This document shows, piece by piece, positions 1-41,534 of a DNA stretch of 41,534 nt; the first letter of the stretch is position 1; each line of letters begins with the position of its first letter. The DNA comes from a virus (Duplodnaviria > Caudoviricetes), in the IMG/VR virus record IMGVR_UViG_3300027653_000027, positions 1 to 41,534 of that record. One strand, given 5' to 3'. The position numbers and the translations under genes were made by a program. Below the pieces are notes generated by a model. The model saw only the letters and a program-made list of their open reading frames with translations. It was not told the origin of the DNA and searched no databases.

Positions 1-15
1 GGGATATATCAAGTA

Positions 16-534
16 ATGTCTAGACTATACCTACTGCAATCATGGACTAATGCGGCAGAGGATGATTACCACCTATCAGCCGGTTATAGTGGTGAGCAGA
101 TAGGGCGAAGAGATAGTCCTAGCAGGCGGGTTCACACTACCCAAAGGGGCCGTCAATGGTTTGCGAATTTAGAGGCATACAGAGAGGACAAAGAGGAAGG
201 ACAAGACAGCGCTAAAACTCTGGAATATAGAATATACCCACAGCAAAAAACACTAGATAATATCGAAGAGCTTATAGCTAAAACAGAGAGGCAATTTAAG
301 GATGGAGCAATTGACAATGAACAATATTATTCTTTCATGGATAGCCTAGAACAAAAAAGAGAAAAGGCATGGCAGAATCTGAGCAAGGCTAAAGGGTGGA
401 ATGATGCGCAGGAGGAGGGGCACACCTACCACCAACCACGCATTATTGCGTGGGAAGATGCGCTATACACTACCTTAGCGCTAGTGTTTTATGGATTAGG
501 GTTAATCTATATTATCTATATTATGACGCTATGA
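16..534 (+). CDS. hypothetical protein with C-terminal transmembrane helix
   Basis: 172-aa ORF; hydrophobic C-terminus (LYTTLALVFYGLGLIYIIYIMTL); no family recognised. Confidence 0.6.
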   Translation: MSRLYLLQSWTNAAEDDYHLSAGYSGEQIGRRDSPSRRVHTTQRGRQWFANLEAYREDKEEGQDSAKTLEYRIYPQQKTLDNIEELIAKTERQFKDGAIDNEQYYSFMDSLEQKREKAWQNLSKAKGWNDAQEEGHTYHQPRIIAWEDALYTTLALVFYGLGLIYIIYIMTL

Positions 535-609
535 GTAGTGGCAATTTTACATATTCCACTCAGTTATAGTAAATCGTTTTATGATTCCTATAAATCATAC
601 ATTCTTTTG

Positions 610-638
610 TTGCTTTTTCTTTAGTAATGGCCTATATT
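610..638 (+). promoter_or_regulatory. putative sigma70 promoter
   Basis: TTGCTT-17 nt-TATATT upstream of the ORF at 672. Confidence 0.45.
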
Positions 639-671
639 GTGAGCATCAAACAACGAAGCGGAGACAAGACC

Positions 672-938
672 ATGCAAGCAATCCAAACCAAATACCTTGG
701 ACCTACTAACACACGCGGCAGCCGGATTAAGGCAACATGCTGGCTAACCAGTGCCACAATGCCATGGGACTATAGCTCCAACGTCGAAGAGAATCATGTG
801 GCGGCAATCGAGGCACTTGTATGTAAACTTAATAATGATCGGATCCTTAAGGGTAACAGCAAGCTGTGGCAAGTGGTGGCCACTGGCGAAAGCGTGGACG
901 GCAAAGGCAAAACAGCAATCATTGATCTGGTAGGGTAA
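672..938 (+). CDS. conserved phage hypothetical protein (MQAIQTKYLGPTNTRGSRIKA type)
   Basis: GGAG RBS before ATG 672, preferred over the track start at 627; N-terminus recalled from other phage small proteins. Confidence 0.7.
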   Translation: MQAIQTKYLGPTNTRGSRIKATCWLTSATMPWDYSSNVEENHVAAIEALVCKLNNDRILKGNSKLWQVVATGESVDGKGKTAIIDLVG

Positions 939-940
939 AC

Positions 941-1072
941 ATGAAGCAAACTAGAAAACAATCGGACAGTAAACGTTTAACAGATAAAAGACAACGCAGA
1001 GAACATAAACAGGAAAGAGACAGACGAAGAAGACGCAGAGACTATCAATTGCTTGTGGCAATGATGGACTAG
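941..1072 (+). CDS. small arginine-rich basic peptide (43 aa)
   Basis: Hand translation MKQTRKQSDSKRLTDKRQRREHKQERDRRRRRRDYQLLVAMMD; starts 2 nt after the previous stop and is followed by a terminator. Confidence 0.55.
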   Translation: MKQTRKQSDSKRLTDKRQRREHKQERDRRRRRRDYQLLVAMMD

Positions 1073-1088
1073 AAAAGTTAGTTAATTC

Positions 1089-1115
1089 AAGCCGCCTATA
1101 TGGCGGCTTTCTTTT
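1089..1115 (+). terminator. intrinsic terminator
   Basis: AAGCCGCC-tatat-GGCGGCTT followed by TCTTTT. Confidence 0.7.
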
Positions 1116-1192
1116 ACCTGCATCATAGTCAAAATTAACTAAAACCATCATACCAATAACATAACACAATGTGTCTGTAAAGCCGTCTGTAA

Positions 1193-1264
1193 CGTCCTAC
1201 AATCAACGCTAACCCTACCCTATACTAACATATGTCCTCAATCAATATCGTTGATTGTAGGACG
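1193..1264. repeat. perfect 16-bp inverted repeat with 40-nt spacer
   Basis: CGTCCTACAATCAACG (1193-1208) / CGTTGATTGTAGGACG (1249-1264). Confidence 0.9.
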
Positions 1265-1424
1265 CTATATTAGGCGTTATATACGGGTGGTGTAACGATA
1301 ATGACCACTGCATATAATCTGTACGCCGTTTAATGTGACAATGTGAGCGAATGGTGTGTAAGTCATTGATGTTATTATTAAAACGGAGGGTTGATGCTTA
1401 AAACAGTTGGGTCAAAATTGGTGC

Positions 1425-1590
1425 TGTTTTGTGGTGGATGCTGGATGTGGTGGTTGTTTTGTGTGGTGGGCACTATATGTGGGGGTTGTTTTGTGTGTCT
1501 GATTGTGTGTTTTGTGTGTTTTGTCTGTCTGATTGATTGATTGTGTGTCTGATTGTGTGTCTGATTGCTTGAATGTGTGTTTTGTGTTAA
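1425..1590. repeat. GT-rich low-complexity degenerate tandem repeat
   Basis: Repeated TGTGTGTCTGAT and TGTGTGTTT units with strong strand asymmetry. Confidence 0.85.
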
Positions 1591-1601
1591 GCCCACATCC
1601 T

Positions 1602-1683
1602 CCCTTTAGTCTCTCCCTTTAGTCTCTCCCTTTAGTCTCTCCCTTTAGTCTCTCCCTTTAGTCTCTCCCTTTAGTCTCTCCCT
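1602..1683. repeat. perfect 13-bp tandem repeat x6
   Basis: (CCCTTTAGTCTCT)6 at 1602-1679 plus partial CCCT. Confidence 0.95.
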
Positions 1684-1848
1684 ACCTGTCACCATTTTTC
1701 ATAACCTGTAGGCATACATAGTGGGCAATGGTATGATTCGATGTCATGGAAAAAGGCTGTTTCAGGTATTGACAAGAGGTTGACATTTTGATATTTTGGG
1801 ATTGTGGGGGTGGAAAAGTTGGGGTGGTTGTTGCATGCTACGCACCCA

Positions 1849-2215
1849 TGACAGTCTGTTGACTGTATACTGACAGTCTGCTGATTCATGTCCTTATCAA
1901 TCCCTCAGACAAATTACTACTTACTTCACGCCCATGACAGTCTGCTGATTCATGCCTTTACCAATATCTCATATAAATTAATACTTATTTTACATCCCCA
2001 CCACCTATACATCCATGTATACATCCACGTATACCTGCCCACAATGATATTTAAGTATTGACTCTTACCCAATCCCTTCAAGATCGCTTATTCACAAATA
2101 ATTTTAAAAGGTGGCACATGCCCATCTCCAGCACCCCTGACAGCCTGCTGAAGTATCTACTGACAGCCTGTTGATTCATACATCCATTAATCTCTTAGGT
2201 AAATTACCACCCATA
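1849..2215. repeat. five copies of TGACAGYCTGYTGA, partly within degenerate ~64-bp repeats
   Basis: Copies start at 1849, 1871, 1935, 2138, 2161; 1871-1934 aligns with 1935-2000. Confidence 0.85.
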
Positions 2216-2331
2216 CCACAACACACTCTATAAAGGCACACTTGATAAAGGCACCCTCGATATTTCCCCCATATTGCACAACCCATTCAGCCTCACTTCC
2301 TCCCTCCCCTAAAATATTTTTAAGATAGTTG

Positions 2332-2360
2332 TTGACACGTTATAAAACATGTAGTAGTAT
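2332..2360 (+). promoter_or_regulatory. sigma70 early promoter
   Basis: TTGACA-17 nt-TAGTAT with upstream AT tract, heading the early ORF cluster. Confidence 0.7.
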
Positions 2361-2390
2361 TCTCTTTACATTCACTATTGAGGAGTAAAC

Positions 2391-2531
2391 ATGTGTCCGC
2401 TATCATTTGATCACTACAGTAACGCTGATGCCTATAGCAACCTTACAGAGAGTATTAAGGACAATGACACCAAACGTATCCATAGATATTTGGATACCCT
2501 TAGAATTCTTTATTCCCAACAGGAGAATTAA
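2391..2531 (+). CDS. small hypothetical protein (46 aa)
   Basis: GAGGAG RBS; MCPLSFDHYSNADAYSNLTESIKDNDTKRIHRYLDTLRILYSQQEN; below the ORF-track cutoff. Confidence 0.6.
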   Translation: MCPLSFDHYSNADAYSNLTESIKDNDTKRIHRYLDTLRILYSQQEN

Positions 2532-2533
2532 AT

Positions 2534-3010
2534 ATGAAAGTAAATATTGGCCCTTATGAAGATGAAGATCGTATTATAGAGATTGAAATTGATAGTTACG
2601 ACACATGGAACTTAGACCATACATTCTCTCTTATAGCCATTCCTTTGTTGGAGAAGTATAAGGAAGATGTTCTCAAGGATAGGTTCATTCCCTCTGGCAA
2701 TGGAGATGTACATTATCTTCCAGATGATGACGATGAAGCTGAGGAAAAGAATAATGAATGGATAGAGATTATTGATAAAATGATCTATGCTTTTAAGGGG
2801 GTTGTGGACAATCCAGATTTCATTGTAGATTATGATTCTATTTCTCATGAAGAGGCTAGAGAGAAGGGATACGATCTGATAGATGGAGAAGACTTAGGAC
2901 TCGATATTTCCCCTTTCTATGTTGACAGAGAAGCTCAACGAATACATGACAGTCGTGTGAGAGAAGGATTGGAATTGTTTGGTAAATACTTTCGACATCT
3001 TTGGACATAA
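2534..3010 (+). CDS. conserved phage hypothetical protein
   Basis: AGGAG RBS; DTWNLDHT and GLELFGKYFRHLW motifs typical of a phage hypothetical family. Confidence 0.8.
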   Translation: MKVNIGPYEDEDRIIEIEIDSYDTWNLDHTFSLIAIPLLEKYKEDVLKDRFIPSGNGDVHYLPDDDDEAEEKNNEWIEIIDKMIYAFKGVVDNPDFIVDYDSISHEEAREKGYDLIDGEDLGLDISPFYVDREAQRIHDSRVREGLELFGKYFRHLWT

Positions 3011-3046
3011 AGACAACATCTTTAGACTTGATAGGAGGAAATTAAA

Positions 3047-3430
3047 ATGAAGAAAGAAGGTAATGATTTACAAAACACTACCCCTTTCCCTGTAGGAGAT
3101 ATTATCTTTGCAGATATTAAGGGGGATGATGTTTGGGAAGAAGTGAAAGTGCTGGGGTATGGAAAACATGGCGAAGACCTTTGCATTATGTTTTGTCAGA
3201 TGGAGGATGGAGAAGAATCTGAGCTACATGCACAGATATACACACATTATGAACCTTACTTCTCTGCTGTCCCTAAAGAAAGGGATGTTGCAGAATGTAT
3301 CTCCACACATTTAGTCCAACAATGGGTAGACTCCCCTCTTAGCCTGCAAGAATATATTAAATCCCTTTATGAAAAAGGCTACTTGAATTCATATGCCATT
3401 TTAAATGACTTCACCAAGGAGGAATATTAA
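3047..3430 (+). CDS. hypothetical protein, shares a domain with 6762-7388
   Basis: AGGAGG RBS; GYGKHGEDLCIMFC motif. Confidence 0.8.
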   Translation: MKKEGNDLQNTTPFPVGDIIFADIKGDDVWEEVKVLGYGKHGEDLCIMFCQMEDGEESELHAQIYTHYEPYFSAVPKERDVAECISTHLVQQWVDSPLSLQEYIKSLYEKGYLNSYAILNDFTKEEY

Positions 3431-3433
3431 TTA

Positions 3434-3640
3434 ATGTATTTTGTTCTATACAATATTAAACATAGGTATTATTACCATGAGACAGACTACTCTGCTCTTT
3501 GTGTTCAGGATGCTACACAATACTCTCTAAGTCTTATTGCTGAAGATGTAGCTGAAACATTGAATGAGGCTAATGGTAAAGGTAAAGTAGAATGGATTGT
3601 TGTTCCAATCAGTGATAGCTATTTTGATAGCATGGTATAA
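3434..3640 (+). CDS. hypothetical protein
   Basis: AGGAGG RBS, tightly packed 68-aa ORF. Confidence 0.7.
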   Translation: MYFVLYNIKHRYYYHETDYSALCVQDATQYSLSLIAEDVAETLNEANGKGKVEWIVVPISDSYFDSMV

Positions 3641-3691
3641 TGCCAACACAGTTGGCATTAAGATTAGAAATTCTATTTAAGGAGATATATT

Positions 3692-3994
3692 ATGCGTAAA
3701 GAATACAGAGATACAGTGGATGAGATCATGGACTACTTCGATTTCAATGGTCTTCTATCAGTTATGAAATCTATATCTTTTGGGTGGGTTAAAGAGGACA
3801 CCATGGAAGGAGAGTTACGTCAGCTTGGACGTAGGCTACTAATGACTGTAGCTGAACACTTATGTAAACATGGAGAGGAAGGATCGGAATATTACGCCTC
3901 TTCTGGTGGATTAGAGGCTAAGGGTGTGATTGAAAGAGGGAAGTTGTATTTAGAGCTTAAAGATGGTCTGTTCTCTTGGGACAATTACAATTGA
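3692..3994 (+). CDS. hypothetical protein
   Basis: AAGGAG RBS, 100 aa. Confidence 0.75.
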   Translation: MRKEYRDTVDEIMDYFDFNGLLSVMKSISFGWVKEDTMEGELRQLGRRLLMTVAEHLCKHGEEGSEYYASSGGLEAKGVIERGKLYLELKDGLFSWDNYN

Positions 3995-4012
3995 TATCTT
4001 AAGGAGGAGAAA

Positions 4013-4171
4013 ATGAAAGTAACAATTAGTTCAGAAGGTGTTCTTATTATTAGTGCTGAGTCTTCAATGGAAAACTATGCCATTAGTCAGTGGTATGATT
4101 CTCAATGCAATGAACTTACTAATCCATCTTCATTGATGATTGATATTGATCTTTATGACGAAGAGGAATGA
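4013..4171 (+). CDS. small acidic hypothetical protein (52 aa)
   Basis: AGGAGG RBS; MKVTISSEGVLIISAESS...DLYDEEE; not in the ORF track. Confidence 0.65.
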   Translation: MKVTISSEGVLIISAESSMENYAISQWYDSQCNELTNPSSLMIDIDLYDEEE

Positions 4172-4175
4172 TGGA

Positions 4176-4601
4176 ATGTTTGATAAGATTAAAGGAGTGA
4201 TTAAGAGCTTCATTAAGGATGCTGACAAAGAATCCACCAAGGATAGCCACAAAGATGAACAAGGTTTCTCTCCTTCTATTGGGGACTCTATATGGGGAAA
4301 CTCTTTGGCACATATCCATGAGATGGGGGCAGTGGTAACCTTTGAAGAGGAGGTGGAAGAAGAAGGTCTTTATCTGTACAGGTTTATTGATAAAGAAGGG
4401 ATGGAGGAATGTTACGGAAAGATGTGTGATGGGGTGGGTGTTAGTGTAATTGACACAGGGGATTTTTACAGCTATGGTGTATTCTTCTATACAGACACTC
4501 CTAAGTTAGCTGTTCCTATCTGTTTTATCCAAGATAAAGACAAGGGTGTCGAAAGGGATATTTTACAGAAATTGGGGATTAATGTGGTGAGTGTTCATTG
4601 A
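4176..4601 (+). CDS. hypothetical protein
   Basis: Start moved to ATG 4176 (MFDKIK) behind GAGG; in frame with track ORF 4140-4601. Confidence 0.7.
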   Translation: MFDKIKGVIKSFIKDADKESTKDSHKDEQGFSPSIGDSIWGNSLAHIHEMGAVVTFEEEVEEEGLYLYRFIDKEGMEECYGKMCDGVGVSVIDTGDFYSYGVFFYTDTPKLAVPICFIQDKDKGVERDILQKLGINVVSVH

Positions 4602-4612
4602 GGGAATATTGA

Positions 4613-4726
4613 ATGATTATTAAGCCAATGTTACCAGCTTCTGTGGAAGATTTATCTGCTGTCCCTGTGCTGATAAGGGCGGATGAAGTAGATTCCAGTG
4701 TAGAGTGGGTGGTGGAGGGTGTATGA
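4613..4726 (+). CDS. 37-aa ORF, possible N-terminal remnant of an ATP-dependent DNA ligase
   Basis: MIIKPMLPASVEDLSAVPVL...; ATGA overlap with the next gene; KPML start resembles phage ligases but there is no KxDG. Confidence 0.35.
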   Translation: MIIKPMLPASVEDLSAVPVLIRADEVDSSVEWVVEGV

Positions 4727-5358
4727 AAACTATATGTGTAGAACGAAGTGAAATAAAAGCATTTGTAGAAGAACACCATTACTCTGGGAACATAAATGGT
4801 GTTAAGTCCACTTATTGTTTTGGCTTGTATAAAGATGGGATATTAAAAGGGGCGTCAATATTTGGTATGCTCTCCACAACTGCATGGAAGAAATATGGGG
4901 AGACAGAAAAAGATGTAATAGAACTTCGAAGGCTTGTGACACTGCCCAACCTCCCTGCCAACACTCTGAGTAAGTTTGTTGCAGAGTGTATTCGATATAT
5001 TAAACAACACAGTGAATTTAAAGTGGTGGTAAGTTACGCCGACCCTTACTATGGACATCATGGTGGGATATACCAAGCGTGTAATTTTCTGTATTTAGGA
5101 GAGACTCCCAAAGACACTATTCTTAGGGATAAGCATACAGGTAAAAGCTACCATTCAAGGGCAATGAGAACAAAGTACAAAGGGGAGTTAAAACCTTTTG
5201 CACGAAGGTTAAAAGAGCAGTATGATAAAGGCGAATTAGAGATTGTCACAGTACCGGGTAAACATATTTATGTATATCCTTTGAAAAAGACTCACCGTAA
5301 AAGATTTATAAATATTAGCCTAACATACCCGCGCCCATCACAGGAGGAAGAGAGATGA
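4723..5358 (+). CDS. Mom-family (GNAT-fold) DNA base modification protein
   Basis: Motifs HHYSG, FGL..G.L.G..IFG, ELRRL, NTLSKFVA, VVSYADPYYGHHGGIYQACNFLYLG; GGAGG RBS before ATG 4723. Confidence 0.8.
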   Translation: MKTICVERSEIKAFVEEHHYSGNINGVKSTYCFGLYKDGILKGASIFGMLSTTAWKKYGETEKDVIELRRLVTLPNLPANTLSKFVAECIRYIKQHSEFKVVVSYADPYYGHHGGIYQACNFLYLGETPKDTILRDKHTGKSYHSRAMRTKYKGELKPFARRLKEQYDKGELEIVTVPGKHIYVYPLKKTHRKRFINISLTYPRPSQEEER

Positions 5359-5555
5359 GAAAGAAGTTTAAAATAATGTACCCCAGACGGTATGATCCAG
5401 ACCCAACATTATCAGGCAAGCAGTATAAGGGTAAAGGCATGGTTGTTATGAACAGCGAAGGAGTATTTTTTGAAGTCACTTTTGATGGGTTCTACACACA
5501 TATTCAGAAGCTGTCAGAGGTATTGCCTAAATACGATGTTTGTTGGAAAAACTGA
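5355..5555 (+). CDS. hypothetical protein
   Basis: ATGA-coupled to the upstream gene; GGAGG RBS. Confidence 0.7.
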   Translation: MRKKFKIMYPRRYDPDPTLSGKQYKGKGMVVMNSEGVFFEVTFDGFYTHIQKLSEVLPKYDVCWKN

Positions 5556-5564
5556 GAGGGGTGT

Positions 5565-5879
5565 ATGAAAACAATTATTGTCACTGAAGAGATCAGAAAA
5601 GGGTTGGAGAAAATTAAATATGGTTGTATAGGATGGAGGAATAGTGAGTGGGCAAGGGATTTCTGTGAGAATGTTTCTAAACAAGAGACAATGACATACA
5701 AACAGCTTAAAGCCTACAGAGAGTTGTTGCATAAAGCGGACAATCAGTATAAGCTCCCTTCAAGAAACTACAGTAATAGCAGAAGCTACAGTAGTCGAGA
5801 CAGAGAGCTGTCCACCAACGATGGTTGGGGATACCAAGGAGATTTGTCTAATTACGGAAGTGGATATTACGATTGTTGA
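5565..5879 (+). CDS. hypothetical protein
   Basis: GAGG RBS, 104 aa. Confidence 0.7.
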   Translation: MKTIIVTEEIRKGLEKIKYGCIGWRNSEWARDFCENVSKQETMTYKQLKAYRELLHKADNQYKLPSRNYSNSRSYSSRDRELSTNDGWGYQGDLSNYGSGYYDC

Positions 5880-5891
5880 GGAGGAAAAGAA

Positions 5892-6122
5892 ATGAATGTA
5901 ACACTTACTTGGGACGAATATGCAGCCCTCTTAAAAGGACAATACACCTTATTCCCTTGTGTAGAGTGTGAGAATGGTGTAGTGTACTGGAACGGTGAAA
6001 CAGGGGATGTGGTAAGTGGGGCTAGATACAGACAGCTTTGTGAAGAAGAAAACTTCCACGATCAATGTCAAGAGGAGTGCGGACATTGTATGGGAATAGG
6101 GAAGGTGGTGAGGTTTGACTAA
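5892..6122 (+). CDS. small zinc-finger-like protein
   Basis: CxxCxxG and CxxCxGxG motifs; GGAGG RBS. Confidence 0.7.
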   Translation: MNVTLTWDEYAALLKGQYTLFPCVECENGVVYWNGETGDVVSGARYRQLCEEENFHDQCQEECGHCMGIGKVVRFD

Positions 6123-6141
6123 TAAATGTGGAGGAAGAGGA

Positions 6142-6666
6142 ATGAGTGTACCGAATGATGTGTGGGTGAAAGCACCAAAAGAAGCAACCCATTGCTCACC
6201 AGAAACTTCATACACCAATCTCGTATATTGGTTAATTGAGGGTGGAGTAGTAAAAAAGGTTTGGGTTGAACTCATGGAAGACACTGATGGAGAGGGGTGG
6301 TACGAGGATCAGGGGTATAGTTGTATAGATTATACGCCCGATGAACAACCCTACTACTACAAAGATGAACTTGTCACTCGTCCCACTCAGAAGTGGATTC
6401 CCAGAGTTGGAGATACAGTTTTGTATAACTCCGCTTGGGGCACTCCTACGGAGGTACATGTAGTAGCAGTGCAGGGAAGTTCAGTGTGGATTAGCAGTGA
6501 ACGTTGGGATATAGTGACAGATATAGACAATCTACAGCCCAAACCGACAGTGGAGACACTTGAGAGTCGTTTGAATGATGTGGTCAACCCAGAAGGTTGG
6601 GCTTCCCAGCCTGTATCCACTGCCGTCCGTCGTCTTATGGAGGCTGGGGTTGTATTCAAAGATTGA
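6142..6666 (+). CDS. hypothetical protein
   Basis: Start moved to ATG 6142 (MSVPNDVW); KAPKEATH N-terminal motif and a PRVGDTV beta-rich segment. Confidence 0.75.
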   Translation: MSVPNDVWVKAPKEATHCSPETSYTNLVYWLIEGGVVKKVWVELMEDTDGEGWYEDQGYSCIDYTPDEQPYYYKDELVTRPTQKWIPRVGDTVLYNSAWGTPTEVHVVAVQGSSVWISSERWDIVTDIDNLQPKPTVETLESRLNDVVNPEGWASQPVSTAVRRLMEAGVVFKD

Positions 6667-6761
6667 TGCTGATACTTGACAGAAAGTATTAAGATAAAAG
6701 ATAGTAGACGTATCGTTAAATACTGTGATACACTTAAAATTCTAAATGACTGATTAGGGAA

Positions 6762-7388
6762 ATGGATATGGGAAAGAAGCTTATTGATATTTTGGTAGAA
6801 AATTTAGAAGAGTGGCCTTTTGAGGGAGGCAGAATTACACAGGATGCAGATGGGAATTGTTTTTGGTCAGGAGGAGCTGTGAAACACGTTGCATATGGAG
6901 ACGGGGTTTGGGTTTCAAAAGAATACTGCGAATCTGACAGCGGATGGAGTCGTCTAGTTAATCTTCCCCTTGCCTCTGATTGGGATGAAGCTATCATCAC
7001 AGAGGAGCTGTGGAGGAAGGCTAAAAATCCCTCCCCATCTTCCCTGCCTTATGAAGTGGGAGAGGTAATTGAAGTTAAGATTGACTGTGACGAGTGGGTG
7101 GATGTAAGAGTGGTTGGGTGGGGCAAACATGGAGAGGATGATTGTATTACATTCTGTGAGCTTCGTCGAGGAGAAGACAGACAGCTTCATGCATTTATCT
7201 ATACAGGGCATGAACATTGCTTTAGGGAGAAAAACCCTTCTAAAACTAAGTTGATTGAGAAGGTGGTGAAAGTGTTGAGCAATTGTGGTATTCCTCTTCT
7301 TGGGAAGGGAGAGTTGACAATGGTGGCCCATTCGTTGTATGATAATGGACTGCTAAAGAAAGAGGAAGGATATGAAGGTTTAGATTAA
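6762..7388 (+). CDS. hypothetical two-domain protein
   Basis: 208 aa; N-terminal WP..ITQDADG..LASDW module, C-terminal domain shared with 3047-3430. Confidence 0.8.
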   Translation: MDMGKKLIDILVENLEEWPFEGGRITQDADGNCFWSGGAVKHVAYGDGVWVSKEYCESDSGWSRLVNLPLASDWDEAIITEELWRKAKNPSPSSLPYEVGEVIEVKIDCDEWVDVRVVGWGKHGEDDCITFCELRRGEDRQLHAFIYTGHEHCFREKNPSKTKLIEKVVKVLSNCGIPLLGKGELTMVAHSLYDNGLLKKEEGYEGLD

Positions 7389-7400
7389 CAGAGAAAGGGT

Positions 7401-7432
7401 GGGAGAGGCTACACAGCTTCTCCCTTTTCTTT
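7401..7432 (+). terminator. intrinsic terminator between convergent gene blocks
   Basis: GGGAGAGGCT-acac-AGCTTCTCCC then TTTTCTTT. Confidence 0.8.
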
Positions 7433-7889
7433 ATGCCTTCACATATCTCTGGTAATTATCAATGAACTCTTCTTCTGTCCCTTTACCCAAATGCGAATTG
7501 TATGAGCGTTTCCAGTACCTTGCCCATCCCTCAAGATCGTTAGGAATCTTCTCAGGCACTCTAAGATAATGAATCCTACACATAGCTACAGAATACTTCA
7601 GGTTCCAGATAAGCTCATCTTCCGTCCTGTCCACTGTAAAGTCTAACAGCTTCTTTACAATGTTCTGCCTATAACGCAGGTAATTATCCCAGATATCCTT
7701 ATGTGTGGCAGGCTCCATCTGACAGATACCTAAAGCTGGACCACTACCAAGCTGAACAAGGTATTTACCCATAGCACTCTCTTGGGCTATGGTTCCTATG
7801 ATTAGCTCTTCAGCTTCCTTGCTCCAAAACCCTAAGTGTTGTATCGTTGGTCTTACGATATGAAGTCTTAATTGATTGCTGTCTATCAT
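7431..7889 (-). CDS. putative endolysin (lysozyme-like/lytic transglycosylase fold)
   Basis: Catalytic-type AQES followed by GPALGICQMEPAT and ARYWKRSYN. Confidence 0.7.
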   Translation of the reverse strand: MIDSNQLRLHIVRPTIQHLGFWSKEAEELIIGTIAQESAMGKYLVQLGSGPALGICQMEPATHKDIWDNYLRYRQNIVKKLLDFTVDRTEDELIWNLKYSVAMCRIHYLRVPEKIPNDLEGWARYWKRSYNSHLGKGTEEEFIDNYQRYVKA

Positions 7890-7894
7890 AATGT

Positions 7895-7919
7895 AAAAAA
7901 GGAGGCTTTATGCCTCCTT
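7895..7919 (-). terminator. intrinsic terminator directly upstream of the endolysin gene
   Basis: Minus strand GGAGGC-ataaa-GCCTCC followed by T6. Confidence 0.7.
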
Positions 7920-7960
7920 CTCCTCCTGCCCTACAAAAATAGAAAAGATATTTATCATCA

Positions 7961-8155
7961 TTACTCTTCCTCGTCTTCTTCGTCGTCAGGGGGTAGCTCT
8001 ACGAAGATGTCCCCTACAATATTATTAAAGTCCTCTGTGGAGCCAGAAAGGAATAGAAATTCTTGAAATTCTTCAAATGTGTCGAACTCGTATTCCCTTT
8101 TCACTTCTTTGATGATGTCTCCACAGAGCATCCTTTCGGTTACTGTGTGTTTCAT
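7961..8155 (-). CDS. small acidic hypothetical protein
   Basis: 64 aa, overlaps the nrdB stop (ATGA). Confidence 0.65.
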   Translation of the reverse strand: MKHTVTERMLCGDIIKEVKREYEFDTFEEFQEFLFLSGSTEDFNNIVGDIFVELPPDDEEDEEE

Positions 8156-9108
8156 GATGGATACCCTTCTGCAAAACTACCTTGAAGGTTGGCCTTGCTG
8201 TATTCAAAGATTTCCCTCTCAAAGAAATTACCAAAGGTGGTTCCTGTAAGCCAATCAACCCAAGGAAGGGGGTTTTCTTTAATGTGCCAATTAGGCTTCA
8301 GTCCAAGCTGCTTCAAACGGTAGTCAGCAATATATCGAATATATTTCTTGACATCTTTAGGGTCAAGATTGCTTACACCTCCCATGGAGAATGTCTTGTC
8401 AATAAACTTGTCCTCCAAGGACACCACTGTCCGAGCTGTCTCATATATTTCCTTCTTCCATTCATCATTTACAATGCGAGGATGTTCCTCTGTAAACACT
8501 CGGAATAGCTTGGCCAGACCCTCAGCATGAAGAAACTCATCCAAGATAGACCATTTGTTCAAGTCACACATTCCGGGCAATTTACCCAGCCTATCGAAGT
8601 TTAGAAGAATGGCAAAGGAAGCAAACAAGCTAACCCCCTCAAGGAACACTTGCTTTGCAATATAACCACCAATCTCTGAATAACTGTTCCCAATACTCTC
8701 TACGAAATATTCATGCTTGGCCTTCATTTCAGCATACTCTAAGAATTCATGATAGAACTCTTGACCCATACCTAATGTATCAGACAGAAGAGCGTAGCCC
8801 CTAACATGGATAAATTCTCTTGCTGCGAAACTACCCAACATAGCACGGACATCGTTGTTTTTGAATACAGGGATGAGCTTGTCATAATAACCCCCACTAA
8901 CGTCAAAATCTTGTTGTGTAAATAGACGAAGGATGTTGGTGATGAGGGCTTTCTCTTCATCTGTAATAATCCCCGTCTTCCATTGCTCTACATCTTTCTG
9001 TAGCTTTACTTCATCTTCTGTCCAATGAATTCGCTCATGTTTCTTGGCAAGCTCAATTAGATCGTGATATTGGGGGTTATACACCCCCGTTGATTTAATT
9101 ACTGACAA
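8152..9108 (-). CDS. nrdB: ribonucleotide reductase class Ia beta subunit
   Basis: Di-iron/tyrosyl motifs REFIHVRGY, LEGVSLFASF, DEFLH, NFFE; start moved to TTG 9108 after AAGGAGG. Confidence 0.95.
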   Translation of the reverse strand: MSVIKSTGVYNPQYHDLIELAKKHERIHWTEDEVKLQKDVEQWKTGIITDEEKALITNILRLFTQQDFDVSGGYYDKLIPVFKNNDVRAMLGSFAAREFIHVRGYALLSDTLGMGQEFYHEFLEYAEMKAKHEYFVESIGNSYSEIGGYIAKQVFLEGVSLFASFAILLNFDRLGKLPGMCDLNKWSILDEFLHAEGLAKLFRVFTEEHPRIVNDEWKKEIYETARTVVSLEDKFIDKTFSMGGVSNLDPKDVKKYIRYIADYRLKQLGLKPNWHIKENPLPWVDWLTGTTFGNFFEREIFEYSKANLQGSFAEGYPS

Positions 9109-9118
9109 TCTTTCCTCC

Positions 9119-10963
9119 TTATCCTTGGCACCCAATGCAATCGGCATCATCCTGCCAATCAGCAAGGGCCACTCTATCAATCTCTTTAGTAACTTCCACT
9201 TTCACTTCTCTCGACATACGACAGTAGTAGAGAGTTTTTAGGTGTGGGGCTTTAAGAGCCTTCAAATGAACACTGTTGAAATATGCAGCATCCACTCCTG
9301 CTGGGAAGAACAAGTTGGTAGAAGCAGCTTGACAGATGTATTGCTGTCTGTGGTCTGCTTGCTCTACCACCCAGTGTTGATCAATCTCAAAGGCTGTTTT
9401 AAACAATGCTTTCTCTTCATCTGTCAAACAATCAAGAGACTGAACACTTCCTCCATCCTTTACAATTTTCTTCCATTGTTCATTTTGCCATTGCTCGTCG
9501 CCTTTCTCTTTCAGCAGCTTCTCAAGATATTTATTCTTGACAAGGAATGTTCCAGCTCTTGTGGAGTGGGTGTAGGCATTAGAGGACACAGGCTCGATAG
9601 CAGGGCTTGTTCCCAGGATAATACTATTGTTGCTTGTAGGGGCAATGGCAAGCAATCTTGAACCTCTCAACCCTGTTCCCTTCATATCGGGAGCTTCCCC
9701 ACGCTCTTCAGCAAGTTTTCTGCTCTCAGCTACAGCCTTCTCTTTAATGTCCGAGAACACCATGTGTGTATGCTGGATAGCACTATTGAAACCACCTGTC
9801 TCGAAAGGGATTCCATGCTTTTGCAAGTAATAATGCCAACCCATAGCTCCAATTCCAATGGCCCTTTCCATCTTTGCTGAATAAACAGCTTTAGACAATT
9901 CTTTGGGAGCATTGTCAATGAAGTATTGAAGGACGTTATCCAAGAAACGTGTTAGGTCTGCCACAAGAGTGGTGTCTTTCCACTCATCATACTTCTCAAG
10001 ATTAAGACTTGAGAGGCAACATACAGCAGTTCTCTCTTCGTTTGTTGGCAATGTGATTTCAGAACACAAGTTACTCCCCTTTACAGCAAGCCCTTTATCA
10101 AGCTGTGTTTTAGGGGTGGTTCTACGTTCAGCATCAATCTTGAAGATATAAGGCTCTCCTGTGAGTGCTCTTGTTTCAAGAATGTCTTCCCAAATATCTC
10201 TTGCATTCACTGTGTCCCGAACATCTCCAGAATGAGGGCATACAAGGTCGAACTTCTCATCTTTTAGGACAGCCTCAATGAATTCGTCTGTAACATTTAC
10301 AGCATTGTGAAACTGTGTTCTATTATCTGCCTTACGTCCACTATCTCCACCAGAAGGAACACGGAATTTAATAAACTCTACAATGTCTGGATGGTTAACA
10401 TCCATGTAGTAGGCCATGCTTCCCCGTCGAGTGATAGACTGTCGGAAGTAACCAATAGAAGCATCCAACACCTTCATGAAGGGGATAGGGCCGGGGGCTT
10501 TGTTAGTCACTGCTCTGATTGAGTTGTGTGCCCCTACACCGCCTCCAGCTACAGACAAAGCTGCAATTTCTTTCTGGACATCCATCTGGCCTACAATGTT
10601 ATCTGGGCAGTCAAGGAGATAACATGAGATGGGCATAGAAGGTTCTTTAGTGCCTTTCCACAGAATCTGACGGTCGTATCCGTCTTCCCAAAACTCTTTG
10701 CGTTTGTACGAATATGTGCTCCATGTTCCTTCAGGAGCATTGCTCAAAATAGGTGAGGCAAACATAAACCAGCCTTTGTAGGCCGCATCGTAAACTCTCT
10801 GAGCTAATCCATAATCCCCATAGCAAAATGCTGTAGCTGCCCTTGCAAGTGCTTTAGGGATAGCCTCTCCCTTACGAACATAATAGTCTGTCAATAGTTT
10901 TTCTGAGAATTCATTAACGTATTCTGGATTCTCTTTGTGAATATTAATTCCTAAATGCTTCAT
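9119..10963 (-). CDS. nrdA: ribonucleotide reductase class Ia alpha subunit (no ATP cone)
   Basis: SPILSN, PISCY, RRGS, GSNLCSEI, AIAPT, TLYY and C-terminal CIGCQG. Confidence 0.97.
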   Translation of the reverse strand: MKHLGINIHKENPEYVNEFSEKLLTDYYVRKGEAIPKALARAATAFCYGDYGLAQRVYDAAYKGWFMFASPILSNAPEGTWSTYSYKRKEFWEDGYDRQILWKGTKEPSMPISCYLLDCPDNIVGQMDVQKEIAALSVAGGGVGAHNSIRAVTNKAPGPIPFMKVLDASIGYFRQSITRRGSMAYYMDVNHPDIVEFIKFRVPSGGDSGRKADNRTQFHNAVNVTDEFIEAVLKDEKFDLVCPHSGDVRDTVNARDIWEDILETRALTGEPYIFKIDAERRTTPKTQLDKGLAVKGSNLCSEITLPTNEERTAVCCLSSLNLEKYDEWKDTTLVADLTRFLDNVLQYFIDNAPKELSKAVYSAKMERAIGIGAMGWHYYLQKHGIPFETGGFNSAIQHTHMVFSDIKEKAVAESRKLAEERGEAPDMKGTGLRGSRLLAIAPTSNNSIILGTSPAIEPVSSNAYTHSTRAGTFLVKNKYLEKLLKEKGDEQWQNEQWKKIVKDGGSVQSLDCLTDEEKALFKTAFEIDQHWVVEQADHRQQYICQAASTNLFFPAGVDAAYFNSVHLKALKAPHLKTLYYCRMSREVKVEVTKEIDRVALADWQDDADCIGCQG

Positions 10964-10996
10964 TTCATCATTTCCTTTTCTCCATAATATAAAGAC

Positions 10997-11041
10997 AAAA
11001 AAGGAGAGAAGGAGAACATTTAAGTATTCCCCATTCTCTCC
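10997..11041 (-). terminator. long intrinsic terminator between the tRNA operon and nrdA
   Basis: Minus strand GGAGAGAA-T-GGGGAATA...TGTTCTCC-TTCTCTCC plus T6; G-U pairs favour the minus strand. Confidence 0.7.
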
Positions 11042-11071
11042 ACCAATGTTCTTGTTTTAATTTAGTTGTTG

Positions 11072-11199
11072 TTGGTAAATGACGACCTCACCGCCTGCCT
11101 TAGTCGTCTCGGGGTGTTGTCTCTCCCACCCTCCCGAACTTCACCTACACATAGCTGTAGCAAGTTCCCTCAAGAGATGCTATGTCCCTTAGAGCCAAT
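11072..11199 (+). ncRNA. candidate ~130-nt structured RNA with C-rich loops
   Basis: Stems GACGAC/GTCGTC, GGGGTGT/ATGTCCC, TGTCTCT/AGAGATG, GAACTT/AAGTTC, CTACA/TGTAG; G-U pairs favour the + strand. Confidence 0.4.
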
Positions 11200-11203
11200 T
11201 TCT

Positions 11204-11401
11204 TTAAACTCTGCTATTCCACTTTTTAGCCACTTGAGCCTTCATGATTTCAAAATCTTCGTCCTCTTCTGGATCGAAGTCGAACCAACCACAATTGGGA
11301 CAATTGACCCTATGGCATCCGTCACAATAATATTCATCCTTACAAAATTTAACACTGCTCCCACAGAAGGGGCAGTCTTTAAGTTTAGGGTCTTCTGCCA
11401 T
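11204..11401 (-). CDS. Lar-family (restriction alleviation) zinc-binding protein
   Basis: LKDCPFCG...VNCPNCG...KKWNSR; start moved to ATG 11401 after AAGGAG because the longer start overlaps a tRNA. Confidence 0.7.
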   Translation of the reverse strand: MAEDPKLKDCPFCGSSVKFCKDEYYCDGCHRVNCPNCGWFDFDPEEDEDFEIMKAQVAKKWNSRV

Positions 11402-11420
11402 TATAACTCCTTTGGTTGTT

Positions 11421-11495
11421 TGGTGGGCCATGGTGGAATCAAACCACCCTCTACCTGTTATGAGCAGGCGGCTTTCATCAGTAAGCTAATGGCCC
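11421..11495 (-). tRNA. tRNA with CAU anticodon, probably Ile2 (lysidine) rather than Met
   Basis: Cloverleaf GGGCCAT/ATGGCCC-ACCA, loop CTCATAA; G1-C72 argues against fMet; C4-G69 and C5-G68 are TilS determinants; T-loop variant TTTGA. Confidence 0.85.
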
Positions 11496-11534
11496 AATGA
11501 TTTGGTTCTAATTAACACTACATTCATTTAAAAT

Positions 11535-12110
11535 TTAGGGGATACCATTTTCCTGCCTCAGTCTCCATATCTTGCTTCTGTCTATTCCAAGTTCATCTGA
11601 TATCTTGTAATCAGACATACCCTCCTTCCTAAATACACCTATTTTAGTCAAAAGCTCTTCCGGTATCTCCATCCTCTTTTTCCCTAACCAGACTCCTTTA
11701 GCCCTGCTATAGAGAGCATTGCAACGTCTGCTACAAAATTTATTAAAATTTATCCTGATTTTACTTTTTTCTCTGAGGAAAGGGGCGTTGCAATGGTCGC
11801 AAACCAATTCCAAGAAAACTCTTCCCGCACTTTCTTTTCGAGTTTTCTCTCGATGCTCTTCTACCGTTAAAGCTTGAAGATTAGAAAGACAGTCATTTGT
11901 CTTGTCACCATCTATATGGTCAACCTCGTATCCATCTTCTAACATCCTTCCTTGATTAACAGAGAACAAATATCTCGCATAAGAAGTTGTTGTTCTATCG
12001 CTGTTGGAATTGAAAAGATATACCATCTTCCTTCCCTCACTTCCTACTCTCAGGTACCCTACTTTCCAGAGAGACTTGTAAGGCTCCTGTAATTCTATCT
12101 TACTACTCAC
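11535..12110 (-). CDS. free-standing HNH homing endonuclease within the tRNA cluster
   Basis: VDHIDGDKTNDCLSNL...EH, CxxC...FCSRRC zinc finger, C-terminal HTH; AGGAGG RBS. Confidence 0.9.
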   Translation of the reverse strand: MSSKIELQEPYKSLWKVGYLRVGSEGRKMVYLFNSNSDRTTTSYARYLFSVNQGRMLEDGYEVDHIDGDKTNDCLSNLQALTVEEHREKTRKESAGRVFLELVCDHCNAPFLREKSKIRINFNKFCSRRCNALYSRAKGVWLGKKRMEIPEELLTKIGVFRKEGMSDYKISDELGIDRSKIWRLRQENGIP

Positions 12111-12152
12111 AAAGCCTCCTTATAAATTTTCCTTGCTCCTGAATGCCCTCTG

Positions 12153-12228
12153 CGTTCCTAGCTGGATTCGAACCAGCAACCTACGGCTTAGAAGGCCGTT
12201 GCTCTAATCCTGATTGAGCTACAGGAAC
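12153..12228 (-). tRNA. tRNA-Arg(UCU), no encoded CCA
   Basis: GTTCCTG/TAGGAAC acceptor, anticodon loop CTTCTAA, GGTTCGAATCC T-arm. Confidence 0.95.
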
Positions 12229-12253
12229 GGAGAGGACACTCTTCTTACTCGTT

Positions 12254-12329
12254 TGGAGCGTCTGGAGGAATTTGAATCCTCACTTTCAGGGTGGAAGCCT
12301 GACGTGCTAACCATTAACACCACAGACGC
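12254..12329 (-). tRNA. tRNA-Gly(UCC)
   Basis: GCGTCTG/CAGACGC-TCCA acceptor, anticodon loop CTTCCAC. Confidence 0.93.
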
Positions 12330-12352
12330 TTTGTTCTTCAATTCATACACCT

Positions 12353-12380
12353 ATTGTATCATGGATTTCCCATCTGTCAA
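12353..12380 (-). promoter_or_regulatory. promoter of the tRNA cluster (conserved phage promoter motif)
   Basis: TTGACA-gatgggaaatccaTGa-TACAAT on the minus strand. Confidence 0.8.
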
Positions 12381-12383
12381 CCC

Positions 12384-12800
12384 TTATTTGCCCTTCTCTT
12401 TAACAATCTTCTCAATGGTATTCCAACTGCTGCTCCGAGGAGCGACATAATCTTTCCTAAAAGACCCATACTTTTTCTGGAACATCTGTTTTGCAATATC
12501 CCTATAAATATTTCCTGTGCTTGCAACTCCATCAATGACGATGTAGACAGGGATTAGAGCAATATTCAGCACTGACACAATCCAATTGTAGTAACGATGC
12601 AGAAATGCTCCATCTTCCCTGTAAAACAAGACATAGTTATCAAAGATGCTCACTTTCCGAGCCACAATCTCTCTAGCTTCCTTCCGAGACAGCTTAACCT
12701 TCTTGTATCCCAGATCACGTGGGTCTTGGTAAACATATGTTGTCTTTGGAATGAACACACATGATAACTTATTCTTAATCTTTGTCAACACTTCCTTCAT
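12384..12800 (-). CDS. hypothetical protein with a hydrophobic segment
   Basis: Likely start MKEVLTK at 12800; WIVSVLNIALIPVYIVI. Confidence 0.65.
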   Translation of the reverse strand: MKEVLTKIKNKLSCVFIPKTTYVYQDPRDLGYKKVKLSRKEAREIVARKVSIFDNYVLFYREDGAFLHRYYNWIVSVLNIALIPVYIVIDGVASTGNIYRDIAKQMFQKKYGSFRKDYVAPRSSSWNTIEKIVKEKGK

Positions 12801-13083
12801 CTTTAATTTGGACACTTTTCTGTTGCTCCTCCTTCTCTTTCTCAGCTCTCCACTCAGCCATACGCTTCTCAAAAGCCTCTTCCCATTTATCTACATGGAC
12901 AGTTTGATCTTTTGTGAAGAGCTTATGACCATTTCCATTCTTACCTGCTGCCTTCATCTTAGGAAGCACTTTCCTGTTGTGTTTACGGAGCCATTTAGCT
13001 CTTGTAAGTTTCATTGTTCCTTTGATGCCGTGTCTTTTATTGTTCTTAATAGACCAAGCCAATTGTTCTGGTGTTTGTGACAT
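12775..13083 (-). CDS. basic hypothetical protein
   Basis: AGGAGGAG RBS before MSQTPEQ at 13083. Confidence 0.75.
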   Translation of the reverse strand: MSQTPEQLAWSIKNNKRHGIKGTMKLTRAKWLRKHNRKVLPKMKAAGKNGNGHKLFTKDQTVHVDKWEEAFEKRMAEWRAEKEKEEQQKSVQIKDEGSVDKD

Positions 13084-13259
13084 TAATTCTCCTCCTTTAC
13101 AATATACCTCAAGAAGCCTTCTAAAACTACGTAGAATCAATTTTAAGCCCTAAGCAGTAGGGTAGCTTACCTATCGCCCCTATCGTCGCTTACAGAGCCT
13201 CTAATCAAGGAATTTCACTATCTTTGGGACACCTATGATGTATGATGTAGAGTGTTATG

Positions 13260-13616
13260 TCAATAGTGTATGATTCTAACAGGTTTTCCAGCATTCATCA
13301 TCTGTTCAATCATGTTGGCTGTGCCCCTACTCTCAGAGTCCCACAAAGCAATAAGACAATCTGCATACTCTTTCATTTCAGCATTACGGATATATCCAGC
13401 AGCCTTTCCGTGTTTATCCCAATCAGCTTTGAACACAGAAAGATTATACCCCATTTCTTTAGCGATGTCTTCACCAAACTTATCAGCTCCTCTGGCTCCT
13501 CCAGACACAACCTCAATTTCATCCAGAGGATGATTTGACAACAGGTGTAAGATTTGTTGTTTGTGTTTCTGTTGGGGAATGTAATCTCTTCCCCCTGCAA
13601 TAATTACTTTGAGCAT
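13260..13616 (-). CDS. SLOG family YspA-like (DUF2493) protein
   Basis: IIAGGRDY, VVSGGARGAD, ADWDKHGKAAGYIRNAEM, SRGTANM. Confidence 0.9.
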   Translation of the reverse strand: MLKVIIAGGRDYIPQQKHKQQILHLLSNHPLDEIEVVSGGARGADKFGEDIAKEMGYNLSVFKADWDKHGKAAGYIRNAEMKEYADCLIALWDSESRGTANMIEQMMNAGKPVRIIHY

Positions 13617-13642
13617 GTCTCCTCCTTAAATCATCTCTATCA

Positions 13643-13670
13643 ATTGTATCATGGATTTCTCCCTTGTCAA
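13643..13670 (-). promoter_or_regulatory. leftward promoter of a divergent pair
   Basis: TTGACA-agggagaaatccaTGa-TACAAT on the minus strand. Confidence 0.8.
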
Positions 13671-13715
13671 GGGATATGTCTAAATAATTATCTGATAATT
13701 TTTATTGCAAGGGGG

Positions 13716-13743
13716 TTGACAGGTGGGAAATCCATGATACAAT
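13716..13743 (+). promoter_or_regulatory. rightward promoter of the divergent pair, driving an ORF-free region
   Basis: TTGACA-ggtgggaaatccaTGa-TACAAT. Confidence 0.8.
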
Positions 13744-13749
13744 ACCCTA

Positions 13750-14240
13750 TGTAGATGTAAAAGTATCTACGACATTCTCACTTTGTCGGCCACTAAAGCA
13801 AACGCTCGGGTGGGAATGTGTAAGGCACAAGAGGGGCCAATCCAAGGTGCAACCTAAGCTCTAGCTTCAAATGGGTGGATTGCCTTTAGTAGGAAAGGAT
13901 ATGTTGAAGTAATGAGGACACCCTACTGTGAATCCTCATCTGGCGGTAGCAATCACTACAGTTGCTATCCGGCTGCCCTCATGGCAGCAATCTATTCTTA
14001 TCTGAGTTTGGAAGGGGAGAGATATTCTTATCTCTTTATGTAGTTCCAAAGCAGGTTAGAAGGATCAGGGTACAGGAGTCTAAGGGAAGTCTAGGCATCG
14101 TTGGCTGAAGAGTCAACAAGGAGATAATAAATATCTCTTAGGATGTATGGCTCCCCTAGGCGGAGCTGTATCTGGAATCTTTCTAAACTGGTTTGGAAGG
14201 GTATATATTAATTATATCCTTAATATTATTCTTTAAGGTA
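13750..14240 (+). ncRNA. candidate large highly structured non-coding RNA (~450-490 nt)
   Basis: Strong promoter, no ORF of 60 aa or more, over a dozen contiguous stems with G-U pairs on the + strand, two loop-mediated pairings; 3' end uncertain. Confidence 0.65.
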
Positions 14241-14610
14241 TCTTATAGGTAATGATCTATATACAATCATTATCATCATTAGTTCTCTATAATAGTTAAG
14301 ATAGTTAGTAGTCTGTTGTAATCATCTTAATTTAATTATAATTAAGAGTAAATGATAATCATTATCTACCTATACAGATATGAATAGTAATCACCTCTCA
14401 TTAAATATCAATCGTGTTCTAAATATCTAATAACTATTTTCTATTACCTATTGACAAGTGATATATCATGGATGCATATCTACATACAGGTGTATACGTC
14501 ATCAATTCATTATCATACATATTTCCTCCCATAATTGGATATGATGATAGGGAATGATGGATATATATATATATATATATATTTACCCAATCCATCACTC
14601 CCCCTCTACA
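14200..14610. other. AT-rich origin-like tract with (AT)11 inside an imperfect inverted repeat
   Basis: Very AT-rich; recurring TCATTATC/ATGATA words; GGGAATGATGGAT-(AT)n-ATCCATCACTCCC at about 14550-14602. Confidence 0.4.
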
Positions 14611-14730
14611 TGTAGAACGTTTACTTACATGCTATTTTGTTGACCCCTGAATGTATGTACAAATACAAAGATACAAAGTATCCACCCATGTTCAATGACT
14701 CCTGAAGTAGTCTATATAGTCCTGTAAACC

Positions 14731-15030
14731 TTATTTAGGAATACTGCTGGACGGAGAGGGTCTTGTTCCTACCCCACGACAGGTGTAATTCCCACTTCCA
14801 CTGCCCTGTTTACAGCTCTTCACAGAGTAGAATCCTTTCCCATAAACATGGTCTACGTATTGCTGAGCTAACAATCTGTTTCGTGTTCTGAAGAACAGAA
14901 GGTCTCCTGTAGCGAGCTGTATGAAATACTTCGCAGGCTCATTGAAGATGAATTTCCCTGTGTCTGGATCATACACTTCAATCTCATCTTCAGGGACAAG
15001 GACAGTTTTCACTTTAGGGATATCAGACAT
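14731..15030 (-). CDS. hypothetical protein
   Basis: CAGGAG RBS before MSDIPKV at 15030; own promoter upstream. Confidence 0.7.
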   Translation of the reverse strand: MSDIPKVKTVLVPEDEIEVYDPDTGKFIFNEPAKYFIQLATGDLLFFRTRNRLLAQQYVDHVYGKGFYSVKSCKQGSGSGNYTCRGVGTRPSPSSSIPK

Positions 15031-15059
15031 AAATCTCTCCTGTTTTGAAACGAACAAAA

Positions 15060-15088
15060 ATAATACCACCAAACAGGCATCCAGTCAA
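15060..15088 (-). promoter_or_regulatory. sigma70 promoter
   Basis: TTGACT-17 nt-TATTAT on the minus strand. Confidence 0.65.
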
Positions 15089-15112
15089 CATGAGATAATT
15101 TTTAATTACCTA

Positions 15113-15140
15113 TTGACAATGCAAGATTCCATGATATAAT
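15113..15140 (+). promoter_or_regulatory. sigma70 promoter (conserved phage motif)
   Basis: TTGACA-atgcaagattccaTGa-TATAAT. Confidence 0.8.
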
Positions 15141-15171
15141 ATATACTATATTAATAAGATTAAAGGGGGAG

Positions 15172-15789
15172 ATGAGGATGAATGATATTGAGATGAAGCC
15201 GTCACAGGTGATTGTTCGTAGTATCCAGCACACAGAATATAATCTATACCTTCACGGAGAGATTGGCAGTCCAGATGATTTCATGGAGCATTTTGCTGTA
15301 TTTAAAACAGCCGGTGAAGGGGATTTGATTAGGTTGTATATCAATAGTCCAGGAGGAAGTCTGAGTACAGGTCAGCAATTGATTACACACATGAGAGAGT
15401 GTCAAGCATATATTGTTGCTGTCCTTGGTGTAGAAGTGGCTTCTATGGCCTCCGCCATTGCTCTTGAAGCTGATGAGGTAGAAATTGATGAGTTATCTAC
15501 AATGCTCGTCCATTCCCTGAGTTACAGAGTAGGAGGAACTGAAAACAGTGTCTACACGCAAGCATTATTCAATAATAAACTTAACGAGCGATGGGTGAAG
15601 TCTACATACGGAGACTTTCTAACAGAGACTGAATTGGGCGATATTCTCAAAGGGGTGGATATTATCCTTGATGCCGAACAGATAGCTGAACGATGGAATG
15701 CACGACAGCAGAGCCGATGTGGATGTGAGCATTGTTTGGATGAGAGTGAAGAAATCTCAGAATATCAGGAAGGGGATACTAAGTGTTAG
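15172..15789 (+). CDS. ClpP-like serine protease
   Basis: LYLHGEIG, LYINSPGG, VASMAS (catalytic Ser), MLVH. Confidence 0.85.
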   Translation: MRMNDIEMKPSQVIVRSIQHTEYNLYLHGEIGSPDDFMEHFAVFKTAGEGDLIRLYINSPGGSLSTGQQLITHMRECQAYIVAVLGVEVASMASAIALEADEVEIDELSTMLVHSLSYRVGGTENSVYTQALFNNKLNERWVKSTYGDFLTETELGDILKGVDIILDAEQIAERWNARQQSRCGCEHCLDESEEISEYQEGDTKC

Positions 15790-15793
15790 ATAA

Positions 15794-16120
15794 ATGGAGG
15801 CAGGGATGTTTGTTAGGTTTTTAGTGAACTGGGTAAAGGATACATTGTTTGGTCTTTCTTACTTAAACGAATATAGCAAAGAGTGGGACCAAGAACTTAA
15901 AGAGCTTATTCAGGAATACGGAGATACAGCAACAACGGATGGATTTGTTGTCACACTAAACGACATTAATGTGTGGATAAGACATGGATACTATTATTAC
16001 GGACATAAGTTCTCATGGTCAACAGAATATAGACCTTCTGTTCTCACTATGTATAAACTGAGAAAGCTGCAAGAAAGATTAGATAAGAATAAAGAGAAAG
16101 AAGATGAAGACACCTTATAG
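15794..16120 (+). CDS. hypothetical protein
   Basis: 108-aa ORF in the operon after the ClpP-like gene. Confidence 0.7.
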   Translation: MEAGMFVRFLVNWVKDTLFGLSYLNEYSKEWDQELKELIQEYGDTATTDGFVVTLNDINVWIRHGYYYYGHKFSWSTEYRPSVLTMYKLRKLQERLDKNKEKEDEDTL

Positions 16121-16277
16121 AAGCATTACAATGGAAGAGGAGTTGGAGAGATTCCTAATCGAAGAGGGGGAAGAATATCTGTTAGAAGAAGATGACCCTT
16201 TTTTCAAATGGGAATATGCCTTTGAATCTAAAACAGAGATTGATTCTCAATTCAGGAATATTTATCCTTTGTATTAA
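16104..16277 (+). CDS. small acidic hypothetical protein (57 aa)
   Basis: MKTPYRSITMEEELERFL...NIYPLY; fills the gap up to the next promoter. Confidence 0.55.
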   Translation: MKTPYRSITMEEELERFLIEEGEEYLLEEDDPFFKWEYAFESKTEIDSQFRNIYPLY

Positions 16278-16293
16278 ATAAACCAATTAGGAC

Positions 16294-16322
16294 TTGACAA
16301 ACTGTCCCACCCATGCTATAAT
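16294..16322 (+). promoter_or_regulatory. sigma70 promoter
   Basis: TTGACA-17 nt ending ccaTGc-TATAAT. Confidence 0.8.
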
Positions 16323-16327
16323 AGGTA

Positions 16328-16500
16328 ATGTAAGGATAATAAAAGATAATAATAACTCCTTACCAAGAATAATAACTATACATCCTTATGGGAATAACTT
16401 AATAATACTAAGTTTCCAAGGTTAGGGGTTGGCGAGAGGTGTGTCCCTCCTCCTGCACATCTCTCTATTTCCCCTTCAGCCCTCGAAAGAGGGCTTTCTA
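16328..16500 (+). ncRNA. candidate sRNA/leader with anti-Shine-Dalgarno loop
   Basis: Stem GAGAGGTGTG/CACATCTCTC with loop TCCCTCCTCCTG, then AGCCCTC-GAAA-GAGGGCT hairpin. Confidence 0.5.
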
Positions 16501-16520
16501 ATTTAGTCTAATTAAAGAAT

Positions 16521-16970
16521 ATGTTAGAAAGCCCTTTATACAAACATGGAGAACACATGACAAGTATTGTTGAAAGAGGACGAGCTACGAGATTCCAGAA
16601 AGGGAATACAATGCAAACCAACATATCTACTAGAAAAAGAATTAGGCGTTCTAAACTTCGTAAAACATACGAAGAGCTATATAAGCTGGAGCCTAAATGT
16701 CTTAAAAACATCAAAGCCTCTGTTGAAGGGGAAGATGTGGATAAAGAGGTGGTGGCTACAAGCAAGTGGGTGATTCAGCAGCTTCAAACACTGAATAGAG
16801 CCGCTGTCCAAGAAGAGGTGGAGATTAACAACCTCCGATGGAAAGGGGATGCTTTGGCAGAAGAAGCCATGGAAGCATCCTCTACAGCAGCAGAGGAAGG
16901 AGAGGATGGTGAGGAAAAGCCAACCACTCGATTCTCTCTGAGAGTATTGCCGACAAGTAAAGACGTATAA
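16521..16970 (+). CDS. probable terminase small subunit
   Basis: ATRFQKGN motif, helical 149-aa protein two genes upstream of TerL; function inferred. Confidence 0.5.
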   Translation: MLESPLYKHGEHMTSIVERGRATRFQKGNTMQTNISTRKRIRRSKLRKTYEELYKLEPKCLKNIKASVEGEDVDKEVVATSKWVIQQLQTLNRAAVQEEVEINNLRWKGDALAEEAMEASSTAAEEGEDGEEKPTTRFSLRVLPTSKDV

Positions 16971-16996
16971 GTAAGAATACAGGAGGAGAATTTAAC

Positions 16997-17419
16997 ATGA
17001 AACTTACACAGTATAAGATTTCTGTGAAAGGGACTGACATTTTCGGTCTAACATTTCTGAATAACATTATTGAATTGGCGAACAAAGGGGCTGTACTGGA
17101 TGAAGAACATTTGGTGAGCAACAAGTGGCCACATCATTGCGTGATGGTGTTAGAGACAGACAAAGATATTAACAAGCTTGTTGATTTTGACTTTACCAAA
17201 GGCATCTCTCTTGTTGATGAGAAGGATGCTATTAAAGCTAAATATCTAAACGAAGATGAACTCAAAGCTCTTTCATGGGTGGAATTGAGGAAGAGAGTCA
17301 AGAAGGATTTTAACTTGACAGAAGGAAACAGGGAAGAGCTTGAAGAGGAGTACCTTCGCAAAGTGAAGGAGAAAACCAATCCAAGTTTGTTTAAAAAGAA
17401 AGAAGAAGAACAAGTGTAG
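16997..17419 (+). CDS. hypothetical protein
   Basis: AGGAGG RBS, 140 aa. Confidence 0.8.
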   Translation: MKLTQYKISVKGTDIFGLTFLNNIIELANKGAVLDEEHLVSNKWPHHCVMVLETDKDINKLVDFDFTKGISLVDEKDAIKAKYLNEDELKALSWVELRKRVKKDFNLTEGNREELEEEYLRKVKEKTNPSLFKKKEEEQV

Positions 17420-17601
17420 ATGTAAGTTTTTAGCAGGTGACAAGAATTTGCAAGTTCTTCACATTGCTCACCCAATGTGATAGCCTGCGCTTTAATATAA
17501 GCCTTGGAGTAGTTCTGAGGCTTGATTCCTTTGAGGAGGTTGTCAAAATAAGGGAGGAGGAAGAGTTGAAATATTATGGATGGAATAGAGAGTAGGGAGG
17601 G

Positions 17602-19632
17602 TTGGTGGAAGAATACGATGTAATAGGGCCAGCATCTCCTTTCCAAGAAAAATATCTAAACGCAGATGAACAGATGCTTTTTGTAGGGGGTGCTGCGGGA
17701 TCGTCTAAAAGCTATATTGGATTGATGAGGCATCTTAGATTCGTCGAAGACCCTAATTATAAGGCATACTGCATTCGTAAGAATTCAAGTGCCATTATGT
17801 CTTCAGGGGGTCTGTTCGATGAAGCTGTAGAACTTTACAGAAAGTATGACCCTAAAATTAAGATAAAATTGCGGGATCAAAAAGTAATATTCTCTTCTGG
17901 AGCTGAGATAACATTCTCTCACTACGAGAATGATCAAGCAGCTAATAAATACCAAGGTAAATTATATTGCCTGACGTAGTGGTGACATTACGTTGTAACT
18001 CGGTTAATTCGGGGGAACTCTTTAGAAGACAACCCCGAGCGAAGCCTCTACAAGAGGAACGTGTAAAGACCACCTGCAAGGGTAGGGCCAAGCGGCCTGA
18101 AACACCGAGCATGTCTCTGACATGAAGATATGGTCTAATCTACATAGCAATATGTAGCAGCGAAAGCGAGAATGGGTTAGCGACCTATTCTGAATAAAAT
18201 GATTCAAATTTCAAACGTGTTCTTTGACGAAGTTTCACATACTTCGGAAGAAAGCATTTGGTGGCTTTGGTCTCGTCTTAGGTCAAGAGCTAAGAATGTC
18301 CATTCGTTGACAATGACAATGAACCCTGACCCAGATAACTGGACGCTTAAATATGCGATGTGGTATTTATATCCAGAAGGACATGAATTAGCTGGACGCC
18401 CTGACCCCGAGAAGAATGGGAAGGTGAGATATCTTCTTAGAATTGGGGGAGATATTGTATGGGGAGACACAAGAGAAGAACTTCAGGAAAAGTATGGCTA
18501 TGATAAGTCACCCATATCTTTTAGAGCTTTGTTCGGGACTATTGATGATAACCCTCCGCTTCAGTTGAGCAACCCTAGCTACCGTCAGAATCTTGAAGCC
18601 CTGCCTACGGTGGAGCGAGAGCGGTTGCTATACGGAAACTGGTTTGCAAGACCAGCTAATTCATCCTACTATAAACGAGAAGACCTAACAGAAATCGTAG
18701 AAGTTCCTCCTGATTCTGACTTCTCTAAAATAGTAAGGGCTTACGACTTTGCTGGGACATTGCCCCACGATGGTAACAAAGAGACTGACTACTTTGCTTC
18801 TGTAAAAATGGGTAAGCTCCATACAGGGGATTATGTCATTCTTGAAGTCGTCAGAACAAGAATTACATTCGGTGATTGGGAACAACACATTCTTGACAAT
18901 GCTTTCAGAGATGGGAATAAAGTGGAGATTATTCTCCCTCAAGACCCCAACGCAGCAGCAAAGGCTGCAACATCTTTGTTAGCCAGAAGCATTATTGAGC
19001 ATGGGTATATTGTAAGAACCAAACGCTCAAGCATGGGTAAGTTGGATTCCTTCAGACCTTTTGCAGCAGCAGTGGAGAATGGAAACGTTTCTCTGGTTAA
19101 AGGATGTGCTACAGACCTATGGAATAAAGTATATAACGATAATGACTTCTTCCACAAAGAGCTTGAAGCCTTTGATGGCAAGAGAAGAGGCGGGCAACAC
19201 CATGACGATGAGATAACACTAGGTCGTCAATAAACTGGCTGAATTCGGTGGACAACTCTAGTAGAATTATTAGAGTCAATACCGAGCCAAGCCTCACAAC
19301 AGTGAGGAAGGTTTAGAGACTATTATGTAGGGTCAAGTGACTCGAAGCGGCCAGCAATCACTTAGGTGGTTGAAGATATAGTCCAATCTGCATGGCGACA
19401 TGCAGCAATCTCAAAATAGTCTAAATTCTGCGGTAATTAATAGTAAAATAGGGGAAAGACTAAAGGAGATTGGGCGTAGCCTAACGAACTACGTTTAATA
19501 CAAATGATGGTGGACTGCTGTTCATTAGCATTTTCAACACTGGCACAAAGAGTGCATATTCCCAGCTTCATTGGTGGCCTGTCCTCAGCAGATTTGAGAC
19601 AGCCCAATCCTTTCAGAAGCAGTGCCCTCTAA
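17602..19632 (+). CDS. terL: terminase large subunit, three exons: 17602-17958, 18202-19209, 19507-19632 (~496 aa)
   Basis: Walker A GGAAGSSKS; spliced junctions restore YQG|IQISNVFFDE (Walker B) and HDD|MVD (nuclease); TMNP and RAYD motifs. Confidence 0.93.
17959..18201 (+). mobile_element. group I intron 1 in terL (243 nt, no ORF)
   Basis: Exon ends in U with P1 AGGU/GCCU; P AATTCGGGGGAA, Q AACCCCGAGC, R GTAAAGACCA, S AAGATATGGTCT; terminal G18201; frame restored. Confidence 0.92.
19210..19506 (+). mobile_element. group I intron 2 in terL (297 nt, no ORF)
   Basis: P1 GACGAU/GUCGUC with U-G; P AATTCGGTGGA, Q AATACCGAGC, R TTAGAGACTA, S AAGATATAGTCC; P3 CTGGC/GCCAG; terminal G19506. Confidence 0.94.
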
Positions 19633-19649
19633 ATTAAAAGGAGAAAGAG

Positions 19650-21498
19650 TTGGCTGAAAATACAGACGATACGCTCTCCTCTGGAACGGAGGGGGTGTCT
19701 CTTACTAAGGGGGACAATGAAATCCCCCCTCTTGCTTTAGGAGAGAAAGGCTTCATTGGGTTGAAAGTCCTTGGGGGACAAATCCTTGAGGAATGCCAAC
19801 ATGAATTGATGTGGCCACAATGTATTGATACATACAAGAAGATGGCTAAAGATGGGACTATTGCTCCCGCTCTTGAACTTGTGGAAATGATGATTTCAAG
19901 AGTTCCTTGGCATGTGACAATCCCTGAAGGATATGAAGAAGAGCTTGCGGAGAAGGCTGAATTCTTACGTCAAAACATGAGGGACATGGAGCATAGCTGG
20001 AATGATTTTATTAAACAAGCTCTATCATTCCATAGATATGGGTTCTGTGTCAATGAGAAAGTATATAGATACAGACGTAAGGATAAGGGTAGTAAATACA
20101 ATGATGGTCTAATTGGCATCAAGAAGCTCCCCATCCGTTCTCAAGACACCATTACGGACTGGGTGTTCAAGAATAAGGGAAGAGAGCTTGCTGGACTACA
20201 TCAAGAAGTGTATGTTCCTACAAACTCTCTCAGAGGACAAAATGCCACATCTCTGTATGTAAAAGATTCCTATACAAGACAAGAAAAATATATTCCAAGG
20301 AAGAAATTCCTATTGTTCAGAAACAATCCTCTGAAGGATAGCCCCATTGGAATGAGTTGTCTGAATGGCGCATGGCAGGCTTGGAAGTATAAACAGTCTT
20401 ATCAGGAAGCTGAAGCGTTGGCGGTTAATTAGTAGCCGCACTTGCCAGTAACGGTAAGTTAAAAATTCATCTAATTGCTGGAAAGCCTGCAAAGGTGATC
20501 AGCAGCGAAGGTAATGGTGAAACAAGATACATAACAAATAGAGTCTACCCAAGAATTCAGTATTTTGTTTTAATTACAACGTCCAACGACTATCCCGAAA
20601 GGGAGTAGACTACAAGCTATTGGTAGTTGAAACGGTGAAACCCCTAACGACAAAGACGAGGGGTAAGATATAGTCTGGTCTACAAGGAGACTTGTAGCAG
20701 CTCTTAGAGAGCGGGGAGAGGGTAGCGACCTCTCCTGAACATAAACGAGCGCATGATAGCAACGGCTTTAAAGTGCTATACCTCCCACCCCAATATATGG
20801 CAGAAGATGCCACCCCTGAGAACAAAGCTGTATACGAGCATTATAAGTCTATGCTTATGGCAGCCAGTAGGGGGGAGCTTACATCTTTCATTCTTCCACT
20901 GATTATGGATGGGGAAGGCAATGAGATGTTTAAGTTTGATATCAAGTCTGTCACAGGAAACAAGACATACGATATCAATACCATCATTGGAAGGTATGCT
21001 AACGAAATCCTCACCAGCTTGTTCGCTGACTTCCTTACATTGGGAAGTGAAGGGGGCGGCAGCTACAGTCTTGCAGAATCCAAAGTAAGCATTGTTGAAA
21101 TGGCTATTCAAGCCAAACTGGACGAGCTTCAGGATCAAATCAATCATGACCTTGTGAAGCAACTGTTTGAGCTGAACGGGTGGGATACAGATGTGATGCC
21201 CGAAATTAGGTATGGTCAGATCACTAAGCCCAGTCTCGATGAAGTGAGTAAGTGGGTTCAGAGAGTGTCTGCTACAGGCAATCTTCCCAAGAATAGGGAA
21301 ACTCTTAATTGGATTCTCTCTACTGCTGACATCCCTTACAGAATTCCTAAGAGCATGTCCGAGGAAGAAATAAAAGATATGCTTTCTGATGACACCAGTA
21401 GAAGTGGGGACGGTATGACCTCTGGTTTAGGTAGTGGTGTAGGAGATGTCACTGGGGGCGAAGGAGATAGTTCTGTAGGGAATGTGGAAAATGCTTGA
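19650..21498 (+). CDS. portal protein, two exons: 19650-20425 and 20748-21498 (~508 aa)
   Basis: Between TerL and the prohead protease; YGFCVNEKVY and GSYSLAESK motifs; splice gives EALAV-AHDSNGFKVLYLPP in frame. Confidence 0.9.
20426..20747 (+). mobile_element. group I intron in the portal gene (322 nt, no ORF)
   Basis: P1 GCGGU/GCCGC with U-G; P AATTGCTGGAA, Q ATCAGCAGC, R TCCAACGACTA, S AAGATATAGTCT; terminal G20747; GT+A rejoins as Val. Confidence 0.92.
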
Positions 21499-21524
21499 GG
21501 AATTAAAACAACAAGGGAGGAAGT

Positions 21525-22910
21525 ATGGCCCATGAATTAACAAGAATTAGGAGTAGACTATTAAACACTCCTTTATTGGTGGAAGCTAAGACATTTGAAG
21601 GGGTGATGGAGTACCTTGATAAAAGAGTTCAGGGTGGTGTAGCTGTCCAACCCAATCTTGACAAAGACTCATCTGAAAGAGAGTTTCAGGGATTGGGGAC
21701 AATAGCATATCCGGAGCAAAGTCTTGGTCTTATCCGAATCGAAGGCCCGCTGACAAATAAAACTACAGGATGGGAAGCTCTTTGTGGTGGTGTAAGCTAC
21801 GAAAGTATTAAAGAGGATTTCCACACCCTTCTTGACAAGGGGGTGAAGACGGTAGGTTTTGTTGTTGATAGTGGAGGTGGGGAAGCCTACGGACTGTTTG
21901 ATACAGGAAACTATCTTAGAAAGATTGCTGATGAAAATGATGTAAAAATTATTTCCTATGGAGATGGACTATCAGCTTCGGCAGCCTACGGACTTACTGC
22001 TATTTCAGATGAAGTAATTGTAAATTATTACAGTGAAGTGGGAAGTATTGGTGTTCTCGTAAGGTTGATCAATGATAGTAAACGTCTTGAGAAAGACGGT
22101 TTTGAGAGAACTTTCATTACGGCAGGGGACGAAAAGATTCCCTTCAATGAAGAAGGGGGCTGGAGAGAAGGATTTATAGAAGACCTCCAGTATAAAGTAG
22201 ATTCCCTCTACAGAGAATTCACAGAATACGTTTCAGAACATCGTAACGTTTCTGTTGAATCGGTTAGGCAAACCCAAGCTAAAACATTCATGGCAAAGGA
22301 AGCCATTGACTTGGGCCTAGCTGACCGAGTGATGACTCTTGAAGAGTTTTATTCATATTTGTCGAGCAAAGCCCGAGACAATAAAAATGGAAGCAGTATG
22401 AACATTAATAGATATATCAAATTTAATAAAGAGGATGTAAAAACCATGGAACTTTCTGATATTCAGTCAGAGCTTGCGCAGAAAGTGGAGCAGCTTGAGG
22501 AAGCCAACGCTTCTGTAGCACAACTCACTTCACAACTCTCTGAGATGACAGCCAACTACCAAACTCTCGTCTCTGAGATGGAAGCTAAAGAATCTGAGCT
22601 TAAAGATGTGCAAGCATCTTTGGCTAAGATGAAAGAAGAGAAAGAAGAAGCTAAAGCAACTCTTCGTAAAAGCAAACTCTCTGCTGTTGTAGCAGAGGAT
22701 CAAGTAGAGGGCATCTATGCCTCTCTGGCTTCACTTGACGATGAAGCATTTGATACCGTGCTGGCGGGTTTCGCTGCACAGTCTAAAGCAGTTCAGGAAT
22801 CTGAGCTGATGCAGGAAATGGGCAGCTCTTTCTCTAAGTCTGATGAAAAAGAAGATAAAGAAGAGCTTTCCACCACCGATAAAGTTATCCTTGAACGAAT
22901 CAAACAATAA
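21525..22910 (+). CDS. S49-family prohead protease with C-terminal coiled-coil scaffold region
   Basis: VDSGGGEA, SASAAY, VGSIGV, AGDEK motifs; heptad-rich C-terminus. Confidence 0.9.
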   Translation: MAHELTRIRSRLLNTPLLVEAKTFEGVMEYLDKRVQGGVAVQPNLDKDSSEREFQGLGTIAYPEQSLGLIRIEGPLTNKTTGWEALCGGVSYESIKEDFHTLLDKGVKTVGFVVDSGGGEAYGLFDTGNYLRKIADENDVKIISYGDGLSASAAYGLTAISDEVIVNYYSEVGSIGVLVRLINDSKRLEKDGFERTFITAGDEKIPFNEEGGWREGFIEDLQYKVDSLYREFTEYVSEHRNVSVESVRQTQAKTFMAKEAIDLGLADRVMTLEEFYSYLSSKARDNKNGSSMNINRYIKFNKEDVKTMELSDIQSELAQKVEQLEEANASVAQLTSQLSEMTANYQTLVSEMEAKESELKDVQASLAKMKEEKEEAKATLRKSKLSAVVAEDQVEGIYASLASLDDEAFDTVLAGFAAQSKAVQESELMQEMGSSFSKSDEKEDKEELSTTDKVILERIKQ

Positions 22911-22922
22911 GGAAATATAATT

Positions 22923-23369
22923 ATGCCTTTCATTCCCGCCACTAATGTAGTACGTCTGTCCGATCTCGTAGTCCATGAGCTTGATCCTGCTGTTGGCTAT
23001 AGCCGCCGTGACATCAATATCACTGCTGCAACCGAAGCCACTCTTGGCATGGTCGTAGCCCGTGAGATTACTTCCGATCTGGAAGCTCCTTACGCCCCCG
23101 TAACTGATGCAGCCCAACTGGTTGACACCAACGAGTTTGCTGTTGTCTTTGGCGATGAGTTCAGCTTTAACCCTAGCTTCACTGCACGAGCCATTGTAGC
23201 TGGTCAATATAATGCTGTTGGTTTTGTTGGTACTTCAGGTGCCCTGCAACTCAAAGAATACTACATCAAGAAGTACATTGTAGATGACGCAGAACTCACT
23301 GAAGCCAACTACGAAACCCTGAAGGGACTTCTGGAAGCCCAAGGCATCCAGATCCTGAAGACTGTTTAA
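22923..23369 (+). CDS. head decoration/stabilisation protein
   Basis: Between protease and capsid; SDLVVHELDP..GYSR; highly expressed codon style. Confidence 0.75.
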   Translation: MPFIPATNVVRLSDLVVHELDPAVGYSRRDINITAATEATLGMVVAREITSDLEAPYAPVTDAAQLVDTNEFAVVFGDEFSFNPSFTARAIVAGQYNAVGFVGTSGALQLKEYYIKKYIVDDAELTEANYETLKGLLEAQGIQILKTV

Positions 23370-23397
23370 TCATACTGATAAAAGGAAAATAAATACA

Positions 23398-24468
23398 ATG
23401 GCAATTGTTATCAATCCGGCACAACCGGGTAAAGTAGTAGATCGCACTGACTCCCTTCTGCGTATCCCCAACACTGTTGGTATTACTAACGCTCTTGGTC
23501 TTTTCACTGAAGACCCGCGTTCACAGAAGAACATTGAGATTGTCCGAACCACCACCCGTAGTCACCTGCTGGAAGACCGTAACTGGGATGAGCGCAATCA
23601 GACTATTGCTGGCCGTGAGTCTGACAGCCTTCTGCTGAAGATTCCTCACTTCCCTGCTGACGACGCTATCACCCCGAATGATCTTGATGGCGTTTTGCAA
23701 GCGGGTAGTTTGGCTGAATCCGTAGAGCTGGAAACTGTAGCCTCTGTACGCGCCCAGAAGATGTTTGATCTTCGTGAAGCTCATGGCCTCACTCTTGAAG
23801 CGGCTCGTATGCAGCTCATCACTCAAGGAACTGTATATGCTCCTCGTGGCACTGTAGTTACCAACTACTATACCGAGTTTGGCATCACCCGAGTAGAAGA
23901 AGGCATCGACCTGTCCGCATCTACTGATCCCCGTACTGCTATCAACGACATTAAGAAAGCCTCTCGTGCTGGTCTGACAGGTGGTCAAGCTGGCCAAGTA
24001 CGAACTTTTGTTGCTCTGGCTTCTGACAGCTTCTACAACGCCCTGCTACAGAATGCTTACGTCACTGACGCTCTGAAGTATGTTGACCAAGGTCAAGCTC
24101 TGTCTATCCTGCTGGGCAACGGTGGCAACGCTGTAAACGGTCTGGACGCTCGCTTTGAGTCTGTCACTCTGTTTGGCATCACTTGGATCAATGCTGGTGC
24201 TTCTGGTTATGAGGACGCTGATGGCAACTTCGTACCGTTTATCCCAGAGGGTGATGCTTACATCCTGCCTGTTGGTGTTCGTGATATGTTCAAAACCTAT
24301 TACGCTCCTGCCAACCGTTTCAGTTCTGTAAACCGCCGTGCAGCCATGAGCTACTGGTTTGAATACCTGAACGAGAAGGATGACATCATTGAGATCATGA
24401 CTGAGCAAAACTTCCTGAATGCCATGCTGCATCCGGGAGCTGTTGTTCGGGCTTTCCTCGACTCTTAA
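23398..24468 (+). CDS. major capsid protein (lambda E-like)
   Basis: 356 aa; IPHFP.DD.ITP.D, NYYTEFGITR, TYYAPAN motifs; strong codon bias; followed by a terminator. Confidence 0.93.
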   Translation: MAIVINPAQPGKVVDRTDSLLRIPNTVGITNALGLFTEDPRSQKNIEIVRTTTRSHLLEDRNWDERNQTIAGRESDSLLLKIPHFPADDAITPNDLDGVLQAGSLAESVELETVASVRAQKMFDLREAHGLTLEAARMQLITQGTVYAPRGTVVTNYYTEFGITRVEEGIDLSASTDPRTAINDIKKASRAGLTGGQAGQVRTFVALASDSFYNALLQNAYVTDALKYVDQGQALSILLGNGGNAVNGLDARFESVTLFGITWINAGASGYEDADGNFVPFIPEGDAYILPVGVRDMFKTYYAPANRFSSVNRRAAMSYWFEYLNEKDDIIEIMTEQNFLNAMLHPGAVVRAFLDS

Positions 24469-24473
24469 GTCTT

Positions 24474-24512
24474 AGGGGAGGAGGAGGATATTTATTCTCT
24501 TCCTCTTTCTCT
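24474..24512 (+). terminator. putative terminator after the capsid gene
   Basis: GGGGAGGAGGAGGA...TTCTCTTCCTCTTTCT hairpin. Confidence 0.55.
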
Positions 24513-24532
24513 AACCTCAATAGGAGAATGTA

Positions 24533-24886
24533 ATGGAAGTAGATACAAGAGCGGGCTGGATTACCGCTGTGCAAGCAATTGCAAAGGAGATTGGTGAAGG
24601 TGGTGCCGAAGGTCCGCCGGGTCCAAAAGGTGACCCCGGCCCTAAGGGCGACCCCGGTGATCCGGGAGCACCCGGAGAGAAGGGAGACAAAGGCGATAAA
24701 GGCGATAAAGGCGACCCCGGAGAGAAGGGAGACAAAGGCGATCCGGGCGAGTCTGCCGAACAGATTGAAAACACCCCTGTCCCTGAAGACATTGAGGATA
24801 TTGAAGGGGTGGTAAACTACCTGAAAGATTTGGTAGATGCAATGATTGATGCTGGTGTTATGTCTAATGGCGCTGGTGGAGAATAG
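24533..24886 (+). CDS. collagen-like head fibre protein
   Basis: 16 consecutive G-X-Y triplets (GPP to GES); C-terminal amphipathic [11 protein letters not shown]. Confidence 0.8.
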
Positions 24887-24927
24887 TGAAAGGGGCAGTG
24901 TTCCTGCCCTCCTTTGAGGAGAGCTGA

Positions 24928-25359
24928 ATGGCACTGACTGAAGAAGAAAAAATTAATAGAGTAAGGCTTTTAATTGGTGATGTGGAATCCAGCCCTTTCT
25001 ACCCTCTTTACACTGATGGAGAGGTTGATGGGTTTTTGGATATGGCTGGAGGAGATGTATTTCAGGCAGCTAAACTCGCAGCTATTTCAGCAGCTTTCCA
25101 GTTTGCAGGAATAAATACAAGAGAGATAACAGGGGATATTGAAGTCTGGAACTCTCTTTCTACACAATACCTGAAAGCCCTTGACTACCTCATTACCAAC
25201 CCCTCTCTTGGTATACCTTCTGGTCTTATCCCTTGGATGCACACTACAAGCATGTGTAACCTGACTTCAATTAAACTCTGTTCTGAAGAACCGGATGCAT
25301 TCAGTCATTGTAGGACAGGCACCTGTTCCTCCAACCCTTGTGAGTGCAAGAGGAGGTAG
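24928..25359 (+). CDS. head-tail adaptor
   Basis: RVRLLIGD...YTDGEV motif; synteny. Confidence 0.7.
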   Translation: MALTEEEKINRVRLLIGDVESSPFYPLYTDGEVDGFLDMAGGDVFQAAKLAAISAAFQFAGINTREITGDIEVWNSLSTQYLKALDYLITNPSLGIPSGLIPWMHTTSMCNLTSIKLCSEEPDAFSHCRTGTCSSNPCECKRR

Positions 25360-25361
25360 GA

Positions 25362-25763
25362 ATGGTAACTAAACCAAGGTTTCTTCTTACGGGAAAAGTC
25401 CCTATCACCATCTATAGAACAATAGGTGTTGGTGGCTATGTAAGAGGGGAGTGGAAAGACCCTGAAGCGGAAGAGATAGAAAGGGAAGTTAATATCCAAC
25501 CTCTTCGCTACAAGGAAGTGATGCTCCTCCAAGATTCACAAAGAACGAGGCAGTGGTGGCAGCTCTACTGTTCAGAAGATTTGAGAATGGATCAAGAGGA
25601 AGGAATAAACCCCGATACTGGAGAGGTTATCGAAGGCTGGCAAGCTGATGAGTTTTATTGGCAAGGGTACAGATACAAGATAATGAAAGTCAAAAACTAC
25701 TCTATGGGCGTGTTAGACCATTATTCAGCTCAAGCCGTAAGGGTGGAGATTACACCCAACTAA
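25362..25763 (+). CDS. head closure/head-tail joining protein
   Basis: GGYVRGEW, NIQPL, ADEFYWQG.RY; start ATG 25362. Confidence 0.65.
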   Translation: MVTKPRFLLTGKVPITIYRTIGVGGYVRGEWKDPEAEEIEREVNIQPLRYKEVMLLQDSQRTRQWWQLYCSEDLRMDQEEGINPDTGEVIEGWQADEFYWQGYRYKIMKVKNYSMGVLDHYSAQAVRVEITPN

Positions 25764-25776
25764 AGAGAATGAAGGT

Positions 25777-26277
25777 ATGCCTAGAAGAGATGTTGTAGTA
25801 GACAAAAGAGTTTGGGAGAGGATGAAGAAGAATCTCCTTGTAGGGGCTAAGAAGTCTGCCCAAGTGGGTTGGTTTTCTGGCTCCCATCACTCTTCTGCTG
25901 AAGTTCCGATGGCTCAACTAGCTTCTTGGCTTGAGTTTGGTCACAGAAATGGGGGAATGTATGATGGAACTATAACACCCCCTCGACCTTTCATGAGAGC
26001 TGGGTTTATTGTCTATATGAAAAACAATCCAAAATTTGCTTCTCTTGTTCATACCAATATTATTTCTGTTATGACAGGGAAGAAAACTTGGTCCAAGATG
26101 TATAGCGATATTGCCCCCGAAATGGCTAAAGCCTTGAAGATGGTGATGGAGTCTTGGGATGACCCAAGGAACGGGCCTATTACAATCAGTCTTAAAGGGT
26201 TTGATAATCCTCTGATTGAATCTGAGGAATTAGTGAATAGTATCCAATGGAGAGTGAGGAATAGGGGAACCAAATAA
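25777..26277 (+). CDS. neck/tail completion protein
   Basis: VGWF, LEFG, PPRPFMR, KGFDNPLI motifs. Confidence 0.7.
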   Translation: MPRRDVVVDKRVWERMKKNLLVGAKKSAQVGWFSGSHHSSAEVPMAQLASWLEFGHRNGGMYDGTITPPRPFMRAGFIVYMKNNPKFASLVHTNIISVMTGKKTWSKMYSDIAPEMAKALKMVMESWDDPRNGPITISLKGFDNPLIESEELVNSIQWRVRNRGTK

Positions 26278-26819
26278 TGTCGGTGTATAGTAAAATAAGG
26301 GATGCCCTCTATGACGGAACGGTGGCTACATACAACACAACTCCTTACTCTCCTCCTGTCATCTTTTCTCTAGGTAAAAATGAGCCTTTAGAGAGTTATG
26401 TTGTTATCAACATCCTTACCATGGAGCAAACAGGTAGGGTGGTGGAAGATGTTTTAACAGATGGCAGGGATGAAACTCTTCCTCTTAAATCCCACTTCCA
26501 AAGCTTCTACGATGTTACTGTCCAGTTTACTTTCTATGGTAGTGAAAGTGGGAGCTTGTGTGAAACCTTTCACAGGTTGTTAACAAATTACAGTGAAGTG
26601 AGACAAAGCTGGTCATATTTAGGTTTAGCTCCCGTTTCAAAAACAGATATAAGGTTTAACCCACAAAGAAGGGACACTAAGTGGGAAGACTCCTTCAACT
26701 TCGATGTTAGGTTCTCTTATAGAGTGCATGATGTCAGAGAAGTGGAGTGGGTGGAACACATCACTATGACAGTAAATGGAGGGGAACAAAAGACAATACC
26801 CCCTATCCCTTCGCCTTAA
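26277..26819 (+). CDS. tail terminator/neck protein
   Basis: 180 aa immediately upstream of the sheath; synteny. Confidence 0.6.
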   Translation: MSVYSKIRDALYDGTVATYNTTPYSPPVIFSLGKNEPLESYVVINILTMEQTGRVVEDVLTDGRDETLPLKSHFQSFYDVTVQFTFYGSESGSLCETFHRLLTNYSEVRQSWSYLGLAPVSKTDIRFNPQRRDTKWEDSFNFDVRFSYRVHDVREVEWVEHITMTVNGGEQKTIPPIPSP

Positions 26820-26856
26820 AATATTTTAATAAATCAAATAATCGAGGATTATCAAA

Positions 26857-27885
26857 TTGGCAGCAATTGATCGCTTAGTTGAGGTTTTTATTACTAAAAG
26901 CTCTCAACAAATAGACGTTACATCATTTAGCATCCCTCTCCTACTGACAGAGCATACAGAGTTCCCTGAACGTGTCCGCTCTTACGGCAGCCTTTCAAGT
27001 GTTGCAGAGGACTTTGGTGTTGGGTCTACTACATATACTATGGCACTGAGGGCTTTTGGACAACAATTGGTTTTCCCTGAAGTGCTTATTGGTCGTAAGG
27101 ATGAAGACGAAACTTATGTAGAGGCTCTCCTAGCTATTCAGGAAGAGAACGACAACTTCATCGCCGTAGTTATTGACTCACATGACCCAGCAGATGTATT
27201 GGAAATGGCTTCCACTATTCAGGCTATGGACAAGGTGTTCTTCACTTCTTCTGATGATGAAGATATTAAGTCCCCTTCTGTAGACAATGATATTGGATCA
27301 CAGCTTAGAGATGCCAGCTACGACCATACTGTCCTTATTTACTCCGCACAGGCCGATACACAATACCCAGAAGCAGCTTGGATTTATCAGCTCTTGGAAA
27401 CTCCTGGCAGCAACACTTGGGCAATGAAACGCCTTAGCGGTGTTACAGTGGATCGGTTGAGTGATTCTGATGTTAATGCACTTGAAGGTAAGAATGTAAA
27501 CTACTTCCGTCCTGTCAAGGGTGTGCCCATTATGATGACTGGCACCACCTCTGAAGGCACTTGGATTGATGAAGTTATCTTCGTTATGTGGTGGAAGGCT
27601 CGTGTTCAGGAAGCTATTTTCACAAGGATGATCCAGTCTCGAAAGATTCCTTACACCTCTATTGGTGCATCTTTGATTGAAGCTGAGATTAGGAATGTGA
27701 ATGCTCTAGGCATTGCCAATGGCGGCATTGCAGACTCTCCCTCCCCTACAGTCATTTCTCCCAACGTGTTGGCTATCCCTGAGAGCCAACGAGCCTCAAG
27801 GGTTATGGGAGATTTCTTGGTTGATTTTAGGCTCAGCGGAGGTGTCCACCGCGTAAGTGCAGTCCGAGCCACAGTCAGCGTTTAA
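26857..27885 (+). CDS. tail sheath protein (DUF3383-like)
   Basis: PGSNTWAMKRLSGV, GTWIDEV, KIPYT..G, LSGGVH motifs. Confidence 0.88.
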   Translation: MAAIDRLVEVFITKSSQQIDVTSFSIPLLLTEHTEFPERVRSYGSLSSVAEDFGVGSTTYTMALRAFGQQLVFPEVLIGRKDEDETYVEALLAIQEENDNFIAVVIDSHDPADVLEMASTIQAMDKVFFTSSDDEDIKSPSVDNDIGSQLRDASYDHTVLIYSAQADTQYPEAAWIYQLLETPGSNTWAMKRLSGVTVDRLSDSDVNALEGKNVNYFRPVKGVPIMMTGTTSEGTWIDEVIFVMWWKARVQEAIFTRMIQSRKIPYTSIGASLIEAEIRNVNALGIANGGIADSPSPTVISPNVLAIPESQRASRVMGDFLVDFRLSGGVHRVSAVRATVSV

Positions 27886-27888
27886 TAA

Positions 27889-27943
27889 TTGACAAACAGA
27901 GCACTCCCGAGTAAAATTACACGATTAATCAGAAAAGGAGTGC
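27889..27943 (+). promoter_or_regulatory. internal promoter plus RBS-sequestering stem for the HNH gene
   Basis: TTGACA(27889)-17 nt-TAAAAT(27912); GCACTCC (27901-27907) complements GGAGTGC (27937-27943), which contains the RBS. Confidence 0.75.
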
Positions 27944-27949
27944 CACTTA

Positions 27950-28708
27950 ATGTCAAAACCAAGTATATTTATAGGGGACAAGTTTGTTTCTAAAAACGGG
28001 CAAGTTTGTGAAGTAGTTGAGTACATCAACTCCAGTAAGGTGTTTGTTAGGTTCGAGAACGGTTATGTCGGGCCATATTCGGCGGGTAACTTAAGAAAGG
28101 GTGAGTTTAGTAATCCACTATTCCCGAATGTCTGTGGTATAGGTTACCTCGGCATCGGAGAGTTCAAGATTAGTGAGCGCGGTAAGAAAACCTATGCCTA
28201 CAAGAAATGGAACCATATGATTGAAAGGTGTTATGGAAGCACCCAAGAGAGGTATGCCCCCACGTATGCAGGATGTTCTGTTGAACCGATCTGGCATAAC
28301 TTCCAGAACTTCGCCGCTTGGATTAAAACTCAGAAAGGTTATGGGAAGAGTGGTTGGCACTTGGATAAGGATATCATCTGTCCCGGAAATAAAGTTTACG
28401 GACCAGAAAAATGTAGTCTTGTCCCAGCTGCTGTAAATACATTCTTTTCTAAGCCAAGAAGAGGTAATGACCTACCAGTAGGCGTAAATCGCTCGCTGAA
28501 TAAATATACAGCAGAAGCTAGGTTCTTGAATAAAACTACCCACTTGGGGACGTTCTCTACACCAGATGATGCACACTCGGCGTTCTTACAATTCAAGAAA
28601 TCTTCAACAGTGAAGCTTATTGAACTGTTTAGGGAAGATTTAGAACCGAAGATTTTGGAGGCGCTGACGTTTTATGCAAAAGAAGGTTTCCCTTATGAAA
28701 AGCTTTAA
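27950..28708 (+). CDS. free-standing HNH-type homing endonuclease with C-terminal AP2-like domain
   Basis: WNHMIERCY, WHNFQNFAAW, WHLDKDII...YGPEKC..VP..VN, LPVGV, HLGTF.TP..AH. Confidence 0.9.
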   Translation: MSKPSIFIGDKFVSKNGQVCEVVEYINSSKVFVRFENGYVGPYSAGNLRKGEFSNPLFPNVCGIGYLGIGEFKISERGKKTYAYKKWNHMIERCYGSTQERYAPTYAGCSVEPIWHNFQNFAAWIKTQKGYGKSGWHLDKDIICPGNKVYGPEKCSLVPAAVNTFFSKPRRGNDLPVGVNRSLNKYTAEARFLNKTTHLGTFSTPDDAHSAFLQFKKSSTVKLIELFREDLEPKILEALTFYAKEGFPYEKL

Positions 28709-28748
28709 AATATTGACAATTTGTCAACTTCAAACAAAGGATTAGTAA

Positions 28749-29270
28749 ATGTCTGCAAATCTGTTGTCTACTTACTCTCCCGAAGCAGTAAGTATTATTA
28801 TTGGGAATGATCAGTTTAGTCATGTAGTGACTGGTGTTGCCGAAGAAACCTTCATCACCATCTCAAGGGAAACTCCCGCCACCCAGTTGGTTATTGGTGG
28901 TGATATGAGTGCTATGCGCATTCGTCGGCGGAACAGGTCTTCTACTATCACCATTACGTTGATGCAAGGAAGTAATTCCAACGATGTGTTTAGTCAAATC
29001 TTGAAGAATGACGAAGACGCAATGAACAACGACTGGTTGTTCCATGTAACCATTAAGGATGGTAGTGGGCGTTCTGTATTCTTCAGTCCTCAAGCTTATA
29101 TCGCCAACATGCCTGACATTAGTTTTGGCACAGAAGGTGATAACAGGGATTGGGTGATACAGTGTATCGACCTTGATGCCCACGTAGGTGGTGGTGCCCT
29201 CCTTACACCGGAGAACTCTACCACTCTGGAAGATGTTGGTTATCCCGTTCCCCCCGGTTGGTTGACTTAA
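28749..29270 (+). CDS. tail tube protein (DUF3277-like)
   Basis: TYSPEAV, ITLMQGSNSNDV, IKDGSG, RDWVI. Confidence 0.85.
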   Translation: MSANLLSTYSPEAVSIIIGNDQFSHVVTGVAEETFITISRETPATQLVIGGDMSAMRIRRRNRSSTITITLMQGSNSNDVFSQILKNDEDAMNNDWLFHVTIKDGSGRSVFFSPQAYIANMPDISFGTEGDNRDWVIQCIDLDAHVGGGALLTPENSTTLEDVGYPVPPGWLT

Positions 29271-29273
29271 TGT

Positions 29274-29304
29274 ATAGGGGGCTTCGTGCCCCTATTTTTC
29301 TTTC
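29274..29304 (+). terminator. intrinsic terminator after the tail tube gene
   Basis: ATAGGGG...CCCCTAT stem followed by TTTTCTTT. Confidence 0.75.
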
Positions 29305-29319
29305 TCTAAAGGAATAACA

Positions 29320-29808
29320 ATGAATTTATGGACGTATAGCCCTGAAGAAGTAGTGGTCCTTGTTATGGGGGTTCCTTTGGAGGGTATGGAAGAAGAGGGG
29401 TTTGTCTCTATTAGGAGGGATTCTCCTCTCTTCACTTCTACCTCCACTACAGATGGAAGGGTGGTGAGGGCATACAAACCTAATGATATTTGGGAAATAC
29501 GATTCAACCTCTTGCAAGCAAGCCCCTCTAATGGGTTTCTTAATAAGTTGATGCTTATTGACAGGCTTACAAAAAGAGGGAAGTTTCCTTTGATGATTAA
29601 GGATGGTATGGGAGGGACATTGGCATTCTCTACAAGTACATGGATAGAAGAGCCTCCAGAGGTGGTGTATGGGGTGGAGAATGAGGGAAGGGAGTGGGTG
29701 TTAAGGAGTGCAAACACTGTCATTAATATTGAGGGTAATGTAGGACAAACAGAGCTTGCAGCGGATGCCCTAAACACCATTATTGGAGCCATCCCCGGCT
29801 TATTGTGA
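29320..29808 (+). CDS. tail tube-like structural protein
   Basis: TYSPEEV, LLQASPSN, IKDGMG, REWVL: paralogous to 28749-29270. Confidence 0.75.
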   Translation: MNLWTYSPEEVVVLVMGVPLEGMEEEGFVSIRRDSPLFTSTSTTDGRVVRAYKPNDIWEIRFNLLQASPSNGFLNKLMLIDRLTKRGKFPLMIKDGMGGTLAFSTSTWIEEPPEVVYGVENEGREWVLRSANTVINIEGNVGQTELAADALNTIIGAIPGLL

Positions 29809-29817
29809 GGAATGTAA

Positions 29818-30294
29818 ATGAGCACTCTTACATACAGCCCTGATAAAGTATCCCTGATATTTGGTGGGTATCAGGTAGAAGGTTGGAATAAAATCACCAT
29901 TGAAAGAAATACAGAATTTGTAAAACAGATTAGGGGGATAAGAGGAAAGAATTCTAAGGAAGTGGGCAGGGACACAAGCTGTACAATAGTGCTGTCCACA
30001 CCACAAGCGATGGAAGTGAATACAATCCTCTCCTTAATCTTAAAGAATGAAGAAGAAACAAAGGGGAAAGTTAGGCTCGAAATATCCTTGAAAGACGACT
30101 CTGGTAAGTCTATATTCACATCTATAGAGTGTTATATAGGAGGGTGGCCCAAGGTGGAATACACCGACACACTTACAGACGTAGAATGGAAGTTTTTGTG
30201 TGACAGCTCGGAGTGGAATATTACAGGAAGTGAGGCTAACAGAAACTCTCTTGTGGATATGATAAATGGCTCTATTGGCCAATTGTTTAGTTAA
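29818..30294 (+). CDS. tail tube-like structural protein
   Basis: TYSPDKV, LKDDSG, VEWKF: second paralog. Confidence 0.75.
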   Translation: MSTLTYSPDKVSLIFGGYQVEGWNKITIERNTEFVKQIRGIRGKNSKEVGRDTSCTIVLSTPQAMEVNTILSLILKNEEETKGKVRLEISLKDDSGKSIFTSIECYIGGWPKVEYTDTLTDVEWKFLCDSSEWNITGSEANRNSLVDMINGSIGQLFS

Positions 30295-30309
30295 TGTTTA
30301 GGAGGAATT

Positions 30310-30612
30310 ATGAGCGAAGAATTTAAAGAAATTAGTGTAGACGGCGAAGATTATATCCTGCGACTTATGCCTGCAATGGAAGGTTTGGACTTCATGACCC
30401 GAATGGAGAAAGAGGGCATGACCGGAGCCTTGATCTTTAAGGCAGTGAGGGATTGTGTTGCTATCGGTAGCACTACCTTTGATGAAAAGAAGTTTAACAA
30501 CCACTTCAAAGGTAAATATGGCCATCTGATGAGAGTAGTTGAGAAGGTTGTTGAATTCAACTTCCCCGACCTATATCAGGGAAACGAACAAAGCGATTCA
30601 GAAGAAGAATAA
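30310..30612 (+). CDS. tail assembly chaperone
   Basis: 100 aa before the tape measure gene; slippery G GGA AAC at 30579-30585. Confidence 0.8.
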   Translation: MSEEFKEISVDGEDYILRLMPAMEGLDFMTRMEKEGMTGALIFKAVRDCVAIGSTTFDEKKFNNHFKGKYGHLMRVVEKVVEFNFPDLYQGNEQSDSEEE

Positions 30613-30851
30613 AATCTGGATCGCCCTCACAAAACCCCAGACTAAAAATAATTGAAAAAGAGTTTAGCGGCAATTATGATGTAATGAGGGTGATATTCTC
30701 TACAGATAATCCCATAGAAACCTTGTACAACCTTCACTACAAGTATCCCACAAAGCTATTCTATGATTACATAGAGTATCTTGATGTTCATGAGGAACTT
30801 AAGTCTGTGGCTAAGAAGGAGAGCGAGGACAGGGCTAAGAAGGCAAAATAA
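30579..30851 (+). CDS. -1 frameshift extension of the tail assembly chaperone (fusion ~180 aa)
   Basis: -1 frame open from GGGAAAC to TAA 30849-30851 (GKRTKRFRRRIKSGSP...YDYIEYLDVHEELK...KAK); analogous to lambda G-T. Confidence 0.75.
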   Translation, partial: GKRTKRFRRRIKSGSPSQNPRLKIIEKEFSGNYDVMRVIFSTDNPIETLYNLHYKYPTKLFYDYIEYLDVHEELKSVAKKESEDRAKKAK

Positions 30852-30872
30852 GATAAGAGGGATAGTTGAAAG

Positions 30873-33224
30873 ATGAAACCTGTAGCGGATTTTTACTCCT
30901 CGTTTGGGATCAATGTAAGAACAAACGACATAAGGAAAGTAGATAGATATCTTGGTTTAGTTGAAAGGAAAATGAGAAGGTTTCAAGAGAGGACATCTAA
31001 AAACCTCTCACTAAACTTCTCAAGGTTTTCCTTAAGCCAGAGCGCTCTTAGAGCTTCTTTGGGGGCGGCTCTTGATAGAGCGAGCAAGAGCGTCACTTTC
31101 GAGATTAGTCAGTTTGCCGTTAACGACAGGAACATGAAAGCAGCCCTTCTGCGGTCTTCTCGTAGGGTAGGAAGAGAAGTAGGACAGATGCAAGGTGGTA
31201 TTAGAGGAACCACCACAATCGTCAACAACTACTCAGGAGGATTAGGAAGGCGTTCGGCAGGGATAATGGGAGACGGAAGAAACCTCCTCTATGCTGGTGG
31301 TGGTGCTGGTCTTATTGCAAGACAAGGTATTGGAGCTGTCCCCCTCATTGGCGGTGCTTATGGCCTCTCTCGTCTTAACAGAGCACACCAAGAAATCTTT
31401 GTAGCCCCCCTCACTACACAAGCTGTTGTTCAGGCCCAAGGGTATAGCGAACAGGCTGGTGTTGAGACGTTTGGTTGGCTCAAACAACAGGCTGATGGGA
31501 TTGGCTTCTCCTATATGGATGCTGCCCCCGACTTCAACCAAATCTTGTCCAACGCACTGGGCGCTGGGTTGGATATTGAAGGAACTCAAGACATCTTTAA
31601 GGGGTTTAACGAATACCAAACAGCAATGGGTATCACCCCCTATAGACGCAAGCTTATCAACAACGCAATGAGCCAGATGTTGGGTAAGGGCACAGTTACT
31701 CAGGAAGAGTTGCGTAGGCAGATGTCTGAATCTCTTCCCGGCACAATGAGTATATTTGGTGAAGCTTTAGCCACCTTGACGGGAAGCGGTCTTACGGGAC
31801 AAGCTGCTATTGAGGAGCTTTATAGGGCTGTAGAAGCTGGAGAAGTAGTTTCAGCAGAAATTCTTCCTATCGTAGCTGAGGTGATGTCCAGAAGGGCACA
31901 ACCTAAGCTTGGTATTATGAAGAAGTCTTCTATTGCTGAGTCTGCAAGAGTGGTGAACGCTTGGCATGAACTCTTGACAAGATTCTCTGAGGCGGGGGGA
32001 GAGAAAGGGTTTGCCGCATTCTTCAGGGCAGCAGCAGAACAGCTTCCTCGCCTCACTCCTCTTGTAGAAGGGCTTGGAGCAGCGTTTTATAAGTTAGGAA
32101 ATATTGTAGAGCCTGTCTTCAGAATGTTTGCCAACTACGTCCAAATCATCACTGACGTAAAAAGATCGTTTGATGAGATTGACCCCTCTATAGCCAAAGT
32201 GGCTGGAACACTTCTTCTCCTTACAACAAGGATAGGAAGGCTTATGTTACCATTCACAGCCTTCTACCTAATACTTGAAGACATAGCTGTAGGCTTGTCT
32301 GGTGGCATCTCCTACACCAATGATTTGTTCACCTTCCTAGATAGGTTTGTCTCTTATGATAAGAAGGTTCTTGGTTTAACTATGGCTGTCTTAACTCTCG
32401 TGGCTGCATTCAAGCTATTGAGGGGCATAGGGAGCATAGGGCTGCCGGGAGGAAAGGGAGACAATAAAGAGAAGGGAGGCAGAGGAAGAGGCAGAGGGCT
32501 GTTCGGGGGTTTGCTGTTAGGGGGATTGGCAAGGGGGGCGTGGTCACTTCTCTCAAACCCTTATGTATCTGTTCCCCTTGGTTTAGGGGGAGTTGGATAC
32601 TGGGGATACAACACAGACGCCTTTCAGTCCACCCTTGTGTCTTCTCCAGACAAGTGGTTAAACCTGCTTGCTCATACAGCGGCAGGAGCGGTGGGGTATA
32701 AGGAACAGAGGGAGTATTGGAACAACATCTTTAGCTCATCTAGTAGAGGGGCTTTGGTGGGTAGTGATGTTGAGAATCTCTTTAGTTCCACCCAAAGAGG
32801 AAGAGAGTGGTTAACTTCTTACCTAGAGGGGGAATCTAAATTAAACCCAGATGGAACTGTGGGTAAGTGGGCACCTGATGAAAGAGAGCAAGCATTTGAA
32901 GAGTTGGCTACCAGAATCAATGAAGCTTATTCATCTTCTAGGATGATTAGGGAGGGAGAATACTCTGGACCTCTTTTGTGGTCAGGAGGAGACATAGCTT
33001 CCAGCATTCCTAATGGTCCCTCAAGTTATGTAGAGAATATAAACAATTCTTCTACAACGAACAGCCCCACTGTCACTAACGAGATTAACATCACTGCTGA
33101 TGGTGTTGTTGATCCTGAAGGACTGAGGGGAATGATAGAAGGACTTATGCCAGAGCTTGAGTCAGTGACGGAAAGAGCCTTGCAGGGAATATTATCAACC
33201 ACTCAAGATGCCTATGGAGGGTAG
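30873..33224 (+). CDS. tape measure protein
   Basis: 783 aa; AMSQMLGKGTVTQEELRRQMSESLPG tape-measure motif. Confidence 0.92.
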   Translation: MKPVADFYSSFGINVRTNDIRKVDRYLGLVERKMRRFQERTSKNLSLNFSRFSLSQSALRASLGAALDRASKSVTFEISQFAVNDRNMKAALLRSSRRVGREVGQMQGGIRGTTTIVNNYSGGLGRRSAGIMGDGRNLLYAGGGAGLIARQGIGAVPLIGGAYGLSRLNRAHQEIFVAPLTTQAVVQAQGYSEQAGVETFGWLKQQADGIGFSYMDAAPDFNQILSNALGAGLDIEGTQDIFKGFNEYQTAMGITPYRRKLINNAMSQMLGKGTVTQEELRRQMSESLPGTMSIFGEALATLTGSGLTGQAAIEELYRAVEAGEVVSAEILPIVAEVMSRRAQPKLGIMKKSSIAESARVVNAWHELLTRFSEAGGEKGFAAFFRAAAEQLPRLTPLVEGLGAAFYKLGNIVEPVFRMFANYVQIITDVKRSFDEIDPSIAKVAGTLLLLTTRIGRLMLPFTAFYLILEDIAVGLSGGISYTNDLFTFLDRFVSYDKKVLGLTMAVLTLVAAFKLLRGIGSIGLPGGKGDNKEKGGRGRGRGLFGGLLLGGLARGAWSLLSNPYVSVPLGLGGVGYWGYNTDAFQSTLVSSPDKWLNLLAHTAAGAVGYKEQREYWNNIFSSSSRGALVGSDVENLFSSTQRGREWLTSYLEGESKLNPDGTVGKWAPDEREQAFEELATRINEAYSSSRMIREGEYSGPLLWSGGDIASSIPNGPSSYVENINNSSTTNSPTVTNEINITADGVVDPEGLRGMIEGLMPELESVTERALQGILSTTQDAYGG

Positions 33225-33227
33225 AGA

Positions 33228-34322
33228 ATGTCTTTAGCTTTACAGTTTGGGGATGGTTCTTCCTCCGAAGAGATGAGTGCTCTTTATTACATAAACGTAG
33301 TTCAAAACTATGTTAAAGATACAAAGGGCACACTATCAAAGCATCCTCTTGACTCTGGAGTGAGGATAGGAGACCACTTCACGGCAGACAACATGACTTT
33401 CCAGATAAAGGGAGTCATCACCTCTGCCGATATCACCTTTGCAGCCTACACCACTTCTTTTAGTGCAACAGGGCAGAATAATTTACAACAAACTTCTCCT
33501 CCTATGGCTATTCAGATCGAAGATGGGGAAAGTAGTCTTAATAAGGTCCTCCCTGATGCAATAGGTCAGTTTCTATCTCCCCTTGAGCCTACTATCATAG
33601 GGGAAACCACTGAGGTGGTGGAGTATGGCATCTCCTTTAGTGAATTTATAGAGAAGATGATTCTTGAGGTGATCTATAACAGAGAGACGGGAGTATTTAG
33701 GAATAGTATTGTTCCCGTCACTCTGTATGAGATGGAAGGTAATAACTACTTCAAGAAAGCTCCCTACACCAACCTAGTAGTCACAAGCTTTAGAGTGACA
33801 GAAACCCCAGATACGGGGAATGGATGTCACTTTGATATGACCCTTGAGCAAACAAGGGCTGTAGAGCTTGTAAGAGGCGAATACCCTGTTGATGTTGGGG
33901 AGGAGACAGAGGATAAAGGTAAGGCTGACTCTACAGAAGAGCCTGTTACAGAAGAAGAAGTAGAAGCTGCACAGGTAAGTCAATTAAAGGTACTCACCAC
34001 AAGAGATAAGAGGGTGAACCTTCCTCTCCACAAAGAGAAGGACTACTCTTACTCAGTGGTGTTGGATGGAGTGGCTACAGAGGTGAGGCTGTTCTATACA
34101 GAAGCTTCCGATGGCTGGTTTATGGACCTAAAAGAAGAAGGGGCTGACTACTTTGTAAGGGGCATGAGGATAGTTCCAGACTACCCCATGACTCTTGACT
34201 ATCCTACAGTTCCTCTTAAAGGATACTTCTTACTAGAGTCTATTGGTAACAGTAACCACAAGTTTAAAGAAGATGCCGCCAACCTGCACAAGTGGTTTAA
34301 ATTTAGCTTCATAAGAACATAA
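33228..34322 (+). CDS. baseplate/tail initiator protein, apparently fused to a downstream baseplate domain
   Basis: SKHPLDSG..IGDH N-terminal domain, acidic linker, then YSYSVVLDG...WFMDL...GMRIVPDYP domain. Confidence 0.7.
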   Translation: MSLALQFGDGSSSEEMSALYYINVVQNYVKDTKGTLSKHPLDSGVRIGDHFTADNMTFQIKGVITSADITFAAYTTSFSATGQNNLQQTSPPMAIQIEDGESSLNKVLPDAIGQFLSPLEPTIIGETTEVVEYGISFSEFIEKMILEVIYNRETGVFRNSIVPVTLYEMEGNNYFKKAPYTNLVVTSFRVTETPDTGNGCHFDMTLEQTRAVELVRGEYPVDVGEETEDKGKADSTEEPVTEEEVEAAQVSQLKVLTTRDKRVNLPLHKEKDYSYSVVLDGVATEVRLFYTEASDGWFMDLKEEGADYFVRGMRIVPDYPMTLDYPTVPLKGYFLLESIGNSNHKFKEDAANLHKWFKFSFIRT

Positions 34323-34341
34323 ATAGCATTGAGGAGTGGAC

Positions 34342-35223
34342 ATGGTTGCAAGAGTGTTACAAACAAACAGAATCTACTCCTTGTCTGTATGGGACACCTC
34401 TGAAGGGTCTGGGTGGGATATAAGGGATCTTCACATCACCTTTGACATAAGTAAAATGTCAGACAACTCTAAGAAAGACAACACAGCCACTATTGATATA
34501 TATAACCTATCAAAAGAGAAACAAAGGTTCTTAGAGAAGAGTTATATCTCAGCAGTGTTGGAAGTGGGGTATGTTGGGACAGGACTAAAAAGGTTGTTTG
34601 CAGGAAAGGTGGTAGATGCCTCTACTAGGAGTAAAGAGGGGGATGTCATCACAACTTTAAGGATAGGAGCGGCTTACACAGAGCTAAACCACAAAACACT
34701 GAGTAAGCTGATACCTGATGGCAGCACCGTAAAGGATGTATTAGAGGAAGTGGCAGAAGCTCTAGGAACGTCCAGAAACCTGATCACAGGAGTTAATTGT
34801 AACAACCCTGTTCTTGACGGCTACCCTGTCAGCGGAACACCTAAGTCTGTGTTGAATGAAGTGTGTAACGCCAATAAGATGGAATGGTCTTTAGATGATG
34901 ACGTTCTTTATGTGAGAGATAAGGGCGATAGCCATACGCAGAATATGGAGAGTGTAGTAGTTATTTCACAAGCCTCTGGTCTTATAGAAAGACCCTACCT
35001 AACTAAGTCCCCTGATGGTAAATCTAAAGCCAATAAAGAGACAAAGAAGGGTGGCTTACAGTTTAGGTGTCTCTTAAACCCAGAGTTGGTTCCAGGCTCT
35101 CTTATCAAGCTAGAATACGAAGAGTTGACAGGGCACTACAGGATTGATTCTATAAGGGCTTTTGGGGGATGGAGAGATAATAACTGGTATATGGATATTA
35201 AGTTAACTGAGAGGGTGGGATGA
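34342..35223 (+). CDS. baseplate hub protein
   Basis: ATIDIYNLS, LEVGY, LF.G.V, SGLI..P, CLLNPEL.PG; ATG 34342 follows GAGGAG (alternative GTG 34336). Confidence 0.8.
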   Translation: MVARVLQTNRIYSLSVWDTSEGSGWDIRDLHITFDISKMSDNSKKDNTATIDIYNLSKEKQRFLEKSYISAVLEVGYVGTGLKRLFAGKVVDASTRSKEGDVITTLRIGAAYTELNHKTLSKLIPDGSTVKDVLEEVAEALGTSRNLITGVNCNNPVLDGYPVSGTPKSVLNEVCNANKMEWSLDDDVLYVRDKGDSHTQNMESVVVISQASGLIERPYLTKSPDGKSKANKETKKGGLQFRCLLNPELVPGSLIKLEYEELTGHYRIDSIRAFGGWRDNNWYMDIKLTERVG

Positions 35224-36011
35224 CACAACCAGCAACTTTACAATCTGTTTTGGAGAAATCTTTCCAAAAACAAACAGATAACATGTTTACATCAATACCC
35301 GGAATAGTGGTTTATGTAAGAAACAAACTATCTTCTCTGTCTGTAGATGTCCAGCCTGCTATAAATATAGTAAGAGAGGATGGTACAGAAACAGAAGTTC
35401 CTACTATCCTCAACGTCCCTGTCAGTATGCCTGTTAACTTTGAGGGCGGCCTAACCCATCCATTGAAGGCAGGAGATAGTGTCTACCTCATCTTCTCTAT
35501 GAGAGGGATAGATTTATGGAAGAGGGGTGATGGCAGTCTTACAAGGCCAAGCGACTATAGAAAGTTTAATATTAAAGACTGTGTGGCAATCCCCATTCAA
35601 ACCTTTTCCAAGAGTGTAAACAACCCTTTATTAAGGGAATGGCCCCATTCTACTGATGATGTTGTCTTATTCCATAATGTTGGGACAGGAAGAGAGTGTG
35701 AAATAAGGTTGAAGCCTTCTGGTGATGTAGTAATTAATACAAATCACGAAGTGACGGTGAATGCCAATAAAGTAGAGGTGAATGCAAGCGAAGATGCAGT
35801 GGTGAACGCCAACAAAGTGGAGGTTAACTCCCAAACCACTGATGTGTATTCCCCACAATCCACTTTTTATGGCGATGTTCAAATTACAGGGACAGCTACA
35901 ATAGACGTTGATGCCGTAATTGGAGGCATATCATTTAATAGTCACACACATGGTATCTCTTCTGGTAGTAGTGCTCCTGGACCTACTCTTCCCCCCACTC
36001 CTGGAGTTTGA
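35220..36011 (+). CDS. baseplate central spike protein
   Basis: VDVQP, ILNVPV..P, PLKAGD, beta-helix repeats VNANKVEVN x2, C-terminal HTH iron-binding motif (SHTHG). Confidence 0.85.
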   Translation: MTQPATLQSVLEKSFQKQTDNMFTSIPGIVVYVRNKLSSLSVDVQPAINIVREDGTETEVPTILNVPVSMPVNFEGGLTHPLKAGDSVYLIFSMRGIDLWKRGDGSLTRPSDYRKFNIKDCVAIPIQTFSKSVNNPLLREWPHSTDDVVLFHNVGTGRECEIRLKPSGDVVINTNHEVTVNANKVEVNASEDAVVNANKVEVNSQTTDVYSPQSTFYGDVQITGTATIDVDAVIGGISFNSHTHGISSGSSAPGPTLPPTPGV

Positions 36012-36012
36012 T

Positions 36013-36387
36013 ATGGACTTAAAAATAGATATTAATGGTACTGGGGACTTAATCTTTGATAATGGTAACATCCCTCTTACAACAGAAGAGGCGGACGTTG
36101 TCGGGCAGAGAGTGGCTATAAGGCTCAGGACAATTATGGGGGAATGGTTTTTAGACGAAAACTATGGCACCCCTTGGTTTCAAGTGATAGGAACTAAGAA
36201 AACCGCTTCTCAGGTAGACCCTATCATCCAAAGAGAAGTGTTGTCTGTGGAAGGGGTTAGGGAGATAGTTTCTTGGAGTAGTGGGGTGAGGGTGGATAGA
36301 ACCTATTGGTGTAGCTTCACTATAAGGACAAAGAATGGAGGATTGTCTGAGGCCATTAGCCTGTTTCCCCCAACCAATGTAATTTAA
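36013..36387 (+). CDS. baseplate wedge/sheath initiator (gp25-like)
   Basis: QRVAIRLRTIMGEWFLDENYGTPW; start ATG 36013 after GGAG. Confidence 0.8.
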   Translation: MDLKIDINGTGDLIFDNGNIPLTTEEADVVGQRVAIRLRTIMGEWFLDENYGTPWFQVIGTKKTASQVDPIIQREVLSVEGVREIVSWSSGVRVDRTYWCSFTIRTKNGGLSEAISLFPPTNVI

Positions 36388-36402
36388 ATACGGAAGAGGT
36401 TT

Positions 36403-37848
36403 ATGGCAGGTTTAACGGATAAAGGTATTTCGATAAAAAGGCTCCCAGAGGTGGTGGGAGATTTAAGGAAGCGGGCTGAGGTTATATTCCAAGACTTGTT
36501 GGAAGACCCTAATGACATAGTTGACACCTCTAATGATAGCACAATTGGAAGGTTTATCGGCCTGATTGCTCCCGCCCTAGCAGAGCTTTGGGAGACAGAC
36601 TTAGACATCTACTCTGCATTCAACCCTCATACAGCAGTGGGAATTCCTTTAGATAATATTGTAGCTATTGGAGGGATTACAAGGAGGGAGGAAAGCTTCA
36701 CAACAGCAGAAGTGTATCTTACAGGAAACCCTGGGACAAATATTACTACGGGACTCGTCGTTAGTAGCCCCTCTACATCTGCTTTCTATGAAATCACTCA
36801 GGGAGTGGTTCTTGATGCTGATGTGTGCCATGGGGTGGGGGTGGAGGTAGCCAACTTCCTCCCTGAAACAGACTACTCTGTATTCTACAAGATATCAGAT
36901 TCAACAGTATTTAAAGAGATAAAAATAACAACAGGGTTGTTCCCTACAGTGGATGGTATCTTTGAAGACTTGATGACAGAGATAGTTACCAACCACCCTA
37001 CATTAAGGGTAAGAAGGGAAAACAACAGACTGTTTATTGAAAGTGGTATTGAACTGCAACTCCTATCTTTCTACACCTCCTTCAACCTGTCTGTCACCAA
37101 GGTGATAGGGATTAGTAGGGTGCAGGCCAGTGAGGCTGGAGAGATAGTACAGGGTCCAAACACTATCACTAACATTGCTACCCCTATCTTAGGTTGGGAC
37201 AGCGTAAGAAACCCCCTTCAAGCTGAGACAGGCTCTCATACAGAGACAGATGAAGAGCTTAGAAATAGGTTTAGGGAGTCTAAGTTTCAAAGAGCAACCA
37301 ATATTATGGAAGCTCTCTACAGCTCCCTCTACAACACTTCTGGCGTAGATGCAGTGATTATCTATGAGAACGATACAGACGAAACAGATGCGAGAGGTCT
37401 TCCTCCTCACTCATTCTGGACTATCGTTGATGGAGGAGTGGATACGGATGTTGCAAGAGCTATCTGGCTAAACAGGCCCACAGGTATTACAGGAATAGGT
37501 AATGTTGCTGTAGATATTGTGGACTCTTTTGGTTATATCAGAACGGTGAGGTTTAGTAGGCCAGAGCTTGTAGAAGTGTTTGTAAGGTTGTCTATAACAA
37601 CAAACCAAGACTTCCCTCAAGGGGGGCAGGAAGAGATTAAAACTAATCTTTCAGGGTATGTAGACTCCCTTGCTATCAATGAAGCTCTTATCTACAGCAG
37701 ACTCTACACTCCTATAAATAAAGTGAAGGGACACCAAGTGGATAGCTTAGAAGTGAGTTTAGATGGAGAGGAGTGGACAACAGCTAACATTTTAGTGGGA
37801 TTGGACCAGAAAGCTTATCTCCCTGCAAGTAATGTTTCGTTTGTGTAG
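36403..37848 (+). CDS. baseplate J-like wedge protein
   Basis: AVGIPLD, ETDEELRNRF, IYENDT, LPPHSF, RFSRP. Confidence 0.9.
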   Translation: MAGLTDKGISIKRLPEVVGDLRKRAEVIFQDLLEDPNDIVDTSNDSTIGRFIGLIAPALAELWETDLDIYSAFNPHTAVGIPLDNIVAIGGITRREESFTTAEVYLTGNPGTNITTGLVVSSPSTSAFYEITQGVVLDADVCHGVGVEVANFLPETDYSVFYKISDSTVFKEIKITTGLFPTVDGIFEDLMTEIVTNHPTLRVRRENNRLFIESGIELQLLSFYTSFNLSVTKVIGISRVQASEAGEIVQGPNTITNIATPILGWDSVRNPLQAETGSHTETDEELRNRFRESKFQRATNIMEALYSSLYNTSGVDAVIIYENDTDETDARGLPPHSFWTIVDGGVDTDVARAIWLNRPTGITGIGNVAVDIVDSFGYIRTVRFSRPELVEVFVRLSITTNQDFPQGGQEEIKTNLSGYVDSLAINEALIYSRLYTPINKVKGHQVDSLEVSLDGEEWTTANILVGLDQKAYLPASNVSFV

Positions 37849-37857
37849 GGGTGATGT

Positions 37858-38709
37858 ATGAGTTTTCAGATTAACCCATTTGATACAAAAGACTTCTTAG
37901 AAGAAGCAAGAGACAGGACAACTATACAGTTTGAGAAAGATTCTGCTCCTGTATTTGATAAGTTTTTGCAGCTCATCTTTTTAGAGGCAATGGAAATACA
38001 AGCCACTAAGAAGGATTTGATGCAGCTAAGAAGTATAGAAACTGCGGAAGGTGCTCAGCTCGATATTATCGGAGAGATAGTGGGCCAACCTCGAACACTG
38101 ATTGATGTAGACTTGTTTACATTCTTTGGGTTTAGGGGACATTGGAACGCTGACACCTATGGAGACCTAAATGATGCTGGTGTAGGTAGTGTTTGGTGGG
38201 ATGGAGAATCCCCCACTACAGGGAACATCACGCTAAATGATGAACTCTACAGACTACTCATCAAAGCAAAGATTGCTAAGAACGTAACAAGAGCCACCCC
38301 AGAAGATGTGATTAACTTCACCAACTTTGTGTTCAGCACTAATGGTAGTACCATCACAGATGAAGGTGGAGCTAAGTTTAATCTTCTTATTGGTAGAGTG
38401 CTTACAAAACAAGAAGTGGGCCTTCTTAGGTATATAAACAGAACTGCCGGGTATGAAGCAAGGCTACTCCCCAAACCTGTTGGCGTAGGAATGGAGTATG
38501 GTAGTTTCGATTATGAAAGTTTCTTTGCCTTCCAAGGAATTCCTAATGCCAAGGGGTACGGAAGTTTAGGATACACCCACTACTTTGATGGGGAGCATCT
38601 TTATGATGGACAAGCAGTGCCTTCTGTTTTTCTCGATAGAGACGAGAATGGCAACCTCTATGGAGGGAAGTGGGCAAGTTTACATAGTGATATAGAGGGA
38701 GTGTTTTAA
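37858..38709 (+). CDS. baseplate wedge protein (DUF2612-like)
   Basis: TAEGAQLDIIGEIVG, LNDELYRLLIKAKI, LLPKPVGV. Confidence 0.85.
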   Translation: MSFQINPFDTKDFLEEARDRTTIQFEKDSAPVFDKFLQLIFLEAMEIQATKKDLMQLRSIETAEGAQLDIIGEIVGQPRTLIDVDLFTFFGFRGHWNADTYGDLNDAGVGSVWWDGESPTTGNITLNDELYRLLIKAKIAKNVTRATPEDVINFTNFVFSTNGSTITDEGGAKFNLLIGRVLTKQEVGLLRYINRTAGYEARLLPKPVGVGMEYGSFDYESFFAFQGIPNAKGYGSLGYTHYFDGEHLYDGQAVPSVFLDRDENGNLYGGKWASLHSDIEGVF

Positions 38710-40784
38710 TGGCTAAATATCCTGACAAGGATGAGTGGATCGAAGAGATATTGATCCCTGATAGAGCTACCCCCATTCTTGGCGGACAGCCAGTGTGGGA
38801 GGGAGACAGGCTTGTAGATGGTTTTGCTAACGTGCCTGCGGGACAGTTGGCCAATAGGACAAGGCATCTCAAGAATAAAGTAGAACAGATTGAAGCTGAT
38901 ATAGATGGAGATTCTTCTCCCTTTATTCGTAAAGAGAATAACCTATCTGACCTAGACGATCTACAGCAAGCTAAATACAACCTTGGCCTAAACCTTGTAG
39001 ATAATACAAGAGACTTAGATAAGCCTGTCAGCGTTCCTCAGCAAGAAGCTCTAGATAATAAGGTGGATAGGGATGACCTTGCCAACCCCGACATGGGCGC
39101 GGCGATGGTGGCGCGTGGCGTGGTGGCGGTAGAAAGTTATAGCGCACTTACACAGCTCCCGGCTGGCCAGAGGAAGCCCGATCTTCGATACTTGGTTTGC
39201 GGGAGCGTTTTCCGATGGGATGCCGTAAAGAGCATGTTTGTCGCGGAAGGCCCGATTACGATGAGAGCCTTTGGCGCGGTCGCCGATGGCATTCACCCGG
39301 ACAATCAGGCATTTGCAGACGCCGCCGCTTATTGTGGGGCTAACAAAGGCATTTCTCTAGACCTTGAAGGTAGGGACTATTATTTATACGACGCAAGGGA
39401 AGCGTTCAATGTAAATGACATTAGATCGTTTATCGTTCATGGGGGCAATGCCACAATTCACTTGGAAAACCCCACCCAAGATGGTATGAGAACTGTATTT
39501 AACGTAACCAAAGTTAAATATGTGAAAGTGACTGGCGTGCACTTCAAGATAAGCGTCATCGATAATTCTACTCCGGTTGACCCATCAATCAACGGCTCCA
39601 GAAGTTACGCGATACGTGTGGCTAGAGAAACCGGCGCAGATCCGCATGTGCCTCATAACGATTATTGTGAGATATCGGGATGTATCTTTGAGGACCTTGT
39701 CGGTATTCCGAACACCTCCCCGACAAGGCCGTTTAGTGGGTCGCTCAACGTAGCACAATCTAACTACGTTCGTATTTTCGACAACCAGTTTATAAACGGC
39801 TGCGGGAGAGTGTGCTACGTTAACGACAGCTACAACGTATCCATACGCAACAATAAGTTTGTTAATCTAAATTATGTGCCGACCCCCGTTGGAACCCCGC
39901 TAGGAACTCTCAGTATTCGCATACTCTCATGCATCGATGTAAACATAACGGAAAACACCCTAGAGTTTGCAGAGGCCAATAATCACACAATTTTGGCACG
40001 GGGTATTTATTTAGGCCCATCATCCCAGAAGCCTGACGTACCAACGTCCAATGTAAGGGTGAGCGGAAATACATTCATAGCAAACAAGGACATAGACCGT
40101 TTGCGGCTTATCGGGCTGGATATGGTAGACACGATAAAAATAAATGATAACGTGTTTTATGGCAACTCTGCCAAGTCAAATTCTGTTTATGCTATATTTG
40201 CGCCCTTTGACTCCCAGGTATCAAATGTAGAGATTTTCGGAAACTCCTTCTTTGACGCTTACCCAGAGTTTGTTCGCTTAGCGCCGGATGCCGAGAAGCA
40301 CAACGTGTCCGCAAATGGGAATTATCTTTACTTCGAGGGCTCTATAAAGACGCCGGTCTTGCGTTTGACCCGTATGGAGAAGAACGCATTCGGCAACTAC
40401 GCCTTTGTTGACGGTGACCTTATCGGCTCTTACTCAGGCTTGGGGCAGGTTGGTTATGAACTATTCGAGGAGGAGCTACATATTACGGATGCAACGCTAG
40501 ATAGTTATCTATCGGGAGGCGTGTTAGATATTCCGTTCGGAACAAGGGTCGTATCTTTTAATCTATCCTCGTCTCCAGATATAGAGGATATAACGATTGA
40601 TGGAGCCAAGCCGGACAACTATTCTGTGTATCTATTCAGCAGGCAGTACAATGCGGCAGTAAGTCCTACCCTTAAAGAAGCGTGGGATGGGTTAAGGTTG
40701 CGAGATAAAACAGACAAAAACCTAGGCGACACAACTGTCACATTGAGATTCTCGTCGATTTATAGTCGGTGGGCGCAGGTATAA
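38709..40784 (+). CDS. tailspike/receptor-binding protein with right-handed beta-helix (putative depolymerase)
   Basis: N-terminal ANVPAGQLANRTRHLK anchor; FGAVADG..DN.AF..A; repeated I..N.F beta-helix rungs. Confidence 0.85.
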   Translation: MAKYPDKDEWIEEILIPDRATPILGGQPVWEGDRLVDGFANVPAGQLANRTRHLKNKVEQIEADIDGDSSPFIRKENNLSDLDDLQQAKYNLGLNLVDNTRDLDKPVSVPQQEALDNKVDRDDLANPDMGAAMVARGVVAVESYSALTQLPAGQRKPDLRYLVCGSVFRWDAVKSMFVAEGPITMRAFGAVADGIHPDNQAFADAAAYCGANKGISLDLEGRDYYLYDAREAFNVNDIRSFIVHGGNATIHLENPTQDGMRTVFNVTKVKYVKVTGVHFKISVIDNSTPVDPSINGSRSYAIRVARETGADPHVPHNDYCEISGCIFEDLVGIPNTSPTRPFSGSLNVAQSNYVRIFDNQFINGCGRVCYVNDSYNVSIRNNKFVNLNYVPTPVGTPLGTLSIRILSCIDVNITENTLEFAEANNHTILARGIYLGPSSQKPDVPTSNVRVSGNTFIANKDIDRLRLIGLDMVDTIKINDNVFYGNSAKSNSVYAIFAPFDSQVSNVEIFGNSFFDAYPEFVRLAPDAEKHNVSANGNYLYFEGSIKTPVLRLTRMEKNAFGNYAFVDGDLIGSYSGLGQVGYELFEEELHITDATLDSYLSGGVLDIPFGTRVVSFNLSSSPDIEDITIDGAKPDNYSVYLFSRQYNAAVSPTLKEAWDGLRLRDKTDKNLGDTTVTLRFSSIYSRWAQV

Positions 40785-41175
40785 CTAAAAGGCTCGGGAG
40801 CACAAGCGTAATAAGTAGGCTCCTTTAGGGGTTCACGTACAGCAGGGTGCAGGGGCAGTGTGGTTCGACAGTTAGTTCTCGACTATGCTGCCCCGCGGTG
40901 GCCAGACCAGCAGGCTGGAGACCGGGCGGGCATCTACGTAGTATCCTTAAAGCCGCTCTAACCAGAGGCTTCTTCTATCTACGCGAATGCAACATTTCGA
41001 CACAGCTTGTTTAGTGCTAAACTTGAATTCAAACTATGACAGCGACCTTTGGGGGTTCTATGAGATGGACGATTCTGGCAGTTGCAGCGCTCCGTGATGA
41101 GCAGACCCTACGTTCGTGCAGTGAGGCGTGTTGCCATTTAACTATGCCAAATAAAACATAAAAGGATCATTTATA

Positions 41176-41534
41176 GTGGAAATACAAAAACCCAGTACGC
41201 TTAATTCTATCTGGGCTGTGGCTGGAGAGAGAATTAAGCCTGACGACAGTAAGATTCAACAGGGGTGGGTGGTAGAAATACCTCCCCTTCAGTATGAGAA
41301 CTGGCTTGGCAACAGACGAGACACAGCTTTAGCTCATATCAACCAGCATGGCATCCCTACGTGGGACCAATATACAAGATATATTGCTGGGAAGAGTTAT
41401 GTTCAAGGAAGTGATGGATTTGTCTATAAAGCTCTTGTAGACAATTTCAATGCAAACCCCACAACAGACAGAAACTCTTGGGCAATTGCTTTTGTTTCAG
41501 CGGACAGTGCAGAGAGTGTAAAACTGTTTAATGG
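41176..41534 (+). CDS. tail fibre protein, N-terminal part (truncated by window end)
   Basis: GTG start after AAGGA; IWA..G...KP...KIQQGWVVEIPPLQYENW...HINQHGIP.WD...SYVQGSDG. Confidence 0.85.
   Translation, partial: MEIQKPSTLNSIWAVAGERIKPDDSKIQQGWVVEIPPLQYENWLGNRRDTALAHINQHGIPTWDQYTRYIAGKSYVQGSDGFVYKALVDNFNANPTTDRNSWAIAFVSADSAESVKLFN

What the first reader, a model, noticed from the sequence alone, without database searches (positions are those of the whole stretch)
17602..21498. Three ORF-less group I introns clustered in the DNA-packaging genes (two in terL, one in portal)
Seen: all three have a U-G 5' splice pair in P1, P/Q/R/S cores, a terminal G and exact frame restoration (17959-18201, 19210-19506, 20426-20747). 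The terL introns sit just before Walker B (YQG|IQISNVFFDE) and inside the nuclease HDD|MVD motif. Introns 1 and 3 share a 3' hairpin with a TAGCGACC segment, which suggests relatedness. Known: phage group I introns occur mostly in nucleotide-metabolism and replication genes, with some in terminase; a portal intron is uncommon to my knowledge. Inference: packaging depends on three splicing events, a possible timing checkpoint. Automated annotation would wrongly fragment these genes.
Basis: partly seen in the sequence, partly recalled or inferred. Interest (0 to 1): 0.8.

Follow-up and report, generated by a model that had tools for sequence, protein, structure and literature searches.

The report
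Three self-splicing introns, phage packaging genes
Three self-splicing (group I) introns interrupt this uncultured phage's terminase (twice) and portal genes, and RNA assemblies show both terminase junctions joined exactly, but near-identical strains lack the portal intron or carry longer versions, so these are likely ordinary selfish introns that lost their mobility genes rather than a timing switch.

Summary
Observation confirmed. All three intervals are Rfam group I introns (78-82 bits, cut-off 50). Contigs from two metatranscriptome runs (one study) join both terL junctions to the base; two DNA runs do not. No exact spliced join was seen for the portal intron. The interpretation mostly fails. 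Introns 1 and 3 are not close kin (53% core identity, rank 50 of 59); each groups with introns at its own site in other phages, and the 3' loop motif is family-wide. A checkpoint is unlikely: close strains have intron-less portal alleles, and 77 of 116 TerL clusters have no scored intron. Close strains carry a ribosome site plus ORF inside intron 2 and a long insert inside intron 3, so the window's copies are probably homing introns that lost their endonuclease genes. The 2+1 layout already exists in cultured Pseudomonas phage KIL1, and portal introns occur in cultured Vibrio phages. This scan has noted portal introns in other genomes several times. I found no paper describing one. Verdict: new members of a known kind, with useful RNA support.

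The parts
17602..17958 (+). terL exon 1 (ATPase N-part with Walker A GGAAGSSKS; ends YQG). Start may be TTG 17602 or GTG 17605
   Evidence: phrog_979 terminase large subunit, PF03237; alignment
17959..18201 (+). Group I intron 1 (IA2-like, ORF-less, phase 0 after G119). P3 17999-18004/18104-18109, P4 18009-18014/18033-18038, P7 18068-18072/18131-18135 (GACCA/UGGUC, a compensatory variant), P7.2, P9, P9.2
   Evidence: RF00028 81.9 bits; helices; RNA join 17958->18202 in runs X14 and X18
18202..19209 (+). terL exon 2 (Walker B VFFDE to nuclease HDD)
   Evidence: phrog_979, PF03237, PF17289
19210..19506 (+). Group I intron 2 (IA2-like, ORF-less, phase 0 after D455). 19410-19470 is the loop where close strains and relatives carry an endonuclease ORF
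   Evidence: RF00028 82.2 bits; RNA join 19209->19507 in X14 and X18; RBS+ATG loose end at 19419 in X2; same RBS+ATG in KIL1, L035, L085, L126, L209
19507..19632 (+). terL exon 3 (MVD... to stop; carries invariant D458)
19650..20425 (+). portal exon 1
   Evidence: phrog_113 portal, PF06074
20426..20747 (+). Group I intron 3 (IA2-like, ORF-less, phase 2 in V259). P6 loop 20516-20572 is where related portal introns carry an HNH ORF
   Evidence: RF00028 77.8 bits; elements; HNH_3 ORFs in L013, L068; long insert before 20574 in X14
20748..21498 (+). portal exon 2
   Evidence: phrog_113, PF06074; alignment

Best explanation
Three group I introns interrupt terL (twice) and the portal gene; they likely cut themselves out of the late transcript, and they are likely independently acquired selfish elements that have lost the homing-endonuclease genes which spread them, with no regulatory job. 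Shown: ribozyme cores, splice sites, frame restoration, exact exon joins for both terL introns in RNA contigs, patchy presence among strains, ORF-bearing versions at or beside two of the three sites. Inferred from established group I chemistry: an external guanosine attacks after the U-G pair of P1, then exon 1 attacks after the terminal G. Inferred history: intron 2 arrived with an HNH-type ORF in the P9.1 region and intron 3 with one in P6; both ORFs were deleted in this lineage. Intron 1, whose site never held an ORF in my sample, probably spread by co-conversion with a neighbouring endonuclease gene. They persist because only a precise deletion leaves these essential genes working.
For: Cores: P7 pairs in 100% of cells, P3 99%, P4 94% over 60 introns with many compensatory changes, against 20-57% for slid partners. 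Splicing: joins 17958->18202 and 19209->19507 in both RNA runs, in neither of two DNA runs, whose contigs run through intron 1. Independence: intron 1 is nearest to site-119 introns (68-72%), intron 2 to site-455 introns (72%), intron 3 to the L013 portal intron (63%); 1 vs 3 is 53%. Dispensable: intron-less portal DNA alleles in X4 (one 4,496-nt contig) and X2 (depth 81.5, beside an intron-plus contig at 12.7); site 119 filled in 8 of 115 scorable clusters, site 455 in 15 of 116, portal 256-261 in 3 of 108; 7 sites are mixed within a 95% cluster. Lost ORFs: loose end GAGAATTTCTATG at 19419 in X2 and 574 extra nt before 20574 in X14; 7 of 19 site-455 introns and 3 of 5 portal introns hold ORFs of 100+ codons that match HNH families; KIL1's portal intron keeps only a ribosome site and a stub.
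Against: The RNA joins come from contigs of one study with no matched DNA run, so an intron-less terL strain in those samples is not excluded. No exact RNA join was seen for intron 3; the one RNA loose end there (X18, 20422) looks like an intron-less allele. Only 30 letters of the extra ORFs in close strains were visible, so calling them endonucleases rests on analogy. No sequence remnant of an ORF is detectable by blastn in the window's loops. An upstream endonuclease gene is not enriched with ATPase-half introns (19 of 27 vs 17 of 31, p = 0.28) and the window has none. Sites are not uniformly in the most conserved stretches (10-residue window percentiles: site 119, 28th; site 455, 87th; portal 258, 64th). 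39 of 116 clusters holding some intron is high for a neutral passenger.
Confidence: 0.78

Rival explanations
1. Protective alleles in phage-phage conflict (collaborative or trans homing): the ORF-less introns are kept because they break the target of endonucleases encoded beside terL or inside related introns, making the carrier immune to cutting in co-infection.
For: 0 of 35 introns at ATPase-half sites (30-128) hold an ORF, yet these sites recur widely. An HNH/homing endonuclease gene abuts terL in 36 of 58 loci examined. Close strains X14, X4 and X2 have an extra stretch with RBS+ATG inserted at about 17523-17550, just upstream of terL. Precedent: PMC3984707 and PMC2988022 (passages).
Against: No enrichment of the upstream gene with introns (p = 0.28); at least five endonuclease families fill that slot; no cut site is known; the window itself lacks the gene.
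Confidence: 0.12
2. Timing checkpoint: splicing of three introns delays packaging until GTP or translation state is right.
For: All three lie in one co-oriented packaging block; unspliced RNA would give 125-aa, 462-aa or 260-aa truncations. Translation-dependent splicing of T4 introns and a 'molecular switch' hypothesis are discussed in PMC11878797.
Against: Intron-less portal alleles in near-identical strains; 77 of 116 clusters without a scored intron, and no other cluster with both site 119 and site 455 filled; introns of separate origin. In SIOphi terL only spliced transcripts were seen in vivo (PMC11878797, passage).
Confidence: 0.07
3. Dead or non-splicing inserts, or an assembly artefact; the RNA joins come from intron-less strains.
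For: No matched DNA for the RNA runs; no RNA join for intron 3.
Against: Intact cores and splice sites; the introns are present in DNA contigs of other studies; genes are essential and would be truncated; intron 1 letters are also present in RNA run X14.
Confidence: 0.03

Closest known systems
Group I introns in terL of Bastillevirinae phages (SIOphi, phiAGATE; PMC11878797, passages and sections 4, 19)
   Same: terL split by two or three group I introns; splicing shown in vitro and in vivo; the switch-versus-selfish debate is the same.
   Different: Bacillus herelleviruses; the main text has 0 occurrences of 'portal'; its supplementary table of known phage introns could not be read.
Pseudomonas phage vB_PsyM_KIL1 (KU130126) and KIL2-5
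   Same: Two terL introns plus one portal intron; one at the identical DD| site; GenBank joins terL and portal from two pieces.
   Different: Its other terL intron is at residue 232, its portal intron 7 nt downstream (after residue 261); its DD| intron keeps a 178-aa HNH-type ORF. The paper PMC4791379 has 0 occurrences of 'intron'. KIL2-5 were seen only as blastn matches to intron 2.
Subgroup IA2 phage introns (T4 td/nrdB/sunY, Twort)
   Same: P7.1/P7.2 between P7 and P3', extended P9 domain; blastn matches to T4-like nrdB introns. The IA2 label for these is recalled.
   Different: Host genes; intron 2 has only a vestigial P7.1; subgroup-specific models were not available.
Vibrio phages 184E37.3a (MW824372) and F93 (OZ196653)
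   Same: Portal gene split by a group I-type intron (profile hit 73 bits).
   Different: Site near residue 330, keeps an HNH ORF; not annotated as an intron; below Rfam's gathering score because the ORF splits the core.
Introns in virion genes: mycobacteriophage LittleE capsid and BAKA tail (PMC3706429), crAss-like MCP (PMC7886860), Jug phage terL (PMC12880540)
   Same: Late structural genes carry group I introns, with and without ORFs; Jug terL splicing was shown from metatranscriptomes as here.
   Different: None of the passages read names a portal intron; Jug portal genes are called 'fragmented and/or divergent' without a stated cause.

Membership tests
Group I intron (RF00028) | Covariance-model score above the curated cut-off | tested here: met
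   81.9, 82.2, 77.8 bits vs 50
Group I intron (RF00028) | P3-P7 pseudoknot core, P4-P6, G-C pair of the guanosine site in P7 | tested here: met
   P7 100%, P3 99%, P4 94% paired over 60 introns; first P7 pair G-C in 60 of 60
Group I intron (RF00028) | U-G pair at the 5' splice site in P1 and terminal G | tested here: met
Group I intron (RF00028) | Removed from RNA with exact exon ligation | tested here: inconclusive
   Exact joins for introns 1 and 2 in two RNA runs of one study, no matched DNA; none for intron 3
Group I intron (RF00028) | Protein-free, guanosine-dependent self-splicing | not testable with these tools
   needs an in vitro assay
Subgroup IA2 | P7.1 and P7.2 inserted between P7 and P3' | tested here: met
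   P7.2 91% paired over 60 introns; P7.1 clear in introns 1 and 3, vestigial in intron 2 (alignments). The definition is recalled.
Subgroup IA2 | Best score with the IA2 subgroup model | not testable with these tools
   subgroup models not held
Mobile (homing) group I intron | Endonuclease ORF in a peripheral loop | tested here: not met
   Longest ATG-started ORFs 11, 32 and 6 codons; met in relatives at sites 455 and portal
Collaborative homing pair (ORF-less intron + free-standing endonuclease) | Adjacent free-standing endonuclease gene | tested here: not met
   The genes upstream of the window's terL (149 and 140 aa) match no PHROG or Pfam family; close strains have an unidentified insert there
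Collaborative homing pair (ORF-less intron + free-standing endonuclease) | Endonuclease cuts at the intron insertion site | not testable with these tools
   needs cleavage mapping

The most novel reading that the evidence does not exclude
The terL-portal block of these Felixouna/PAK_P1-like myophages is an intron hotspot (about a dozen sites) split in two regimes: introns in the ATPase half never carry an endonuclease (0 of 35) and act as immunity cassettes against a swappable endonuclease gene butted against the terL start, while nuclease-half and portal introns carry their own. The packaging genes would then be an arena of phage-versus-phage cutting, visible as live polymorphism within one species.
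Probability: 0.2. Interest if true: 0.55.

Novelty: new member of a known kind. Interest (0 to 1): 0.3.

Why it matters
It fixes the annotation of two essential genes and adds the portal to the host genes of phage group I introns with several independent examples, some in cultured phages (KIL1, Vibrio 184E37.3a and F93) where splicing can be tested at once. Near-identical strains with and without the portal intron, and with and without the ORF in intron 2, offer a natural test of the unproven 'molecular switch' idea against plain selfishness. It does not reveal a new kind of element or control.

Tried and rejected
Relatedness of introns 1 and 3: rejected by identity ranks and tree. A fourth intron in the window: none. 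Alternative cut for intron 3 shifted by 4 nt: rejected on P1 and residue conservation. Exon skipping from intron 1's 5' site to intron 2's 3' site would be in frame (160 aa), but no such join is listed. Remnants of ORFs in the window's loops by blastn: only chance matches. The window's free-standing HNH genes as helpers: 27950-28708 is 31% identical to KIL1's intron ORF and 11535-12110 is weakly like the portal ORFs; they are far from the introns and nothing links them. Enrichment of an upstream endonuclease with ATPase-half introns: not significant. The L017/L019/L073/L236 contig is 99.96% identical to the window and L235 is the window itself, so neither was counted as independent support. 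The AlphaFold model of a homologous portal (pLDDT 64) puts the site at the end of a long helix next to a low-confidence stretch; it confirms the fold but says nothing on the intron. No solved TerL relative by sequence. A second read-laying, meant to look for intron-less terL alleles in further DNA runs, gave no result, so that question stays open. One paper on Staphylococcus jumbo phages (PMC8428398) was not held.

Full report
Setting. The window is a single 41,534-nt contig of an uncultured myophage: terminase, portal, protease, capsid, tail sheath and baseplate genes follow in order. The middle exon of TerL is 49-53% identical to Pseudomonas phages phiPMW, SYP and M1 and about 37% to Felixounavirus-type phages. 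A homologous portal matches solved portals of Pakpunavirus P7-1, Bas63 and Sf14. Near-identical DNA occurs in soil, compost and animal-faeces runs of several studies. The host is unknown.

Rfam finds three group I introns and no other ribozyme. Intron 1 follows G119 (G in 101 of 102 intron-less homologues), five codons before the Walker B stretch VFFDE. Intron 2 lies between D455 and D458, both D in 102 of 102; that this motif holds a catalytic acid of the nuclease is recalled. Intron 3 splits codon V259. I collected 60 distinct introns (57 from fetched loci, 3 from the window). About three quarters were delimited by a script that required U, G and a 3' loop motif, the rest by hand, so those three features are not independent evidence for the scripted ones. 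The inner helices were not used for selection: P7 pairs in 100% of cells, P3 in 99%, P4 in 94%, P7.2 in 91%, against 20-58% for slid partners. Intron 1 has a compensated P7 (GACCA/UGGUC). P7.1/P7.2 point to subgroup IA2 (label recalled).

Splicing. I laid 4 of the 24 listed runs: two metatranscriptomes of one study (X14, X18) and two DNA runs of other studies (X2, X4), all as contigs. Both RNA runs join 17958 to 18202 and 19209 to 19507, skipping 243 and 297 nt; neither DNA run shows these joins, and both DNA runs have contigs running through intron 1. X14 also covers intron 1 letters and shares variants with the intron-bearing DNA strains. This is good but not complete evidence: there is no DNA run of the same samples, the X18 joins have short sides (18 and 30 letters), and contigs cannot show strand or level. 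For intron 3 no exact RNA join is listed.

Population evidence. In DNA, X4 has a 4,496-nt contig that crosses the portal site with no intron and a changed codon. X2 has an intron-less allele (depth 81.5), an intron-plus contig like the window's (12.7) and a diverged intron variant (58.3). X2's intron 2 leaves the window sequence at 19419 into GAGAATTTCTATG and returns at 19452; the same ribosome site and ATG start the endonuclease ORFs of site-455 introns in KIL1, L035, L085, L126 and L209. X14 has 574 extra letters before 20574, in the P6 region of intron 3, where L013 and L068 carry HNH_3 ORFs. So two of the three introns look like deletion derivatives of ORF-bearing introns, and the third gene's intron is optional. 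Only 30 letters of each insert were shown.

Relatives. 264 loci were fetched; 240 hold the middle of TerL and fall into 116 clusters at 95% identity, the window included and KIL1 excluded because its middle is split. Site 119 is filled in 8 of 115 scorable clusters, site 455 in 15 of 116 (4 mixed), portal 256-261 in 3 of 108; 39 of 116 have some intron. The alignment-based scans kept the best 80 of 387 and of 300 hits, which favours uninterrupted genes, so these are not true frequencies. Introns occur at terL residues 30/31, 32, 34, 67, 119, 128, 232 and 455 and portal 256, 258, 261 and 326; three portal sites lie within 13 nt. KIL1 and L068 also have two terL introns and one portal intron. 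Vibrio phages 184E37.3a and F93 have a portal split near residue 330 by an intron with an HNH ORF, while the related 501E54-1 portal is whole.

Relatedness. On 211 core columns, intron 1 is closest to site-119 introns, intron 2 to site-455 introns and intron 3 to portal intron L013; introns 1 and 3 are 53% identical (rank 50 of 59), introns 1 and 2 62%. In the tree intron 3 groups (support 96) with the portal introns of KIL1 and L068 and two site-455 introns; the deeper branches are weakly supported. The shared TAGCGACC is one variant of a loop found throughout the set. The three introns did not arise by local copying.

ORF pattern. 0 of 35 introns at sites 30-128 hold an ORF, against 7 of 19 at site 455 (an eighth, L179, holds an endonuclease VII-type frame without ATG) and 3 of 5 in the portal. 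The introns are related, so no p-value is meaningful. I asked whether a free-standing endonuclease upstream of terL could move the ORF-less ones. Of 62 hand-picked loci, 4 were dropped (2 without upstream DNA, 1 duplicate, 1 not scanned). The abutting gene is an HNH/homing endonuclease in 19 of 27 loci with ATPase-half introns and 17 of 31 without (hand count; p = 0.28). The slot is common but not linked to the introns, and the window lacks it, although close strains have an insert there.

Mechanism, committed. Self-splicing from the late mRNA by the standard two-step group I reaction (inferred from the family; joins seen for two introns), with no regulatory role; origin by homing, then loss of the endonuclease ORFs (0.78). 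Protection in endonuclease conflicts (0.12), a checkpoint (0.07) and dead inserts (0.03) are the rivals.

[quoted passage not shown] An HNH-bearing terL intron was confirmed by RT-PCR in phage KASIA (PMC8541194, passages). Terminases are named as typical targets, and collaborative homing is described, in PMC3984707 and PMC2988022 (passages). Introns in capsid and tail genes are in PMC3706429 and PMC7886860, and metatranscriptome-supported terL splicing in PMC12880540 (passages). PMC12350094 (passages) has no mention of portal. PMC4791379 on KIL phages (passages) does not mention introns. Searches for a portal group I intron (listings only, most hits not opened) showed none, but the library lacks most subscription papers. 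Earlier notes of this scan report portal introns in at least 8 other genomes (unchecked AI notes).

Verdict. Real, well placed and partly backed by RNA; new members of a known kind. The portal location is under-reported but recurrent. Interest 0.3.

Noticed in passing
window 17701-17707 (run X2); L084:4020-5000: A close strain has 1,001 letters in place of 5 inside Walker A (net 996, in frame). L084 has an open in-frame insert at the same GGAAG|S site that starts with C and ends with N, so both are likely inteins.
   Followed up: partly
window 17523-17550 (runs X14, X4, X2): Close strains carry an insert beginning with a ribosome site and ATG just upstream of terL; in relatives this slot often holds a homing endonuclease gene (36 of 58 loci).
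   Followed up: partly
window 20385 vs L073: A second, 99.96% identical assembly has T for A here, making a TAG stop in portal exon 1; probably an assembly error.
   Followed up: no
L001 (KU130126) 2340-4870: GenBank joins KIL1 terL exons 1 and 2 but ends the gene at a stop inside the second intron, losing the last exon; the intron's endonuclease is labelled hypothetical.
   Followed up: yes
L266, L267 (MW824372, OZ196653): Unannotated HNH-bearing group I intron in the portal gene of cultured Vibrio phages; missed by Rfam at the gathering score.
   Followed up: partly
window 27950-28708 (+) and 11535-12110 (-): Two free-standing HNH genes: one between tail sheath and tail tube genes, one among tRNAs.
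   Followed up: partly
window 11424-11495, 12153-12228, 12257-12329 (-): Three tRNA genes, anticodons CAU, UCU and UCC as read from the alignments.
   Followed up: no
window 28749-30294: Three tandem paralogues of phrog_280 (virion structural, likely tail tube).
   Followed up: no
window 30310-30850: Tail assembly chaperone followed by an overlapping open frame up to the tape measure gene; possible programmed frameshift or a small separate gene.
   Followed up: no
window 4705-5358 and 15172-15789: Mom-like DNA modification protein (phrog_1384) and ClpP-like protease (phrog_1827).
   Followed up: no
L179:5021-5705, L181 site 455: Two site-455 introns group with portal introns rather than with other site-455 introns, and L179 carries an endonuclease VII-type ORF in a different loop: a second invasion of the same site.
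   Followed up: partly
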